Of a stretch of 64,000 nt of DNA, positions 1 to 64,000 are shown in pieces. The position numbers were made by a program, and so were the translations under genes. The stretch's first letter is position 1. Each line of letters opens with the position of its first letter. Origin of the DNA: a virus (Duplodnaviria; Caudoviricetes); IMG/VR virus record IMGVR_UViG_3300028603_000021, positions 1-64,000 of that record; one strand, given 5' to 3'. Under the pieces are notes generated by a model, which saw only the letters and a list, made by a program, of their open reading frames with translations, was not told the DNA's origin and did not search any database.

Positions 1-52
1 CTGGTTGGTGTGGGGGGGGGGGGGGGGGGGGAACCGCCCCCCCCCTCACCGC

Positions 53-313
53 TCAGATGTAGGGGATACCGGGCAGTTCGCCCCCGTTCGCTTCCTTCAG
101 GGCGGCTACGGCAACCTTTGCCGCTGCAACCGCTGCCTCGTTCCGGAGGTCGGCCCGGTTCCCGGAAACGGCTTCCAGGATTCGAAGCGCCACGCGCACA
201 GCGTTGGCTTGCCGGGTACGGTGGTCGGCTGCCACCGCCTCAGCAACCTCGGCGGCATCGCGCACGGAAACCCGTGCGATAGTGTCGGCGGCGACTGTTG
301 CGGTATCGGTCAT
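53..313 (-). CDS. hypothetical early protein (paralog of 4222-4491)
   Basis: AGGAGG RBS; shares HRTxQANAVRVAL..DLRNEAAV..PYI with 4222-4491. Confidence 0.85.
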   Translation of the reverse strand: MTDTATVAADTIARVSVRDAAEVAEAVAADHRTRQANAVRVALRILEAVSGNRADLRNEAAVAAAKVAVAALKEANGGELPGIPYI

Positions 314-408
314 GTGTTGCCTCCTTGCGCAGGGGTGTTCCCTGCTGTCCTAATCATGGCACGTATTCGATCGGAGTGCAAGAGGGGCGGTTTCCCGCCC
401 CCCTCCGG

Positions 409-576
409 TTACCGGGCGGTTTCCGGTTCGACCCAAAACCTCTGCCCGGCTACCTGCCCCAATGTCTTGCAGAGGCGCTTCGCCCGTTCCTCTGCCTCCT
501 CCCTGCGGAGCCCCTTCATGTAGGGGAACGTAAGGGTCTTGTCTTTGCGTGAGGTGGTTACTATCTTGTAGGTCAT
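409..576 (-). CDS. small hypothetical protein, 55 aa (MTYKIVTTSRK..)
   Basis: Not in track; AGGAGGCAGGACATG RBS; TTGACA-17-TATAGT promoter upstream. Confidence 0.7.
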   Translation of the reverse strand: MTYKIVTTSRKDKTLTFPYMKGLRREEAEERAKRLCKTLGQVAGQRFWVEPETAR

Positions 577-594
577 GTCCTGCCTCCTGTCCTA

Positions 595-623
595 ACTATA
601 CGGCTAACCGAGCCGGGTGTCAA
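595..623 (-). promoter_or_regulatory. sigma70-type promoter, representative of many in 1-17 kb
   Basis: TTGACA(623-618)-N17-TATAGT. Confidence 0.8.
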
Positions 624-765
624 ACTCCCGGAGCGCCTTTCTCAGCGCGTCCTTACGGGTGCGACGGCGCTTGGTGCGCTTGTCGCGCTGTACCACCGTG
701 CCGCGCCCGGCTCCGAACTCGTGCCCCCGGGCATCACCCTCCCATTTCCTGTCCTCCTTTGCCAT
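604..765 (-). CDS. small basic (Arg/Lys-rich) protein
   Basis: Start moved to MAKEDRK after AGGAGG; promoter TTGACT-17-TACGAT. Confidence 0.7.
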   Translation of the reverse strand: MAKEDRKWEGDARGHEFGAGRGTVVQRDKRTKRRRTRKDALRKALREFDTRLG

Positions 766-856
766 AATCCCTCCTGGTACCATCGTATCGCTATCGAAAC
801 TATAAGTCAAACCCCGGCTAGAATCCCTGTGTAGGACGCCAGCCGGGGCGAAGAAC

Positions 857-1195
857 TTACCCCTTTACTACCTTCTGTATCGGGGTAACCGTGAAGGCGA
901 GTTCCGCCTGTAGCTCAGGGCTCAGCGCCTGAGCTGCCGCCGAAGACACCGAAATAAGCGTTGCCGCATCAAGTTCGGTGTGGTTGCGCAAAAGCGCTAA
1001 GATGCCACCGAGCCCCGTGACTTTGTAGGTGCGCTTCTCTTGCACCTGACGGATGTAACGGATGCCCGTGCTGGTAACTACCTCTTCGCCAGCATCAAGG
1101 GCGGCGTTTACTGCCTTGGACGCTACGGCTAGCTTCTTCTTGAGGTCGGCTTCTTGTTGCTTCAGGGCGGCGTAAGTGTCAGCAACCTTGGTCAT
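857..1195 (-). CDS. hypothetical protein (paralog of 4803-5147)
   Basis: Shared YAxLK.QEA.LKK.LA.AS..VNA.LD.G.EVVTS.G.RY.RQ..RTYKV.GL. Confidence 0.85.
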   Translation of the reverse strand: MTKVADTYAALKQQEADLKKKLAVASKAVNAALDAGEEVVTSTGIRYIRQVQEKRTYKVTGLGGILALLRNHTELDAATLISVSSAAAQALSPELQAELAFTVTPIQKVVKG

Positions 1196-1260
1196 GATGT
1201 TTCCCTTCACGGTAAGGGGTTGGTGCCCCTTGCCCTAAGACCATTGTCGCACGCCCGGAG

Positions 1261-1533
1261 CTAGTTTGCAAGCCACCCCGGGCGGATAACGTCGTAGCCG
1301 AGGTATTCTAGGGTTTCGACTATCCCCCGCTCTTCCCCGGCGGAGAGCATCGTAGAGTACCCGTGCTGTATCCCGAGGGTATCGCACGGGTACACGTGAG
1401 TTCCGCACTTGCCGTCGCGCTGTACTTCGTACAAGAGCACGTGCTCTTCGCCCCCGAAGGGAGAAGACAGGCGGTACTGTTCTATCAGCCTGCCTGGAAC
1501 CTTCTCTAGCGTTCGCACGTAGGTAGCGGTCAT
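1261..1533 (-). CDS. hypothetical protein
   Basis: GAGGGGG RBS before MTATY; co-oriented. Confidence 0.7.
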   Translation of the reverse strand: MTATYVRTLEKVPGRLIEQYRLSSPFGGEEHVLLYEVQRDGKCGTHVYPCDTLGIQHGYSTMLSAGEERGIVETLEYLGYDVIRPGWLAN

Positions 1534-1694
1534 TCTTCCCCCTCGTAGTCGAGCCACTCTAGCAGCGCCTCCATGTACGCTACCGGGTCACACTCACGGA
1601 GGATGTCAGCCGCCCGGTACTCTAGCACTCCTATCACCTTCGAACCGTATACTTCGTTTAGGAAATCAGAGAAACGTTCGGTCTGTTCAGGCAT
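1530..1694 (-). CDS. small acidic hypothetical protein (MPEQTERF..)
   Basis: AAGGAG RBS; ATGA overlap with downstream gene. Confidence 0.65.
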   Translation of the reverse strand: MPEQTERFSDFLNEVYGSKVIGVLEYRAADILRECDPVAYMEALLEWLDYEGEE

Positions 1695-1695
1695 G

Positions 1696-1953
1696 TCAGT
1701 TCTCCTTTACAATCAGTGCGCCGAAGTCAGAGTTGCCGACCACGTGCCAGGACTCGCCCTCGTCCACCGGCCAGAGCCTCGGGTACTCGCCCTCGCACCA
1801 GGACTTAGCGAGCGCCGTAGCCGCCGTCAGAGCCGATGGGAAGGTATCGTGCTCGGAAACCAGAAGGGGCGGTATCTTGTTGTGATTCGCGCCCAGGACA
1901 GCTTCGTAGACCTTGTACACAGTTCCCTCCGTTCTAGGGGGTGCCCCCTGCAC
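1696..1953 (-). CDS. hypothetical protein
   Basis: ORF track; true start probably internal after GAGGG. Confidence 0.6.
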   Translation of the reverse strand: MQGAPPRTEGTVYKVYEAVLGANHNKIPPLLVSEHDTFPSALTAATALAKSWCEGEYPRLWPVDEGESWHVVGNSDFGALIVKEN

Positions 1954-1980
1954 CTAAGCTAGCACAGGGGGCGAGAGAGG

Positions 1981-2214
1981 TCAACGGTTCGACAGCACCG
2001 CGAAGAAGTCGGCGGTATCGGTTGCCCATTCGATGTAACGGGCGAGAGCCTTGCCGTACTCCTTCCTAGGGTACTCAGAATGGTACTCCTCGGTGCCACG
2101 CTTCTCGTCGGAGAAGCGAACTAGCGTCACCGAGCATACCTTCTCGGTCACAGCGAGGGTGACCACGGCGAAGCGAGAACCGGCCTGCATCTTGATTTCA
2201 CGGTTAGGGGTCAT
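1981..2214 (-). CDS. hypothetical protein
   Basis: AGGAGG RBS and TTGACA promoter. Confidence 0.75.
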   Translation of the reverse strand: MTPNREIKMQAGSRFAVVTLAVTEKVCSVTLVRFSDEKRGTEEYHSEYPRKEYGKALARYIEWATDTADFFAVLSNR

Positions 2215-2814
2215 ATCTTGCCTCCTGGGGCCATTGTTGCACTCTAGCGCTTAGCTGTCAACGGCCTATGCTCATCTGGTACGCCGCTCTCGCTCACGTG
2301 TGACCTCGATATACCGGCACCAGTCTCTGTCTTCCTGAGAGTAGCCCTCGTCAGAGGGGGTTGTGTCGCGGGTGTAGAGAGTCCGTTGGTATTCGGCTTC
2401 TAGCTGTTCGTCTGTTAGTTCCTTGATGTTACGCATGGTCTTCCTCCTTGCTAAAATCTCTGCCGACTCTTCGTAGAACGGATCGTGTGTTACCTTCTTT
2501 GTCTAGCTCCTGTAACAGGATATCCGCGGTTACCAGGAGCTGCCCGAAGCGTTGGTTCGGATACTGTTCGACAGCCCGCGTTCGGCGTGCGTCATGTTCT
2601 GCCTCCTGTAGATAGCTTACAGCCCCGCCGACGATCTGTCAACAGGGCTGTAGTTTACTATTCTTCGTCCCACCCGTACCGGTCAAACTCCTCTTCTTCG
2701 TCCCAGTCTATTTCGTCGAAGAACTCTTCGTCGTCGGACTCGTACCGCTCTTCGTAAGCGGCTTCCAACCAGGTGTCCATAGCACCTCCTTACCTAACGA
2801 TACCAGGGCTAGGC

Positions 2815-3048
2815 TTAGGTGTCAAGCCTTTCGATAGCGCAGCTATTGACCAACCACCCGGTTTCATCGGACACGGCGTCTACGACATCCGCCGCTTCCT
2901 GGTCAGACAGCTCGTAACCGATATCATCTAGGTCTAGTTCGATTACCAGTGTAGTAGGAAGCGCATCTAGAGTTTCCTGCTCGTCCCGGTCCTGCTCGTC
3001 CCAGTCGGTCTCAGTATCGTATTCTATGTCTGTGACCCTGTACTTCAT
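2815..3048 (-). CDS. acidic hypothetical protein (paralog of 9626-9835)
   Basis: Y.VT.IE..T..LPT.L..D..SD.TGWLV.SCA.ER shared. Confidence 0.8.
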   Translation of the reverse strand: MKYRVTDIEYDTETDWDEQDRDEQETLDALPTTLVIELDLDDIGYELSDQEAADVVDAVSDETGWLVNSCAIERLDT

Positions 3049-3227
3049 TCCTTCTCTCCTCTCAGGAAAGACTCTACGTTGTCCTGGTAGACAACCCAGC
3101 TGCCGTCGCCCATAGAGTCGCTAGCTAGGTAGTAGCTTACCATGCCGTCCTTTACGTAGACAACCCCCGGCTCTCTGTGAACTTTTGGGTTAGTCTCTGC
3201 CAGGGCGAAAACTTCCTGTAGCGTCAT
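3045..3227 (-). CDS. hypothetical protein
   Basis: ATGA-coupled on both sides. Confidence 0.7.
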   Translation of the reverse strand: MTLQEVFALAETNPKVHREPGVVYVKDGMVSYYLASDSMGDGSWVVYQDNVESFLRGEKE

Positions 3228-3478
3228 TCTAGACCCTCTTCCCGGGCGATTGCATCCGCTGCCCTACCTACAGTTGTACCACGTTTGTACCAGGAGCGCA
3301 AGGGGTACTCGTGAACTTCATCTAAACCCTTGCCGTAGCGGTCTATCAGGGTGTACTCTACACGTTCTACGAACTCGAAGAAAAGCAGGTTCTGTTCCAG
3401 TTCCATTACCCTCTCCTTAGCCCAGGGGGTTAGCGCCCCCGGTAAGACCAGCTTATACCAGGGGCGCTGTGCTGTCAA
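3224..3478 (-). CDS. hypothetical protein
   Basis: Coupled overlaps with neighbours. Confidence 0.7.
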   Translation of the reverse strand: MTAQRPWYKLVLPGALTPWAKERVMELEQNLLFFEFVERVEYTLIDRYGKGLDEVHEYPLRSWYKRGTTVGRAADAIAREEGLE

Positions 3479-3774
3479 CCCTCGTCGCGCCTAGCGTCGT
3501 AGGCGTAGTCCGAGTCGTATCCGGCGGTTACACGCCCTTCGACTTCTTCGACGTGATGGGCGTACCAGTCAGCCTCTGCCGTGGCGTAGAGTTCGGGCAG
3601 GTATTCCCGGATGAAATCCGCCGGGGCAAGCTCTACATCAAGCAGGTCAGGGATGTAGAGGGCAACATACTGCTCGTTGCTCTGGTCGTTGAGGTAGTTC
3701 TCGAAAAGGCCGGTGAGGTCTTCCTCACAGTGAACTTCATCGTAGCTGCCGATAGTGTAGCGGAAGTTTGCCAT
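3475..3774 (-). CDS. acidic hypothetical protein
   Basis: AAGGAG RBS. Confidence 0.75.
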   Translation of the reverse strand: MANFRYTIGSYDEVHCEEDLTGLFENYLNDQSNEQYVALYIPDLLDVELAPADFIREYLPELYATAEADWYAHHVEEVEGRVTAGYDSDYAYDARRDEG

Positions 3775-3841
3775 GTGCTGCTCCTTCGCCGGGGCTGCTT
3801 GCCCCCGATGTCTGTAGCTTACACCGGGGGCGGTTCGGTTG

Positions 3842-4027
3842 TCAACCCTCTAGGGCTCTGTGAGCCGCTTCCTCCGGGCTAACGCCGTCCCGTACCATCC
3901 CGTACCAGTCCTGGTCAGGAAGGTCGTTGCTGGTGAGCCCTATAAGGTCTAGGAGGATATCATCCACCTGTCCCAGGAAGAACTCTACTGCGTTATCTAG
4001 AGCCTCTGCACGTGAACCTTCGTACAT
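3842..4027 (-). CDS. acidic hypothetical protein (LPD..W....DG.SP.EAA type)
   Basis: AGGAGGTAGGACATG RBS; similar to small ORFs at 5674-6035 and ~38360-38545. Confidence 0.75.
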   Translation of the reverse strand: MYEGSRAEALDNAVEFFLGQVDDILLDLIGLTSNDLPDQDWYGMVRDGVSPEEAAHRALEG

Positions 4028-4221
4028 GTCCTACCTCCTTACCTCATAGTACCAGAGCTGTGGCGGGGTGTCAAACTACTAGAGTCCGGTTATCGCCCCC
4101 TACCGGCGCTAGGCTCGGCTTCGGGGTTACACACCGGATTCTTCACTAAGAAGACCTTCATAGCTTACGGGTTAGGGGTGTTTGTAAAGGGGCGAGGAGT
4201 TACCCCGCCCCCCCCTTCTCC

Positions 4222-4491
4222 TCAGATGTAAGGAACTCCCGGCATGTAGCCGTCGTTAGCGTCCTTCAGCGCTTTGACGGCGGTCGCGGCGTGCCGCACA
4301 GCTGCCTCGTTGCGGAGGTCGAACTCGCTGGAGGAGACGGCCTCCAGAATGGCGAGAGCTACCCTCACCGCGTTGGCTTGATGCGTGCGGTGACCGTTGG
4401 CGACTACCTGGGCGACCTCCTGAGCGTCCCCCTGAGAGAGCCGTGAGAGCTGGCGTGCGGCGGAGAGAGCGGATAGCGTAACTTCGTTCAT
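4222..4491 (-). CDS. hypothetical protein (paralog of 53-313)
   Basis: RBS, promoter, paralogy. Confidence 0.85.
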   Translation of the reverse strand: MNEVTLSALSAARQLSRLSQGDAQEVAQVVANGHRTHQANAVRVALAILEAVSSSEFDLRNEAAVRHAATAVKALKDANDGYMPGVPYI

Positions 4492-4535
4492 GTCTTACCT
4501 CCTGAGGGTAGTCTAACCCGGAACAGATCCGGGTG

Positions 4536-4724
4536 TCAACCCGGAACCTGTTCCATGAGGTCTGCCCATTCCTGGTGGCCTTGCACGGCGTGGTCGGCGT
4601 AGACGTACCGCTCTACGACTTCGCTGCCACCGTCCGTGAAGAACAAGCAGGTTTCGAAGAGCGTCCTGCCCAGCTGTACAGTGCTAACGAGAGCGGCGTC
4701 GGTCTGAGTGCGAAGCTGTTCCAT
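4536..4724 (-). CDS. hypothetical protein
   Basis: AGGAGGTAGG RBS; VSTV..FET..F..ERY..A..GH motif seen in phage proteins. Confidence 0.7.
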   Translation of the reverse strand: MEQLRTQTDAALVSTVQLGRTLFETCLFFTDGGSEVVERYVYADHAVQGHQEWADLMEQVPG

Positions 4725-4802
4725 ATCCTACCTCCTAAGATCAATATACCGTAGCTGGTGGTGGGTGTCAAGGGAGAGGCCGAAGCCCCTCCCCTGCGAT
4801 GC

Positions 4803-5147
4803 TTACCGGCCTACGACTATCTTATCTACCGGCTTGGTGGTGAAGGTGAGCTGCTCTTGGAGAGCTTCTGGCAGCTTCTGGACGGCGGCGGCTTTGACGG
4901 AGAGGAACGAGGCGGCATCGATGTTAGGGTTGTTACGTATGAAGGCCAAGATACCCTTCAGGCCGCTGACCTTGTAGGTGCGAGGGTACGCGGTCTGACG
5001 TACGTACCGGACTCCATCGGACGTGACTACCTCCTTACCCTCGTCCAGCAGAGCGTTTACCTTCTCGGACGCGGCGGCCAGCGCCTTCTTGAGTGCGGCT
5101 TCTTGGGTCTTAAGGTCGGCGTAGTGGTCTGCAACAGCTTGGTTCAT
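4803..5147 (-). CDS. hypothetical protein (paralog of 857-1195)
   Basis: RBS, promoter, paralogy. Confidence 0.85.
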   Translation of the reverse strand: MNQAVADHYADLKTQEAALKKALAAASEKVNALLDEGKEVVTSDGVRYVRQTAYPRTYKVSGLKGILAFIRNNPNIDAASFLSVKAAAVQKLPEALQEQLTFTTKPVDKIVVGR

Positions 5148-5230
5148 GTCCTACCTCCTGTACCTAGCTTACCGTGAGGTTACCTAGAAGTCAAAGAGGT
5201 GCCCCGGCTGCTACACCGGGGCGGTCAAAG

Positions 5231-5425
5231 TTAAGCGCGGAAGTGACGGCCTGGTAGCAGGGCGCTCACGTGGTCGAAGGTGCCGGTGTCACGTAGGACT
5301 TGCTGCGATACCCGCACACGCTGTCCTGGCGTGCCTGGGTAGTATGCTGCCCACCCCTCTGTGCTGTCTAGCACTATCACGAAGGTGCCGTGGTCGAGAA
5401 CATCGATGGTGAAAGCGTCCGTCAT
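5231..5425 (-). CDS. hypothetical protein
   Basis: Start moved to MTDAF after AGGAGG. Confidence 0.7.
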   Translation of the reverse strand: MTDAFTIDVLDHGTFVIVLDSTEGWAAYYPGTPGQRVRVSQQVLRDTGTFDHVSALLPGRHFRA

Positions 5426-5673
5426 CGTCTTACCTCCTACAAACAATCTATCATAGGTGTGCCCGAGCGTCAAACCCGGGCACCTAGCTCTATGCGAAGA
5501 CTATCAACCAGTAGACGAACGCTGCCACCAGCAGGGCTAGACCGAGGAAGCCCGTGAGGGACGTTAGGAAGCCCCTCATCAGTCGATGTGCGTCCAGGTG
5601 TAGCCTTCGAAGCCCGGCATCAGCTCACTCACCTTCTCGATGTAGGCGTGGCACAGTGCCTCCTTCGTCTTGT

Positions 5674-5871
5674 CTACCATGTGTACCTTTCTGGCACGGG
5701 GCGCTCACGGAAGAACACGTGGTCTACAGCGTACCCCCACGCGATGTGGGGAGGGGTTCCGTCCTCCCACATAACCCTGTAGTTCAGCCTAGGAGGAGTA
5801 CCATACTTCAAGCCGAGGTGTGCCTCTAGCCGCATCTTCACGTCTTCCATCCACTCTTCGAAGGTTACCAT
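5674..5871 (-). CDS. hypothetical protein
   Basis: ORF track; RBS-like GGAG. Confidence 0.7.
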   Translation of the reverse strand: MVTFEEWMEDVKMRLEAHLGLKYGTPPRLNYRVMWEDGTPPHIAWGYAVDHVFFRERPVPERYTW

Positions 5872-6066
5872 TCTGCATCCTCTCCGTAAGGTGTGCGAAG
5901 CGCAACCTCTGCCGCTTCACGCGGGGTAAAACCGTTCTCCCACATAAGGGGATAGTTCGTATCTGGAAGTTCGCTAGCTCCTGCTAGTGCTAGAGCTTCT
6001 GTGTCTACCTGTTTACGCCAAGTGTCGAAGTCCATGTCTGCATTATACCGGCCAGGAGCCGGGGCG

Positions 6067-6561
6067 TCAACACCCGGCGTAGTCTATCACCTTTCGGCTG
6101 ACGGTGATGTTAGACACGCTTATGTCAGCATCTACCCACGGGATGCCCATACGCTTGTAGCGCTTAGTAAGCTCGTCGTATGCCCAGTTCATGAAACCAT
6201 CGTAAGAATCGTCGTAGGTAAACTTCCTAGCGGCATACAAAGTCCTTCCTGCATATTCCATGAGCAGGATATCTTTCTCTATCCCGAGAACACGGGCAAG
6301 GTGACTACGAAGCTTGCCGCGAGAACTCTTCCACAGGTTGTACTCTCGGAAGTTATGCTCTACTCCCTCGCTGTCTAGGGGGACTTTATAGACAACATTC
6401 TCGTGCAGGAACGCAGCCCTGAAGCTCCCGTTACCGATAAACTTGATACGAAGCCTCTTTGCTACATCTTTCAGAGCTTTCTCGATACCGTAGAGTTCTC
6501 CGTCATCCTCCCTGCACTCGTCTGCTGCATCGTCTACCAGAGTCTTGAGCTTGTCTAGCAT
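6067..6561 (-). CDS. minimal Ser/Thr protein kinase-like protein
   Basis: Gly loop IGNGSFR, VVYK lysine, N..EY helix, LLMEYA hinge, D..xxN and terminal IDYA. Confidence 0.7.
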   Translation of the reverse strand: MLDKLKTLVDDAADECREDDGELYGIEKALKDVAKRLRIKFIGNGSFRAAFLHENVVYKVPLDSEGVEHNFREYNLWKSSRGKLRSHLARVLGIEKDILLMEYAGRTLYAARKFTYDDSYDGFMNWAYDELTKRYKRMGIPWVDADISVSNITVSRKVIDYAGC

Positions 6562-6629
6562 GTCCTACCTCCTGAGAAAAGTCTACCGCTTTAGCCTACA
6601 GGTGTCAACCCGTGCATCCACAGTAGAGT

Positions 6630-6899
6630 CTACCCGTCAAGGCCTAGGTCGTCTATAAAAGAGTCTAGACCCTCTAGCTTCTCGATACAGATTTCCGTAT
6701 CATCAGCACTGTAGGCATATGTACCGTACTTGTCTAGATTTTCAGACCTGTCTAGGACACGGTTACCATCTCTTACGGCGGCGCGGTTCACAGCGTCTAG
6801 CAGCCTAGCCGCACCCTCTTTGGCCTCTGACCAGGATTTATACACATCTACTGTGTGGGTGTACTCAAACCCGTCGCAGTAAGTCAGTACGTAGCTCAC
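6630..6899 (-). CDS. hypothetical protein
   Basis: ORF track, co-oriented. Confidence 0.7.
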   Translation of the reverse strand: MSYVLTYCDGFEYTHTVDVYKSWSEAKEGAARLLDAVNRAAVRDGNRVLDRSENLDKYGTYAYSADDTEICIEKLEGLDSFIDDLGLDG

Positions 6900-6902
6900 A
6901 GT

Positions 6903-7151
6903 CTACTCGTCCTCCCAGTCTAGCTCAATCTCAAACGGCCCGTTCCACTTGCGAATCCACTTTGGCGCGTTGGCGTGAAGTCGAAGGTCGTCAATCTCAT
7001 AGCTGTCGGGAGAGAGCGCCTCTCCCGTGTCAGGGTCGGTGGCGTCTTCCTCGCTCACGTAGAACTCGGTTTCACCTAACGGCTCGGCGGGGTATGCCTC
7101 GCGGTCTCTGCGGCCTACCCATACTTGTGGGATGAACGTGACTTTAACCAT
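6903..7151 (-). CDS. hypothetical protein
   Basis: AAGGAGG RBS; APKWIRKWNGPFEI motif. Confidence 0.75.
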   Translation of the reverse strand: MVKVTFIPQVWVGRRDREAYPAEPLGETEFYVSEEDATDPDTGEALSPDSYEIDDLRLHANAPKWIRKWNGPFEIELDWEDE

Positions 7152-7223
7152 GTGTATTGCCTCCTTAGGAGTATATTATCAGCTGCCCGAGCATGAAGTC
7201 AACCTGCTAGCCTAACAAACACA

Positions 7224-7415
7224 CTATAGCCTTTCGCCCCCGTCCGGTTCGTAGTAAGAGTCAAACGGGGCATCACAGGCTTCTACAAATTCCTCATCAC
7301 TCAGCTCGTTGACACGTCGTAGAAGCGCTTCTCTGAGTTCGCCTCCAGTCAGGTCTTCCCCGTGGGGGTTGCTAGACTTTACTTCGAAAGCTATCGTAAA
7401 CGCATGGTTGTACAT
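7224..7415 (-). CDS. hypothetical protein
   Basis: Start at MYNHAF after AAGGAGG. Confidence 0.7.
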   Translation of the reverse strand: MYNHAFTIAFEVKSSNPHGEDLTGGELREALLRRVNELSDEEFVEACDAPFDSYYEPDGGERL

Positions 7416-7459
7416 GTTCTTCCTCCTTGTATCTACTATACCGCCCGGAGGCGGGGGTG

Positions 7460-8071
7460 TCAAACCCCCACCGTTGCTATTGCGTGCAGGCGTGACACGT
7501 AGTCACCGCTGTCAAACTGCGTCTTGTACTTATCAGCTACAAAGTCGCACCAATCGTTCCACCAAGCCTCAGAAGTCTTTACCGATTGTATGGCAAGGTA
7601 CTGCTCACGCTTGTTGCGAGTCTTACCGGCCACAGCCTTACGGTCTAGGCCTAGCTCGCGTAGGTTATGAACGTCGATACACCCCAGCTCGTTGTAGAGC
7701 ATCTGTACGGCGAAGGCACCCTTTACCATACCTAGCCCGGGAACCGTGTCTAGGAGAAGGTTCCAGAAGCTCACCGCGTCCATCGTAAGAAAGTGCTTAT
7801 AGAGCGAGTCACGTGAAGCTATCACGCTCTGCGTCCATGCCAGCTTAGCTCCGGTCATGGCAGCCCCCATGTAGCTCTTGTCGGCAAGGGTAAGGTCGCC
7901 GTAGCTAAGGGTAAGGAAGCTCGTTCCTTGGGCGCGAATCCACAGGGCGGCGTTTACAGCGTGGCGAAGGGGTGCGTTGGCAGTGACGATTGCGAACACT
8001 AGCACACGTGCCATGACTTCGGGGGACTTGAGAGCTTCGGTGCGGATGTGAACTGCGTCTCTCTTGAACAT
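7460..8071 (-). CDS. HhH-superfamily DNA glycosylase-like protein
   Basis: HhH motif VPGLGMVKG followed by CIDVH (catalytic Asp position). Confidence 0.6.
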   Translation of the reverse strand: MFKRDAVHIRTEALKSPEVMARVLVFAIVTANAPLRHAVNAALWIRAQGTSFLTLSYGDLTLADKSYMGAAMTGAKLAWTQSVIASRDSLYKHFLTMDAVSFWNLLLDTVPGLGMVKGAFAVQMLYNELGCIDVHNLRELGLDRKAVAGKTRNKREQYLAIQSVKTSEAWWNDWCDFVADKYKTQFDSGDYVSRLHAIATVGV

Positions 8072-8101
8072 GCCTCACTGTACCCTTCTTTGCGCCAGTT
8101 G

Positions 8102-8296
8102 TCAACCCTGGAAGGTCATTTCCACAGAGCTTACACGTGCGTGCTTCCACTCGCTGGTGCCCTTGTTCTCCTCACAGGCTCTAGCGTGCTTCTTAGCTAG
8201 CTCCTCACTCTTGTAGAGGATACCTGTGTTGTATGCATAGCGTAGGCCGTTCGTGATTTCCTCTACGGTTATCACGTAGAACTTCTCACCCATCAT
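8102..8296 (-). CDS. hypothetical protein
   Basis: GAGGA RBS. Confidence 0.65.
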   Translation of the reverse strand: MMGEKFYVITVEEITNGLRYAYNTGILYKSEELAKKHARACEENKGTSEWKHARVSSVEMTFQG

Positions 8297-8621
8297 CTTC
8301 TTCCTCCTCTAGCCAGAAATCTTCTACAATGCCTTCGTCATCGAATTTCGGATGGTAGTAGTTATAGTCTTCGATGTCGAAGCGATTCTCGTAATCATCC
8401 TCGAAGCGACCGTCGTAGTCCATGACTTCCTCCTTGCTTCCATCTTACCTTCTGCTGCTCAGCCCGTCAAGCTGGATTTTTCCCAGCGACGGCTGCTAGA
8501 ATGACCACGTGGGAAAGACACGAAAGAAACAGAAAAGCGAAGATCGAAACAAGAAGCCTAAGTACGACCCCAAGGAAAGGAGAGACGTAAAGAAGAAACT
8601 CCGTGAGGTCGTACCGAAAGG

Positions 8622-8876
8622 CTAGTCGAACGTAAGTAGTATGCTGCCTTCAAGCTCTAGCTCCTCGTCCTCTAGGAGCCTGTAAGCGTCGATGTGAAGG
8701 CCATCAGCCGTGTGCGCTAGCTTGACATCAAAACCTAGTCCTGGATGCTGCTCTACACGTATCCAGGCCATTTTATTTTCTCCTAGAACGAAGGACGTTC
8801 CGTCTGTATCATCATCACGCACAAGTGTTGGCGCTTCAATCACCACGTCATTCTCAGGATTAATACTCATCTTCAT
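8622..8876 (-). CDS. hypothetical protein
   Basis: AAGGAGG RBS. Confidence 0.7.
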   Translation of the reverse strand: MKMSINPENDVVIEAPTLVRDDDTDGTSFVLGENKMAWIRVEQHPGLGFDVKLAHTADGLHIDAYRLLEDEELELEGSILLTFD

Positions 8877-9007
8877 CCTCCTTGTAATGTAGTATGGGCA
8901 TCAACTTACTCTGTTCCCACACCTCTAGGGCATCCTCGTAGGAGGTGACAAGCCGCGCATGTCCTCCAGTAGGTTCAGTGCGTCATCAATAGTGTCTCGG
9001 TCTACGC

Positions 9008-9418
9008 TCATGCTTCACTCCTTCGGTAAACTGCCTCACCGTTACTGAACCGGCCCACAAGTTCCAAGCAATCGAAGTTAGCGTGGAGCAGCTGGCGGAA
9101 CTCCTCGACCCTCTCCGCGCACCAGTTCTCGTTATCCTCTAGCTCTTCTTCGTCGTACCCTTCCTTAGCTACAAGGTTCACACTTGCCAAGTTGGAGTAA
9201 GTGTACACTACTACCTCTGCGCGGTCGTTCTCCAAGAGTATCCTTCCTTCCCTACCGTGCCACCCATCAGCAAACTCTAGGTCGTCATAGTAGTGCTGAA
9301 GTACCCCCGCCAAGTCCAGTAAGAAGTCTGCCCATCCGTCCGAGTAGTCGGAGTATTCCTCCACGTCCACGTACACCACAGCAGCGGCGTAAGGATGGGT
9401 GCCCACACTTCGTCCCAT
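9008..9418 (-). CDS. hypothetical phage protein
   Basis: MGRSV.. start and C-terminal FSNGEAVY motif; GGAGG RBS. Confidence 0.75.
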   Translation of the reverse strand: MGRSVGTHPYAAAVVYVDVEEYSDYSDGWADFLLDLAGVLQHYYDDLEFADGWHGREGRILLENDRAEVVVYTYSNLASVNLVAKEGYDEEELEDNENWCAERVEEFRQLLHANFDCLELVGRFSNGEAVYRRSEA

Positions 9419-9625
9419 CAGTCGTCCTCCACTTCTTCGCCACCCTCGATGTAAGTGTACTCCACCTTGTCGCCCCCATCATAAAGTTCTACGCCAGCAG
9501 TCGCAGACATTAGTATCTCCAACGCCTCCTCACTAGAGTCTGCGCGTACTGCAAAAGTCATGTCGAACACATACTTACTCATCTGTTTCCTCCTTGACTA
9601 AGAATAGCACTTCGGTCTCAGGTCG

Positions 9626-9835
9626 TCAAGCACGCTCTACAGCGCAGCTGTACACTAGCCATCCCGTAAGGTCAGAAAGCTTGTCCAGCACGCAATCTAC
9701 CTCGTAGTCGCTAAGCCCGTCGCTAAGCTCGTCGGTAAGGTCAGACACCTCAACCTCAAGACCAAGTAGCTCGGTGGGAAGCTCAACATCCTCGCCGTCA
9801 GTTTCCCATTCGATGTTAGTAACGTTGTACAGCAT
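9626..9835 (-). CDS. acidic hypothetical protein (paralog of 2815-3048)
   Basis: Start MLYNVT after AGGAGG. Confidence 0.8.
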   Translation of the reverse strand: MLYNVTNIEWETDGEDVELPTELLGLEVEVSDLTDELSDGLSDYEVDCVLDKLSDLTGWLVYSCAVERA

Positions 9836-9899
9836 GTTTCCTCCTAGATTCTTCATCAGGTCGTAGGACTTTGTAGCGTACTCTGCAAACCGCATGGTC

Positions 9900-10094
9900 C
9901 TATTCATTGTAAAACTCTGTCTCCAATACAAGTTCCGTCGCTTGTTCCGACAAGTCAAGCAGCAAATCTCCAACGTAGTCTGCGAAGTCACGCGCCCCGC
10001 TCGGAGGTGGGGGTAGCTCTACCTTCTGCAACTTGCTACGCGCCTCCTCTAGGATGTCCAGCACCTTCTCCAACGCCCAGATGTCACTCTTCAT
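9900..10094 (-). CDS. hypothetical protein
   Basis: Start MKSDIW after AGGAGG; ATGA overlap. Confidence 0.7.
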   Translation of the reverse strand: MKSDIWALEKVLDILEEARSKLQKVELPPPPSGARDFADYVGDLLLDLSEQATELVLETEFYNE

Positions 10095-10402
10095 GCTACC
10101 TCCTCCTGTCCAGCATCTCGGGACGTGGGACGTGACGTACCTATCGCCCACTCCATGAGTGCATTGAACTCTTCCACCGAAGCGTCATAGGTTGGATATC
10201 TGCCGTTTATGGCGTAGTCTACCAGGTTTCCGTAAGAGTCGAACTCTGCCCGGAGTCGCTTACCCCCGAGTCGTGACAGCGGCCACCTTCCCGTTCCGTA
10301 CTCTCCACTTGCCCATCTGTACGTCACGTTCGCACTAATCCAGACCGTAGTGTAATCGTTGGTCTGCTTTACCCGTACTCCTTGGCGCTTCTTCATGCTC
10401 AT
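10091..10402 (-). CDS. hypothetical protein
   Basis: AGGAGGCAGGACATG RBS; promoter upstream. Confidence 0.75.
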   Translation of the reverse strand: MSMKKRQGVRVKQTNDYTTVWISANVTYRWASGEYGTGRWPLSRLGGKRLRAEFDSYGNLVDYAINGRYPTYDASVEEFNALMEWAIGTSRPTSRDAGQEEVA

Positions 10403-10480
10403 GTCCTGCCTCCTGAACTAAGTATAGCAACACCCCGGCTGCCTGTCAACCGGGGTTTTGCGGAGCTTTCAGGCGGTGGT

Positions 10481-10939
10481 TTAGTAGTTCTGGCGGAACC
10501 TTACCACCGACCCGCACTTCGTGCAGACGTGGATGTGCTTAGGTTTACGAGACATGTGCCTGACAACCTTCTGGCACGTAGGGCAGTAGACATCGTACTT
10601 GAAGGTGATGCCCGACACGTCTATGCCGTGTGCCAGCCTCTCCGGGTTAGCTCCTACCTCTCGGCACGCTGCCTTCCACACGTGGTTATGCCCGTGCTTT
10701 ACACCAACCTTGAGGTGAGCAATCTCGTGAAGGATGGTGTCGAGAATCTCGTTCTCAGGCAGAACTTTGAGGAAGTGCTTAGACAAGAGGAGCTGACCCT
10801 TGTTTGGGATATAGGTGTACTGTTTGGCTGTACCTAGAGCCTTCTTAGAACGGGAAAGCTTCACCTCTATTTCCATGTGGGGAAGGTGCTCAGCTACCAG
10901 GAACCGCGCCGTCTTGAGTGCCTTCTCGACTTTGTTCAT
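10481..10939 (-). CDS. SprT-like zinc metalloprotease
   Basis: DTILHEIAH, HGH..WK, C-terminal CxxC..CxxC. Confidence 0.85.
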   Translation of the reverse strand: MNKVEKALKTARFLVAEHLPHMEIEVKLSRSKKALGTAKQYTYIPNKGQLLLSKHFLKVLPENEILDTILHEIAHLKVGVKHGHNHVWKAACREVGANPERLAHGIDVSGITFKYDVYCPTCQKVVRHMSRKPKHIHVCTKCGSVVRFRQNY

Positions 10940-10970
10940 GAGTCCAGAATACCCTACCTTCCGCTGTGTG

Positions 10971-11300
10971 TCAATCTATGTCTTGGTAGGCCACCTTGGT
11001 TACAGTCGCTTCGGGGAAAAACCCCTGGAGGAGCTTCTGTGTCATGTGCCCCATGACGAGCTTATCATAGACTATAATTTCTTTCTTCGGCGGGGAGATA
11101 GGAGGGTTACCCTTCAGCTCTTGGTAAAATCCCTCGCCCACAAAGACTCCCTCGTAGACATGCCAGTCGCGGTCGTTGAAGTCGGTAGAGAAGTCACCGA
11201 TGTCTCCCCACCGTCTTTTCGCCGCCATAGCTATACGTGCCATATGAGATGTGTCTCTATCTAGAATCAGAACTCTCATGATAGTCGGTTTGTCGCTCAT
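10971..11300 (-). CDS. hypothetical protein
   Basis: GGAGG RBS; ATGA overlap. Confidence 0.7.
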   Translation of the reverse strand: MSDKPTIMRVLILDRDTSHMARIAMAAKRRWGDIGDFSTDFNDRDWHVYEGVFVGEGFYQELKGNPPISPPKKEIIVYDKLVMGHMTQKLLQGFFPEATVTKVAYQDID

Positions 11301-11980
11301 CTTACCTCCGCTATGAAATAATCACGGATGACCTTCTTCAGTACCGTTCCATCAGGGAACGTAGTTATATCTGCTTTGTCTACCTCTGCAATGAGCTTAT
11401 CAGCTAAGGGGACAACCTCAGACACGGGAAGAGACCCGCTCCTCACAGTCCGAAGGAACCCGCGCTCGTGCTCTTGCAGGTAGTGGTAGCTGCCGGTTTC
11501 TAGGATGCCCTTCAAGGTGATGACCAAGCGGAAGAAGTGCATCATGTACTTCGGGTCGTAGCCTAGCGTCTCGTGTTCGGGTCTCACACCGTGCTTGCTG
11601 CTCTGCTTGTAGCCGCGCTGCCTCTGGTTGTACAGGTACCCTAGGTAAGAGCTTAGAGTCAGCTGCGTGACCGCATGGGGCTGAGTTACTGCTACCAGGT
11701 TAGCCACGAAGGTGTCACTCTGTAGGGGTTTGTGGTTGAGAAGGTCGAGCACGTTAGGGTTGCCTACAGCGATCAGCTTGGCAAACTTCGAAGCCGTATG
11801 TAGAACGTTCTGGTCTCTTGTGTAGGTATCGTCAGAGCTTGTGAGTGGGTCAACAATCTTCTCGCGGCTGTAAGAAACACCTACGTAGTCGTAGTCAGAC
11901 TCGGGCGTCTCCAAGCCGTAAAGTCTGGAGCCTACGCCCCAGACTTGAGCACCCTTGTAAAACTCTTCGTCTACAGCCAC
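11297..11980 (-). CDS. Pol-beta superfamily nucleotidyltransferase (YcgL-like)
   Basis: GSRLYGL.TP.SDYD..GV; GNPN..; GYD.K.MMH..RL. Confidence 0.85.
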   Translation of the reverse strand: MAVDEEFYKGAQVWGVGSRLYGLETPESDYDYVGVSYSREKIVDPLTSSDDTYTRDQNVLHTASKFAKLIAVGNPNVLDLLNHKPLQSDTFVANLVAVTQPHAVTQLTLSSYLGYLYNQRQRGYKQSSKHGVRPEHETLGYDPKYMMHFFRLVITLKGILETGSYHYLQEHERGFLRTVRSGSLPVSEVVPLADKLIAEVDKADITTFPDGTVLKKVIRDYFIAEVR

Positions 11981-12107
11981 TCAGCCATATCCTTCCTGAG
12001 CTTTTCCTTGTTCTTACGAAGCCGCTTGTCCTTATTAGGCTCGGTCTTACGTCCTTTGCCGTAGTCACGTCCTCGGTCTCGCGTTTCGATAATCTGCACT
12101 TTACCTT

Positions 12108-12311
12108 TCATGTCTCAATCCTTCCGGCAATCACCAGGTAAATCATCACACCCAGGAGAGCCCAATCTACGAACATCGCTAGGTAGAGGCTGAAGAACAG
12201 CCCCAGAAACATCCCGAACAGCACCATGACTACTGCTATGAGAAGTGGAGCTAGAGTCCCAATTCTCAGACATGCAACAACAGTCAAGACAATCTGCGCT
12301 ACTAGCAACAT
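12108..12311 (-). CDS. small membrane protein
   Basis: Hydrophobic; AGGAG RBS. Confidence 0.6.
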   Translation of the reverse strand: MLLVAQIVLTVVACLRIGTLAPLLIAVVMVLFGMFLGLFFSLYLAMFVDWALLGVMIYLVIAGRIET

Positions 12312-12502
12312 TCGTTCTCCTCTTCCTCTTCTTCACGCCGACGCTCGTACTCGTCGTCAACGTAGTAGTCGTCTAGCGCCCTACGATAGGAACGGCGAGG
12401 GTAGCGAAAGTCTTCGTACTCATCGGGCGTCATAGTCTTCCAGGTATCGTAGTCCATGGTATTGCCTCCTAAGGAACATCTTACCAGAGATTTAACGCTG
12501 TG

Positions 12503-12817
12503 TCAACTAGACGCCCATCCGAAGAACGCCCATCCGTCGAAGCCCTTGTCTACTACTCGGATAGCCCCAGCTGCTCCCCACTTGGTGATGCGAGGGTCGT
12601 CGCTGTCTATGATAGCGTATGCTTTCTTCCAAGCCTCTTCGACAGCGTGGGGCGTGTCTTCGACTACCAGATAGGTACCCTTCTCGGCAATCGTCCCGGT
12701 GTAGCCAGCGTGCCCGTAGTCCCACTGTGCCTTCTTCACTGCGGAGCGGAAAGCCTCCTCAACGTCTTTGTTATTCTCTTTGGTGAAGAATACCTCAGCG
12801 CCCATCTTCGTCCTCAT
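12503..12817 (-). CDS. hypothetical phage protein
   Basis: YGH.GYTGTIAEK..KWG.AGAI..FFGWASS motif. Confidence 0.8.
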   Translation of the reverse strand: MRTKMGAEVFFTKENNKDVEEAFRSAVKKAQWDYGHAGYTGTIAEKGTYLVVEDTPHAVEEAWKKAYAIIDSDDPRITKWGAAGAIRVVDKGFDGWAFFGWASS

Positions 12818-13076
12818 AAGTTACAAACGCCTCTAGGAAGAGCCCGTCTATGGCTTGCCCTGCCGAGCACGAAGGGCTCCCACGGAAAAGTACACCATCG
12901 GGAAGGATAATCTCCCTCCCATAGTCGTTGTCGTTGGCGGCTTCGATAGCAGCCAATGCTACAGGTACCATCTGTGGCGGGATAGGCGGGTAGCAGTTAC
13001 CTGAAAAGTGCCACCGAACAGCCTGTTCCATATCACCGCTTGCTTCCAGCATACCGATTGCAGACATCCTACCCAT
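12795..13076 (-). CDS. hypothetical phage protein
   Basis: WH..N.YPPIP motif; GGAGG RBS. Confidence 0.75.
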   Translation of the reverse strand: MGRMSAIGMLEASGDMEQAVRWHFSGNCYPPIPPQMVPVALAAIEAANDNDYGREIILPDGVLFRGSPSCSAGQAIDGLFLEAFVTYEDEDGR

Positions 13077-13237
13077 CGTATACCTCCACGTCGTAGCTTT
13101 CTCCCCCTTGGACAAGGACACTATACACCGCCTCAGTCAGCTTGTCCAGCAGGTCATCAACATCTTCGGACGCGACTATCTCTACTAGGAACTTCCGTTC
13201 ACTCATGTCCTACCTCCTGAGAAAAGTATACCCCCGA

Positions 13238-13582
13238 TCACTCGGGGGTGTCAAGGAATATCGCTATCCCTTTGGCTACGTCCCAGATAGCCTTCTGGCC
13301 GCGTTCTCTGCCAGCCTTGATAGCGTCACGCTTGCGAGTGAAGTGCTCGCTAGCATCTAAGTAGACACACCCGTCGTCTACCCACGCCCCCAAGAGCTTG
13401 TCGTGCGGAACCGTGGCCGTGTACAAGCTCAGCCTGTCTTCGGTAAGGTCTTCGAGGGCGTAGACTCGCTCGCGCCCCGGCATAGAGACGAAATACCCTC
13501 TCTTGGGGAGTTCCTTCCCGTCCAAGTCTACGGTGAATCCGCCGTTCTCTCTGATAGCTTCTAACATCTCTTGTATAGTCAT
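13238..13582 (-). CDS. hypothetical phage protein
   Basis: GGFT..GY.VS..LG.W..YLD.S..Q.AIWD motif; RBS. Confidence 0.8.
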   Translation of the reverse strand: MTIQEMLEAIRENGGFTVDLDGKELPKRGYFVSMPGRERVYALEDLTEDRLSLYTATVPHDKLLGAWVDDGCVYLDASEHFTRKRDAIKAGRERGQKAIWDVAKGIAIFLDTPE

Positions 13583-13648
13583 GTCCTGCCTCCTTAAGAA
13601 CAGCTTACCCTAGTGGGGGCATTGTGTCAACCTCGATGTAACGGATAT

Positions 13649-13831
13649 CTAAGAATCCTCATCGTCGTCCCACTCGTACTCATCAGTAACGTCTTCTACC
13701 TCGAAGTCCGTATCATCGGTCTCCCAGATGTCGTCCTCTGCGTACCAACCGATGTCTAAGGCTTCATCTTCATTGATAGCATCGACAACAGCCGACAAGC
13801 TTATAGTCTTCCTCACCAGAAACTTAGGCAT
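13649..13831 (-). CDS. small acidic protein
   Basis: ORF track. Confidence 0.7.
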   Translation of the reverse strand: MPKFLVRKTISLSAVVDAINEDEALDIGWYAEDDIWETDDTDFEVEDVTDEYEWDDDEDS

Positions 13832-13879
13832 AACCCTACCCCCTTAGTAGGAGGGCACCCTTCCGGGTGCCCCTGTTCC

Positions 13880-14113
13880 TCAGACCGTGCGGTCTAGCTC
13901 GACCGCTCCGACAATCCGCTCCAAGATGACGCTACGAGGAGCGCCGCCGTGGAAGGTATCCAAGATGACTGCATGGGTATCAGTCACGCTGTCTACCGTG
14001 CCGACACGGGGTACTAGGTTGCCGGTACCCTTCGTGTTGTAGACGAAGCGTACAAGACGCTCCTGTGCCTTCGCGTTGCGAAGCTGGAAGAGGTTTACCT
14101 TTGCCTGCGTCAT
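13880..14113 (-). CDS. hypothetical protein (possible WYL/SH3-like fold)
   Basis: VRFVY..R.G.V..D...PRS..ERI pattern. Confidence 0.6.
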   Translation of the reverse strand: MTQAKVNLFQLRNAKAQERLVRFVYNTKGTGNLVPRVGTVDSVTDTHAVILDTFHGGAPRSVILERIVGAVELDRTV

Positions 14114-14180
14114 ATCCTTCTCCTTTCCCTAGCCGGGAATCTCCAGGGGCGATCTGCCCTCTGTTCCTGTATCTTACACC

Positions 14181-14528
14181 CTAGGCTACCAGGGTGTCAA
14201 GAGGTACCTTGCGCTTAGCGAAGAGGCTGAGCTTGTCAAGGTAGGTTTCCATGTACTGGTCGCCGTTCAGGACGACTGCCTTGTTGCCTTCCACCGAGGC
14301 AAGCTTCACGGGAGTAGCCCACCGAGCATCGAACGCCGTGTGCATCACGTAGTCGCCTACCTTGGGGATACCAGGGACGAAGTACTTCTCCGTGGTGTAG
14401 GGTTCTTCCTTCTTTTCCGGGGGCTTTTTGAATCCCTCACGGCAAGGCTTGCAGCTCTTGGGTGGACGGCCACGGCCGCCTTGGACGTGCTCAAACTCGG
14501 CTCCACAAGTGATACAAACTTTAATCAT
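14181..14528 (-). CDS. zinc-ribbon protein
   Basis: CxxCG..GRPPKxCxxC; RBS motif. Confidence 0.75.
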   Translation of the reverse strand: MIKVCITCGAEFEHVQGGRGRPPKSCKPCREGFKKPPEKKEEPYTTEKYFVPGIPKVGDYVMHTAFDARWATPVKLASVEGNKAVVLNGDQYMETYLDKLSLFAKRKVPLDTLVA

Positions 14529-14570
14529 GTCCTACCTCCTGGATCAGTGTACCCCTGAAGGGGGTGGGTG

Positions 14571-14732
14571 TCAACCCCACCCCACCATATCCTTTCGAGC
14601 ATCCTCTTCCGGGTCACGACCACCGGCTTCCCAAGAGGCTTCAGCCGCGTCTAGGGCGTAGAGGCGGTCGCCCTTGCTACCCATAGCGACTATGTACTCG
14701 ACGAAGGCTTCGATGTATTCTTCCTTAGTCAT
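14571..14732 (-). CDS. hypothetical protein
   Basis: Start MTKEEY after GGAGG. Confidence 0.65.
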   Translation of the reverse strand: MTKEEYIEAFVEYIVAMGSKGDRLYALDAAEASWEAGGRDPEEDARKDMVGWG

Positions 14733-15090
14733 AGCCCCCTCCCTTGCAGTTAACACAGCTGACCACGGGGCGGCCTGCAAGACCACAGCGTATGTGGTAG
14801 ATGTACTCCTGCTTGTCTGTGACGGGTACAATACCCACACTAAGGAAGTCCAAGGGGTTGTCTTTCGGAGTCTTGCTGTTGTTGAACTCCCCCGCCATGA
14901 AAACAAGGAACTTAGCCGAAAGGTAAACAGCATCATCGAACCGAGTGTCCCGGGTCTGGCTTTCTACCGTGTCGAAGAACCTCTCGAACAGGGGGAGCAT
15001 GTTGCTCGGATACCCGTCCCAGTGGGTGTATACGGCGGCGACCGTCTTGCCATTCTCGTCTGAGAATCGTGTGACTGCATTCGTGCTCAT
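14725..15090 (-). CDS. hypothetical phage protein (Y.HWDGYP type)
   Basis: MST..YTHWDGYP..EYIY motif; RBS motif. Confidence 0.8.
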   Translation of the reverse strand: MSTNAVTRFSDENGKTVAAVYTHWDGYPSNMLPLFERFFDTVESQTRDTRFDDAVYLSAKFLVFMAGEFNNSKTPKDNPLDFLSVGIVPVTDKQEYIYHIRCGLAGRPVVSCVNCKGGGYD

Positions 15091-15142
15091 GTCCTACCTC
15101 CTAGGAACAAACATATCACAGCAGTTTAGGGCTGTCAAGCGT

Positions 15143-15218
15143 TGGTGGGCACTCTGGGAATCGGACCCAGGACTTGCTTTTTATGAGAAAGCTGTTCTGC
15201 CACTGAACTAAGTGCCCC
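15143..15218 (-). tRNA. tRNA-CAU (Ile2 or Met)
   Basis: Cloverleaf, CT-CAT-AA loop, CCA. Confidence 0.85.
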
Positions 15219-15220
15219 TA

Positions 15221-15475
15221 CTTAAGTTCTTTCCAGCCCGTCGCCATGTCACAACTATACCGAAAGCGGTAGAATTGTGACAAGATCGAGGAGTGGCGTA
15301 CGGGGCAAGATGGCTACGTGCCCGCTCCCAGCGCTCCACGAACCGACATAGGGCTTCTAGCCACCGGCTGCGGGATAAGAAACCCTCGTGAGAGGCCGAT
15401 TCTCTTCACCCTTCAACATGGAAAGCTTGTGGCTTCGAACTTATAATCAGGGAGCACAAGTTCCCGTCTGCCCCA
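15221..15475 (-). ncRNA. unassigned structured RNA
   Basis: ORF-free; nested long-range stems. Confidence 0.5.
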
Positions 15476-15665
15476 TTTGTACCGCGCCGTAGACATAGCT
15501 CATGTTCCTAGAACCGTTCTATCGGTATCAGGTGGACACCGTGGCGTGGTAGCAGTTGCTACCTGTGAGCACGCCACGATGTTACCAGAAGGAATGAAAA
15601 CAGGTACTAGCCTTGCGACAATGACGCTAGCCAACAGTATCACAGCAATACCAACAAGCGTGGTT

Positions 15666-15992
15666 TTATACCTCTGCACTACCCACCCCCAGAAAAAGGG
15701 CAATCCCCTTGACGGAAATCATAGTAAGGTCGTTGATGTCCGTAGTGTTACCCTCGGCATCTGCGAAACCGGTGACGACAGCATCACCCACAAGGTGCTG
15801 CTTAGCATATAAGCTAGCGACGGGGTTGTAAGGAAGACCGACCAGAAGACCCTCGTCGTTGACGAAGACGTTACCCTCAAGGCCAGCTACGTCGAAAAGT
15901 CCCCCTACAACAGCTTGGATATCAGTGTAGTCGTTGATAGCGATTTCTTCTACAACCCCGTCAGTAGTAACCTTCAGCGCTTTAGTCCCCAT
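15666..15992 (-). CDS. DUF3846-like protein
   Basis: IQ.VVGG..FVNDEGL..LP.N..AS..LVGDAV.TG. Confidence 0.8.
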   Translation of the reverse strand: MGTKALKVTTDGVVEEIAINDYTDIQAVVGGLFDVAGLEGNVFVNDEGLLVGLPYNPVASLYAKQHLVGDAVVTGFADAEGNTTDINDLTMISVKGIALFLGVGSAEV

Positions 15993-16281
15993 AGTTCACC
16001 TCCGGAAAGCTCTCGGCAATCATCCCTACGATGTACTCTGCCTGGTCTTCTACCTCACCGTAGCCTGCGTCGGTGAAACCATCGGTCTCGATAACCTTAT
16101 CACCATCTCGAACGTCAACTGAATAGAAGAAAGGATACTCCCAGTCGTCTTCTCCGTTGTCGGAATCCCCCCACCACGCCTCGACAACCATGTAACGGGT
16201 GCCCTCGAAAAGCTCTTCGAGAAGCTGGCTAACACGAGTAGCAATCTGAGATGCTCTGGTTTCAAGCTCACCGTCTGTCAT
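15982..16281 (-). CDS. acidic hypothetical protein
   Basis: AAGGAGG RBS; promoter. Confidence 0.75.
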   Translation of the reverse strand: MTDGELETRASQIATRVSQLLEELFEGTRYMVVEAWWGDSDNGEDDWEYPFFYSVDVRDGDKVIETDGFTDAGYGEVEDQAEYIVGMIAESFPEVNYGD

Positions 16282-16363
16282 GTTCTACCTCCTTGTGAAC
16301 TAAGATTACCTCTTCAGAAGCCGCCTGTCAAGACCCTACAAGATGTAGCCGCATACACGTCCA

Positions 16364-16570
16364 TCAGTACCCCATCCTTCTCGCTTCGTTCAGGTAGTCA
16401 TCATAGTCTAGGTTGTACCACTGTGCAACATCCTCGGAGTTCCACTGGTTCTCACAGACGCAGCACCTGTGGTTGGTGGTCAGCCTGTCTCCCCAGCTAG
16501 ACTCTGATTGTGTGGAGCCACATGAGGGGCAGCGGCTACCTACGAACTCTGGCATGTGCTCAAATGTCAT
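16364..16570 (-). CDS. small zinc-ribbon protein
   Basis: CPSCG..CxxC; AAGGAGG RBS. Confidence 0.7.
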   Translation of the reverse strand: MTFEHMPEFVGSRCPSCGSTQSESSWGDRLTTNHRCCVCENQWNSEDVAQWYNLDYDDYLNEARRMGY

Positions 16571-16641
16571 CTCTGCCTCCTTGACTTCAATATATATATA
16601 TATATATCAAAAGCCCTCCTGGTTGTCAAGAGGGCTAAGTT

Positions 16642-16717
16642 TGGAGACCCCGGCAGGATTCGAACCCGCGACAAGGAAGGTAGAAGCTTCCCACTCTGTC
16701 CACTGAGTTACGGAGTC
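16642..16717 (-). tRNA. tRNA-Arg(UCU)
   Basis: Cloverleaf, CT-TCT-AC, CCA. Confidence 0.9.
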
Positions 16718-16721
16718 ATTT

Positions 16722-16798
16722 TGGTGGCTTCGGAAGGAATCGAACCTTCAACATTCTCCTTAAGAGGGAGCTACTCTGCCTGATTGAGTTACGAAACC
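16722..16798 (-). tRNA. tRNA-Lys(CUU)
   Basis: Cloverleaf, CT-CTT-AA, CCA. Confidence 0.9.
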
Positions 16799-16801
16799 AT
16801 G

Positions 16802-16878
16802 TGGTGACCCAGCCAGAACTTGAATCTGGAACCTACACCTTAGGAGGGTGTCGCTCTGTCCATTTGAGCTACTAGGTC
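16802..16878 (-). tRNA. tRNA-Arg(CCU)
   Basis: Cloverleaf, CT-CCT-AA, CCA. Confidence 0.9.
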
Positions 16879-16879
16879 A

Positions 16880-16956
16880 TGGGGACTCCGGCAAGACTTA
16901 AACTCGCAACCTTCCGGTTCGTAGCCGGACGCTCTGTTCAGTTGAGCTACGGAGTC
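16880..16956 (-). tRNA. tRNA-Arg(ACG)
   Basis: Cloverleaf, CT-ACG-AA, CCA. Confidence 0.9.
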
Positions 16957-16959
16957 ATA

Positions 16960-17030
16960 CTAGCCCTGAAGGATTTGAACCCTCACCGATGGACTTGGAA
17001 ACCATAATGCTACCGTTACACCAAGGGCTA
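16960..17030 (-). tRNA. tRNA-Trp(CCA), no encoded CCA end
   Basis: Cloverleaf, TT-CCA-AG loop, U31:U39. Confidence 0.8.
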
Positions 17031-17033
17031 ACG

Positions 17034-17108
17034 TGGTAGCCGATGAGGGATTCAAACCCCCGACCCTCCCGGTGTAAACGGGACGCTCTATCACTGAGCT
17101 AATCGGCC
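17034..17108 (-). tRNA. tRNA-Val(UAC)
   Basis: Cloverleaf, TT-TAC-AC, CCA. Confidence 0.9.
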
Positions 17109-17231
17109 ATGCTCTAGTCTACTTCCTTCTAACTTGATTGTCAAGACTCTACTGCACCGAACTTCTCTTCGCGTCCGTCCTGGTAAGTGAAGAAGCCCCC
17201 AGAGTTGTTCTGGTGGTACCCGTAAAACACC

Positions 17232-17600
17232 TTAACGCTCCCTTCGGTACTTTGCTACAGTCTCCTTGTCGAACTTGTATTCTCTGTCTAGTGACTGTAT
17301 CGTGTAGGGCGTCACACCCAAGTTGGCCTCTACCCACATGTTATCTCCGACGCGGCGCAGCGTTAGCCGGACGCCTTGGGACGTGGTTAGTACAGCAATG
17401 TCACAGCCGTCTAGAATCTCCGAGATGGTAAGCTCTGGGAACTTCTCTAGGATATCTAGAGACTCCCATGCTCCTTGTCCCCAGTACTCGCACACGGTGT
17501 CTTCGTCTACTTTCAGCGTCGAGCCTGTGAAGCTGAAGGCAGCGCCAGGGAGCTGCCTGACAGCGATAGTAGTAGAGTCACCGTTAGTCGGATTGATAGT
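17232..17600 (-). CDS. hypothetical protein, start unclear
   Basis: Protein-like frame downstream of tRNA-Gly; no clear start/RBS. Confidence 0.45.
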   Translation of the reverse strand, partial: TINPTNGDSTTIAVRQLPGAAFSFTGSTLKVDEDTVCEYWGQGAWESLDILEKFPELTISEILDGCDIAVLTTSQGVRLTLRRVGDNMWVEANLGVTPYTIQSLDREYKFDKETVAKYRRER

Positions 17601-17674
17601 TGGAGAAAGCGGTGGGATTCGAACCCACACAGCCGGTTTGGAAGACCGGAACTCTACCCTTGAGCTACGCTTTC
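17601..17674 (-). tRNA. tRNA-Gly(UCC)
   Basis: Cloverleaf, CT-TCC-AA, CCA. Confidence 0.85.
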
Positions 17675-17682
17675 TTGTAATC

Positions 17683-17759
17683 TGGGGTCTGCGGCAGGAC
17701 TTGAACCTGCAATCTCCTGGTTCGTAGCCAGGTGCCTTAGTCCGTTTGGCCACGCAGAC
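17683..17759 (-). tRNA. tRNA-Arg(ACG), second copy
   Basis: Cloverleaf, CT-ACG-AA, CCA. Confidence 0.9.
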
Positions 17760-17925
17760 GTGAGAGTTTGTTGTACAGCGGCACTAAGACTTTGACCCAT
17801 GCACCCATAGTGATTGGGGTGTCGCACCAGTCGGTCTTGAGAAGCTCTATGAGAACATCTAGTTCCTCACGTGTCTCTACGGTGATAGTAACTGGCGTGA
17901 ACGTCCTTTTCGATTCTACCTTCAT
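17737..17925 (-). CDS. hypothetical protein, stop inside tRNA-Arg
   Basis: GGGAG RBS; TTGACA-17-TATAGT promoter. Confidence 0.7.
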   Translation of the reverse strand: MKVESKRTFTPVTITVETREELDVLIELLKTDWCDTPITMGAWVKVLVPLYNKLSRLRGQTD

Positions 17926-18030
17926 GGTGTCTCCCTTTCTTCTTAACTATAGCAGATGAATCGATCCCTGTCAACAACAAGAAATCCGGTTTTGGGGAGA
18001 CCGGAAACTCCATAAGGCACGTGCCTTCCC

Positions 18031-18099
18031 GTATTCAGCCAAGAATCGAACTTGGTTCTCCCCGCCTGGGGGTGTGTCACCCATCAACACTTCTGAATC
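18031..18099 (-). ncRNA. tRNA-like RNA with 5-nt anticodon loop
   Basis: Acceptor ATTCAG/CTGAAT, D arm GTGT/ACAC, T arm CCAAG-TTCGATT-CTTGG. Confidence 0.6.
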
Positions 18100-18104
18100 A
18101 TAAA

Positions 18105-19035
18105 GTGGCCTGAGACTAGAGCCGTAGCAGAAGGTCTTGGTAGGATTATGTATTCCCTACTTGTCCAGAGGATTTTGTCCCCTATCCTTCCAGCGCGGGT
18201 AGCTAACGGCCACCACTCGTATCGCATCGGTTTACTCGGCAGTCTACTCACCACGGAAGTCTTGCGAACTCCTTAGCAGGGGCTACCCTGCGCGTGGCTT
18301 TTGTGCTACCAAGAGCATGAGGCTTGCGACCTACACGCTCTCCCCGTCTGGCAGGGATTTTCGCACCTTACAACCTATGCGCCTAGAGACTTTTGCTTAA
18401 GTACCAAAACTTAGTTTGTTTGTGGACTGCGCGACAGGCTCTAGGTGTAGCTCCGTACCTTTGGGATACAGAATACTACCCGCCGTGCTACGTCTTTCGG
18501 ACGAGGCTCGTAAGACCACCCTCTCCGGGTAACCTTATCTTACTGGTGGAAGCAGCCGCAATGTTGAGCATTACCAGCCACCGATACCTTCCACTTGCGT
18601 CTGTTGCGGTTACCCGCTCACCGGAGTCTTTTTTCCGGCTTCACCGTCTCCTGAGCACTTGCCGTCAGAGAGTGAAGGTGCGTGGAGTGCGTGCTTTGAT
18701 GCCTGCGCATCCGAGTAATATGTCCTATTACTCGCTTAGTGCCCTTTCGGGTTTATGGCCGCACGCGGCCTTACTTCTAAAGTATAACCTACTTCTTTAT
18801 GAGTAGTATTAGAGAACCGGGTTTTGGAGGCCGGTACTTGCCGCTCTTGCTGTCTCGGATAGCGTGGAGCGGAACGCACGCACCATCACGGGCTAATTAT
18901 TAAAGTAACCCTTTACTAACGTATCCTTATCAGTTTATGCCAGTGCGAAAGGGTAAACACGAGCATGAACCTATCCCTTTTCTAAGACCCTAGTAGGAGT
19001 ATACGGGAGGAAGTGAAACCTGTTTCCCACATCGT
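18105..19035 (-). ncRNA. giant structured ncRNA (GOLLD-like candidate)
   Basis: ~930 nt without a credible ORF in a tRNA cluster; many long-range stems; GAAA/GCAA-capped hairpins on minus strand. Confidence 0.7.
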
Positions 19036-19040
19036 CGGGT

Positions 19041-19129
19041 TGGCTGATGGCAGAGGAATCGAACCTCTCTCGTAACGGCTTTCGCCCACGGGTTAACAGC
19101 CCGCCATAATCCCAGATTATTAGCCATCA
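19041..19129 (-). tRNA. atypical tRNA-Asn(GUU)
   Basis: CT-GTT-AA loop, GCCA end, 6-bp D stem, long variable arm. Confidence 0.75.
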
Positions 19130-19211
19130 ATGCGCTTACATCATTAGTTTACTGCATTCGAAATGAGACGTATGAGTTGCGTCAAGTCTTCACTTAATGT
19201 TATAATATTAT

Positions 19212-19958
19212 ATGTTTCGAATCACAGCATTAACGACAAGAGAAGATTTATTAGAATTTTTAACCGGTATAACTTCTTTCGAAAAAACCCAAGTTATCTG
19301 CTCTGGATGTAATCTTACACTATCCCGCACCAGAAAGTCAATACTTGGTTCTTTTACCAAGACAGGCTTGTTATTCTGCTCAGTAGCATGTAGGAACGAT
19401 TACTATGGAACCGCTCGGGTGTACCGGGATGTAACATGTGCTGAATGCGGAACCTCGTTCTCCAAGTCAGAGCGCGAAATGACTGGCGACAATGACTTCT
19501 GCTCACGAAGCTGCGCGGCGACGTTTAACAACCGCCTTTACCCAAAGCGTGAGAAGACTGCGGTCACTCACGACAAATGCGAATGCGGGAACGAAAAAAG
19601 AATTAACTCAAATTCGTGTAAAGAGTGCCATTACAAAAACCTAAGTTTAAACTCTCAATCCCCTGAAGAACGAACGGAGTCTACCAAGAAGGCGGTAGTC
19701 TCTTACAGGCAACGTATGAAACAACGTGCTATTGAGTACAAAGGGGGTAAATGCGTTGTGTGCGGATACAACCGTTGCATACGCTCATTGCAGTTTCACC
19801 ACCTTGACCCTTCGGAAAAGGACTTCAACCTTTCGGCTGTAACCCGTAAGTGGGAAAGGGTTAAGCCAGAGTTAGACAAATGTATTCTAGTGTGCGCTAA
19901 CTGTCATGGTGAAATTCATCAAGGGGTTAGAGATATACCGGAAATGTTCATGCCTTGA
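19212..19958 (+). CDS. HNH endonuclease with N-terminal Zn-finger repeats
   Basis: YKGGKCxxCGY..LQFHHLDP..K..KC.LVCANCH.E.H; FCSxxC motifs. Confidence 0.9.
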   Translation: MFRITALTTREDLLEFLTGITSFEKTQVICSGCNLTLSRTRKSILGSFTKTGLLFCSVACRNDYYGTARVYRDVTCAECGTSFSKSEREMTGDNDFCSRSCAATFNNRLYPKREKTAVTHDKCECGNEKRINSNSCKECHYKNLSLNSQSPEERTESTKKAVVSYRQRMKQRAIEYKGGKCVVCGYNRCIRSLQFHHLDPSEKDFNLSAVTRKWERVKPELDKCILVCANCHGEIHQGVRDIPEMFMP

Positions 19959-20040
19959 ATACTCTCCACGTCGGCACTAAGTCTACATTTGTCTAACTCT
20001 TCCATATAGCTCAAAGTTAAAATACTTTCTGTCAAGCATT

Positions 20041-20114
20041 TGGAGACGCCGACTGGATTCGAACCAGTGTTAGAGGGTTTGCAATCCTCTGCCTTACCAC
20101 TTGGCTACAACGTC
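20041..20114 (-). tRNA. tRNA-Cys(GCA)
   Basis: Cloverleaf, TT-GCA-AA, CCA. Confidence 0.9.
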
Positions 20115-20119
20115 GCGGT

Positions 20120-20145
20120 GAGCAGTTTTACTTCTTGCTCAGGAA
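20120..20145 (-). ncRNA. solo mini-pseudoknot unit (same family as 36732-37037)
   Basis: TTC-CTGAGCAA-GAA-GTAAAACT-GCTC. Confidence 0.65.
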
Positions 20146-20147
20146 CA

Positions 20148-20224
20148 TGGTAGGAGATGCTGGATTTGCACCAACGACCTTTCGTGTATCAGACGAATGC
20201 TCTAGCTAGCTGAGCTAATCTCCT
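20148..20224 (-). tRNA. tRNA-Ile(GAU)
   Basis: Cloverleaf, CT-GAT-AC, CCA. Confidence 0.9.
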
Positions 20225-20227
20225 ATG

Positions 20228-20330
20228 TGCAGGAGGGGTGGACTCGCACCACCCTCGGAATCACCAGCGACACGAGGAACTACCCTCGCAGGGGAGTTGA
20301 ACCCCAGACCGCGCACCTACGTGCTCCTGC
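20228..20330 (-). ncRNA. tRNA-like RNA with two T-arm-like hairpins
   Basis: GCAGGAG/CTCCTGC-A closure; GGGG-TTCAACT-CCCC and GTGG-TGCGAGT-CCAC. Confidence 0.55.
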
Positions 20331-20370
20331 TGGAGGATATTTATATACACGCCTCCTACCTGGCGCTGTA

Positions 20371-20456
20371 TGGGATATGCTGGACTCGAACCAGCGACTA
20401 CTCCTTTCGTCGGGGTGCGCCCTTGATGGAGCCTTCTGCCACTGAATTAATACCCC
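20371..20456 (-). ncRNA. tRNA-like RNA with 23-nt anticodon loop
   Basis: Normal acceptor, D and T arms; loop ATCAAGGGCGCACCCCGACGAAA. Confidence 0.7.
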
Positions 20457-20457
20457 A

Positions 20458-20532
20458 TGGAGCGGGGGGATGGACTTGAACCATCTTCCTATCGTTGGCA
20501 ACGATAAGTTTTACCCGTTAAACTAACCCCGC
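20458..20532 (-). tRNA. tRNA-Gly(GCC)
   Basis: Cloverleaf, TT-GCC-AA, CCA. Confidence 0.9.
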
Positions 20533-20577
20533 GTAAAGTGTATAGGTTCTGGTTAGCTAGTACAGAACCTATACGGT

Positions 20578-20652
20578 CGGCCTCTGGACGGGATTCGAAC
20601 CCGCGTTTCCGGGGTGCGCCCCCGGCGTGATTGTCCGTTACACTACAGAGTC
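20578..20652 (-). ncRNA. tRNA-like RNA with closed anticodon arm (CCGGGG-GCGCA-CCCCGG)
   Basis: Canonical T arm GCGGG-TTCGAAT-CCCGT; no U33; no CCA. Confidence 0.65.
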
Positions 20653-20829
20653 CTCGTCAATGACTGCCTTTACTATATCATCCGTCTTCTTACTTGTCAA
20701 GCCCTCCCTCAAGCGATCCGCAAAATCCGCCCCTAGAAGAGGACTCTCAACCTCTTCCGAAGCTCCACATGCAGGTCTCTTGAAGAATTCTTTCCTCAGT
20801 CTATCTTGTTCTAACTTATCTTGTTTCAT
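20638..20829 (-). CDS. hypothetical protein, stop inside tRNA-like RNA
   Basis: ATG directly after tRNA-Asp CCA. Confidence 0.55.
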   Translation of the reverse strand: MKQDKLEQDRLRKEFFKRPACGASEEVESPLLGADFADRLREGLTSKKTDDIVKAVIDEDSVV

Positions 20830-20831
20830 GT

Positions 20832-20907
20832 TGGCGGCTCCTAGGGGAATTGAACCCCTGTCTGCACGCTGACAACGTGCCATAATTAACCACTATACCA
20901 AAGAGCC
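20832..20907 (-). tRNA. tRNA-Asp(GUC)
   Basis: Cloverleaf, TT-GTC-AG, CCA. Confidence 0.9.
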
Positions 20908-20949
20908 AACAAGTCTGCCTTTAGTGGGGACAGACAAACCCAGCAGTAT

Positions 20950-21345
20950 CTAAGGAAGCAAATCGCGGATGATGAGGTCGCTTCGAGCTACCGTCAGAGA
21001 GGCGGATGATACGTCTTGTTGAGTCATGGTAGACGTTAGAATGTCTCCGTCATACTCATACTTAACATACACAACGCTGCCATCGTATCGTCCAGTCAGA
21101 CGGTCTCCTACGCTATCCACTAAATCCCAGCCCTCAGTATGGCCGACTACGCACCCTACTTGAGAACACCATGCCCACCTCTGAGTATTATAGTTTGCAG
21201 CGATTGCACCAGCATAGTACTGGCCGTTGAACAATGCGGTTCCTCCCCATACACCGAACGGCTGCACTACAACCGTAGTAGTGCAAGCCCCCAACAGAAA
21301 AACTAAAAACAACCCGATAATCCAACGCTTGATGATACTAATCAC
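20950..21345 (-). CDS. putative lipoprotein
   Basis: Basic N-terminus, hydrophobic core, LGAC lipobox. Confidence 0.7.
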   Translation of the reverse strand: MISIIKRWIIGLFLVFLLGACTTTVVVQPFGVWGGTALFNGQYYAGAIAANYNTQRWAWCSQVGCVVGHTEGWDLVDSVGDRLTGRYDGSVVYVKYEYDGDILTSTMTQQDVSSASLTVARSDLIIRDLLP

Positions 21346-21372
21346 GTCCTTTCTTTACAAGAGTAGTGTAGC

Positions 21373-21633
21373 TCAGGTTCTGCTGTTTGTCAAGAAGTAG
21401 AGAAGGATATCTTCTGCTTCTTCCGGATGGGTCTCCCCGTAAGTGTAAACAGTCTCGCCATAGGAGTCTACCTCGCAGACGGTGATTCTATCTGGAAAGA
21501 CCTCAAATTCTAGTTCTTCGTTCAAAAGGTTCTTCCACTCAAACCGTATCCTCTGTTCGGTTACTGATACCGACTGAGGAGGATTCTCCCTGAAGGCAGG
21601 TCGAAGAAGTAAAGCTATCGCTCTTTCTACCAT
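21373..21633 (-). CDS. hypothetical protein
   Basis: GAGG RBS. Confidence 0.65.
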   Translation of the reverse strand: MVERAIALLLRPAFRENPPQSVSVTEQRIRFEWKNLLNEELEFEVFPDRITVCEVDSYGETVYTYGETHPEEAEDILLYFLTNSRT

Positions 21634-21825
21634 CAGCTACCTCTCTTTCTTGACATCTCGTAAGCGAAGTCTTATGTTGCACAGACCAACACAACCGAAG
21701 GTTAGATCAAGGGTAGCATGAAAAAATCCCCTTGTCAAGAGGGATAAAAATAGACAGGTTTTTGTCATTCTCTTTCAGGCTAACTGTCATCCCTGAAATC
21801 AGCCGGGAATAAATACCCGGACGAC

Positions 21826-21901
21826 TGGTGGACGCGACAGGGTACCATCCTGCAACCTGCCGCTTGCAAGGCGGCTGCTCTCGCAGTTGAGCTACGCGCC
21901 C
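21826..21901 (-). tRNA. tRNA-Ala(UGC) with atypical T loop
   Basis: G3:U70, CT-TGC-AA, CCA; T loop ATGGTAC. Confidence 0.85.
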
Positions 21902-22010
21902 ATGAATAAGTTAGTCGGTTTCAAGGCTCGACCTAAGTTATCTCCCTCGGATAGTCCTTTCAGCCCGGATAACGTCCGTAGCTGCCGACTGGTTTAATAT
22001 TATAACACAT

Positions 22011-22243
22011 CAAGATGAGAAAGATAAGAGGCACCGACGCAATCTGGCCGATGCCCCGTAAGATAGCGGGGATGCTACCGATCTGGCAACATTCCCTAGG
22101 GAGGTGAGACACGCCGCCTAACAAAAGGCGACTTCCAAGGTTTCCCTCAGCAAGATAGGTGGGGGAGTTCGCATCTCCCCCCGCAAGATAGGTGGGGAGT
22201 CACCCGGGAGGAAAGGAGTCACACCCGTTTCCAACAAGATAAG
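22011..22243 (-). ncRNA. array of five hairpins with (C/T)TATCTT linkers
   Basis: Repeated aagata on plus strand; G-U pairs favour minus strand. Confidence 0.6.
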
Positions 22244-22257
22244 TATATCCTAGTTGA

Positions 22258-22467
22258 TTATGAGAGTGATGAGACTACTTCATCAAAGACAGAATCTGTA
22301 GTCACTACCTCAGAGACGTGGTGTATGTTAGCCGTACCATCGTTGAAGGCGATGCGAACACGGTCATCTGGAAAGACAAACGTAACCTTGCCGCCTCGGT
22401 ACACCTTCCAGTTCTCGTTGCTGTCACCCTCGTCGTGTACACTTACTCTATCGCCAACTTTAAACAT
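22258..22467 (-). CDS. small SH3/KOW-like protein
   Basis: MFKVGDRV; AAGGAG RBS. Confidence 0.7.
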   Translation of the reverse strand: MFKVGDRVSVHDEGDSNENWKVYRGGKVTFVFPDDRVRIAFNDGTANIHHVSEVVTTDSVFDEVVSSLS

Positions 22468-22485
22468 GCTTCTTCTCCTTTTTTG

Positions 22486-22560
22486 TGGAGCCTCGTACAA
22501 GACTTGAACTCGTGCTGTTACCTTACCAAGGTAGTGTTCTACCAGTTAAACTAACGAGGC
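22486..22560 (-). tRNA. tRNA-Thr(GGU)
   Basis: Cloverleaf, TT-GGT-AA, CCA. Confidence 0.9.
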
Positions 22561-22655
22561 TAGAACGGGACGGTTCTCGAAGTCTATCGGAACCTCTTCA
22601 CCGGTGAGTACTACGTGAACGTGGTCTCCTACTTGTATCATCTTATACCACGTCT

Positions 22656-23020
22656 ATATGAGAAATATTAGAAGATTGAGAAAAGCTCTCATAATCTTTC
22701 TGTCTCTCCCTTAGGGGAAAACGACACCAAAGTTCGATTAAAGCTCTGTAGTGCAGATTTCACTTTTTCTCATCTTCTCATAATCCGGCGGGGTTAACCA
22801 GGGTACCTGTGGTCTGTGCAGACAGCTCGACCAGGCGAACCTGCTTTTAGTGGGTGTAGCACCCTTTTCCAGTATATCTTACCTTGTCTACATGAGAATA
22901 TAGTTAGAAACATACCTGTTTTCTCTCATAAACCAAGAGAGAAGTTTGATCTCTCCCTTGGGGTAAAAGGGCTCCTCAGAGGCTGTAATGCAGATTCTTA
23001 TTTCTCTCATCTTCTCATAA
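22656..23020. repeat. two degenerate ~130-bp direct repeats rich in ATGAGAA/TTCTCAT
   Basis: tctctccctt.ggg.aaaa..ctgta.tgcagatt..ctcatcttctcataa at ~22656-22782 and ~22890-23020. Confidence 0.65.
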
Positions 23021-23022
23021 AA

Positions 23023-23499
23023 CTAGTTATGAAAGACCATCTTACCAGTAGTGACACCGAAATCATAGGCAACAGACTCGTCCGTGGTGGGAAAAAGGAT
23101 ATCCGCGGTCTTGGTATACCTAGGAGACATAGTATCCCAGACAACATACTGATCGAATACTTCTCCCCTGTCAGTATAAACAGTAACAGTCTTGCCACAT
23201 AAATGCTTTCTGCCGTTACTATCGAAGAAAAGGTCTCTAGAAACAGCTATCTGGTTAGGTCTGTTCGCCCCGCAGCTAGACACGTTGTGGTCTCCCTGTG
23301 TCTGTCTAGGTACCGGGTTATAAGCAGAAATCCTGTCTAGGACTACAAACTTTGGTTCTTCTACCTTCGGTTCTTCTAGCGGTTCTTCTAGCTTCTCTAC
23401 CCCCATAGTACCTGGGTAAGGTTGTGTCGGTACTTCTGGCCTCATGTTCAGCCCGACGAAAATCCCTACAGCAAGCACAAAAGCATACTTTAAGAGCAT
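23023..23499 (-). CDS. 3D-domain (MltA-like) cell-wall protein
   Basis: N-terminal TM; SAYNP..Q..IAVSRDL..VWDTM..ADI..A..FG. Confidence 0.8.
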   Translation of the reverse strand: MLLKYAFVLAVGIFVGLNMRPEVPTQPYPGTMGVEKLEEPLEEPKVEEPKFVVLDRISAYNPVPRQTQGDHNVSSCGANRPNQIAVSRDLFFDSNGRKHLCGKTVTVYTDRGEVFDQYVVWDTMSPRYTKTADILFPTTDESVAYDFGVTTGKMVFHN

Positions 23500-23849
23500 C
23501 TGCTGTGTTTATCCGCCAGGTTCTTCTTCCGAGGAACCCATCTGAGAGTATACTTCTCAGGCAGTAACTCTATAACTGTCTCTAGCAAAGGTCTCAGCTC
23601 CTTATCTCTTACCTTACTCTGTCCTGATATCGAAGATAACACCATCTTAGAGTCTCCTGCTATCTCTAGGTCTTCATCAAAGTCCTTAGATACCCTCAGA
23701 CCTGCGATAAGCCCTTCGTACTCGGCTACCATAGGACTAGTCACACCAGGAAGGTAGTCACCAGAAACTATAAATCCTTCCTTTGTAGACAGCAAGAACC
23801 CATAGCAAGCCTTTCCTCGCTGGTAGGAACCGTCAAAGTAAAGTTTCAT
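23490..23849 (-). CDS. ribonuclease HI-like protein
   Basis: YFDGS..AEYEGL..GDSK..WVPR..N..AD. Confidence 0.9.
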   Translation of the reverse strand: MKLYFDGSYQRGKACYGFLLSTKEGFIVSGDYLPGVTSPMVAEYEGLIAGLRVSKDFDEDLEIAGDSKMVLSSISGQSKVRDKELRPLLETVIELLPEKYTLRWVPRKKNLADKHSRCS

Positions 23850-24339
23850 CTCACTAAGAATATGAGTGCTAAGACTAGCACCAGCACTCCTGCTCCCATC
23901 CACAACCAAGGAACTGCCCTAGAAGCTGCGAAAGTAATCTTTTCTGCGAATGTTATCTTTCTGTTTCCCCATGTCATAGGTTTATTATACCCGATCGACC
24001 TGAACCGTGTCTAACCCACTTTCTGTCTCAGACCACTCTCCGAGCCTGTCGTAGCCTTTCTCCACTAAGTCCTTGTCTAGGCTGTCTCCTGCGTACCACC
24101 TGTCTACTAGCTTGTCTCCATCATATACCCTTACTACACCTTGCATAACCTCTACGCGAAGCACTTTTTCTCCTCCTTTCCTCCATCTTCGAGAAACCCC
24201 GTCCTGGACGGAATAACTCGATACCTCTCATGATTCTTTCCACAGCCTCTCAACAGCGTTCTAATACACTGTCTTACAAGCATCTTAACCCTCTTCTTTA
24301 TGAGTTATATGAGAGTCTTTCTCAGGGGGATTGCTGAAG

Positions 24340-24359
24340 TTATCCACAGGTTATCCACA
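24340..24359 (+). promoter_or_regulatory. tandem DnaA boxes
   Basis: TTATCCACA at 24340-24348 and 24351-24359. Confidence 0.75.
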
Positions 24360-24524
24360 GGGTAAACCACGCATCCTATAGGATAAAACCAAACTTGTCT
24401 AACTGTACTGTATCTATCCAGTTCACAGCCTGGATAGGTCTGACCTTCCAGGCTCTCACTTAGGTCTTGTCCATACGTTCCTACGGGATACATAGTCTAC
24501 CTTTCCTTCTTCTCCTGAACATGT

Positions 24525-24962
24525 TTAATTCCTTTCAGGGGGATTTTCGTACAGGGGAACGATAGTTTCCTCGTCGATGCCGTAGAAGCGCACAGCGGCG
24601 TCCAGGGAAAACCCTGCCGACCTCTCGCGTGGGCTTGCTCCTGCTGCCCACCTACCGTTGTCTAGCTTGTGGAAGAGGGATGTCTGCCTACCTGTACTTG
24701 CATAGAAGCCACTGGTTGTACTTGCATAGAAGACACTGGCTCCCCCTAGACGATCGATGGGTCTCTTCACAGGAAACTCCTCCAACACCACTAAAGAAGA
24801 TATGTGCCCCCTTCTTTCAGCCGTCTCTAGCACCGCAGGGCTGACCATAGTGGTGGTGACTGAAAAGTTGTCCTCACGTGACTCTCTCACGCCTACTGCT
24901 GGGGCTTCCTCACCGTTAAGGTATGTGCTCAGGTATGCAATTCTCTTGGCGTTCTTCAGCAT
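24525..24962 (-). CDS. hypothetical protein
   Basis: AGGAGG RBS; promoter. Confidence 0.75.
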   Translation of the reverse strand: MLKNAKRIAYLSTYLNGEEAPAVGVRESREDNFSVTTTMVSPAVLETAERRGHISSLVVLEEFPVKRPIDRLGGASVFYASTTSGFYASTGRQTSLFHKLDNGRWAAGASPRERSAGFSLDAAVRFYGIDEETIVPLYENPPERN

Positions 24963-25008
24963 AGCTCCTCCTTTTCTTTCTCTATCTTACAGCGGGGATT
25001 TCTGGCTG

Positions 25009-25650
25009 TCAACTCTCTTGTACGAACTCTACGGTCTGCCCTTCCTCTGTAGGGAGGATTACCGCAGTCAAGGGTCTTCCCTTCATGAACGCCGCAGTGT
25101 CGATAGCCAGAAGCTCCCTTGATACATATGGTCTGTCTAGGGGCGTGTGACCTATCACAGCCGTTCCATCAGTCCAGTTTTTCTTCACGAAAGACAGGTC
25201 GATCACGTTCACTATCCTCTGCCACATCAGGGTATCCTCGTCCAGCACCGAATCTGCTAACGCTCTGTCTACGCTGAAGCCAGCGTGGGAGAAGTAGTAA
25301 GTCTGAACGGGTGTCTCTACCACACGGTAATCTTCTAGACGGTACGTGAAAAACTCTTTGTAGTCGTAGATATGCTTGCCGTGCGCAGACAGGGAGTCTG
25401 CTGTAGCCACGCCGCCGTTCAGGAACCACATGCCCTTGTTCTCGAAGGGCATCACATCGTGGTTTCCTCTGAGAAGCGTATAGTCGGAGTCCATCAGAAG
25501 CTCTAGGACTTCGTAGCTCTTGTCTCCACGGTCTATGTAGTCTCCCAGGAAGATTATATCGGCATCACTGGGCAGCTTTTTCAGCAGGCGCGTCAGCTTG
25601 TCGTAGCTGCCGTGTACGTCACCTATCGCAACTAGTTTAGCAGCTCCCAC
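25009..25650 (-). CDS. Ser/Thr phosphatase-type metallophosphoesterase
   Basis: GDVHG, GDYIDRG, RGNHD, HAG, GHT, DT motifs. Confidence 0.9.
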   Translation of the reverse strand: MGAAKLVAIGDVHGSYDKLTRLLKKLPSDADIIFLGDYIDRGDKSYEVLELLMDSDYTLLRGNHDVMPFENKGMWFLNGGVATADSLSAHGKHIYDYKEFFTYRLEDYRVVETPVQTYYFSHAGFSVDRALADSVLDEDTLMWQRIVNVIDLSFVKKNWTDGTAVIGHTPLDRPYVSRELLAIDTAAFMKGRPLTAVILPTEEGQTVEFVQES

Positions 25651-26117
25651 AGTATCCTAACTCCTTCCACATATCCAGGCAACAGTTCTAGCCTCTCTAC
25701 CCCCGCCGCGTTCCCGCTCAACCGGATAAACGGAAAGTAGCTCTGTTGTTCTAGTGTAGGTACCCACATAGCACCTATCGCCTTATCATACTTCACCCTG
25801 TCGTCCATATCCCAGTAGTTAGGCGTCTCTACGCTTAGGGGGTTATGTGGCTCAAAAGCATTCCCCCCAGTTAACCCGTATACAACCCAGAACCACATAC
25901 CTAAAGCCTGTTGCTGCCTTTCGTGGTTCAGCTCTTCTCTGAGGAACATATCTCTGTACTCATCCGTTGTAAGCACATCCGGGCTGTACAGCACTATACC
26001 AGGCAAGGAAACTCCCAAAACAAAATCATTCGGTATACCCACCACCGGAGATACGTTCAGCTGCCAAGAACCATCCATAGGCAAGGACAATGATATAGTT
26101 AATGCTAACAACATCAT
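25632..26117 (-). CDS. hypothetical exported protein
   Basis: Hydrophobic N-terminus; EELNH..QQ degenerate zincin-like motif. Confidence 0.65.
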   Translation of the reverse strand: MMLLALTISLSLPMDGSWQLNVSPVVGIPNDFVLGVSLPGIVLYSPDVLTTDEYRDMFLREELNHERQQQALGMWFWVVYGLTGGNAFEPHNPLSVETPNYWDMDDRVKYDKAIGAMWVPTLEQQSYFPFIRLSGNAAGVERLELLPGYVEGVRILWELLN

Positions 26118-26120
26118 GGC

Positions 26121-26456
26121 TTATGATAATCTTTTTCCGTAAGCACTAAGTACCTCCACTAACTTATCGTATTTTGCTTTGTCTCTATAGGGGGATTTTC
26201 TAGGGTGCTCCGTCAGGTAGCTGAGCGGGTGTAGAAAGTCCTTACACTCTACGCTATCTCCCAGGAGCGGGTCTGAGGGAATCTGCTGCTGCGCGACTAA
26301 TGTCGTGTAGTTATACGCAGCAAGGGAGGCGTCGTCAAAGAATCTCACTATCTGAGGGATTTCTACGTAGAAAAGCCATGCGGTGTGTGCTACGGACAGA
26401 ACTGCCCACAACGATATCCCCACTAGAAATATGTTAACCACTGTATCATCTATCAT
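26121..26456 (-). CDS. membrane protein (tandem paralog)
   Basis: TM plus DP.LG...C..DF..P..Y.DK.KYD shared with 26446-26766. Confidence 0.75.
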   Translation of the reverse strand: MIDDTVVNIFLVGISLWAVLSVAHTAWLFYVEIPQIVRFFDDASLAAYNYTTLVAQQQIPSDPLLGDSVECKDFLHPLSYLTEHPRKSPYRDKAKYDKLVEVLSAYGKRLS

Positions 26457-26766
26457 AGTACCCCATAACTGCGTCGTATTTTTCTTTATCTGTGTAGATT
26501 TTACGCCTCAGCCACAGATGCTTATAGATTTCCTTCGCGGGTTTCATGAAATCCTCGAAGCAGGGATTTTCTCCCAGCACTGGGTCTACATCTATGGTGC
26601 CGTGTATGAGCCCTACCTTGTAGCGGTAGATAGAGTAAATCACAGCATCAACTCTATGTGCAGTCGATGGTATCCCTACTTCAAGCTCCCAGGTCGTCAC
26701 TGCTATGATTACTGACGAAGCAACTAAAGCCACGCCAGAGACAACAAGCACAAGCATTAGAAACAC
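26446..26766 (-). CDS. membrane protein (tandem paralog)
   Basis: As above; AGGAGG RBS. Confidence 0.75.
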   Translation of the reverse strand: MFLMLVLVVSGVALVASSVIIAVTTWELEVGIPSTAHRVDAVIYSIYRYKVGLIHGTIDVDPVLGENPCFEDFMKPAKEIYKHLWLRRKIYTDKEKYDAVMGYYDR

Positions 26767-27098
26767 ATCTACCTCCTTCTGGTAAAGCGTACCCGTCTGT
26801 AAGATGAGTTGTATGAGTTCGTCAGCCCTCTCTGATGCTGTCGGGCTTATGCTCTACGATATACCAGAGCCTGTACCCGATATACTCGTAGTCTCTCACG
26901 ATCACGACAGTTATAAAGTCGTAGTCGTTGTAGAAGACTGCATACTCTCCTTGACGGCTTCGCGTATCTGGCGCTCAAGTATGCTGCGCTCTGTTTCTGT
27001 ACCATATATCACACCGAAGTTCAGTGCAGCTTGCAGCCTGGCTTCTATGCCTGTGTCCACGTATCGCCTCCTTAAGAGTCAATATATCATCTAACGGC

Positions 27099-27506
27099 CT
27101 AGGTGTCAACCTTTTCGTTTGCTAAGGCTGTAAGGTAGCACTTGACTAGCGCTACTAGCGCTGCCACCGTCAATTCTTCTACAGCATTAACAGAGATCCT
27201 GTCGTAGTCGTAGACCATAAAGGTTACTGCATACTTCTTCTTATCGGTGAGAATGCTAATCACCGCACGTGACACATACTCAAACGAAGTCTCGTCCACA
27301 TCCATCTTCCATGTCCAGCCGCGACGATGGATAGCTTCCTCTATAGCGGTAAACAACACGCCATAGCGCAGTCCAGAGAGAAGCTTCCTAGGGCGAAGAT
27401 ATCTGTACTTATTACCAACAAACACCCTTACATTGTTCGGGGTAACACTACAGTACTCAGGCTCAAGTTCCGACCAAGCATGTAGTTCGCTCATTAAGTT
27501 GTTCAT
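27099..27506 (-). CDS. hypothetical protein
   Basis: ORF track, coupled. Confidence 0.7.
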   Translation of the reverse strand: MNNLMSELHAWSELEPEYCSVTPNNVRVFVGNKYRYLRPRKLLSGLRYGVLFTAIEEAIHRRGWTWKMDVDETSFEYVSRAVISILTDKKKYAVTFMVYDYDRISVNAVEELTVAALVALVKCYLTALANEKVDT

Positions 27507-28027
27507 AAAATCCCTTCAAACAGCGGCGGTGAATACGACAGTGCGCCGTCAACTATAGTCGCAGCAGACGTGTACGGGTGCTCTTGGCAGGTGTTAACTC
27601 CCATGATGTGAATAACCTCGTGCCCGTCTGACTTGAGCTTGTCTGATATCAGTCCCCGGTGGCACTTCCACCACACGGCTTCTGAGCACATGTAAGCTAT
27701 TTTTTCGCTCCGGGCAAAGTCTAAGAGTCTCTCGTAGCCTGCGGAAAATCCAGGCTCGGCCATGTAATCTGCATAGTTGCGGAACGACAGGCTCCTCCAC
27801 GCTAGGTTAGGGGAGTCTGGGTTAGCCTTCCTGCGCCTGCCACCAAGCTCTGGGATATGAGTGTACTTCACTTTTCCCAACCAGCCCGGCATGTTCTCCT
27901 GGTTAAAATGAGGAAACCTGTTAGACCCCGGATAGGTTCTTACATCAATGATTCTCTCGATGTCACCGATAACCTCAAGGAACTCCTCGACAGATCGAGT
28001 CGAGTGCCCTACAGTCCAGATGGTCAT
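27503..28027 (-). CDS. DUF488 family protein
   Basis: IWTVGHSTR..DVR..P.S..ELGGRR..MCSEA.WW.CHR. Confidence 0.9.
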   Translation of the reverse strand: MTIWTVGHSTRSVEEFLEVIGDIERIIDVRTYPGSNRFPHFNQENMPGWLGKVKYTHIPELGGRRRKANPDSPNLAWRSLSFRNYADYMAEPGFSAGYERLLDFARSEKIAYMCSEAVWWKCHRGLISDKLKSDGHEVIHIMGVNTCQEHPYTSAATIVDGALSYSPPLFEGIL

Positions 28028-28353
28028 GCTTGCTTGACAGCCGCTCCGATGATGAATGTCACGGCTATCGCAGCCGCAACTCCACCAGAAAGGATGGTCG
28101 CCCCAGAAACTAAGGCAGTACCAAAGAGGACGCTCAGAAGAAGCAGCGTTAAGTCTTGCGTAACATCTCTCTTGTGCGGGAGCATAAAGATTGTCATGTA
28201 CGCTGTCACCAGCCCGGCAAAAAGAGGAACCAAGCTGTACCACCCCGCACCGCCTACCACAGACATACCAAACGAAGTCATAGATAGAATCAGAACTACG
28301 TCTGTGTAAACCCTGTCAGGGATGCTATCAGTTAGTTTGTTCAGTGCTTCCAT
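28024..28353 (-). CDS. membrane protein
   Basis: Several hydrophobic helices. Confidence 0.7.
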   Translation of the reverse strand: MEALNKLTDSIPDRVYTDVVLILSMTSFGMSVVGGAGWYSLVPLFAGLVTAYMTIFMLPHKRDVTQDLTLLLLSVLFGTALVSGATILSGGVAAAIAVTFIIGAAVKQA

Positions 28354-28365
28354 GTATTTCCTTTC

Positions 28366-28848
28366 TTACAGCCAGAGTGATTGAAATTTCTCCGCGAAGA
28401 GCTTGAGTCCGTTGTCGATTCTTTCTTGGTCTTTTCTCATCTGAGCAAGCCACTCAGCTTGGAGAGTCTCATCTACTCCGTGTACTACAGACTCCGTGTA
28501 GTCTGTTCCCTCAACAGGCACAAACTCGTGCGTGGCGCTCGCATAGGCTTTTTTATACAGTGCATCTGATTCAGACGACCCGCCGTTTTTTATAGCTTCA
28601 AACGTCCAGATAACTTCGTCGAACCACCACTCCGTTAGGTCAGCACCGTCTTCATCTTCATATATTACACCAATGTTGTACTTCCTGAAGCGCCTGAGTC
28701 CTTCTAATATTACGGACGCAAGAGACTGGTCAAAGTTAATCAGGTAAAGTCCACCACGCTCCCAGTTTACACGAGTAGCCCAGCCAAAAACTCTCCTACG
28801 AACCGGGAAGGTAAGGTTGCTCCACCACCTGTCTAAGCTCTCTATCAT
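28366..28848 (-). CDS. hypothetical phage protein
   Basis: D.SLA.VI..GL..F..W..DE.IW.F..GL.LF...F..LW motif. Confidence 0.8.
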   Translation of the reverse strand: MIESLDRWWSNLTFPVRRRVFGWATRVNWERGGLYLINFDQSLASVILEGLRRFRKYNIGVIYEDEDGADLTEWWFDEVIWTFEAIKNGGSSESDALYKKAYASATHEFVPVEGTDYTESVVHGVDETLQAEWLAQMRKDQERIDNGLKLFAEKFQSLWL

Positions 28849-28911
28849 GGTTTAAGTTTAACCTCCTGTTCTGTTAGAAAGATGAGTGAAGCATAGGCAC
28901 AAACCACTTGT

Positions 28912-29742
28912 TCATGCCAGCTGCGTCAGGGTCTTGTAGTCTTCGTAGAGGTCTGGATCTACCATACCAAAGAGTACGTTGTAGTTATATTCCATGTCTC
29001 GGAAGACTCGACCATCCATGTCCCCATGTATGGCAGCGTAGTCTAGCTGCTCTTGAACCGCTGCGAAGACCTCTGGATGCTCCTCTGCTATCTCGGTAAC
29101 CAGAGCACCCTCCACACGATAGAAACCATCAGACCAGTCGTTACGAGTCTTCGCCATAGCGTGAGCCAGACCAAGTAAGGCATCCTTGCTGAAAAGGGCG
29201 TCCAGAGCATCACCCGCACTGGCTTCGGGAGACAAGTCATGCTTAATCTTTATCTTAGCTAGGTTGTAAGCGTATATAATCGCTTCCTTTTCCTTTTCGG
29301 CTTTCCGCTCCTGTTGGCGCTTTAGGTCATCCTCTTCCTTAGCAAGCTCTTCCCTCTGTGCCTCGGCCTCTTCCTTGTTCCTCAGATAGCTCGCGCGAAC
29401 CTGGGCGAAGCCGTCGTCCAGAGGAAACTCTCTCTCTAAGTCAGTAATCCAACCTGCGGTCTTGGTCAGCCAAGGTCGAATCCTAGCCCTGCTCTTTTCG
29501 TCTCTGACCTTGTACACAGTAGGCATCCCCACCTCGTTCATCAAGTCGTGTACACGCTTGTTGACCATTTCGTTGTGTTCTAGAGCGTCTTTGTTGGACT
29601 CCCGCTGTGCTGTTGCCTTTTGGTATGCCGCTTCTAATTCGAGTAGATACTCTCGGTTCTTACGGATACGTTCTGGCAAAGGCGAGTCGCGGGGGTAAGG
29701 GCGATAGAACGCTGGAATAGATGGGTAGTCCGTGAACTTCAT
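28912..29742 (-). CDS. coiled-coil hypothetical phage protein
   Basis: Start MKFTDY after AAGGAGG; TR.DWSDG..DGRVFRD..YNY. Confidence 0.8.
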   Translation of the reverse strand: MKFTDYPSIPAFYRPYPRDSPLPERIRKNREYLLELEAAYQKATAQRESNKDALEHNEMVNKRVHDLMNEVGMPTVYKVRDEKSRARIRPWLTKTAGWITDLEREFPLDDGFAQVRASYLRNKEEAEAQREELAKEEDDLKRQQERKAEKEKEAIIYAYNLAKIKIKHDLSPEASAGDALDALFSKDALLGLAHAMAKTRNDWSDGFYRVEGALVTEIAEEHPEVFAAVQEQLDYAAIHGDMDGRVFRDMEYNYNVLFGMVDPDLYEDYKTLTQLA

Positions 29743-29829
29743 GTTGTTTCCTCCTTGCTTAGATGATAGTTCGTGTCTGTATGAGATAAATGAGAAACCC
29801 ACCCGGATAGGTGGGCTTATGCGCAAAAA

Positions 29830-29916
29830 AGGAGGGTCAGGGATTTGAACCCTGGGGGCTTTTACACCCACTCGTTTTCAAGACGAGCGCCTTAAACCAG
29901 ACTCAGCCAACCCTCC
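29830..29916 (-). tRNA. tRNA-Ser(UGA), no CCA
   Basis: CT-TGA-AA, long variable arm. Confidence 0.85.
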
Positions 29917-29919
29917 ACG

Positions 29920-30195
29920 TCACATGCTGCACAGCGCCCTGTCATATGCTAGCTGAACATAGTCCTCCAAGTCGTGGTCATCCTCCGGGTTGTTAGGTTC
30001 ATCAACGGGATAATCTCCCCACGTGATGCGGTTATTCCCCCAGGTGCCAGCAGGAAGCCAGTCGATGTCCAGCGTAAAGCCCATCCCCTCAAGGAACGCC
30101 TCTATCTTCTCGTCGATAAGGTAACGCTCCTCTTCGGTGATATCACCGTACTGCGTCAGGTCGTCCGTGTAGCGAATCTTGATTAAATTTCTCAT
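29920..30195 (-). CDS. acidic hypothetical protein
   Basis: ORF track; promoter upstream. Confidence 0.7.
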   Translation of the reverse strand: MRNLIKIRYTDDLTQYGDITEEERYLIDEKIEAFLEGMGFTLDIDWLPAGTWGNNRITWGDYPVDEPNNPEDDHDLEDYVQLAYDRALCSM

Positions 30196-30262
30196 GCGTC
30201 ATCACTTCCTTTCTGAGAGCAGCTTATCACGGGAGCAGTTAAGTGTCAATCCTTAGATATCC

Positions 30263-30850
30263 TCATCGTTCTCTACCTTCATCGTGCGCCTTATTTACCA
30301 TCTCTTCCAGCTTTTCATTTTGCGTTCTTGCCATATCACAGTCTATAGCAGCAGCATAAGCAACAGCATAAGCAACAGCATAAGCACGATAAGCAGCAGC
30401 ATCATAAGCAGCAGCATCAGCAGCAGCATCAGCAGCAGCCCGTAATTCTTCTTTACCTGTTTCTAAAAACTCCCTAACAACATCGGGAGCGTTCCACAGA
30501 TTTATGACCTGTAATGCCGCCCACCGTGCAAACTCACGTAAGACGTTTTCAGTTTCCTCAGCAGACAGCCTCCAAAGTATCTTCCTTTCACGCGCTACTA
30601 GCTTGTCTACGGGGTCACCGTGTGCCTGTACCTCACCGCGTAACTCCACGCGACAGAGAACAGCCCCATTTTTTATTGGGGTGGTGTATTTCAGCGCATC
30701 AATAACTCTTTCACTAGCATGTAGCCCCCAGGCACATGGCACTAGTGTGCCCTCAACCCTTAGCCACTCCCCGTCAGGGGGAGCAGGCTCTCCTGTGCGT
30801 AGTTTTCCACCGGGGTGGAGGAAGTGCCAAGCAAGCTTAGAATTCATCAT
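30263..30850 (-). CDS. hypothetical protein with Ala-rich tandem repeats
   Basis: C..GLHAS..DAL.Y..RVEL.G domain plus AAD/AAY repeats. Confidence 0.8.
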   Translation of the reverse strand: MMNSKLAWHFLHPGGKLRTGEPAPPDGEWLRVEGTLVPCAWGLHASERVIDALKYTTPIKNGAVLCRVELRGEVQAHGDPVDKLVARERKILWRLSAEETENVLREFARWAALQVINLWNAPDVVREFLETGKEELRAAADAAADAAAYDAAAYRAYAVAYAVAYAAAIDCDMARTQNEKLEEMVNKAHDEGRER

Positions 30851-30902
30851 CTTTTCCCCTTTCTGTTATCTGTTAGTAGGCTACCATACGCATTTTTGGC
30901 TG

Positions 30903-31142
30903 TCAACCACCGTACCACCGTATGTGCATATAAGCTGGTACCGCTAAGGTCTTGGGCATGAAAGAGTATGCGTCTGCAAGGGCGTCATAGGTGACATACT
31001 CCTTCACATCAACAGAGAAAAAATCCCACTCCTCGTCACTCATCTCGAAGGCGGTCTTGATCGCCCTCGGACTGTCGCCTGCTGCATACCAGAACAGCCT
31101 GCCTACACCTTGTTCTAGGTAGTCTATCACGTAGTACATCAT
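30903..31142 (-). CDS. hypothetical protein
   Basis: GAGGGAG RBS. Confidence 0.65.
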   Translation of the reverse strand: MMYYVIDYLEQGVGRLFWYAAGDSPRAIKTAFEMSDEEWDFFSVDVKEYVTYDALADAYSFMPKTLAVPAYMHIRWYGG

Positions 31143-31294
31143 GTCTCCCTCTGTAGGACTGCTGTCTGGAATGCACTGTAGTCGCCGTTGAGAAAATCCT
31201 CAGCTTTGATGGTTACATCTATTGTATTGTATGTGCTTCTCAACCCGCCAAAAGCACTAAAAGAATAGTCTTTTGAGGCTAGCTGTATGTCTAA

Positions 31295-32591
31295 TTGAAG
31301 CTCTCATGACTAAAGTCACGAGATTCTTGGTTCAACGAGATTACTTGCAACCGAGGCTTGTGCACCGGTTGTAGAGGTATCCTCTCCCCAAGCGTTGGGT
31401 TTGGGCACTCCCTGCCCTACCTTGTTTAATCCCATGCGCAATATGTTTAGTGCCGCATTGTGGTCTCGGTCTAATTCCGCACCACATGAACAACTATGAA
31501 CTCTCTCAGACAGGGTTTTGACTACTTTTACCCCGCAGCTACTACACGTTTGAGATGTGTAATGCGGGGGTATTTCTGTATAAACCCTACCATACACCTC
31601 TGCGTAGTATTGCAACCACTGCCTGAAAATGCTCCATCCTGCATCCGAGATTGATTTCGCAAGTCTACTATTCCTAACCATGTTGCGCACTTTCAAGTCC
31701 TCACAGACGACAAAATCGTTTGACTGCATCACGTGGTTTGCCTGCTTAACGGCAAAATCCTTACGCTGTCTGCTTACCTTGAGATGTGCTTTGGCTAGGC
31801 GTTGTATTGACTTCCGTCTATTGTTGCTGCCTCGCTTTTTACGGCTGAGACTCCTACTGGCTTTCTTGATACGGACTTCTGCCTTTCGGTAGAAACGAGG
31901 GTTTTCAACTTTGGTTCCGCGGGAGTCTGTGTAGAAAGACTCCAAACCTACGTCTATCCCTACTGTGTTTCCGGTAGGCGGCAAATCAACGATCCTGTCG
32001 ATATCCACCACAAATTGGACGTAGTAACCATCGGCTCTTTTTAAGAGCCTGACTCTGCGAATTAAATCCTCTGGGTAGTGGTGAATGTCGTTAGTTCCGA
32101 TAAGGCGCAGTTTTCCTATGTTGTTTTTATCGGTGAAGGTAATAGATTTCCCCTCAACCTTCCACCCAGACTGTTTATACTCTACGCTTCGCATTGATTT
32201 AAACTTGGGATACCCAACTGGTTTTTGTCCGGTCTTAACACGGTCGTAGAATCTAGAGATTGCTGCCCAAGCTCTTTCTGATGCCGCCTGAACTGCGGTT
32301 GAGTTAAGCTGACCTGCCCATTCAAACTCCTTGCGTAGTTGCGTGGTATATTTGTACAAATCATACTTACCTACCTTGGTATCCGAATCTTTCGCATCCA
32401 TCCAAAGTCGTAAGCACTTGTTACGAACAAACCCGGCAGTCCGGATAGCCGCGTCTATAGTAGCAGCCTGTGCTGGTTTTGTTCTTGCTTTGTACTCAAT
32501 TATAATCACGTGTTAATTATACACGTTCTTACGCTGGAAAAGCAAGCGCAATTCATCCCATGACTGAAGTCACGGGCGTTCTTGCTTCGTC
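31295..32591 (-). mobile_element. IS200/IS605-family TnpB-only element (IS1341-like)
   Basis: Subterminal CATGACT(A/G)AAGTCACG hairpins at both ends; TTAC before left end; right end ..TTCAA. Confidence 0.85.
31316..32509 (-). CDS. tnpB: TnpB RNA-guided endonuclease
   Basis: RuvC GIDVG, CEDL, DRDHNAA; CxxC Zn finger. Confidence 0.95.
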   Translation of the reverse strand: MIIIEYKARTKPAQAATIDAAIRTAGFVRNKCLRLWMDAKDSDTKVGKYDLYKYTTQLRKEFEWAGQLNSTAVQAASERAWAAISRFYDRVKTGQKPVGYPKFKSMRSVEYKQSGWKVEGKSITFTDKNNIGKLRLIGTNDIHHYPEDLIRRVRLLKRADGYYVQFVVDIDRIVDLPPTGNTVGIDVGLESFYTDSRGTKVENPRFYRKAEVRIKKASRSLSRKKRGSNNRRKSIQRLAKAHLKVSRQRKDFAVKQANHVMQSNDFVVCEDLKVRNMVRNSRLAKSISDAGWSIFRQWLQYYAEVYGRVYTEIPPHYTSQTCSSCGVKVVKTLSERVHSCSCGAELDRDHNAALNILRMGLNKVGQGVPKPNAWGEDTSTTGAQASVASNLVEPRIS

Positions 32592-32687
32592 GTAAAAGAA
32601 GATAGATACCACTCAGCATCAAGAGTACCTATCGCGTCTAGGATATTATTCTGATAAAGCTCGTCGATCATAGCTATCGCCTTTCTG

Positions 32688-32777
32688 TGGCGGAGGAGCA
32701 GGGGGTCGAACCCTGACCGCTGTTACACGGGCACGTTTAGCAAACGTGTGCGACGAGCCACTATTCGCCTCTCCTCC
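32688..32777 (-). tRNA. tRNA-Ser(GCU)
   Basis: TT-GCT-AA, variable arm, CCA. Confidence 0.85.
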
Positions 32778-32800
32778 TCAACGCTTGTTTTTTGTCTTGG

Positions 32801-33127
32801 CTAGACTTTCGTCCACTCGATAATCTCTACCATCCTAGTCGTCTTCTTGGCAACTTCCTCGGGCTCACCGATATCATATTCGTTTTCCTGATTTTCTGTC
32901 AACCCCACACTGTATGGGAACCCATAGTAACGCCCGGTTTCATTAGAACGAAAAACCGCCAGCATATACCTATGCCACCTGCCAGAATCAGTTTCTACTG
33001 TGTCAACTAAGTCAAACTCGTCGTTACCGTCATACACCATGTCTTCCGGATATTCCTCAAGCGCCACCCTCAATTTCTCTAGGTCGTTATTTACCGGCTT
33101 TACAGCTATTCCCATCACAAACACCAT
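32801..33127 (-). CDS. hypothetical phage protein
   Basis: RW..VF..YY..Y..GLTE.QE motif. Confidence 0.75.
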   Translation of the reverse strand: MVFVMGIAVKPVNNDLEKLRVALEEYPEDMVYDGNDEFDLVDTVETDSGRWHRYMLAVFRSNETGRYYGFPYSVGLTENQENEYDIGEPEEVAKKTTRMVEIIEWTKV

Positions 33128-33297
33128 CCTTTCTTTATCTTAGCAGCGCGTAATAGGCAATAACGGCTATCACCAGCACTATACTAAGCACCATCTTGAT
33201 TAATTCGTCCTTCAGCATAAACTTCTCGCCTACAACCACAAATAGCATCATCCCGAGAAAAAGATATGCGCCCCACATATTGTGCAGGCTCCACACG

Positions 33298-33567
33298 TCA
33301 TCCCCACTTGACCACGTAAAGATCAAAGTTAGAGTTAGTAGGTATCCTGTCTACGCTGTACCCTAGAGCCCCCAGAGAACTCAGCTCAGCACCTGTGAGG
33401 TTGCGCAAAAGAAGCTGAGTATCTCCGTCAGCAATCGCTCTGAGAAGTTTCCTGCTAACCGCAGAGGCGTGCTTCGAAACTTCTCTAGCATAGTCGGCAG
33501 ACACAACGATAGGTGGTGTAGCTTGTTTCACCGAAGCGCCAAACACCTTAGAACCACTCTTTATCAT
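33298..33567 (-). CDS. hypothetical protein
   Basis: AGGAGG RBS right after tRNA-Lys. Confidence 0.7.
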   Translation of the reverse strand: MIKSGSKVFGASVKQATPPIVVSADYAREVSKHASAVSRKLLRAIADGDTQLLLRNLTGAELSSLGALGYSVDRIPTNSNFDLYVVKWG

Positions 33568-33579
33568 TTCCCTCCTCCT

Positions 33580-33655
33580 TGGTGCGCCCTGTAGGATTCG
33601 AACCTACAAATCCACAGATTAAAAGTCTGTTGCCTTACCGTTTGGCTAAGGACGC
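33580..33655 (-). tRNA. tRNA-Lys(UUU)
   Basis: Cloverleaf, CT-TTT-AA, CCA. Confidence 0.9.
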
Positions 33656-33692
33656 ATGAGGTAATATAGCGTGCATAAAGATGAGAAATATG

Positions 33693-33769
33693 TGGTGGCT
33701 AGAAGTGGAATTGAACCACTGACACCCCGCTCTTCAGGCGGGTGCTCTACCAGACTGAGCTATCTAGCC
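33693..33769 (-). tRNA. tRNA-Phe(GAA)
   Basis: Cloverleaf, CT-GAA-GA, CCA. Confidence 0.9.
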
Positions 33770-33773
33770 GTGT

Positions 33774-33848
33774 TGGAGCCCCTTGCAGGAATTGCACCCA
33801 CGTCAGTAGTTTACAAGACTACCGCTCTGCTAATTGAGCTAAAGGGGC
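33774..33848 (-). tRNA. tRNA-Thr(UGU)
   Basis: Cloverleaf, CT-TGT-AA, CCA. Confidence 0.9.
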
Positions 33849-34111
33849 AGATTTTTGTTGTACGCTTTCTTAACTAGTTCAGCAAGCTCTAGTGCTTGTT
33901 CTTCGCTGAGTATCACTGTTTCTGTCAGAAGGTTTCCATGGCGTAGAATCTGCCATGCTTGCTTAATCCTTCTCCAGGCGCTCGTGCGACTCCTTCCGCT
34001 GTTTCCATACTCCCAGAACGAAAAGTAGATATCGTTTTCTTCTGAGTATTTTTCAACCTCAAGGGAATGGCTAGAACACTCGCACTTGAAGTGCTTTGAC
34101 ACGTGCATCAT
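33839..34111 (-). CDS. hypothetical protein, stop inside tRNA-Thr
   Basis: F.C.C.SH..W.RIK.AW..L..G motif; coupled upstream. Confidence 0.75.
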   Translation of the reverse strand: MMHVSKHFKCECSSHSLEVEKYSEENDIYFSFWEYGNSGRSRTSAWRRIKQAWQILRHGNLLTETVILSEEQALELAELVKKAYNKNLPL

Positions 34112-34248
34112 TCTTCCTTTTCGTTAGCGTAGATTGCTCGGATAGCAGACTGTGCTTTCTCTTTGGTGGCGTGGTGAGAAACCACTTTTCCAGAATCCTT
34201 CTTGACTACTACCCACTTGTCTCCCTGGCGCTTGACCTTATACGGCAT
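34108..34248 (-). CDS. small basic protein (MPYKVKRQGDKW..)
   Basis: Not in track; GGAGG RBS; ATGA coupling. Confidence 0.7.
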   Translation of the reverse strand: MPYKVKRQGDKWVVVKKDSGKVVSHHATKEKAQSAIRAIYANEKEE

Positions 34249-34260
34249 ATATCCCTCCGA

Positions 34261-34482
34261 TCACGCTTGTATAGCCCACCAAGAGTCTATCATGTAATCT
34301 ATCTCTTGTATAGTGGCTTCGTCTAGCTCCTCTTCCTCGTTCAAGGTAGACGCCAGCTTCATGAGCATCCTTTTCACAAAGTACTCATGAACAGCATCAC
34401 TGTTAGGGGCGCTTTCTGAATACTGCCAAGCTCTTTCTAGACCAGTAGAGACAGCATACATGACTAACTCAGTCAGTGTCAC
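34261..34482 (-). CDS. hypothetical protein
   Basis: GGAGG RBS. Confidence 0.65.
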   Translation of the reverse strand: MTLTELVMYAVSTGLERAWQYSESAPNSDAVHEYFVKRMLMKLASTLNEEEELDEATIQEIDYMIDSWWAIQA

Positions 34483-34501
34483 ACGATGACCTCCGTTTTG
34501 A

Positions 34502-34585
34502 TGGTAGGAGCGGTGGGAGTCGAACCCACATGCACAAGGCGACAGATTTTAAGTCTGTTCTGTAAACCAGTTCCAGCACGCTCCC
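34502..34585 (-). tRNA. tRNA-Leu(UAA)
   Basis: CT-TAA-AA, variable arm, CCA. Confidence 0.9.
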
Positions 34586-34591
34586 AAAAGT

Positions 34592-34669
34592 TGGTGTCCG
34601 TGGCTGGATTTGAACCAGCACATTTTACGGGTCTAAGCCGTAATCCTCTGCCAGTTGGGATACACGGAC
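34592..34669 (-). tRNA. tRNA-Leu(UAG) lacking long variable arm
   Basis: CT-TAG-AC, CCA. Confidence 0.8.
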
Positions 34670-34673
34670 ATGC

Positions 34674-34883
34674 CTAGTATTCGTCCTCGTATTCATCCTC
34701 ATCGTCTTCATACCCATAGTAACTTACTGGACGGCTGGTTATAATCCTCCCATGGCAGTAAGGACACGCTGGAAGATCGTCTACCACGCCCTTAACTGGC
34801 TCAGCAAACTCACCATCACACGAAGTATACCACGTATCCTCGTCATATACCCAGAAACAAGCATCTCTGTCAGTCACTATCAT
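34674..34883 (-). CDS. small Zn-ribbon protein
   Basis: C.W..W.TSC..CPYC. Confidence 0.7.
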   Translation of the reverse strand: MIVTDRDACFWVYDEDTWYTSCDGEFAEPVKGVVDDLPACPYCHGRIITSRPVSYYGYEDDEDEYEDEY

Positions 34884-34911
34884 AGTTTCCCCTTATCCTT
34901 GCCGAAGATAA

Positions 34912-35085
34912 TTCCGCCCGAAGCATCACTCCGGGCGGGTCTAGAAAGGAGGTAGTACTTTGGTCTTTGGTTTGAATCCAGACACGCCACGTGGAGGCAG
35001 ACCTTGTGTCCGTTTGGCCTCCGAAGAGGCAGATGCCGATACTTCCTAGGAGCTTTCGACACCCCTTGCACCCGTCGATGCAAGC
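34912..35085 (-). ncRNA. structured RNA 3' of tRNA-Met with anti-SD tract
   Basis: GCCTC-TTCG-GAGGC and CCGCCCGGAG..CTTCGGGCGG hairpins; ACCTCCTTTCT. Confidence 0.5.
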
Positions 35086-35089
35086 TGGT

Positions 35090-35165
35090 TGGTTGCGCGG
35101 GAGGGATTCGAACCCACCTTAAGCAGCTTATGAGGCTGATGAACACACCAGTATTCTTCCGCGCA
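35090..35165 (-). tRNA. tRNA-Met(CAU), possibly initiator-type
   Basis: CT-CAT-AA; TGCGCGG/CCGCGCA-ACCA. Confidence 0.85.
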
Positions 35166-35183
35166 TCGTTGTCACAGTATACA

Positions 35184-35408
35184 TCACCTCTGACTGTATG
35201 TCAAGTAGTACGATGCTGGTATTCCCTGCCAGATAAAGTCTTCATCTTCTTCGTCGCGTATATCTATCTCGGCCTCACACATGCTCATCCCACCTGTGTC
35301 CTCTTTACACCATCCGCAAATTAAATGCTCCCATGCATAATCTTCCGCTTCCTTCAGCGAGTAAAACTTTTTGTCTATATCTCTGCTCGGTAGCTCGATT
35401 ATATACAT
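35184..35408 (-). CDS. hypothetical protein
   Basis: Start MYIIEL after AAAGGA. Confidence 0.65.
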   Translation of the reverse strand: MYIIELPSRDIDKKFYSLKEAEDYAWEHLICGWCKEDTGGMSMCEAEIDIRDEEDEDFIWQGIPASYYLTYSQR

Positions 35409-35421
35409 AGAATCCTTTCTT

Positions 35422-35496
35422 TGGGACAACCGGAGGGAGTTGAACCCTCACCAACTCCGTCACAAGGAGGTATGCAGCCATTACACCACGGTTGAC
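35422..35496 (-). tRNA. tRNA-His(GUG)
   Basis: G-1, TT-GTG-AC, CCA. Confidence 0.9.
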
Positions 35497-35672
35497 ATGC
35501 GGCTAAAGGTCTCAGCAGGCTCTTCATAGAAAGGGTCTACCATTTCAGCTCCGGGTCGGTACTCAAGGATTCCAAGGTTGACCAGAAGCTGCCCGAAACG
35601 CTGCTGTGGATGTCTCTCCACCTGTTGCGATAGGCTCTCTACTATCTTTCTGTTGTACTCTTGTCTGGTCAT
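35481..35672 (-). CDS. hypothetical protein, stop inside tRNA-His
   Basis: AAGGAG RBS; P..RFGQ.L.N..DPFYEE motif. Confidence 0.75.
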   Translation of the reverse strand: MTRQEYNRKIVESLSQQVERHPQQRFGQLLVNLGILEYRPGAEMVDPFYEEPAETFSRMSTVV

Positions 35673-35688
35673 TTCTTTCTCCTTAAGT

Positions 35689-35762
35689 TGGCTGCCCCGC
35701 CAGGGCTCGAACCTAGATTAACCGAGTCAAAGTCGGTTGTCGTGCCATTAGACCACGAGGCA
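35689..35762 (-). tRNA. tRNA-Gln(UUG)
   Basis: Cloverleaf, CT-TTG-AC, CCA. Confidence 0.9.
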
Positions 35763-35817
35763 ATGTTGTATTGCAGTTCTTATACTATCGGAATAGAGCG
35801 TGAGAATGATGATAACT

Positions 35818-36579
35818 TCAAACTCTTAAAAGTCCTAAATCTAATTCTTTATGGTGGTTAGGACAGAGGTACACGAGATTTTTTGGGTCATTTATTTCCT
35901 CCATAGTGGCTTCGTCGGGGAATGAGGAGATATTTTTTATATGGCATAGCTCCACATAGGTGTCATACCCACAAGACCTGCACACTTTTACCAGCCCTCT
36001 TCTCGCTGCCAACCTTCTTGCTCCAGTGCGGATTCTTACGTAGTACTCGTGGGACACGTTGTTGCACATCTCTTTGAACTGACCAAACGTTTTAGAGAGA
36101 TAATCCTCATCGGCCTTCTCTTTCATCCCTGCTATCCTACAGTCAGAACATTGCTTTGACGTTGACAATATATTCTTCCCGCAGTAACAAGTGCCACTTT
36201 TCCCAGACTTAGCTGCTACTTTCTTGTGATTTACATAATGAACACCCTTAGTTCGTTTGGGATGTAGAGTGTTGTTATAAGTAGCCGAGCAGCTGCTGTT
36301 GCAAAATACCTTTCCCTTGGCGTCTGCTTCTCGTCTAAGTACGTCTTCTCCGCAGTTATCACAGCTAAGCACTAGTCGCGGGACTGCCCGAGACTTTGCC
36401 GCACAAGCAGCACTACAAAATAATGATCTGCCGTGCTTTATCGCGGCTTGTATCTTAGACTTTTTCCTAGTTACGTCCAATCCGCAACCTACGCAGTTTA
36501 TCGCCAGATGGTCTGAAGATTTCAGATGTCTTAATCTAGAGATAATTTCCTGGTAACAGTCGGGGGTCACTAGTAACAC
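35818..36579 (-). CDS. HNH endonuclease with Zn-finger repeats
   Basis: CxxCGY..E.CHIK..N...NL..LCPNHH.E.D. Confidence 0.9.
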   Translation of the reverse strand: MLLVTPDCYQEIISRLRHLKSSDHLAINCVGCGLDVTRKKSKIQAAIKHGRSLFCSAACAAKSRAVPRLVLSCDNCGEDVLRREADAKGKVFCNSSCSATYNNTLHPKRTKGVHYVNHKKVAAKSGKSGTCYCGKNILSTSKQCSDCRIAGMKEKADEDYLSKTFGQFKEMCNNVSHEYYVRIRTGARRLAARRGLVKVCRSCGYDTYVELCHIKNISSFPDEATMEEINDPKNLVYLCPNHHKELDLGLLRV

Positions 36580-36628
36580 AAAGATATGTTATCACAGCTG
36601 TAGTCGAGAGTCAAGTTTTCGAACTAGA

Positions 36629-36704
36629 TGGTAGCGGGTGTAGGATTTGAACCTCTCTTCACCCTTCCAAAGGGTGTATGCTCCCAGTTTACATCACACC
36701 CACT
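36629..36704 (-). tRNA. atypical tRNA-Pro(UGG), 8-bp acceptor and short T stem
   Basis: TT-TGG-AA; AGTGGGTG/CACCCGCT-ACCA; AGG-TTCAAAT-CCT. Confidence 0.75.
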
Positions 36705-36731
36705 GCGTGGACTCAAACATAGATGAAGATA

Positions 36732-37037
36732 GAGCCTTTTAACGCCATGCTCAGGGCTAACCCTATAAAACCTTTTAACGCCATGTCCGGGGCTGCTCTT
36801 TGTATACCACCCTCTAGCTCCGCTCGTGAAGAAGCTGAGGGGTAAGATAAGAGCAGTTTTAAGTCTTACTCAGGACTAGGAGGTAGGTGGAGCAGTTTAA
36901 TTGCCTTACTCAGGGCGGTCAAGCCGATTCCGGGTGTGCTAGCACTCAGGTTTCCAGACTCCTACCGGGTTAACCTGATACAGCTGTTACCCGCGCCGCT
37001 GCTTGGGGCGGAGCCTTTTTCAGTCGTGCTCAGGACT
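36732..37037 (-). ncRNA. array of five ~27-nt H-type mini-pseudoknots plus hairpins
   Basis: Covarying stems; directly downstream of a consensus promoter. Confidence 0.75.
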
Positions 37038-37048
37038 TGGTTTATCTA

Positions 37049-37077
37049 ATTATAGCAACTTTAGTCGTTCTTGTCAA
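37049..37077 (-). promoter_or_regulatory. perfect sigma70 promoter driving the pseudoknot array
   Basis: TTGACA-N17-TATAAT. Confidence 0.85.
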
Positions 37078-37258
37078 ACGGCGGGTCTAGAAGACCCTTA
37101 CCACGCGAAAGCTTGCTGAATATCAAGTAGAGGTAGAAGGGTATCCCAACCGGCCACACGAAGAAGTAGAGAGTATCCTCTGGTTCAAAACCTCCCCTTC
37201 CGCGAGCCAGCCCGAACAGCATCCCACACACCCAAAGTCCTATCAAGTAGATTCCCAT
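37061..37258 (-). CDS. small membrane protein
   Basis: AAGGAGG RBS; hydrophobic. Confidence 0.7.
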   Translation of the reverse strand: MGIYLIGLWVCGMLFGLARGRGGFEPEDTLYFFVWPVGIPFYLYLIFSKLSRGKGLLDPPFDKND

Positions 37259-37295
37259 TGCTTTACCTCCTTTCCTCTATACTATCACTAGTCAG

Positions 37296-37547
37296 CTACG
37301 GTGTCAACTTCTTTGCAAGGTTAAGGACAGCTTCTTCTTCTGTAGCCCCGAATCCTTCAACCTCAAGGCTGTCATCGTCTGGAAAGATAGCACGGGCTAC
37401 ATAGCCACTTTCTGTTTCCTCTACCTGAACCATATAGCTGCTGACCTTTTCAGTGGTCGTAGTGACCTTAGTACCGAACTCAGACCACACATACGAAGCA
37501 GCCGCTGCCCCTAGAAGAAAAGCTCCCAGCATCTCAAACCACGGCAT
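37296..37547 (-). CDS. membrane-anchored protein with HicB-like N-domain pattern
   Basis: TM; E.E.GYVA..P...GFGATEEEA..NL. Confidence 0.6.
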   Translation of the reverse strand: MPWFEMLGAFLLGAAAASYVWSEFGTKVTTTTEKVSSYMVQVEETESGYVARAIFPDDDSLEVEGFGATEEEAVLNLAKKLTP

Positions 37548-37855
37548 CAGAGGCTGTTCCTGAACTTAGACCAAGACACGCTCCATATGGTATAAAAACC
37601 GTCCACCAGAAGAGCCACATCGTCTACAGAAATTGTTTCTCCACCCTTAGTGAGCTGGATACCCTTAGCAATGGGCGGAATTAATTCAGTGACGCTCTCA
37701 CCGTCTGAGAGCACCCAAGACTCAAGCTCTTGGTCATACCAGCTGCTCCTCGGGTTGTCTGTGAAGAACCACGCTGAGCTATCACCAGCATCTATAAACA
37801 ACGTACCAAACTCTCCTTCAAAATCTAGTCTCATGCTCACCTTCTTTCTGACCAC
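37547..37855 (-). CDS. hypothetical protein
   Basis: ORF track. Confidence 0.65.
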   Translation of the reverse strand: MVRKKVSMRLDFEGEFGTLFIDAGDSSAWFFTDNPRSSWYDQELESWVLSDGESVTELIPPIAKGIQLTKGGETISVDDVALLVDGFYTIWSVSWSKFRNSL

Positions 37856-37888
37856 TTTCGTGATAAGATAATTCCCGCTTTAGTGATA

Positions 37889-38191
37889 TCACTGCTCAGC
37901 ATAAGAAACATGAGGAACCCACCCAGCAGTCTCAAGCTCTGTACACACAGCTGGGAACAATTCATCTGGCACGCGGATACGGAAGATATACACCGGCTCC
38001 CCGAACGGATTTATGCCAACGTCTAGCAACGGGTAGGTAGTCATAGTGGTTTCTATAAACAACGACTGCACAGCGATCTCTGTTTCGTCGCTGCGCTTCT
38101 TGAAAACCCTCTCAGAGGTTGTGTCGGCTACTGTTACATAGCCGACAACCTGCGTAAGCTCTAGCTCTACCGGGTACCCATCACCTTTCAT
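37889..38191 (-). CDS. hypothetical protein
   Basis: ORF track. Confidence 0.65.
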   Translation of the reverse strand: MKGDGYPVELELTQVVGYVTVADTTSERVFKKRSDETEIAVQSLFIETTMTTYPLLDVGINPFGEPVYIFRIRVPDELFPAVCTELETAGWVPHVSYAEQ

Positions 38192-38363
38192 TGTTAGGTG
38201 CCTTCACCTCACCAAACAAACCTTCTTGGATGCCTACCAACTTGTGGCCTCTGTATTTCTTAGACACCCACTGCTCAGCATCGTCCCATCCGAAGAAGAA
38301 TTTATTCAGGGTGATAAGCTTCCTGTGTCCTTTCTTGTCTTCGATAATCAGCTCGTTATTCAT
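38181..38363 (-). CDS. hypothetical protein
   Basis: GAGGAG RBS. Confidence 0.65.
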   Translation of the reverse strand: MNNELIIEDKKGHRKLITLNKFFFGWDDAEQWVSKKYRGHKLVGIQEGLFGEVKAPNNER

Positions 38364-38544
38364 GGTTACTCCTCTTCGTCTTCGTAGTACTCGTCGTACA
38401 GACGCCTCACTGCTGCTTGTGGGGAGTACCCAGCATCAAACATATCTCTGAGTTCAGGCTGGGACACCTCCCCAAGCTCCATGCCTAGCATAGCCCACAG
38501 CGACGTGTCTAGCTCGTCGAGCCAGGTATCAAAATCCCACTCCA

Positions 38545-39573
38545 TCAGAGAGCCTCGATGTGGTACCTGTAGACAGCGTTAGCAGTGTGGCTCAGGTCAA
38601 GCTTCTCAGCGAAGTAGTATTCTAGGTTGTCTCTGCCATAACCCAAGGCCTCAGCAAGGTCAGCATAGCTGTTCGCTACTTTACCCTTCATGCTGTAGCT
38701 AGAGACAGCACCCTTAAGCTCTGCAATAAAATCCTCGTAGTAGCCGTCTTCATCCTCTTGGATGTCGTAGTCTTCTGCGCTGAGGTCGTCGTTGTAGAAA
38801 AGGTCATCCCACGCCTCGTTGAGTTCTGAGGTTCTTACTACATAGCGGCAGACACGCACCTTGGCATTATCGTAATCAAGGGGCACCGACACTACGTCTC
38901 GTGGGTTTACCTCCACACCCACCAAGCGCGGCGCAAACCCAGTCGCGTACTGGTAGCTGCCGACGTGCAACCCGACATCACAGGCTTTTGTTGCGTCGGA
39001 GCTTACTCGGCTGCGTGGAAACTCAACCACGTTACCTACCGCATTATCCAAGCGTCCATGCTCGATAACTTCCCCGTTCACGATGCCGTAACCAGCATGG
39101 ACTGAAAAACCATCCGTGTTTACGCCCTTGTAAGCAAGGAAATTTCCCGAAGCCGTGATAGAAAGACCGTGCCTCGTCAAGAAGTTGTAGAGCTGCTCAC
39201 GGCTCTCCGCGTTAGGGTTCTGCATCAAGTTCTCAAGGAAGTTGAGCATAGGGGTGATGTTTTCGTAGCCGCGCCTGTAGCGTTCGGCAATCGCATCACT
39301 CAGAACCCCAGGAAGAACTTCACCATCGAAGTAGATTCCTCCGTTGTCACCGTATGAGATACGGTCTGTGAGTGCTTCGAGGTAGGTAGCGATGTTACTC
39401 CCAGGTGTGTTGAGCAAGTCACGAAGGTCTTCTTCGCTCACTCCGGAAATCAGAGCCTCGACAATCTTCCGAGAGCGTGGGTGGTCTCCACGGATCACGT
39501 GGAGACTCCCGTCCTCTAGAGTTACCGATGCTGTCGTGTTGTCGTTGCTTGAAGTTATAAGGTATGAATACAT
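38545..39573 (-). CDS. rIIB: rIIB-like protein
   Basis: NFLENL..NP..LY.FL..G.FLAYK.V..C..GLHVG...YA..VNPRDVVSVP.DY...K.RVC.Y.V. Confidence 0.9.
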   Translation of the reverse strand: MYSYLITSSNDNTTASVTLEDGSLHVIRGDHPRSRKIVEALISGVSEEDLRDLLNTPGSNIATYLEALTDRISYGDNGGIYFDGEVLPGVLSDAIAERYRRGYENITPMLNFLENLMQNPNAESREQLYNFLTRHGLSITASGNFLAYKGVNTDGFSVHAGYGIVNGEVIEHGRLDNAVGNVVEFPRSRVSSDATKACDVGLHVGSYQYATGFAPRLVGVEVNPRDVVSVPLDYDNAKVRVCRYVVRTSELNEAWDDLFYNDDLSAEDYDIQEDEDGYYEDFIAELKGAVSSYSMKGKVANSYADLAEALGYGRDNLEYYFAEKLDLSHTANAVYRYHIEAL

Positions 39574-39575
39574 TT

Positions 39576-41525
39576 TTATCCTTCTCCTCTCTCGTTGATG
39601 TAGTTCTGAAGCTCTTCTAAGCCTGCGCTGAACAGAAGTGGGTATTCTTTTCTCGCCTCTTCCAGAGCCTCCTTTATCTCTTTCTCAGCCGCTTGCAGCC
39701 TATCACGCACCTCTGTGAGAACCGTGTGACTTATTCCGCTGCCCTTCAGCCTGAGCAAGGTGGCGATTGTTTTCTGCGTAGTATCCCCGTAGGAGGGAAA
39801 ACCACGAAGCTTACCCAGAGCCTCAGAGCCGCCCTTGGTGCTGCGGAAAGCCGAGTAGTTTGTGAACATGTAGCTGCTCACGTAGTTTTTCCTAGCGAAC
39901 ATCATGAGGGCTTCCTTCGAGATGCTCACGGCAGAAAGTGTGTCGTCAACAAACTTCGAAACGTGCCTAGCGCCCTTGAGCCCCTTGTAGACGTGCTCAG
40001 TGTCCTTCTTAGACACGTGCATGTTAGTCGGGATGATAGTCGTAACAGACGCTAGCTCCTTAACCACGGGAAGGTACTTATCCCAGTCGTTTCTGTTCCC
40101 GTAGACGACCTTTGTAAGGTCAGCATTCTTCTTATTAACTAAAACTTGCTTCCAGTCGCGTGTGAAGACGCGGAGCCTGGGTTCCTTCTTCTCACCCGGT
40201 GCCCTAGAGTCAAGCTTGATGCTGTTGATTTCTTCGTGAGACACGTACATGCGCTCTGGAATAACCTCAGAGGAGGGTTTCGCGCCTGTGATGGCGTACA
40301 CAGTGCACCCATTGTCCTGGGCGTACTTCTTTATCTTGCGTGCGAAATAGCCACTGGGCGCACCTTTGTAGAAAACTATATCACCAGAGCCCCTGTAGTG
40401 AGAGTAGTAGGGAAAAGCTGTGTAGCTCTTGGCTCTCTCCTTTGAATCCGGGGTGTACTTCGTGCACTGAAAGTTAAGTTCGTCTGGACGATATTTCAGA
40501 CTCCTGCCCTTGTAGTGTGGGTCAAGGTTAAAATACAACGCCCCGCCCTGCCACGCCTTCTGCGCAATCTGGTATGCCTCAAGCAGTGTTTCTGCTTCTT
40601 CTACCTCTTTTTCAACCTTAGACTGAAGCAGGGCTTCCGCTTGGGCAATTGCTTGTTTGACAAATTCTTTTGTGCGCTTAGTGGCATGAAGCTCCTCTCG
40701 GCTGGGGGTAAAATCTACAGCCCCTAGTGGAGCAAACACGAGAAGGCTGTTTGCCCGGTTCTTTTCGTCCCAGTCTAAATCTAACGCTGAGTTGCGGAAC
40801 GGGTATGCCACATTCCCCATCACAACTGCCCCGCCGTTATCGACCAGATATATAGAGTCAGACAACTTTTCCGCCGCGTCAACCGCGCTGACTACAGAGA
40901 AAGTCCCGTTGAACTCTGGCATAACATCCCAGTACTGGAAAATGTTCTTCATCTCTGTGTGGAACTGCGAGAGATTTGTATACCCGTTACCAGGAAGTGG
41001 GATGCTAACCAGGACACCGTTGGGCTCGTCTGTTATCGACGCAGACAGCTGAGTAAGGGTAGGGACACCCGCGTCATTCTTGTAAATCGAGTAAACCCCC
41101 TTGTTGCCGTCTTTGACAGTAGTCAGGGTGAACTGGTCTACGTAGGTCAGCGCAGACTTGCACCCCAAACCAAGCTGCCCGGTGGTGTCTGCCGACGTGC
41201 GCTTGGTCGAAGCCCCGTAAGCTCCGTAGATATCAAAGATTTCATCGTGGCTGAGACCTAGGCCAAAGTCCTGCACCGAAAACACGGGGTTAAGAGCGGT
41301 GGGTACACCAACCTTAATCGGCAGGTTGGGCTTGCCAGCAGCTACATGAGAGTCCATGGCGTTCGTGGAGTACTCTCGGATAACCGCTGCCACAGGGTTA
41401 GAGTAAAGGTTGGTGAGAACGTTCATCAGGTGTGGCAGGCTTGCTGTGTCGATTGTCATACCTTGCGTGCGCAAGGTTCCGCCAGACCGGATAACGCTCT
41501 CTTGGTTGGTATTAGGGATGCTCAA
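39576..41525 (-). CDS. rIIA: rIIA-like protein (GHKL ATPase N-domain)
   Basis: LYSN...AVIREY..NA.DSH; DFG.G; STKR; G.LGLG.KS; DFTPSRE.L. Confidence 0.9.
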   Translation of the reverse strand: MSIPNTNQESVIRSGGTLRTQGMTIDTASLPHLMNVLTNLYSNPVAAVIREYSTNAMDSHVAAGKPNLPIKVGVPTALNPVFSVQDFGLGLSHDEIFDIYGAYGASTKRTSADTTGQLGLGCKSALTYVDQFTLTTVKDGNKGVYSIYKNDAGVPTLTQLSASITDEPNGVLVSIPLPGNGYTNLSQFHTEMKNIFQYWDVMPEFNGTFSVVSAVDAAEKLSDSIYLVDNGGAVVMGNVAYPFRNSALDLDWDEKNRANSLLVFAPLGAVDFTPSREELHATKRTKEFVKQAIAQAEALLQSKVEKEVEEAETLLEAYQIAQKAWQGGALYFNLDPHYKGRSLKYRPDELNFQCTKYTPDSKERAKSYTAFPYYSHYRGSGDIVFYKGAPSGYFARKIKKYAQDNGCTVYAITGAKPSSEVIPERMYVSHEEINSIKLDSRAPGEKKEPRLRVFTRDWKQVLVNKKNADLTKVVYGNRNDWDKYLPVVKELASVTTIIPTNMHVSKKDTEHVYKGLKGARHVSKFVDDTLSAVSISKEALMMFARKNYVSSYMFTNYSAFRSTKGGSEALGKLRGFPSYGDTTQKTIATLLRLKGSGISHTVLTEVRDRLQAAEKEIKEALEEARKEYPLLFSAGLEELQNYINERGEG

Positions 41526-41596
41526 AGTAGTTCCTCCTCACTAGATTTCCTTCTGAAGTCAGTCTAGTCTACGTCTTTGTGAGAATGATGAGTAAC

Positions 41597-42013
41597 CTAC
41601 CTAGACCATCGTTTCTTCTGCCGGAAGACTACGGGGTAGGCTATCCCAAGCTCTCTGGAAATCTGGCTGACTGTCTTGTTCTCCCAGTCAACAGCATCCC
41701 AGTCCGTCACCCAACGGCCTTTACGCGGCTTAGGTGTTGGCTTTTTTACCTCTGCTCCTACTAAGGTAAGGTCTTTCTGGATAGTAGACACAGAGACGTT
41801 AAACTCGTCTGCCCACTCCTTGGCTGTTTTAATACCGCCGGACTCAGCCAGAACCTTGCGCCTCACGGCACTTCGGCTGAGGCTGCGAGGCTTACCAAGA
41901 GCGTGCCTTACCTGATGGACGCGCTGCCTGGTTACTCCCACGAGTCTGGCTATCTCAGAGTCAGTCATATCCCAGTCTACAGCTTCCCAGTCTGTCATTG
42001 TTGTTTCACCCAC
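41597..42013 (-). CDS. multi-HTH DNA-binding protein
   Basis: EIARLVGVTRQRV; WADEFNVSVSTI; ISRELGI. Confidence 0.8.
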   Translation of the reverse strand: MGETTMTDWEAVDWDMTDSEIARLVGVTRQRVHQVRHALGKPRSLSRSAVRRKVLAESGGIKTAKEWADEFNVSVSTIQKDLTLVGAEVKKPTPKPRKGRWVTDWDAVDWENKTVSQISRELGIAYPVVFRQKKRWSR

Positions 42014-42537
42014 TTTCTAGGGGTCATGCTCAGAAGTAGCTTAGAGATGTTATAAGCATCGTCGCCCCCGTCGTGATGTCGCCCCTCAAGCTCAAGACCA
42101 GCGACCCGCATAGCTGTATCCATACCGCAGCTCTGTCCTGTAAGAACAAAAAACATCAGCTTGACGTTAAGGTGCTGCATGTTCACCGGATAGCGTATGT
42201 ACTTCCTCTCTGCCTCAGTAAAGATCATCCTGCGGTCGTAGTCTCCCCAGGATGCCCATGGGAGCCTAGTGAGGCGGAATTTTTCCTCTAGGGTTCTGAA
42301 AGCTTCCTCTAGGAAAACTCCCTCAGAAAAAACCCGAACCTGTGTCAAGCCAGTCAGGTCTTCGCAGAAGTCACTCAAGGTGAACGACAGCATCGGCTTC
42401 ACTATAACAGAAAAAGGCGGCGTTACCGTCCTCTTGTTAGTATCAACCTGAGAGACACCTATCTGTATGATCTCTGAGGGAGTAGTACTCGGTGTATCCC
42501 AGCACGTAGCCTCCAGGTCTATGACATTGATCTTCAC
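41995..42537 (-). CDS. DEDDh 3'-5' exonuclease (ERI-1/KapD-like)
   Basis: IDLEATCW, SWG.YD, HH.G.DDA.N. Confidence 0.9.
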   Translation of the reverse strand: MKINVIDLEATCWDTPSTTPSEIIQIGVSQVDTNKRTVTPPFSVIVKPMLSFTLSDFCEDLTGLTQVRVFSEGVFLEEAFRTLEEKFRLTRLPWASWGDYDRRMIFTEAERKYIRYPVNMQHLNVKLMFFVLTGQSCGMDTAMRVAGLELEGRHHDGGDDAYNISKLLLSMTPRKWVKQQ

Positions 42538-42893
42538 TCCCTATACACTCCTTGACGGTATTCCCGGCTTGCTTTCCGTATATTATCTATCTCGTCCTCA
42601 GATAGCTGCTCGTATTCATCCCAGGTTATGCCTGGAAAGATGGGCTCTTTCAGCAGGGAAAATCCCTTCTCTGCATCCATTATCTCCCTCTCAGTAACAT
42701 AGACCTCCTCTAGGTCACCCCACACCGTGTCCCGCACATACAGTGGATGGACACCAAAGGTTTGTCCCATAAGCTCGATGTTAGACTTGTCGTTGTTGAA
42801 GGCAACTACAGCCTCCGCTAACTCTTTAGATTCTGTCAGAAGCCTGGTTGTGACCGACTCCGGAGTATACGACTCCACTGCATACAGCTTCAT
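42534..42893 (-). CDS. hypothetical protein
   Basis: RBS and promoter upstream. Confidence 0.7.
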   Translation of the reverse strand: MKLYAVESYTPESVTTRLLTESKELAEAVVAFNNDKSNIELMGQTFGVHPLYVRDTVWGDLEEVYVTEREIMDAEKGFSLLKEPIFPGITWDEYEQLSEDEIDNIRKASREYRQGVYRE

Positions 42894-42951
42894 CTAAACC
42901 ACCTTTCTTGCTTCAATATACTTCATATACGACAGATTGTCAAGTAGACAA

Positions 42952-42979
42952 GAAAAACCCCGAACGATCCGTCCGGGGT
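42952..42979 (-). terminator. intrinsic terminator
   Basis: CCCCGGAC-GGATC-GTTCGGGG followed by T run. Confidence 0.65.
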
Positions 42980-42982
42980 ACC

Positions 42983-43165
42983 GTGGTAACAGGCTTGGGT
43001 CAGTATCTTGCGTGCGGCCACACACTCAACTCCTGACTAGCGGCTACGTCCTGTTCCAACTATCCGCTCCGTTGTTTACGGCTTGTGTCAAAGCGTTGGG
43101 AATTGAACCCGAGCAACAAACACGAGGTAGCGAGCCTCTGTTATTGCCACACAACCAGTGGCACT
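42983..43165 (-). ncRNA. unassigned structured RNA with T-loop, downstream of tmRNA
   Basis: GTGG..TAACAG..AGGCT / AGCCTGTTACCAC closure; GGG-TTCAATT-CCC. Confidence 0.5.
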
Positions 43166-43273
43166 TCGTTGACATAGATATCCTGCTACGAGCCTCTGTG
43201 AGAATAATTAGAAAACCCAATATTCCGTCACTATAATATAAAAGAGCTTCGGAGGGTATCCCCCGAAGCATCG

Positions 43274-43635
43274 TGGTGGACTCGTCGGCTTCGCAGCCGA
43301 GTCCTGAACTCTTATCCCAAGGTTGTCTACATGTGTATCTGTTTTATATGTTCGCCATGAAAACAGCAAAACCGGCTAGCTCTATGTACGTGCCTTCTTA
43401 TCAGAGCTTTTCAGGGGCACGCCCTCTAAGTTGACGGTTACAGAGTAGAGGAGTCGTCTGTAACCCGCCTAGCTTACGCGGCTAGGGCTTGAGGCTGTGA
43501 CGCTCCGAGGAAAACCCACGGAAGCGTTTCAGAAGTTTTGTCAGTTAGACTTTTTCCAGATTTTTAACGAGGCCATCCGGAACCCTCGACATGCTAACCT
43601 TGTCTTCAGAGCCCAGTCGAAACTGTTTCGAGCCC
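43274..43635 (-). ncRNA. ssrA: tmRNA
   Basis: GGGCTCGAAACAGTTTCGAC 5' end, GAGTCCACCA 3' end; tag (A)DKTSETLPWVFLGASQPQALAA*. Confidence 0.92.
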
Positions 43636-43695
43636 ATGTAGTTCTCACTGTCTAACTGTCGTGGTGGTAGAACAAAGTTCCTCCACATCATCCGT

Positions 43696-43917
43696 TCATC
43701 CTCTCTCTCTTATGTTAGCCTCTCTCCTCTTGAAGAGGAAGCTGGCTCCTATGTAGGTGACTATCAGAACTATACTCAGTGCGGTTGTGTAGTGCGGAGG
43801 CGGATTGGTGGCGAGAGCGATACCGAATATCTCCTTTACAAGCAAAGCTGCGCCTAGCAGTGCGAAAGCTTCCTTTACGCACAGCCAGAAACGTATCAAC
43901 GGGGATTTGGCTATCAT
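43696..43917 (-). CDS. small two-TM membrane protein
   Basis: Hydrophobic; own promoter. Confidence 0.6.
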   Translation of the reverse strand: MIAKSPLIRFWLCVKEAFALLGAALLVKEIFGIALATNPPPHYTTALSIVLIVTYIGASFLFKRREANIRERG

Positions 43918-43963
43918 CTGTATCACCCTACTGCTTAGATTATAGCAGCTCGCTACGCCCCTG

Positions 43964-44167
43964 TCAACCACCAAGCCTGCGTCGGCGTAGCTTATCGAAG
44001 AGTATCCTACCACCAACATAAGACGCTATAAGCACAACGCTGAGCAGAATTATCACAGCAGACCCTGGATTACATCTACCTAGTGCACCAGCAAAGATTT
44101 CCATGAAGATCATCCCAGCGCCAGCGAAGGCCATACCTTCTAGCCATATCCTAGGTATCATATACAT
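43964..44167 (-). CDS. small two-TM membrane protein
   Basis: Hydrophobic. Confidence 0.6.
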   Translation of the reverse strand: MYMIPRIWLEGMAFAGAGMIFMEIFAGALGRCNPGSAVIILLSVVLIASYVGGRILFDKLRRRRLGG

Positions 44168-44200
44168 CTACCTTACCACACATCTTGTACCTTTTCAACT

Positions 44201-45511
44201 TCACAGCACAAACAGCAGCACAACCGAAAATGCGGCTATAATCCAGAGAGTCAGTGGCATTGTTTTTCTCATGGCAGCGCGGATTACCGTATAGGACACG
44301 ATGCCAAGGACTATACCTGTGGTGATGCTGTATGTGAACGGGATAGCTACCATGGCGATGAAAGCGGGTACTGAGTTAGAGTAGTCTCCCCAGTCCATGT
44401 CCTTGAGCGTGGTAATCATGAACAAACCGACAAGCACGAGTACGGGGGCGGTGGCTACGCTCGGGATAAACACCAGCAGCGGAGCAAAGAACATGAAGGG
44501 CAGAAACAACAGTCCTGTTACGACAGCAGTAAGACCCGACCTACCACCTTCGGCTACCCCAGAAGCAGACTCGATGTACGCAGTACCAGGCGAGCTGCCG
44601 GTAAGACCTGAGATAGTTGTAGACACAGCGTCTACCATCAGCGCTTTCCCGATGTTCTTAGCTTCTCCCTTGTCGTCTACAAGACCTGCGGCCTTAGAGA
44701 CACTCATGAAGGTTGATATACTATCGAACATGTCAGTAAACAGAAGAGCAAACACAGGAGAGATAACAGCCACAGTCATCAAGCCAGCGAAGTCCAGTGC
44801 GAAGAACGCCTCTAGAGAGGGCGTAGCTACTACAGCAGTAGGTAGAGTCACACCTGTAGCGGCGGAAAACATGGGAACCAGCGCAGCTAAGACGGCCACC
44901 CCGATAACCGAGATTATCAAAGCACCCCTCACATGCAGTGCCAGCAGGATAGCGGCAACGACTAGACCGATCAAAAACAACCAGAAGACCGGGGAAGCCC
45001 CACCAAACGAAACCAAGGTGGCGGCGTTAGCTATGACAACTCCCGAGTTCTGTAAGCCGATGAACGCTAGGAACAGCCCGATACCGCCTGCGACTCCTGA
45101 CCTTATGCCTAGGGGTACAGCAGCTGCAATCTTTTCTCTGAGCCGCAGCTGTGGTAATGAGATTATCAAGAACACCACACCTGACAGAAACACAGCTGCT
45201 AGCGCGGTCTGCCATGTGAGTCCCAAGGTCAGCACCAACGTATACGTAAAGAAGGCGTTCAGCCCCATACCGGGGGCTAGGGCAATCGGTAAGTTAGCGA
45301 CGAACCCCATCAAGATGCTAGATAACCCCGCTACCAGCACCGTAGCAAACAGTGCAGCACTGAGTGGTATCCCAGCATCCGACAGGATGAGTGGGTTAAC
45401 GATGATGATATACGCCATCGTCAGGAAGGTGGTTATACCAGCCAGAACCTCGGTACGGATGTTCGTACCAAGGCTGTCCAGCTGGAATCGTTTAGTTAGC
45501 CAGTTTGTCAT
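44201..45511 (-). CDS. NCS2/AzgA-type guanine-hypoxanthine permease
   Basis: RTE.LAG.TTF.TMAYII.VNP; LAPGMGLNAFF; YIESASGV.EGGRSGLTA. Confidence 0.95.
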   Translation of the reverse strand: MTNWLTKRFQLDSLGTNIRTEVLAGITTFLTMAYIIIVNPLILSDAGIPLSAALFATVLVAGLSSILMGFVANLPIALAPGMGLNAFFTYTLVLTLGLTWQTALAAVFLSGVVFLIISLPQLRLREKIAAAVPLGIRSGVAGGIGLFLAFIGLQNSGVVIANAATLVSFGGASPVFWLFLIGLVVAAILLALHVRGALIISVIGVAVLAALVPMFSAATGVTLPTAVVATPSLEAFFALDFAGLMTVAVISPVFALLFTDMFDSISTFMSVSKAAGLVDDKGEAKNIGKALMVDAVSTTISGLTGSSPGTAYIESASGVAEGGRSGLTAVVTGLLFLPFMFFAPLLVFIPSVATAPVLVLVGLFMITTLKDMDWGDYSNSVPAFIAMVAIPFTYSITTGIVLGIVSYTVIRAAMRKTMPLTLWIIAAFSVVLLFVL

Positions 45512-45528
45512 TTTTCCTCTTTCCGAGT

Positions 45529-46530
45529 TCAGTTGAACTCTTCCCCGGTCGCCTTCTTGGCGTACTTAGGGTTGATGAACTTAAGAATCAGTCTGGTACC
45601 TTTTGAGGTACGGCGAGGCTCTACGGGCTGCACAACACAACCTTCTCGGATGTGAAGCTCTCTACCGCTTACCTGCTCCATGCCCTTGGCCAGCTCTTCT
45701 GCTTTCTCCTCGCTGAATTCTCCCTCATACAGGATCGGGACACTAAGATACTCTAGCTCATCAGGCAACGGCAGCGACTGAGTGTTGTTTCTGTATTCGA
45801 ACAGCCGCAGGGTAGGCTCTGACTGCCCGTAGGTGTAACCCTTCTGGCATGGGATCATCTCTCCCACAAAATGATGTGTGGTATCGTTACTTAATGTAGC
45901 AAGCACCTCTTGCATACCGCTGTTGCGGAAAGCTTTCCAATAGGAGTTACCTTCGGACTCTTTGATAGCTAAACCACGCTTGAGCAAACCCTTGGAGGAA
46001 ATCCACACCTTACCGTCCCTGTAGATAACATTTTCCTGGGACCCGTGGAGTTTTTCTGAGATAACCACGGTTTCTCCAGGTTCCATGTCATCCTGAAATA
46101 TGCGGTAGTTATCTACGTCGTAGTACGTGATAAACGGTACATCAATTTCTTCGACTTCACCCTGTAGTTCTGTGGGGATAGGTCTGACATACTCCGTGAT
46201 GCCAAGCTTTTCTGATGTGTCTTCCCCTAAAGGTACGTTTGGCTTCAGATAGTCTGGCAGCGAGAGCACGACACCTTGTGAAAGCTCACCACGAAGCCTG
46301 ACCTCTTTAACACGGTTCTTTTCAGCACCAGTAAGGTAGTCTCGGAAAGGCTCAGCTAGCTCATCAGGCAGCAAACTATCCTTGGGGGCGAACAAGACGA
46401 CATCTCCGTCTTGGTACAAACCCTTCTGGACTACTAATGAATAAGTCCCTACCCTAGCGACCTCTAGCTTGTCTGCGTTAGGGTGGGGGAACAGTTTTAT
46501 CTCTTCTAGAGAAACTTTCCACTCTGACAC
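45529..46530 (-). CDS. RNA ligase, DRB0094/Rnl5-like
   Basis: N-terminal OB domain (HPNADKLE..LRGELSQG); EKLHG motif I; EG.V..LK.IN..Y. Confidence 0.9.
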   Translation of the reverse strand: MSEWKVSLEEIKLFPHPNADKLEVARVGTYSLVVQKGLYQDGDVVLFAPKDSLLPDELAEPFRDYLTGAEKNRVKEVRLRGELSQGVVLSLPDYLKPNVPLGEDTSEKLGITEYVRPIPTELQGEVEEIDVPFITYYDVDNYRIFQDDMEPGETVVISEKLHGSQENVIYRDGKVWISSKGLLKRGLAIKESEGNSYWKAFRNSGMQEVLATLSNDTTHHFVGEMIPCQKGYTYGQSEPTLRLFEYRNNTQSLPLPDELEYLSVPILYEGEFSEEKAEELAKGMEQVSGRELHIREGCVVQPVEPRRTSKGTRLILKFINPKYAKKATGEEFN

Positions 46531-46759
46531 TGAAAATCTCCGATCTTAGTTAGCTACTGTCGCGCAGGTTTAGCACTGAGCGAAGTTATCACGGCGTAGT
46601 ATATCGTAAACGGCAGCAAAACTATCCACCAAGCCCAGCTGATAATCCCGCTGAGTTTTATGGATATAAAAATCAAACCTGTTAGGTAAGCGATTGCTTG
46701 TAGCATGTGTCACCTCCCCCAGGTGTGACGTATGTCAGAGTGGCGTAGTATACCACTTC

Positions 46760-47020
46760 TTACTTGAAGTAACTTTCTGCCCTGGCCTTAAACTTCTCTA
46801 GGTCTCTGCGGTACTTCCCAGGGAAAAACGCCTTAGTACCCCTCCGAAGACGACCACGGGCGATAGTCACCCCGAGCTTCTTGTTGAATCCGTCCTTGGG
46901 GTGCTTGACAGACCAACCGACCCGGCATCGTCCGTCTTCTCCCTTACTAGCGAGCAGGACGCCTACTGGTTGTCCGTCCTTATCTCGTAAAAACTGCCGA
47001 AGTTCATCCATATTTGACAC
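46760..47020 (-). CDS. hypothetical phage protein
   Basis: GWS..HP.D.F.KK.G..IA.GR motif. Confidence 0.75.
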   Translation of the reverse strand: MSNMDELRQFLRDKDGQPVGVLLASKGEDGRCRVGWSVKHPKDGFNKKLGVTIARGRLRRGTKAFFPGKYRRDLEKFKARAESYFK

Positions 47021-47060
47021 TCCTTCCTTTTCTAAAGGTTACTACACTGATAAATTAGAA

Positions 47061-47657
47061 TTATGAGGACTTCTTCTTTCTCCGGGATTTTCTCTCAGCG
47101 AAGACTACTTTATCGTAGTATTCCGTTATCTCTGGAACGGTAACTCCAAACCAAGCGCTTACCTCTTCGAGAAGCGCCATGTACGATGCCCTGAAATCCC
47201 CGTCAAATCTTTTAAAAAACTTAGCGGCAGTTATCTCCGTTATAGCTTGCCCTATATTTCTCTGGTACCCTGGGGTGCGTGGATGCACGATAACAAGATA
47301 CTTGTCATAGCCACGGAACTCATCACTCAGAGTCAAATCCTTCATAACACGTATGATCCTCTGCCTGCCACCGTGGTTAAGAGTGTTGTAGCGGTTTTTT
47401 ATCTCTGCGATCACCTTGCGGTCATGTGAGACAATATCAGCCCCTTCGATGTCTAGGTGAGTGAAGCCTAGAGCCTCTGCGGTCATGATCTCCATGAGCT
47501 TGCCTACATGGTTCTGCACTGTCTTCCTCTGACTCTCACTCAGGCCACCGAGACCATCAGATATAACCCCAGCGAGCAAGTCCTCAAAAAGCTCTCCTGT
47601 AGGTATTGTGAGTGTTTTTATGTAGTCTAACGCCTTACTCACAGCTCGATCTCCCAC
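47061..47657 (-). CDS. PD-(D/E)xK restriction-endonuclease-like protein (Eco47II-like)
   Basis: Q.T.QN.VG..E..DI......IAEIKN.YNT.N. Confidence 0.7.
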   Translation of the reverse strand: MGDRAVSKALDYIKTLTIPTGELFEDLLAGVISDGLGGLSESQRKTVQNHVGKLMEIMTAEALGFTHLDIEGADIVSHDRKVIAEIKNRYNTLNHGGRQRIIRVMKDLTLSDEFRGYDKYLVIVHPRTPGYQRNIGQAITEITAAKFFKRFDGDFRASYMALLEEVSAWFGVTVPEITEYYDKVVFAERKSRRKKKSS

Positions 47658-49240
47658 GTAGTCGTACCAGCATGGTACAGGGGGTATATGTTTTTGCTCT
47701 CTAGAAAACCAGGGCTACCGTCGTAGTCCGGAAACAGACCTGGCAGTTTATGCTTCTGGAAAGCCTCCCTAGGGTACACTTTACCACCACTGACAAAGTA
47801 TATAGTGTAAGGATGCCTAGCAACAACCTTGAACCCCAGTGTAGCATAAGCGTCACCCGACGCATACCGATTAGCGGAGTGCGTCCTCAGTCTTCCGTGT
47901 ATGTTTGACAGCAGCTTAGACATGCCTCCGACTACCTGGGTATCTAGCTTGGTAGCGAAGCGGTCTAGCACCTTAGCTCCTCGTCTTGTGCTCACCCCCA
48001 TAACAGCCACTAGCTCGTCACCGTAGAACAGACCCAGCTTGGTTCTGGAGTTTATCGCGCCCTGTAGGTGGTTGTCTTCTAGGAAACCTCTGTAGTCTGC
48101 GGGGGTTAGCTCCTTGGTCTTTGTCTTCCTGGCATACAGCCTCCTAGAAAACATCCCAAGCTTGGCTTTTATCATGGATTTGATGATAGGAAGCTTGTCA
48201 TTAACCTCTGTATCGAAGAACTGAAACAGATGTAAACCAGCAGCAGAGGCCAAATCCTGCTTACTCTGGTGGTAATACCTGTCCTTGCCACGCTCCGTTA
48301 CCGTGCTGTGCCAGTAGGCTCCGTCCACTTCTACACCCACCCTCTCCATCAGGATATCAACTTCCAGACCGCCTAAAACATCACGGTCGCCAACGGTGTA
48401 AGGTATACCTACATCATCCAACCACTCAGTTAGAATTAATTCTTGAGCACTGACTCCTCGATAGTGGTTTGGGTGTCCGTGGCCATTTAGGTGTGTGTTG
48501 GGTCGCTGTAGGAAATCACCCAGAGTTGGGTGTGTTATCACTACCTTGTCCAACGCGCTCTTATACTCTACTTTTGAATAATCGTAAAGGTTCCCATGTA
48601 CCTGACGTGCCTTCGCTTCAAAGGTCTCAGCGGCGCTCTGATCCTTCTTGGCAGCCCTTCTCTTATCTCCGTATCCTTGCAGGTGTCCTACTGGCTTCTG
48701 CCAGAACTCTCCGTGTTCTCGGTCAACTATACATACCGGCACATCGTGGCCACGGTACTCTACCTTGGAGTAATCATATAGATCCCCGTGAACCTCTCTG
48801 GCCTTCTCTATGAAAGTAGCCGTAGTATACGTGTTGGCAGCTGCTCGCTGTGTTCTGCCTCGCTCTGGGCTCCCTCTCCCGCGTAGGTGGGCGTTAGGTG
48901 TCTGTGTGAACTCACCGTAATCTGGGTCTACTATAGTAACAGGTGTTTTGCTGTTGACATAGTTTACCTTAGAGTAGTCATACAGGTCTCCGTGCACTTC
49001 TCTGGCTTTCTTGACGAACTCAGCGGTGCTGTTGCTGAGCTTTGCCCTTACCTTTTCCAGCCCACGCAATCTGTGCCCTTGCCCAGACAGGTGTAAGTTA
49101 GGCTTCTGCCAGAATTCCCCGAACTCTGGGTCTACTATGAGCACTTTTACGTGGGCTCCTTTGTATTCTACCTTAGAGTAGTCGTAGATGTCACCGTGTA
49201 CCTTACGTGCATCTTCTATAAACTGCTCTGTGGTCTTCAT
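47639..49240 (-). CDS. homing-endonuclease-like protein with four DUF723-like repeats
   Basis: 4x FI.KAR.VHG..YDYSKV.Y; E.DI..E.DG.YWHS nuclease; C-terminal FL..NHLQG domain. Confidence 0.8.
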   Translation of the reverse strand: MKTTEQFIEDARKVHGDIYDYSKVEYKGAHVKVLIVDPEFGEFWQKPNLHLSGQGHRLRGLEKVRAKLSNSTAEFVKKAREVHGDLYDYSKVNYVNSKTPVTIVDPDYGEFTQTPNAHLRGRGSPERGRTQRAAANTYTTATFIEKAREVHGDLYDYSKVEYRGHDVPVCIVDREHGEFWQKPVGHLQGYGDKRRAAKKDQSAAETFEAKARQVHGNLYDYSKVEYKSALDKVVITHPTLGDFLQRPNTHLNGHGHPNHYRGVSAQELILTEWLDDVGIPYTVGDRDVLGGLEVDILMERVGVEVDGAYWHSTVTERGKDRYYHQSKQDLASAAGLHLFQFFDTEVNDKLPIIKSMIKAKLGMFSRRLYARKTKTKELTPADYRGFLEDNHLQGAINSRTKLGLFYGDELVAVMGVSTRRGAKVLDRFATKLDTQVVGGMSKLLSNIHGRLRTHSANRYASGDAYATLGFKVVARHPYTIYFVSGGKVYPREAFQKHKLPGLFPDYDGSPGFLESKNIYPLYHAGTTTWEIEL

Positions 49241-50148
49241 CGTTCCTTGGGGTATGAAGGTAGGTTGGGGTTTAGCTTGTGGAATACCTTAAGCAACTCC
49301 CGCGTCTCCTTCTTGTCCTTCCCCTGGATGTATACATACTTATGCTTCGCCGGTATCTCTCGAACATCAGCTAGCTTGTACATCTCACGAGACCTGTCTC
49401 GCAGTGCTTTCTCAACGTCTAGTGGCATATTCTTCCAGACAATCTTATCTCCTACCTGCCACTCTGGATTCCAGTCTATGCCCAGGTCTTTAGCATAGCG
49501 TTTGTACGCACTACGGCTGCGAAAGCTCCTGTCAGATATCCATTTCTTAGTACCGGGCAGGCGGTACTTATGTGTTGCGCCAGATGTCTGGCCTAAGTAC
49601 GTAAAGTTACATGCCTGATAAATAGTCCCAAGTTCTTTTGCCTCGGGGTCAGAGTAGGCTGTAAAGACCCTGAACCGTGTGTTCTTCACAGCCCACCTGA
49701 TTGCATACATGATAAGTGACGACGCTAGGTTCTTGGGAGACCAGCTGACGCAAGCACCACGGCTTATGAGTCTCTCAATCTTCCTAGTGCCGTCACCGAC
49801 CAGCTTAGAGAACGCATTAGGCATGTCCATAACGACAACACCCGCAAGGATTCCCTTGTATCTGGCCGTAAAATAATGAGTCGGGTAGTTGGAGAGCTTT
49901 CCAAGCCACTCGTGTCTCTCGATAAATTCCTTTACTTCTGGGAAAAGAGTCTGGTAGTCGGGGTGTTCCTTCGTAAACTGACTGAACTCAAAGTCTGCGA
50001 CACGTAACGTGTCAGCTTCTTCTTGAGACAGACCAGCAGCCTCAAGGTCAGATTCCATGTTAGACAGACGTATCTCATACTGCCAAGCGTGATCTTTGTT
50101 GTAATCTTTAAACCTCTCACTCGGGTCTGACGACATCTTGTTCTCCAT
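49237..50148 (-). CDS. Mom-like DNA modification protein (GNAT-related)
   Basis: FI..HEWLG..L.GVV..ISRGAC..PKN.AS.L..AYSDP...E.GTIYQA.NF.YLG. Confidence 0.75.
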   Translation of the reverse strand: MENKMSSDPSERFKDYNKDHAWQYEIRLSNMESDLEAAGLSQEEADTLRVADFEFSQFTKEHPDYQTLFPEVKEFIERHEWLGKLSNYPTHYFTARYKGILAGVVVMDMPNAFSKLVGDGTRKIERLISRGACVSWSPKNLASSLIMYAIRWAVKNTRFRVFTAYSDPEAKELGTIYQACNFTYLGQTSGATHKYRLPGTKKWISDRSFRSRSAYKRYAKDLGIDWNPEWQVGDKIVWKNMPLDVEKALRDRSREMYKLADVREIPAKHKYVYIQGKDKKETRELLKVFHKLNPNLPSYPKER

Positions 50149-50419
50149 AGTCAACAGTATAGTGGTATTCGGTCTTGCTGTCAAGCGGGATGACATGAAC
50201 TACCTGTAGGTAGCGGTTGCTCACATACCACACCTCACCCTCGTCGTTCACAAGAACCATGTATGCTTCCCCGTCTGGGGAATCACACTTATGGCACATG
50301 TCTATCACCGGGTAGAGATCACCAAGGTGGAGTTTAGCCCTTTCGGGGGTAGGGCCCTCCACCTCTCCTCGTGGTCTCCGGCTTACGGGTAGTGGACTAA
50401 CCTCCATACGAACGTTCAT
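50117..50419 (-). CDS. hypothetical protein
   Basis: ATGA-coupled to helicase. Confidence 0.7.
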   Translation of the reverse strand: MNVRMEVSPLPVSRRPRGEVEGPTPERAKLHLGDLYPVIDMCHKCDSPDGEAYMVLVNDEGEVWYVSNRYLQVVHVIPLDSKTEYHYTVDYGEQDVVRPE

Positions 50420-52272
50420 GCATCCTCCTCTAGCTGCCTACGATATTTTGTGACCAGTGCACGAGCCAAGTGCGCCTGCCTGTCAGAGAGAAAATTCTGG
50501 CTAGCCAGGGAATGTCCTATGCGGCTATCCACCTTGTTGAACCCAACGTCGTTTCTGATTCTCGCCCCGTCGTAGTCCAGAAGGGCAAGTATCTTAAGCT
50601 TACGCAGAAGTTCTTCCTTTTCTTCGTCAGACACAGGTTCAACCTTCTCTTTGCGCTGAACCTTCACGCTAGTGTCTTCCGGGAGCGCTATATCGTCTAC
50701 TACGGCGTTGATAGCCTTGTTGATTATGGTCTGCTTGTCGATGATGGTATGGGCAATCTTAACGTCGATAGAGTTCTCAACCAGAAGGTACTGAGCCAGA
50801 ACATTGTTCATCTGCCCGATGCGGTCACACCTAGCTATCGCCTGCTCCACCATAGCAGGTCGGTAGTCAAGCTCAGCCAAGACTACATGACTCGAAGCAG
50901 TCAGCGTTATCCCCATCCCGGCAGCGGTTATGCTGCCCAGGAAGTACTTAACCTTTGGGTCGTTCTGAAAGGCATCCACCGCGTCTTGCTTTGAGTCCAT
51001 GTCCATACCCCCTATAAGCAGCACAGCTTCGTCTCCCAAGGCTTCCTTGAGCTGTCTTCCGACCTCACGGTGATGAAAGAAAACTACTACCTTATCCTCT
51101 GCCTCTTTTACGTGCTCTATGACATAAGGCAGCTTAGCGATAGCAATCTCTTGCCTTATCTTTGACATCTCAGCGAAGGAGTCGTTTACAGCTACGCGAA
51201 GGTTCTTGACGGCTGCGTGGTAGTCATCCTCTGTCTCGGATACCTTAGCAAGCTCTACAGCGGCGCGAAGCTCAGAGAGTACATCCTCTCTAGACCCCCA
51301 GATAGACTTCTCTTCTTGTACTAGCTTACGCAGCAGCGGTGTCTGTGGCAGTTCGACCACTTGGTGAGAAACCTTCGGCAATTCTGGCAAGGCTTCTTCT
51401 TTAGCCTGGCGAATCATGATAGTGCTGCGGAGCTTGTGGTTAAGCTCATCAAGGTTGCTAGCGCCTGAGAAATCCCAGCCCCAGCCGTTGTTCTTAGCGT
51501 CACAGTATCTGTGTGCGAACGCCCACTTGCTGCCCCAGGTCTCAGGGTCGAGTGTGTGTACCGTGGTAAACAGCTCTATAGGGCGGTTCATGATAGGCGT
51601 TCCCGTGAGAAACAGCTTGTGCTTAGCCGGTATGGGTGGAATCTTCTTCCCCTTACCAAGTATAGCGATAGTGCGCTTAGCCTTCTCGTTCTTGAGTGCG
51701 TGGGATTCGTCCAAGACAAGAAGATCCCATTCTACGGAGTGCAGCTTTTCTTTGTGCTTATCTGCGACATCGTAGTTTATGATGATTATGTCAGTGTCCG
51801 GGTAATCATCTCTGTCAACTACCCCTATCGTATAGGAGTGAAGCAACCACTTGGTAAGCTCTCTCCTCCAGTTGATACGGATAGTAGCCGGGCAGATAAC
51901 CAAGATACGTTTATACTCAGGATGCAGGTTTATAACCCCAGCTGTCATAATGCTCTTACCCATCCCAGGAGGGGCGGCTATGAGGGTATCCCTGTCTCTG
52001 GCAAAAGCTATTGCAGCCTTCTGGTAGTTAAAGTATTTCAGGTCTCTGGGGGCGGGAACTTCTATATCAGAGTCAAGGGCATGTGACGCTTCCACCCTGG
52101 GGGACGGGTCTTTATGGGTTACCTGCCAGCTACCGTTGTCTAGCTTAGTGACCTTGTAACCGTTAGCTTTGACGGCGTTCTTATCCGCACGCCACGCATC
52201 CCAGAAGGCCGCAGACGGAGTTGCCGTCTGCGTACCGTCGTCGGTGGTTGTCCATGTCATAGTCTCTTTCAT
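50416..52272 (-). CDS. SNF2-family (SMARCAL1-like) helicase
   Basis: GMGKS, DESH, TGTP..NRP, Q...R..RIGQ. Confidence 0.92.
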   Translation of the reverse strand: MKETMTWTTTDDGTQTATPSAAFWDAWRADKNAVKANGYKVTKLDNGSWQVTHKDPSPRVEASHALDSDIEVPAPRDLKYFNYQKAAIAFARDRDTLIAAPPGMGKSIMTAGVINLHPEYKRILVICPATIRINWRRELTKWLLHSYTIGVVDRDDYPDTDIIIINYDVADKHKEKLHSVEWDLLVLDESHALKNEKAKRTIAILGKGKKIPPIPAKHKLFLTGTPIMNRPIELFTTVHTLDPETWGSKWAFAHRYCDAKNNGWGWDFSGASNLDELNHKLRSTIMIRQAKEEALPELPKVSHQVVELPQTPLLRKLVQEEKSIWGSREDVLSELRAAVELAKVSETEDDYHAAVKNLRVAVNDSFAEMSKIRQEIAIAKLPYVIEHVKEAEDKVVVFFHHREVGRQLKEALGDEAVLLIGGMDMDSKQDAVDAFQNDPKVKYFLGSITAAGMGITLTASSHVVLAELDYRPAMVEQAIARCDRIGQMNNVLAQYLLVENSIDVKIAHTIIDKQTIINKAINAVVDDIALPEDTSVKVQRKEKVEPVSDEEKEELLRKLKILALLDYDGARIRNDVGFNKVDSRIGHSLASQNFLSDRQAHLARALVTKYRRQLEEDA

Positions 52273-52293
52273 GTCCTTAGAGTATCAGATAGT

Positions 52294-52620
52294 CTAGTCG
52301 CCGTCAACCCCGGACAAAAGGACTAACGGAGCGCGGTTCCATCTTATCACCAAGCTCTGGTAGCCGGGTTCAACCTCGTATCCTTCGTTTTGATACACGT
52401 CAAACACTACAGGTAGTATCTCTATAGGCATATCCTCACAAGCAGCAACCTCTACCGAGTATGCCTCACTGTCAGCCTCCTTGACAGCGTTGTAGACATA
52501 CCTCAGCGCACGTATAGTTCTATCTGAGCCTAGCAGACGCGCCCTAGCATCCTCTATAGGGTAAGTCAGGCCATCGTTGGCATACGGATATTCATTTCTC
52601 ATCGTCATTGTCCTCTCCAT
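52294..52620 (-). CDS. hypothetical protein
   Basis: ORF track. Confidence 0.65.
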   Translation of the reverse strand: MERTMTMRNEYPYANDGLTYPIEDARARLLGSDRTIRALRYVYNAVKEADSEAYSVEVAACEDMPIEILPVVFDVYQNEGYEVEPGYQSLVIRWNRAPLVLLSGVDGD

Positions 52621-52627
52621 CCTATGT

Positions 52628-53902
52628 TTAGCCCCCGTCCTTCCAGACCAGGACGGGCTTTGTACGAAACTTCAGCACACCTATTCCGGTGTCCTCGATT
52701 ACCTTAACTACCTCGTCAAAGTTCTTGTAGGCTCCAGAGGACTCGTCTATCGGAACGTCTTCGAAGTTGCCCATGATACCGGCTTCTTCAAGCTCCAGGT
52801 TAACTACGTCTTGGTCGAGAATCTTCTTTGCGTTGCCCCTTGACATCGTGCGCCCTGCGCCGTGGGGTACTGAGTCGCCGTAGCTAACGTTCCCAGGAGT
52901 GAAGATCGCACTACCGTCCTTCATGTTGCCGAGGACGACCATAGGGATTCCGTTGTTGTCGTACGCTGGAATAGTACCTTTACGTCCAATGTATTTACCA
53001 TTACGATACTCTATGAAGTTGTGAGGAATGTGAGAGAACTCGTTAACCCCTTGGTGGAAGACCCTGGCTACCGCTTCGTGTACCATGTAATGATTGTATG
53101 TTGCTATCTCTAGCATGGCTCGGTTAAAGGTGTAGTACACCTGTCCCAGCGCAGACTCGGCTGGCACATAGATTAGGTCATTAGCCAATCTTCCGCCCCA
53201 CGAGGATATTTCCTTCTTGATGGTGGCGTCAAAAACCCTAGCTAGCTTGTTGCCGAGTCCACGCGACCCGAAGTGAGAGGCTACGAAGTTCTGGCCTATG
53301 TCATTCTTCTCGATTGAGAGGAAATGGTTGCCTCCGCCGATGGTGTTGAACTGCTTCAACATGTTCTCGGTGAGGTTGTAGGTCATCAGCTTCTTGAATT
53401 CTTTGTAGTGTGGAGTGTCGCGCTCTTTCCATAGGGGTTCGTAAGAGTTGACCCATGCGCCCTCTGGACGCAGGTACCCGTCAACTATCTCCTGGAATTT
53501 GGCAGAGGTCATACCGGTGTCCCTTAGCTGGTTTCCAACCCCAACGGCCTCGGACACCTGACGGATAGCTTCACGCTTCTCCTTCTCCGATAGAGAGTCC
53601 ACATTGATGTTAATCTCGGACATCCCGACAGAGCACGCGGGGTCAACCCCAACGGTGTCAGGATACAAGTGTGTCGAGGACTCTAGGGTGGTGCCGATAG
53701 CGACCCCGTAGCCGAAGTGGGAGTCCGGCATTACCGAGACCTTTTCAATGCCCGGAAGTTCCATAGAAGCACGCACCTGTGTCAACGCTCCGTACTCGTA
53801 CTCTCCAAACAGCTGGTCGTTCATGACCAGGGTTGCCCATACGTTACCATGGCGCATCTTGTATATATTCCCCGCTTTGAACGGTTCAAATATGTCTGAC
53901 AT
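52628..53902 (-). CDS. rtcB: RtcB RNA-splicing ligase
   Basis: MPD.H.GYG..IG; VGVD..C; TIGGGNHF; H.GSRGLG; HN; RKG; HGAGR.MSR; DE...AYK. Confidence 0.92.
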   Translation of the reverse strand: MSDIFEPFKAGNIYKMRHGNVWATLVMNDQLFGEYEYGALTQVRASMELPGIEKVSVMPDSHFGYGVAIGTTLESSTHLYPDTVGVDPACSVGMSEININVDSLSEKEKREAIRQVSEAVGVGNQLRDTGMTSAKFQEIVDGYLRPEGAWVNSYEPLWKERDTPHYKEFKKLMTYNLTENMLKQFNTIGGGNHFLSIEKNDIGQNFVASHFGSRGLGNKLARVFDATIKKEISSWGGRLANDLIYVPAESALGQVYYTFNRAMLEIATYNHYMVHEAVARVFHQGVNEFSHIPHNFIEYRNGKYIGRKGTIPAYDNNGIPMVVLGNMKDGSAIFTPGNVSYGDSVPHGAGRTMSRGNAKKILDQDVVNLELEEAGIMGNFEDVPIDESSGAYKNFDEVVKVIEDTGIGVLKFRTKPVLVWKDGG

Positions 53903-53916
53903 ACCTCGTTCCTTTC

Positions 53917-54216
53917 TTACCAACACCCCTTAAACACATGGTGTGCCTCCAGGCCAGGGTAAAACCAGTACGGGTTGCCGTTGCGAAGCTCAACCTCTGC
54001 AAAGCTAGACGGATCTCCCGGGTATGCTTCGAAAAACCTAACGTTTTCTTTACCATCAAACTCATCCTGGTAAGCAAATATCGCTTGCTCTATAGAGTTC
54101 GTGATGCTCATGCCGCCGTGTTCGGAAGATTCATCGACGAACAAGACCAACTCCTCTTTCTCCACAACATGACAGTGAATATCCCTACCAAACGAATCTT
54201 TGTAGTACAAACGCAT
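53917..54216 (-). CDS. hypothetical protein
   Basis: G.SITN..E motif; AGGAG RBS. Confidence 0.7.
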   Translation of the reverse strand: MRLYYKDSFGRDIHCHVVEKEELVLFVDESSEHGGMSITNSIEQAIFAYQDEFDGKENVRFFEAYPGDPSSFAEVELRNGNPYWFYPGLEAHHVFKGCW

Positions 54217-54228
54217 AAGCTCTCCTTT

Positions 54229-54813
54229 CTAGGACACTCTTGTCCATTCTCCAGAATCCTCGTCGTAAGTAACTTCTCTGACTACCATCTTGCCTTCCTT
54301 AAGGGCTTTCAAGGTCGGTGGCACGCGGCTGTCGATAACCCTGAAGGTTTCGTTTTTCGGGTGGCTGTATATGTTATACATCGTAACTGTGTAAACCCTG
54401 GGTTTCAGCCCACTGAAGCTAAAACCTTCCGGGGGTTCTATAACCACGGTTTTTCCAGCAAACCTAGCTGTAATCCAGCGCAATCCGAAAAGCCTTTGCT
54501 TATCCCGCTTAAGCCCCCACAGCGCGGCGTTGTAGTATGCTCGGCAGTCTTGTAGCAGCTTATAAGTCTCCTCTGTGTGCTCCACCTCCCGCAGGACGCG
54601 CAGGTTAGACTCGTGATAGCTCTGGAGTGCATGTCCTAACGCTTTGAGGGTAAAAAGGTTGTGCGTGTCGCCACGATACCGGATATATTGATATTTCTCC
54701 AGCATCTGTGTTCTCTGTTTCTCAGTTAAGAACTCCTCTCCGACGGCATATACAGTCCACTCTTGGGTCTGCACCCTGTCGATTCTTCCTTTGGGGGGTT
54801 TTTCAATACCCAC
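54229..54813 (-). CDS. hypothetical protein
   Basis: AGGAGGAG RBS. Confidence 0.7.
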   Translation of the reverse strand: MGIEKPPKGRIDRVQTQEWTVYAVGEEFLTEKQRTQMLEKYQYIRYRGDTHNLFTLKALGHALQSYHESNLRVLREVEHTEETYKLLQDCRAYYNAALWGLKRDKQRLFGLRWITARFAGKTVVIEPPEGFSFSGLKPRVYTVTMYNIYSHPKNETFRVIDSRVPPTLKALKEGKMVVREVTYDEDSGEWTRVS

Positions 54814-54861
54814 GTTCTCCTCCTTTCGTTGATCGAAGTCTACTTTAGTGATCCATGAGAA

Positions 54862-55098
54862 TTATGTGATGGTTCCTATAAGTACGAAAAAGACGACCAC
54901 TATCACCCCGAGCAAAGCCATCACACCGATGACTGCGAAGAAGGCGAGCGCAACAGCTATAGGAAGCCAAAGCGGTGAAAAAACCCACCACCACGACCAC
55001 GAGATTACTCCCGTCAATTTCAGGATTAGAAAGATGAGTGTGAGTGCCCAGAGAACAGAATCTCTCACAAGGCTACCTGTGTCCCCTCGTTGAGGCAT
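54862..55098 (-). CDS. small membrane protein
   Basis: LT.IF..LKLTGVI.WSWWWV.SPLW motif; a similar short ORF lies at ~46550-46706. Confidence 0.75.
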   Translation of the reverse strand: MPQRGDTGSLVRDSVLWALTLIFLILKLTGVISWSWWWVFSPLWLPIAVALAFFAVIGVMALLGVIVVVFFVLIGTIT

Positions 55099-55712
55099 CG
55101 GAAAGTCACACCCCCTAGCTTAATCTCGGCATTTACGTGATAGTGCCCAAAGTACCAGTTCTTGACGTTCGGCAGCGCTTCCCAGAGCATGGATAACCCC
55201 TCTCCGGTGCGAGTGTTATAGATCTTTCTTCCCGGTAACAGCCGTGTAGTCACTTCACTCGGGCAGTCGTGAGACACCACCGTATGAACACTTCCCAGGT
55301 TAGGCAGGCGAAGGATGTCATCCCATTCCTCCCGGCTGAGTTCTTCCTCCGGCCACCAGTCTACCCCCGTCACGCGAGTGTTAGGCCACGCCCCAGTAAC
55401 ACCGTCAATGCTCCATGCTCCGCCAACATACATGATTCCATCCTCGATAGTTCCGTCTGGTATGTACGAAAAACCAGGATGCCTGAATTCTTTTACCTTG
55501 TGCGGGTTATCGTGGTTACCGCGTATAAACCTAAAGTACGGGGGCTTATCTATAGTTTTCGCATACAGCTCAAGATGTGCGTCTGCCGTTTCAGAGAAGC
55601 CGATACCCACGTCACCGACAAGGATTATCTGGTGGGCGTCGCTATGAAGCTTTCTCAGGCTCGGCAACCAGTATGTATGACCATGCAGGTCACCGACTAG
55701 TACAGTCTTCAT
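55065..55712 (-). CDS. metallophosphoesterase
   Basis: GDLHG, GD.G, RGNHD, GGA.SID..WW.EE, SHDCP, FGHYH. Confidence 0.9.
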   Translation of the reverse strand: MKTVLVGDLHGHTYWLPSLRKLHSDAHQIILVGDVGIGFSETADAHLELYAKTIDKPPYFRFIRGNHDNPHKVKEFRHPGFSYIPDGTIEDGIMYVGGAWSIDGVTGAWPNTRVTGVDWWPEEELSREEWDDILRLPNLGSVHTVVSHDCPSEVTTRLLPGRKIYNTRTGEGLSMLWEALPNVKNWYFGHYHVNAEIKLGGVTFRCLNEGTQVAL

Positions 55713-56194
55713 GATAGCCAGATATCCGAGACGTTCTCTACTTGCCTCGTGTACTGGTTCTCCTGTATGTAAGCAAGACGTATCGCCACCGCAACAGCTA
55801 CCCTACCTTCTACTGGGATAGTAGAAAGGAACTCTCCTATCTCGTCAACGCGCTCAGGGCTGAGTGCAAAGTTAGCTGCGATGTTAGCTACTATGTTAGA
55901 AGTCAGCTCTATAGAGTTTTCACGGTTCATGTCGCGCTCTTTGACCATCGAAGCAACGAGGCCATCAATGTCCTCTAGGGAAGCCAACGTAGTAGACGCC
56001 ACATCTATAGCTTCTTGGTACTCTTTAGCTAAGATGTCAAAGTAGTTGTTCTTCAGTCGCTCCAGGGTTTCAAAGTATTCTTTACGTTTATCCCCAACGG
56101 CGGCGTCTGAGAACGCTATACTAGAGAGTGTTTTTCTGAGGTGCGACAGATACTCTTTTTCCTTAGCCCCCAGTACATCATCGTCAAAGTTCAT
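55709..56194 (-). CDS. hypothetical helical protein
   Basis: ATGA coupling. Confidence 0.7.
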   Translation of the reverse strand: MNFDDDVLGAKEKEYLSHLRKTLSSIAFSDAAVGDKRKEYFETLERLKNNYFDILAKEYQEAIDVASTTLASLEDIDGLVASMVKERDMNRENSIELTSNIVANIAANFALSPERVDEIGEFLSTIPVEGRVAVAVAIRLAYIQENQYTRQVENVSDIWLS

Positions 56195-56523
56195 TGTTGT
56201 GGCTCCTTCTCCGATACTATCGACAAAAGGTAGTTCCTGAGCTTGTCTTCGTCCACGTCTGTGTCTTCTGGGTAAGAGACAACTGTTTTGCCGGGTCGGT
56301 TGATACAGAACACCCTCTCTATCTCAGGAAACTCCATGTACATCTTGACAGCTAGCATAAGGGCTTTTTCGCTTTCGTCTCCAGAAGCAACAGCGGTGCT
56401 TCCCATGATGGTCTCCTCGTCAGAAACAGCCTTCGTCCCCTCCGGATGAAATTCTACTACGTAGTACTCTTCCTCACCGATGGTTACAGTTGAAGCGGAT
56501 ACGTTTACCTTTCTCTCGCTCAC
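56191..56523 (-). CDS. hypothetical protein
   Basis: Likely GTG start after GGAG. Confidence 0.65.
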   Translation of the reverse strand: MSERKVNVSASTVTIGEEEYYVVEFHPEGTKAVSDEETIMGSTAVASGDESEKALMLAVKMYMEFPEIERVFCINRPGKTVVSYPEDTDVDEDKLRNYLLSIVSEKEPQQ

Positions 56524-56566
56524 GTCGTTTTCTCCGTTCTGGGAACGATGGGTCACCCCTCCCGTG

Positions 56567-56575
56567 TGGTATAAT
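56567..56575 (+). promoter_or_regulatory. extended -10 promoter at the strand switch
   Basis: TGGTATAAT upstream of the plus-strand operon. Confidence 0.6.
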
Positions 56576-56611
56576 AAGCATAGTTTACCATGAATGAAGC
56601 TGGAGGTCAAC

Positions 56612-57253
56612 ATGCTCCTGTCTCTGAAAAGTGACTTCATTGATTACTACGACAACAAGTTTGACACCGTAGAAAGGATACCGCACATAGCTTTACACAG
56701 GATCAGCAGGAGGTTGACAAGAGACAGCGCACTAGAATACCTGTCTAGGAACAAAGACTCTTTGCTGTTCAACAAGGTTGTACCACACGGGAAAGTTACG
56801 GTGTTCGATAATTCTACCTTAGTGGTGTATACTGACATATGTGCTGCTAATGGTGCGGGTATAGAGAAGATGGACGGCAACAAGGCACAGATACTGCACC
56901 CCGATAAGTATGCTTCTCTTTTTTTAGACCCCGGCGGAAAATCTGTTAAGCACATAGTAGTCGGAACTAAGAACTTCTTGGTTGAATGGAAGTCTAGAAA
57001 CAACTGGAAGTCTGACGTTGGTGATACTAACAACAAAGTTATCCGTATATGGGAAGCAGAATACCACAGAGAATTCCCCATGTACAGCATAACATACGTC
57101 GAACACCAGAAAGAAAAGATAGCTGTCAGACTTAACCTAGCTCCGAGGCTTCAGACACTAGAACGCTACCTGAAGCAAGAACAAGTAATCAAGGAACTGA
57201 AAGGATTCTACAGTGACAATACAAGAAGCTCAAGCGGTGATAATCCCCTCTAA
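56612..57253 (+). CDS. hypothetical protein
   Basis: GGAGG RBS before MLLSLKSDFIDYYD. Confidence 0.75.
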   Translation: MLLSLKSDFIDYYDNKFDTVERIPHIALHRISRRLTRDSALEYLSRNKDSLLFNKVVPHGKVTVFDNSTLVVYTDICAANGAGIEKMDGNKAQILHPDKYASLFLDPGGKSVKHIVVGTKNFLVEWKSRNNWKSDVGDTNNKVIRIWEAEYHREFPMYSITYVEHQKEKIAVRLNLAPRLQTLERYLKQEQVIKELKGFYSDNTRSSSGDNPL

Positions 57254-57740
57254 CGCTCGCGGGGTGGTCTCAGGGCACAGCATGGCCATGGGCGCAGTAA
57301 CGTTCCCCACCGCGTTTCAACAGTACCAGAACATGTGCAACCAACGTGTGTGGAGAGAAGATGCTGTAGGAAGGGTACGGTGGAGAAGCACCCTTGAGCC
57401 CGGAGACTCACTGGTATTCGTAGACCTAACACCCGATGACTACAGAGGTGTGCTTGAGTCCATCACAGAGGCTAATCCTGAGAAAGATGAGCTACACCAT
57501 ATGTACAGGGAGAAGCAGAAATATGTCTTCTTTCCCATCGTCAAGACACGCCCAGATAAGAAGTTCTCTATCGACAGCTTCAAACGATCCATGAAGCGGA
57601 TAAAAGAGATTGCTGTTCAGGAAGCTATCACTGAGATGCTTCTACTCGACGACCTAAACGACGACACCCACACTGCTCAAGTTAGGCAGATACTAGACGA
57701 CATGTTCGAGCAGGACGGCATACACGTAACAACTAAGTGA
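57213..57740 (+). CDS. possible macrodomain-like protein
   Basis: Weak resemblance: MGA..F; F..VK....K.S.DS.K.SM..I. Confidence 0.45.
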   Translation: MTIQEAQAVIIPSNARGVVSGHSMAMGAVTFPTAFQQYQNMCNQRVWREDAVGRVRWRSTLEPGDSLVFVDLTPDDYRGVLESITEANPEKDELHHMYREKQKYVFFPIVKTRPDKKFSIDSFKRSMKRIKEIAVQEAITEMLLLDDLNDDTHTAQVRQILDDMFEQDGIHVTTK

Positions 57741-57934
57741 CGACTGGAGGCAAGATGGAGAAAAGCCTGATGATCATGGTTCAGAACATAATAAACGACG
57801 ACGACCTAGATTCTGTGACACTGAAAGAATTCAGGTCTGTACTTTTACACGTCCAAGACTTGTTTACTAACCTAGAACAAGAAGAGGAACCTGAAGTAGA
57901 CGACCAGTCTCTGTTCAAAAAGCACGTACTCTGA
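57737..57934 (+). CDS. hypothetical protein
   Basis: ORF track. Confidence 0.65.
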   Translation: MTTGGKMEKSLMIMVQNIINDDDLDSVTLKEFRSVLLHVQDLFTNLEQEEEPEVDDQSLFKKHVL

Positions 57935-58506
57935 TGAAGCTCAACTACTACTCAGAAACTAACACTAAAAAGCTCGGGGAAAGTCCTTACCTGGATCACT
58001 ACCCAAAGATTGTGATGCAATCTCTGGATGACCTATCTTCGATCCATGTCATCTCAAACATGGATGAGTATTTCTCCGCAGAAAAACCCCTGTGGGTAAA
58101 GTGGGATTCTGTTACCCTAGAGCCAACTGCCGCTTTTACTCAAGGAGAGGGCGGCGTGGAGCTTGGGCGCGACTATGATACTCTAGTGATAAGCTTCAAC
58201 AACACCAACGGTATAATCCACAAACAGATACCGCCACCAAAGTTGACGTACCTAGGAGGAGGCACATTTTCGTGGTCTAGCTCTTACCTTATCCCAAGTC
58301 GGTTATACAGGGCGCGGTCTACAGATACGTCCGTTCCCCCAGATGACAGCGAGTTTTCCGTACAAGCCGAGATAGACGGCACTGCTGTTCCGGGTGGTGG
58401 AGTTACATATACTACCATCATCCCGCCGTCGCCCGTTTTCACCTACTTCTACTATGTCAGAAACAGGAACGGTAAGTCAAACATACTGGCCGTAGCGCCG
58501 CAGTAA
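57934..58506 (+). CDS. hypothetical beta-rich protein
   Basis: ORF track, coupled. Confidence 0.7.
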   Translation: MKLNYYSETNTKKLGESPYLDHYPKIVMQSLDDLSSIHVISNMDEYFSAEKPLWVKWDSVTLEPTAAFTQGEGGVELGRDYDTLVISFNNTNGIIHKQIPPPKLTYLGGGTFSWSSSYLIPSRLYRARSTDTSVPPDDSEFSVQAEIDGTAVPGGGVTYTTIIPPSPVFTYFYYVRNRNGKSNILAVAPQ

Positions 58507-58517
58507 CGAGGTGTGTC

Positions 58518-59162
58518 TTGTCCAAAAAGGGCATCAGTCTAACAACAGTACTCAAGAAATATGACCTCAACCCAGAACAGAAAACAGCAGTAGAAAGCAT
58601 ACGCAACAACAAGATAACCGTGATAACCGGAGTAGCCGGTACATCAAAGACCTTCACATCAGTCTATGCTGCATTGAAGCTCATCACAGACAACTCTAAC
58701 ATAGAAAAGATCTCCCTGACTCGCCCGATGGTGACAACAGAAAAGGTTGGCTTCCTACCAGGGTCGTTGTCAGAAAAGTATTCGCCCTTCCTCTCGCCGA
58801 TGATGGAGTTCTTCAACAAGTTCGGAGACTCCGGTGAGAACACTTACACCTCTCTTCTGGCCGCCGGTAAGGTGATAGAGCGACCACTAGCTTTTCTGCG
58901 CGGGGTAACCATAGCAGACGAGATAATGATCCTCGACGAAGCCCAAGACGCTACCCCAGACCAGATGCTCATGGCACTGACTAGGATAGGGGCATCTGGC
59001 AAGCTTGTGATCACGGGGGATGAAGATCAGAGTGACCTGGAGTTTGTAAGTGGTTTGGATAAAGTTGTTGCTCTGTCCACAAAGCTACCTTACATACAGC
59101 ACATCCACATGACAGAGAACATGAGAGACCCCCTTATCCAGGAGATACTAGATAACTGGTGA
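58518..59162 (+). CDS. phoH: PhoH-family ATPase
   Basis: G.AGTSKT; TRP.V..GFLPG...EK; LAFLRG.T; LDEAQ; LTRIG..K.VI.GD..Q.D. Confidence 0.92.
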   Translation: MSKKGISLTTVLKKYDLNPEQKTAVESIRNNKITVITGVAGTSKTFTSVYAALKLITDNSNIEKISLTRPMVTTEKVGFLPGSLSEKYSPFLSPMMEFFNKFGDSGENTYTSLLAAGKVIERPLAFLRGVTIADEIMILDEAQDATPDQMLMALTRIGASGKLVITGDEDQSDLEFVSGLDKVVALSTKLPYIQHIHMTENMRDPLIQEILDNW

Positions 59163-59185
59163 GATATATGCTATACTGAGCAGGT

Positions 59186-59710
59186 ATGCTTGAGACATTA
59201 CCACCAGGCTTCACCTTAAACCTAGATAAGTTTTACATCAACCCAAAGGGTACGCTGCCCCTGGTCGATTCCACCTATGACCTGGGGCTTATCTTTGGGG
59301 CGTTCGTAGAGGGCGGCGTACACCACATGTCCAGCTCTGGAGGAAAAACTTCGATAGGGTCTGTTCGATGGTACATACCAGAGAAGGAGTTCGAGTTTGG
59401 GAAAACCTTGGTAGAGGCTATCAAGTCTACGACCGGACTAGACGCAGCATACCGCTACCATGTCCCAAGAAACAGGAACAGGTTTATAGTGATATGCTAC
59501 AACAACGCACTGTCAAGATTCTTCGAGGAGTTCGGTCAGGGCAAAGAGAAGCATATCCCAGAGAAATACCTAGTCAACAACCAAAACTATCTTCGCGGTA
59601 TCTACGACGGCAGCACTTCTGTTATGAGCCAGACCAGAGATAAACCGTTGGTAGATGCACTGCTCGAAGACATAAAAGTATATCTAGGTATTGACACCAA
59701 GTTTCATTGA
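59186..59710 (+). CDS. free-standing LAGLIDADG (intein-type) endonuclease-like protein
   Basis: YDLGLIFGAF..GG; L.RFF..FG...EKHIP..YL....YLRGIYDG. Confidence 0.6.
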   Translation: MLETLPPGFTLNLDKFYINPKGTLPLVDSTYDLGLIFGAFVEGGVHHMSSSGGKTSIGSVRWYIPEKEFEFGKTLVEAIKSTTGLDAAYRYHVPRNRNRFIVICYNNALSRFFEEFGQGKEKHIPEKYLVNNQNYLRGIYDGSTSVMSQTRDKPLVDALLEDIKVYLGIDTKFH

Positions 59711-59719
59711 TGTTATAAT
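59691..59719 (+). promoter_or_regulatory. perfect sigma70 promoter, leaderless start
   Basis: TTGACA-N17-TATAAT; GTG 6 nt later. Confidence 0.8.
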
Positions 59720-59725
59720 TACCTA

Positions 59726-60523
59726 GTGCAGATATTCATAGTAGATACATCGTCAGACCTTAACGTATTCTTCCAGAAATCAACCCCAAACCTACCATTC
59801 CTCAACACTAACCTGCTCTCGTTCATGAGAGACGGCTTCACTAGGCAAGCATCCATCCACAACGAGCCCGTAGAGGTATTCTTCCCGGATACCTGGGAGC
59901 TAGATTCGCACGAGAAGAAGTATGACGGCAACTACTCCGAGTACCTGAAAGATGAGTATAACTTAGTGTTCCTGCTCAGCCTTACAACAGTACTTACTGG
60001 AAACATATCCCGGGAAGATGTAGCTGTACTGAAACAGCACCCAGACACTGCTTATTTTAACAACGGCGTTGTCGGCGGCTACATCAAAGGCGAGATGCCG
60101 ACGCCTACGGAAGATTCTTCTCTTTTCGCCGGATTTTGGCCTGTTACAGAAGATAATTTTCTTAAGATAAACCAAGAACTGACCGCACAGCTGTCTGCTT
60201 CCAAGGCTGTGAACGATAACATAACAACCTTCGGAAACCCGGTTATACTATCAGAAAGCTTGTGGAACTCTACGATCTGTGCCCCGTCGTTCATCGGGGA
60301 GAATGTCTCCATACATAACTCATACATCGGAGCTGGTAGTGTCATAACAGGCAACACAACTATCTCTAACAGCAGAATACTTCACTCTTTCATAACAGAT
60401 TCATCGGTAGAAAATGTCAAGCAGATGGAAGGCACCCTAGTAGCGGGTGGCAGCCGTCTCAAGGGCGTGTCTCTATCAAAGAGCCGCGTTCCTTATGGTT
60501 CAGTATTGGAGGGAAATGTCTAG
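59726..60523 (+). CDS. degenerate sugar-phosphate nucleotidyltransferase-like protein with left-handed beta-helix
   Basis: LPFLN..L N-terminus; hexapeptide repeats (PSFIGENVSIHNSYIG). Confidence 0.6.
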   Translation: MQIFIVDTSSDLNVFFQKSTPNLPFLNTNLLSFMRDGFTRQASIHNEPVEVFFPDTWELDSHEKKYDGNYSEYLKDEYNLVFLLSLTTVLTGNISREDVAVLKQHPDTAYFNNGVVGGYIKGEMPTPTEDSSLFAGFWPVTEDNFLKINQELTAQLSASKAVNDNITTFGNPVILSESLWNSTICAPSFIGENVSIHNSYIGAGSVITGNTTISNSRILHSFITDSSVENVKQMEGTLVAGGSRLKGVSLSKSRVPYGSVLEGNV

Positions 60524-60890
60524 CATACGATTTAAGAACCTTCTTCCTATGGGAGAAGATATCATGGAGGACTACCTTGATAACGACCTGAACATGAGTG
60601 AAATTTCTAAGAAATATCACGTTCATTACTCTAACTTGCGGCGTTACATAAAGTTCCGCATAAAAGAGATGGGTATCGAGGAAGAATTCAACATACAGCA
60701 CGTTAACCAAGAAGATTTCCCATACCTAGACATAGGTGATACATTTCAGTTTGCTGAGTGGCTGACTATATGGCGTATAATAAAGCTGAGCAAGAAAGAC
60801 GGGGATCTGGTCTTCGAGATGATACCCAGCAAAACTAGAAATCCTGTGAGACACTGGATAAACGACGAGCTTGCTGAGCAAGAGGGATAA
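60516..60890 (+). CDS. HTH DNA-binding protein
   Basis: MSEISKKYHVHYSNLRRYI. Confidence 0.7.
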   Translation: MSSIRFKNLLPMGEDIMEDYLDNDLNMSEISKKYHVHYSNLRRYIKFRIKEMGIEEEFNIQHVNQEDFPYLDIGDTFQFAEWLTIWRIIKLSKKDGDLVFEMIPSKTRNPVRHWINDELAEQEG

Positions 60891-60891
60891 G

Positions 60892-61584
60892 ATGCCAACC
60901 AAGAAACACAAAAAGATAAAAGAACTTGGCATAGGTGCTGACGTCATCAGAGATGTGGTAGATAATGCTATGTCTCTACAGAAGGTTGCTGAGAAGTATG
61001 ACCTGAGCTATACCGAAGTTCAGAGGTTCATCCGAGACAACAAGATGAACGTCTACGACGACGAGCAGCTAGAGGCTATCGCCATGTCTGAGGAGTTCAA
61101 CCCGCTTGGCGTAGTTACCCACTTCTTTCAGTCGGTTCACCATGCGTCCAAAGAGCTGGCGTTTACCGGGATACTTGCACAGATGTTCCGAGAAGAGCTG
61201 GCCAAGAAGATCTCTGAGGTTGGTGTAGAGGGAATAGCAAACTCTCCTAGCGCGGCAAAGCTCGTGAAGAACTGGCAAGATAACGCTAACAAGCTGACGA
61301 AGCTCGTAGAACTATCCCCTAAGCTGCTCACAGCCTACATAGATCTTTTTTCTCAGGTGCTAGATGTACAGAGGGAAGTATCTTACGTAAAACTTATCAC
61401 AGACCTTCTCAGGAAGGAAGACCCAGCCCTCTACAAGAAGATACAGAAGGCGCTCGACGCTGACCCGACAGCTAAACGTGTATTAGATGCACTAGCACGT
61501 GAGGACGTTCTCATGTACTGGGACTCAGACACTGGACAGGTAGTCAGAACAAGAGTTGAGCTAGAAGACTCGCTGGAGTCTTAG
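60892..61584 (+). CDS. probable terminase small subunit
   Basis: N-terminal HTH plus helical body; directly upstream of TerL. Confidence 0.6.
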   Translation: MPTKKHKKIKELGIGADVIRDVVDNAMSLQKVAEKYDLSYTEVQRFIRDNKMNVYDDEQLEAIAMSEEFNPLGVVTHFFQSVHHASKELAFTGILAQMFREELAKKISEVGVEGIANSPSAAKLVKNWQDNANKLTKLVELSPKLLTAYIDLFSQVLDVQREVSYVKLITDLLRKEDPALYKKIQKALDADPTAKRVLDALAREDVLMYWDSDTGQVVRTRVELEDSLES

Positions 61585-61585
61585 T

Positions 61586-64000
61586 ATGTCCAGAGCTAAA
61601 GACGCCAAAATGTCAGTCACCTCTGCCTGGGGTGACTTGATCGGTCGTGCCGAACACATAGCCGACGAAACTAAAGGCGGCTCGATATACCGAGTACAGC
61701 CTGTTGACCTAGAAACCTTCGTCACGAGTCCGGACTACCTGGGTAGAGATATGTGGGGTATGAGTGATAAGCAGAAGGAATTTATCGAGGCCGCTACTGA
61801 CTTCGAAAACGGGATAACATTCTTTGTCTTGATGGTTGGTAAGGGTGCCGGTAAGAACTGGGCTTGTGGTATTGCATACCTATATGCGGTTTACAAGCTT
61901 CTGTGTATGCACGACCCACATGCTTACCTAGAACACGATGACGCCAAAGCTATAACCCTTCTCAACGTCGCTATCAACGCGCTGCAAGCAAAGAAGAATT
62001 TCTTCGACCCTATGATCAACACACTAAGGGGTGCTGGTCGCAAGGCTTTCAGGGATTTCGGGTTTGACCCAGATACTGATATAACTACATCTCAGGTTAT
62101 ATTCCCTAAGAATATAGAAGTTATCTCAGCCAACTCTAAGGGTGGTGGTATCGAAGGATACGACGTACTCTTCGGCATCGCAGACGAGGTTGACGACGTT
62201 GAGTTCTACGGTGTAGAGAAGATTCTTGACACGCTCAGAACATCATCTCAGTCCAGGTTCAAGGGTAAAGAAAAGGTTGTAGCTATCTCTTACCAAAGAT
62301 ACTCTGGCTCATCAGGTAAGATCGCCCAGCTCTACAGCACTGCTATAGGATCAGCGCACATATATGCTAGGCGTTATGCTTCCTGGGAATTTCACCCAGC
62401 AAGAACACGAGAAGATTTCCAGACGTACTTTGACGAAGACCCCGAGAAGGCAGCCTGTATCTACGGGTCAGAACTTATGGGCAGCTTCGTGGACTCGTGG
62501 ATAAAGGACACCTTGAGGATAAAGAACGCCATGAACTGGGAGCGTAAGTGGATTCTTGACTGGCCTCTTCCTTACGACCCAGACGAGATAGGTTCAGAAA
62601 AATGGAAGGCTAAGCTTGCACACCTAGAATGGCAGGCGCAACCAGCGTCTGAATACTCATACAGGGATAACTCGGGTGTCATACACACCTTAGACCCGTA
62701 TGACTTACCTATACGTGTGCCTGGAGACCCCAACACGGTTTACGTCTTGTGCGGCGACCCGGCGGCTGGCTCTGAAAAGAACGGCGGTGACGGCTACGGA
62801 GTAACGCTAGGCCACAGAGAACTAGTAAGGGTGGGGGACTTCGAGTACCCACGCCCAGTTATAGATTTTTCATTCAGGTTCATCGGCAGGATGTTTCCAG
62901 AGGGGCAGATTCAGATGTCTGCTATGGAAAACTTGATATCTAAACTGAAAGATAGGTATGGTTATAACATACAGTACTTTTCGTTCGACGGATGGAACTG
63001 TCAGGTGGTGGGGTCTAGGGTACTAACTCCATCAGGGTATAAGCTGGTAGAGACATTGAAGAAACATGATGACGTAGTAGGAAATAAAAACATCAATAAG
63101 GTAGTGGAAACAGAGGTGAAGCATGATATTCCGACTAAAACCATCAAAACCGACATAGGGTTAGAATTCACAGTAACCAGTAACCACCCCTTGCTGACGA
63201 AAGATAACAAGTGGTTGCTCGCAGACCAGCTACAGCCAGGAGACAAGCTGAAGCTGTTCTTAGGTGACGACCACTTTGGGACGACGCACGATCCAGATAA
63301 AGCACTATTCCACGGAAAAGATGAGAACGACCACGTGCCAGAGTGGATATTCGGAGCTACGGAAGAAAGCATCGGTATGTTCTTAAGCGGCCTCTACGAA
63401 AGTAAGGGTAGTGTAGTCGTAGATATAAACGGCGTAAAAAGCCCTCATGTAGAGTACAACACCTTAAGCGAAAAACTCTCCAAAGAGGTGCAGCTGCTTC
63501 TTCTACAGCTGGGGATAAAATCATGGAGGACATCTCTAGGAGAAGACTACAGTATACTGATCTACGGAGAAAGCCTAGAGTTATTCAGGAATCTAGTAGG
63601 CTTCAGATCAACCGAAAAGCTGTCAAAAGCTTTAGTGACAGAAGGGTCTAGATGCAACTGCCCAGAGGCAACAGTAACGTCTGTTGAGGACTCTGTGTCT
63701 AGCATAGTACACATGGAAGTAGACGGAGACCACACTTACGCTGGCGAGGGGGTTGTAAACCACAACAGCCTACACCTGACTCAGTGGATAGCTAGAACAT
63801 ACCCCGGTGTTATTGTTCAGGACGGTAACATAGTCCAGACTAAGGACTATACCGCACTGAGGGATGCTATCTTCGGTGAAGCTCCGCCTACAAGCGGTCA
63901 AGGTGAAAAAGAAACTAACGGCGGCATAGATATACCATGGAACCCAGTGTTATTCGAAGAACTTCGTAACCTGCGGGAAGACAGAAGCAAACCTAAGATA
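61586..64000 (+). CDS. terL: terminase large subunit with intein (truncated by window end)
   Basis: Read manually: GKGAGKN Walker A, NVA.NA.QA, GIADEVD Walker B, CGDPA and SFDGWN|S nuclease motifs. Confidence 0.88.
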   Translation, partial: MSRAKDAKMSVTSAWGDLIGRAEHIADETKGGSIYRVQPVDLETFVTSPDYLGRDMWGMSDKQKEFIEAATDFENGITFFVLMVGKGAGKNWACGIAYLYAVYKLLCMHDPHAYLEHDDAKAITLLNVAINALQAKKNFFDPMINTLRGAGRKAFRDFGFDPDTDITTSQVIFPKNIEVISANSKGGGIEGYDVLFGIADEVDDVEFYGVEKILDTLRTSSQSRFKGKEKVVAISYQRYSGSSGKIAQLYSTAIGSAHIYARRYASWEFHPARTREDFQTYFDEDPEKAACIYGSELMGSFVDSWIKDTLRIKNAMNWERKWILDWPLPYDPDEIGSEKWKAKLAHLEWQAQPASEYSYRDNSGVIHTLDPYDLPIRVPGDPNTVYVLCGDPAAGSEKNGGDGYGVTLGHRELVRVGDFEYPRPVIDFSFRFIGRMFPEGQIQMSAMENLISKLKDRYGYNIQYFSFDGWNCQVVGSRVLTPSGYKLVETLKKHDDVVGNKNINKVVETEVKHDIPTKTIKTDIGLEFTVTSNHPLLTKDNKWLLADQLQPGDKLKLFLGDDHFGTTHDPDKALFHGKDENDHVPEWIFGATEESIGMFLSGLYESKGSVVVDINGVKSPHVEYNTLSEKLSKEVQLLLLQLGIKSWRTSLGEDYSILIYGESLELFRNLVGFRSTEKLSKALVTEGSRCNCPEATVTSVEDSVSSIVHMEVDGDHTYAGEGVVNHNSLHLTQWIARTYPGVIVQDGNIVQTKDYTALRDAIFGEAPPTSGQGEKETNGGIDIPWNPVLFEELRNLREDRSKPKI
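62999..63766 (+). mobile_element. intein (256 aa) with partial LAGLIDADG domain
   Basis: Starts CQVVGSRVLT; T.NHP block B; FLSGLYES.G; ends VVNHN followed by Ser. Confidence 0.9.

What the first reader, a model, noticed from the sequence alone, without database searches (positions are those of the whole stretch)
36732..37077. Promoter-driven array of covarying ~27-nt mini-pseudoknot RNAs
Seen: a perfect TTGACA-17-TATAAT promoter (37077-37049, minus) starts a non-coding transcript holding five units (37011-37037, 36890-36916, 36851-36877, 36768-36794, 36732-36758). A sixth unit lies between tRNA-Ile and tRNA-Cys (20120-20145). Consensus: stem1-C(T/C)G(A/G)(G/A)(C/T)AH-stem1'-A-rich linker-GCTC. 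Stem 1 covaries (AGTC/GACT, GCC/GGC, TTC/GAA). Stem 2 also covaries (GAGC/GCTC, GAGT/GCTC, GGAC/GTTT), with G-U pairs that work only on the minus strand. Known: compact H-type pseudoknots of this size are used by type III antitoxin RNAs (ToxI) and preQ1-I aptamers. Inference: a highly expressed, processed set of RNA decoys (anti-defence antitoxin mimics, or protein or ligand sponges). I do not recognise the family.
Basis: partly seen in the sequence, partly recalled or inferred. Interest (0 to 1): 0.88.

Follow-up and report, generated by a model that had tools for sequence, protein, structure and literature searches.

The report
Widespread mini-pseudoknot, amplified before phage tRNA
The five repeats are real copies of a tiny, uncatalogued RNA pseudoknot that many unrelated phages place just after stop codons or just before tRNAs; it looks like a plant-virus RNA that blocks ribosomes and RNA-degrading enzymes, and nothing supports the antitoxin-decoy reading.

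Summary
There is a perfect sigma-70 promoter and five ~27-nt units on the minus strand upstream of tRNA-Pro, with a sixth unit between tRNA-Ile and tRNA-Cys. The 190-kb phage has exactly these six copies; shuffled windows give 0.14.

The units belong to a very large family. BLAST of one 30-nt variant matched 162 cultured-phage records (Staphylococcus, Vibrio, Lactobacillus, Mycobacterium, cyanophages), and copies also occur in bacterial genomes.

Both stems covary. With the 3' strand left free, loop GGAC pairs with GUCC/GUCU and loop AAGC pairs with GCUU. In a 139-sequence alignment 94% of cells pair, against 28-38% when the partners are slid.

The element is intergenic and on the coding strand. 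It starts 5-9 nt after a stop codon in 44% of cases, with a sharp lower limit at 5 nt. It often lies 0-13 nt before a tRNA and almost never just after one.

Rfam 15 and full-text paper searches gave no match. The closest known relative is the coremin xrRNA-C/WCC motif of RNA viruses, but the phage element lacks coremin's required second hairpin.

The most likely role is a compact roadblock or boundary element in polycistronic RNA, amplified here. The ToxI-mimic reading is not supported. This scan found the same pseudoknot before on other phages (e1-370971, e1-5348825).

The parts
37049..37077 (-). Consensus sigma-70 promoter (TTGACA, 17-nt spacer with TG, TATAAT). The predicted start is about 5 nt before unit A. 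It overlaps the end of a 65-aa ORF.
   Evidence: 12/12 matches
37011..37037 (-). Pseudoknot unit A: AGUC / loop CUGAGCAC / GACU / GAAAAAG / GCUC
   Evidence: 31.8 bits
36890..36916 (-). Pseudoknot unit B: GCC / CUGAGUAA / GGC / AAUUAAACU / GCUC (linker 1 nt longer than usual)
   Evidence: 29.6 bits
36851..36877 (-). Pseudoknot unit C: AGUC / CUGAGUAA / GACU / UAAAACU / GCUC. It lies 39 nt after unit B.
   Evidence: 40.8 bits
36768..36793 (-). Pseudoknot unit D: GCC / CCGGACAU / GGC / GUUAAAAG / GUUU. Stem 2 is kept through one compensatory change and two G-U pairs. This is the weakest copy.
   Evidence: 23.1 bits
36732..36757 (-). Pseudoknot unit E: GCC / CUGAGCAU / GGC / GUUAAAAG / GCUC. It lies 36 nt after unit D and 27 nt before tRNA-Pro.
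   Evidence: 38.6 bits
36629..36704 (-). tRNA-Pro(UGG), the first recognisable product downstream of the array
20120..20145 (-). Pseudoknot unit F: UUC / CUGAGCAA / GAA / GUAAAACU / GCUC. It lies between tRNA-Ile (20148-20224) and tRNA-Cys (20041-20114).
   Evidence: 39.6 bits
37061..37258 (-). 65-aa ORF with no Pfam match. Its stop codon lies 23 nt before unit A, so the array is also the 3' untranslated region of the upstream small-gene operon.

Best explanation
The six units are members of a very widespread, uncatalogued family of compact (~27 nt) H-type RNA pseudoknots found in phages and also in bacterial genomes.

Anatomy:
- Stem 1 has 3-4 bp and is closed by an invariant C-G pair.
- Loop 1 is CU.
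- Stem 2 has 4 covarying pairs plus a conserved A-U pair.
- A 1-nt junction links the stems.
- The linker is A-rich (NNAAAC).
- About 10 G-poor, unstructured nucleotides follow stem 2.

In sequence and topology the element is the prokaryotic look-alike of the coremin-type xrRNA (xrRNA-C / Watson-Crick variant xrRNA-WCC) and of luteovirus frameshift pseudoknots.

Most likely it acts in cis as a small, mechanically robust boundary element in polycistronic RNA. Under this reading, translating ribosomes and other machines moving 5' to 3' along RNA (RNase J, scanning RNase E, perhaps Rho) cannot easily unwind it. It would therefore insulate the downstream RNA (a tRNA or the next cistron) from events on the upstream cistron and define stable processing products.

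In this phage the element has been locally multiplied (tandem pairs B-C and D-E, plus A) between a strong host-type promoter or operon end and tRNA-Pro, and one copy sits in front of tRNA-Cys.

What is shown: the fold, the family, its distribution and its placement rules.
What is inferred: the roadblock mechanism, from the coremin literature and from the 5-nt limit after stop codons.
For: Fold:
- Stem 1: three variable pairs change on both sides in 53-75 of 139 sequences.
- Stem 2: three pairs change on both sides in 34-42 of 139 sequences. 94.1% of cells pair, against 28-38% when the partners are slid.
- Unbiased stem-2 test with the 3' strand left free. Loop GGAC gives GUCC 57 and GUCU 13 of 87, and GCUC 0. 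Loop AAGC gives GCUU 78 of 105 and GCUC 4.
- G-U pairs are strand-specific.
- The junction tolerates inserted hairpins.

Family size:
- 50 of 123 hits in prokaryote genomes carry stem 1, against about 5% expected by chance.
- BLAST of one 30-nt variant matched 162 cultured-phage records, among them Staphylococcus phage B166, Mycobacterium phage Labelle and Synechococcus phage S-EIVl. The model also found a copy in Lactobacillus phage KC5a.

Placement:
- The coding strand is the same as the pseudoknot strand in 335 cases and opposite in 53.
- Distance from the stop codon to stem 1 has a sharp lower limit at 5 nt: 59 cases at 5, only 7 below, and 153 of 348 within 5-9 nt. This is the spacing used by frameshift pseudoknots, and it is what one expects if ribosomes cannot easily unwind the element.
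- 31 copies lie 0-13 nt before a tRNA and only 2 lie just after one.
- In Staphylococcus and Lactobacillus phages the element sits at the boundary before the scaffold and capsid genes.

Coremin match (PMC10520033 and PMC10321173):
- Coremin is GUC-CGAA-GAC-GUUAAACUAC.
- Longer loops such as CGAGUAA also work.
- The Watson-Crick variant pairs GAG with CUC.
- These motifs block Xrn1 and scanning ribosomes and stimulate -1 frameshifting.
- The Watson-Crick variant stimulates frameshifting even without the second hairpin.
- Their frameshift screen was run in E. coli.
Against: - No experiment has been done on any phage copy.
- Coremin's second hairpin, required for Xrn1 blocking, is not a feature here. 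A hairpin starts within 0-4 nt in 75 of 414 copies, against 112 of 414 control positions, and the 26 nt after the knot are less structured than controls.
- Bacteria have no Xrn1, and some hosts of carrier phages (for example Vibrio) lack RNase J, as far as I know.
- The 5-nt limit could reflect only genome compaction plus avoidance of the ribosome footprint.
- Units B-E of this array follow no ORF, so the usual placement rule does not explain them.
- 15% of copies are followed by a U-tract, which hints at a termination-linked role in some contexts.
Confidence: 0.5

Rival explanations
1. 3'-end cap. The knot protects the upstream cistron from 3'-to-5' exonucleases. The RNA would first be cut or terminated just downstream, by RNase P at the following tRNA, by RNase E or Y in the G-poor tract, or at a U-tract.
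For: - The knot is tightly tied to the upstream stop codon but only loosely to the next start codon (median 27 nt, range 6-44).
- 31 copies lie just before a tRNA and only 2 just after one. A knot after a tRNA would hinder trimming of the tRNA 3' end.
- An unstructured G-poor tail follows the knot.
- 63 of 419 copies are followed by a U-tract.
- Other clusters of knots lie at operon ends, before the next promoter (L486, L068).
Against: - The published relatives of this fold block enzymes arriving from the 5' side.
- Unit F lies 2 nt after tRNA-Ile.
- Units B-E have no upstream ORF.
- No end-mapping data exist.
Confidence: 0.2
2. tRNA-acceptor-like punctuation. The coaxial stack presents U(-1)/G(+1)...C72-A73(-C-C), as in the pseudoknotted acceptor arm of the turnip yellow mosaic virus tRNA-like structure. 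It would be cut or bound by RNase P or other tRNA-end enzymes.
For: - U1, the G2:C22 pair and A after stem 2 (63-70%) are conserved, and C is enriched at the next two positions (45% and 39%).
- ACC follows stem 2 in 41 of 419 copies.
- The knot is often next to tRNAs.
Against: - The stack is only 9-10 bp and has no T-loop.
- Stem 2 covaries freely, including its first pair.
- CCA is present in only a minority of copies.
- Most copies are far from any tRNA.
Confidence: 0.1
3. The promoter-driven array makes processed decoy RNAs, either ToxI-like antitoxin mimics or sponges for a host protein or ligand.
For: - A strong promoter, five units in 306 nt and no ORF.
- Arrays this dense are rare.
- Stalled xrRNAs of flaviviruses are reported to sequester Xrn1 (my own knowledge), so a sponge built from roadblock knots is conceivable.
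Against: - The units are irregularly spaced (121, 39, 84 and 36 nt) and differ in sequence.
- The family is normally solitary and acts in cis.
- There is no Rfam ToxI or preQ1 match even at E up to 10.
- No ToxN-family gene was found, although that search's control also found nothing.
- Genes downstream of family members are diverse.
Confidence: 0.07
4. A small-molecule aptamer or riboswitch with preQ1-I-like architecture.
For: It has the same H-type topology with an A-rich linker and a similar size.
Against: - There are several copies per operon.
- Copies lie before tRNAs and before unrelated genes: endonuclease, PhoH, kinase, helicase, scaffold, copA, htpG.
- The junction nucleotide is not conserved.
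- There is no Rfam match.
Confidence: 0.03
5. A very small self-cleaving ribozyme, or a DNA-level signal such as a promoter or protein-binding site.
For: - Loop and linker nucleotides are highly conserved.
- The position is intergenic.
- One GenBank record labels the site 'promoter', but only from a BPROM prediction.
Against: - At 27 nt it is far below any natural ribozyme I know of.
- Interleaved covariation of two stems with strand-specific G-U pairs cannot be explained at the DNA level.
- The geometry relative to -35/-10 boxes is inconsistent between copies.
Confidence: 0.03

Closest known systems
Coremin motif xrRNA-C and its Watson-Crick variant xrRNA-WCC of plant, fungal and invertebrate RNA viruses (Dilweg, Peer, Olsthoorn; PMC6546385, PMC10520033, PMC10321173)
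   Same: - The hairpin has a 3-4 bp stem closed by C-G, and GUC/GAC is the commonest phage version.
- The first loop base is C.
- The loop ends in A followed by A or U.
- The linker GUUAAACU is identical.
- In the Watson-Crick variant the loop pairs with the sequence after the linker (GAG with CUC).
- Longer natural loops such as CGAGUAA are functional.
- Tandem repeats occur.
- Some copies lie in intergenic regions or next to stop codons.
   Different: - The phage loop has 8 nt (CUGAGYAH), with U before the G.
- Stem 2 has 4-5 canonical pairs that covary freely.
- The second hairpin required for Xrn1 resistance is absent in most copies.
- The hosts are DNA phages and bacteria, which have no Xrn1.
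- The element is placed 5-9 nt after stop codons or just before tRNAs.
Luteovirus/enamovirus -1 frameshift pseudoknots (BWYV, PLRV, PEMV-1 type)
   Same: It is a compact H-type knot of similar size. Loop 1 is 1-2 nt and begins with C, there is a 1-nt junction, the linker is A-rich, and it lies 5-9 nt downstream of the codon in the ribosomal A site.
   Different: What lies upstream is a stop codon, not a slippery heptamer. There is no overlapping downstream frame. Stem 1 is shorter and stem 2 is longer.
Type III antitoxin RNAs (ToxI, CptI, TenpI, AntiQ) and phage pseudo-ToxI
   Same: Small pseudoknot units that can occur in tandem behind a promoter. Two pairs of units here have a 36-39 nt period.
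   Different: There are no regular near-identical repeats, no toxin partner and no sequence or Rfam match. The family is mostly single-copy and cis-placed at gene boundaries.
preQ1-I riboswitch aptamer (Rfam RF00522)
   Same: H-type topology, small size and an A-rich linker lying in the stem-1 groove.
   Different: The conserved nucleotides differ, there is no Rfam match, there is no link to queuosine genes, and several copies occur per operon and before tRNAs.
Intercistronic processing or stabiliser elements (T7 RNase III sites, REP hairpins, tRNA-like t-elements)
   Same: It sits at cistron boundaries of long phage transcripts and is associated with tRNAs acting as processing points.
   Different: It is a pseudoknot, not a long duplex or a cloverleaf, and it is conserved across phages of at least four bacterial phyla.

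Membership tests
Coremin xrRNA-C / xrRNA-WCC | 5' hairpin with a 3-4 bp stem closed by C-G | tested here: met
   The closing C-G pair is present in 139/139 sequences, and the other three pairs covary. C at -1 was not part of the first search pattern yet was present in 100% of 144 hits.
Coremin xrRNA-C / xrRNA-WCC | Loop consensus YGAD / YGNNAD (first Y, last A-D) | tested here: inconclusive
   The phage loop is 8 nt, C-U-G-A-G-Y-A-H. The first C and the terminal A plus A/U (90%) fit. The second base is U, not G. The published heptaloop CGAGUAA differs by one inserted U.
Coremin xrRNA-C / xrRNA-WCC | Conserved spacer GUUAAACU(AC) | tested here: met
   The linker is NNAAAC followed by U in 83% of hits (AAA was fixed by the search pattern; C 83% was not), and the exact GUUAAACU is among the commonest versions. 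The final AC is replaced by the 4-nt stem-2 strand.
Coremin xrRNA-C / xrRNA-WCC | Loop-spacer pseudoknot pairing (Watson-Crick in WCC) | tested here: met
   compensatory changes at three stem-2 pairs
Coremin xrRNA-C / xrRNA-WCC | Second hairpin (hp2) directly downstream | tested here: not met
   A hairpin starts within 0-4 nt in 75/414 copies, against 112/414 at control positions. The tail is less structured than the control, p = 5e-6.
Coremin xrRNA-C / xrRNA-WCC | Stalls Xrn1, blocks ribosomes, stimulates -1 frameshifting | not testable with these tools
   Needs biochemical assays. The only indirect hint is the 5-nt limit after stop codons.
Type III antitoxin RNA (ToxI-like) | Array of near-identical direct repeats of 34-45 nt | tested here: not met
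   Spacings are 121, 39, 84 and 36 nt and the units differ. The family is mostly solitary: three or more copies within 500 nt occur in 3 of 349 loci.
Type III antitoxin RNA (ToxI-like) | Adjacent ToxN/AbiQ-type endoribonuclease gene | tested here: inconclusive
   PF13958 was not found in the phage, but the control genomes gave no hit either. The next gene after tRNA-Pro is an HNH endonuclease.
Type III antitoxin RNA (ToxI-like) | Match to a known antitoxin RNA family | tested here: not met
   No Rfam match over 36500-37300 at E up to 10
preQ1-I riboswitch | Match to RF00522 and link to queuosine or transporter genes | tested here: not met
   No Rfam match. Downstream genes are diverse, or are tRNAs.
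-1 frameshift pseudoknot | Slippery heptamer 5-9 nt upstream and an overlapping -1 frame | tested here: not met
   A stop codon occupies that position and no upstream position is conserved. I did not scan systematically for slippery heptamers.
Promoter or DNA-level site | Conserved duplex sequence without need for intramolecular pairing | tested here: not met
   Two interleaved covarying helices with strand-specific G-U pairs

The most novel reading that the evidence does not exclude
The knot is a general prokaryotic counterpart of eukaryotic-virus xrRNAs: a 27-nt directional roadblock that stops ribosomes and 5'-to-3' RNA decay at cistron boundaries. The promoter-driven five-unit array of this phage would then be an sfRNA-like product that stalls and titrates a host RNA-decay enzyme or ribosomes early in infection, protecting the phage's large tRNA set.
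Probability: 0.12. Interest if true: 0.9.

Novelty: new variant of a known kind. Interest (0 to 1): 0.7.

Why it matters
If the roadblock reading holds, one of the smallest known structured RNA modules would be a common way for phages of Firmicutes, Actinobacteria, Cyanobacteria and Proteobacteria, and for some bacteria, to partition long transcripts into units with different fates.

- It would link bacterial RNA biology to the xrRNA and frameshift pseudoknots of eukaryotic RNA viruses.
- It would give annotators a new intergenic feature; at least one GenBank record currently labels it a 'promoter'.
- It would offer synthetic biology a 27-nt insulator.

The cultured carriers (Staphylococcus Phietavirus phages, Lactobacillus phage KC5a, Mycobacterium phage Labelle, cyanophages) make it directly testable.

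Tried and rejected
- Rfam 15 at gathering and permissive thresholds, on the window and on 31 other loci: only tRNA, tmRNA and GOLLD were found.
- Full-text paper searches by sequence and by topic: no description in phages was found. The 10,006-candidate phage RNA catalogue (PMC10690425) could not be checked because its supplements are not held.
- Close relatives of this phage: none found by DNA or by a neighbouring protein.
- Sigma-70 or phage promoter reading: rejected because of covariation and inconsistent box geometry.
- Riboswitch reading: rejected because downstream genes are diverse.
- ToxN search: nothing found, and the control was also silent.
- Whole-leader fold and folds of the spacers between units: not more stable than shuffles, z from +0.3 to -1.2.
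- Second hairpin (hp2) after the knot: not enriched.
- E. coli genomes with one 30-nt variant: no match.
- I considered similarity of stem 2 to the 16S helix 1 and to boxA, and dropped both once stem 2 proved to covary freely.

Full report
WHAT IS THERE

On the minus strand a perfect extended sigma-70 promoter (TTGACA, 17 nt with TG, TATAAT; 37077-37049) overlaps the end of a 65-aa ORF. About 5 nt after the predicted start comes unit A (37037-37011). Units B (36916-36890), C (36877-36851), D (36793-36768) and E (36757-36732) follow. tRNA-Pro (36704-36629) begins 27 nt after E. A sixth unit, F (20145-20120), fills the gap between tRNA-Ile and tRNA-Cys.

Each unit reads: stem 1 (3-4 bp, closed by C-G), loop C-U/C-G-R-R-Y-A-N, the other strand of stem 1, an A-rich linker, and four bases that pair with loop positions 3-6.

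A structural pattern finds exactly these six copies in the window and in the whole 190-kb phage, and none on the plus strand. 200 dinucleotide-preserving shuffles give a mean of 0.14. A covariance model gives the same six copies. The window is the start of a complete IMG/VR phage genome with 28 tRNAs, a tmRNA and a GOLLD RNA.

THE UNITS BELONG TO A VERY LARGE FAMILY

In 146 of 147 matches the bases flanking the loop form 3 or more pairs, although the pattern did not ask for this. The base before the loop is C in 100% of matches.

In the first alignment the three variable stem-1 pairs change on both sides in 46-71 of 116 sequences. There, 95% of cells pair, against 25-45% when the partner is slid.

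Stem 2 had been fixed by that pattern, so I tested it separately. I fixed only the loop and left the 3' strand free.
- With loop GGAC, the 87 hits that have stem 1 carry GUCC (57) or GUCU (13), and never the canonical GCUC.
- With loop AAGC, the 105 hits carry GCUU (78), and GCUC only 4 times.
- Other versions seen are GGGU/ACCC, GGGC/GCCC, GAGU/ACUC, GAAU/GUUC and AGGU/GCCU.

In a 139-sequence alignment of three stem-2 classes, 94.1% of cells pair (28-38% when slid), and six of nine pairs show changes on both sides. G-U pairs (U5-G19; GUCU) work only on the transcribed strand. The 1-nt junction can hold an inserted hairpin. The H-type pseudoknot is therefore established as well as sequence comparison allows.

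DISTRIBUTION

- In prokaryote genomes, 50 of 123 pattern hits carry stem 1, against about 5% expected. They include eight Saccharibacteria loci, Geobacter, Aminicenantes, Lachnospiraceae and Calothrix. Many sit beside mobile-element genes (ArdA, DUF7249), and some sit before copA-type ATPase or htpG genes.
- BLAST of one 30-nt variant matched 162 cultured-phage records: Staphylococcus 85, Vibrio 27, Lactobacillus 9, and also Mycobacterium, Arthrobacter, Synechococcus, Nostoc, Microcystis, Paracoccus, Bacillus, Moorella and others.
- In Staphylococcus phage B166 and Lactobacillus phage KC5a the knot lies between the head-morphogenesis (or protease) gene and the scaffold gene. The B166 record labels the spot 'promoter' from a BPROM prediction only.
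- In Mycobacterium phage Labelle and Synechococcus phage S-EIVl the knot starts 6 nt after a stop codon.
- Phage records of 24-116 kb carry 5-8 copies, mostly clustered in a few kilobases; in the one such region I read (L068) it is an early-type region with host-type promoters.

PLACEMENT RULES (405-437 viral instances)

- The knot is on the coding strand in 335 cases and on the opposite strand in 53.
- The distance from the preceding stop codon to the fourth stem-1 pair has a sharp lower limit: 59 cases at exactly 5 nt, only 7 below, and 153 of 348 within 5-9 nt.
- The distance to the next start codon is loose (median 27 nt), and only about a quarter of copies have a start within 45 nt.
- 31 copies lie 0-13 nt before a tRNA. 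Only 2 lie just after one.
- 15% of copies are followed by a U-tract.
- The 10 nt after stem 2 are G-poor (4-10% G). They begin with A (63-70%) and then are enriched in C. The 26 nt after the knot are less structured than control segments.
- Downstream genes are unrelated to each other: endonuclease, PhoH, kinase, helicase, scaffold.
- Three or more copies within 500 nt occur in only 3 of 349 other loci. A 37-nt tandem pair like B-C and D-E occurs in L465. The five-unit array here is therefore an unusual local amplification of a normally solitary element.

WHAT IT IS NOT

- Rfam 15 has no match, even at E up to 10. It is therefore not ToxI, not preQ1-I and not a catalogued ribozyme.
- It is not a riboswitch for one pathway, because it has diverse neighbours, sits before tRNAs and occurs several times per operon.
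- It is not a promoter or other DNA site, because two interleaved helices covary with strand-specific wobble pairs.
- The irregular spacing (121, 39, 84 and 36 nt) and the differences between the units do not fit type III antitoxin arrays.
- No ToxN-family gene was seen, although that search's control was also silent.

CLOSEST KNOWN RELATIVE

A lead from earlier notes of this scan (e1-370971, e1-5348825) pointed to the coremin motif. I read the papers.

- Coremin is GUC-CGAA-GAC-GUUAAACUAC followed by a second hairpin.
- Its loop consensus is YGAD or YGNNAD. Natural longer loops, including CGAGUAA, still work.
- A Watson-Crick variant (xrRNA-WCC) pairs loop GAG with CUC after the spacer.
- These RNAs stall Xrn1 one base before the first hairpin, block scanning ribosomes and stimulate -1 frameshifting. 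The frameshift screen was run in E. coli.
- The Watson-Crick variant keeps its frameshift activity without the second hairpin.

The commonest phage version, GUC-CUGAGCAU-GAC-GUUAAACU-GCUC, shares several features with coremin: the stem with its C-G closure, the first loop C, the terminal A-A/U of the loop, the whole GUUAAACU linker and the GAG/CUC pairing. It differs in four ways: the loop has 8 nt, stem 2 has 4-5 bp and covaries freely, the hosts are DNA phages and bacteria, and there is no second hairpin. I therefore file it as a new variant of this kind of knot, not as a member of the coremin family.

MECHANISM

The fold, the family and the placement rules are shown. The following is inferred.

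The sharp 5-nt limit after stop codons equals the minimal spacer of frameshift signals. It is what one expects if a ribosome cannot easily unwind the knot: any closer, and the ribosome could not reach the stop codon. Together with the published behaviour of the coremin core, this suggests a compact directional roadblock at cistron boundaries. Such a roadblock would insulate the downstream RNA (a tRNA or the next cistron; scaffold and capsid genes in Firmicutes phages) from ribosomes and from 5'-to-3' decay or scanning that starts upstream.

In this phage, five knots stand between a strong promoter or operon end and tRNA-Pro, and one stands before tRNA-Cys.

The main rival is a 3'-end cap for the upstream cistron. 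It is favoured by the tie to stop codons, the strong bias for positions before rather than after tRNAs, and the U-tract subset. My evidence does not separate the two directions.

A tRNA-acceptor-like signal for RNase P, and a sponge role for this particular array, remain possible at lower odds.

NOVELTY

I found no description of this element in phages or bacteria in Rfam or in the searchable literature. One large candidate catalogue could not be inspected. The same knot has been noted before by this scan on other phage DNA.

Noticed in passing
window 18107-18488 (-): GOLLD RNA (Rfam RF02032, 189.7 bits) lies inside the phage tRNA cluster.
   Followed up: no
window 43274-43635 (-): A phage-encoded tmRNA (RF00023, 106.6 bits). 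An RNase T-like exonuclease gene (41995-42537) and an HTH protein gene lie just downstream of it on the same strand.
   Followed up: no
window 20370-20457 (-) and 19041-19129 (-): ARAGORN calls an 88-nt 'tRNA-???' with a two-base anticodon and an 89-nt tRNA-Asn. Neither reached the Rfam tRNA gathering score, so they may be unusual or interrupted tRNAs.
   Followed up: no
window 36876-36887 (-): The spacer between units B and C reads CCUACCUCCUAG, an anti-Shine-Dalgarno-like tract. Pyrimidine-rich, G-poor tails after the knot are a general family feature.
   Followed up: partly
window 35818-36579 (-): An HNH endonuclease gene (PF13391) lies directly after tRNA-Pro, behind a weaker promoter-like site (36614-36586).
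   Followed up: no
L068:6519-6673 (+), L075:3081-3144 (-), L029:9987-10028 (+): Family members carry a hairpin or extra bases inserted at the 1-nt junction between stem 2 and stem 1. In L068, two knots flank a roughly 70-nt non-coding stretch.
   Followed up: partly
L488:2506-2542 (Staphylococcus phage B166, KP893289): The GenBank 'promoter' feature (a BPROM prediction) overlaps the pseudoknot between the head-morphogenesis and scaffold genes. It is probably a mis-annotation of the RNA element.
   Followed up: partly
L139, L141, L148, L150, L154, L173, L211, L232 (Saccharibacteria MAGs): The knot is over-represented in Saccharibacteria genomes. There it usually lies 6-8 nt after a DUF7249 gene or an unnamed small gene, possibly within integrated elements.
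   Followed up: partly
L177:277 and L245:1996: The knot lies 32-33 nt before copA-type heavy-metal P-type ATPase genes in two related bacterial MAGs, so not every copy is phage-borne.
   Followed up: no
L026, L035, L055, L096, L126 (about 60 nt upstream of the knot): In one phage group a TATAAT box directly after a stop codon is followed by two conserved hairpins and then the knot, about 20 nt before the start codon. This may be a larger composite leader.
   Followed up: no
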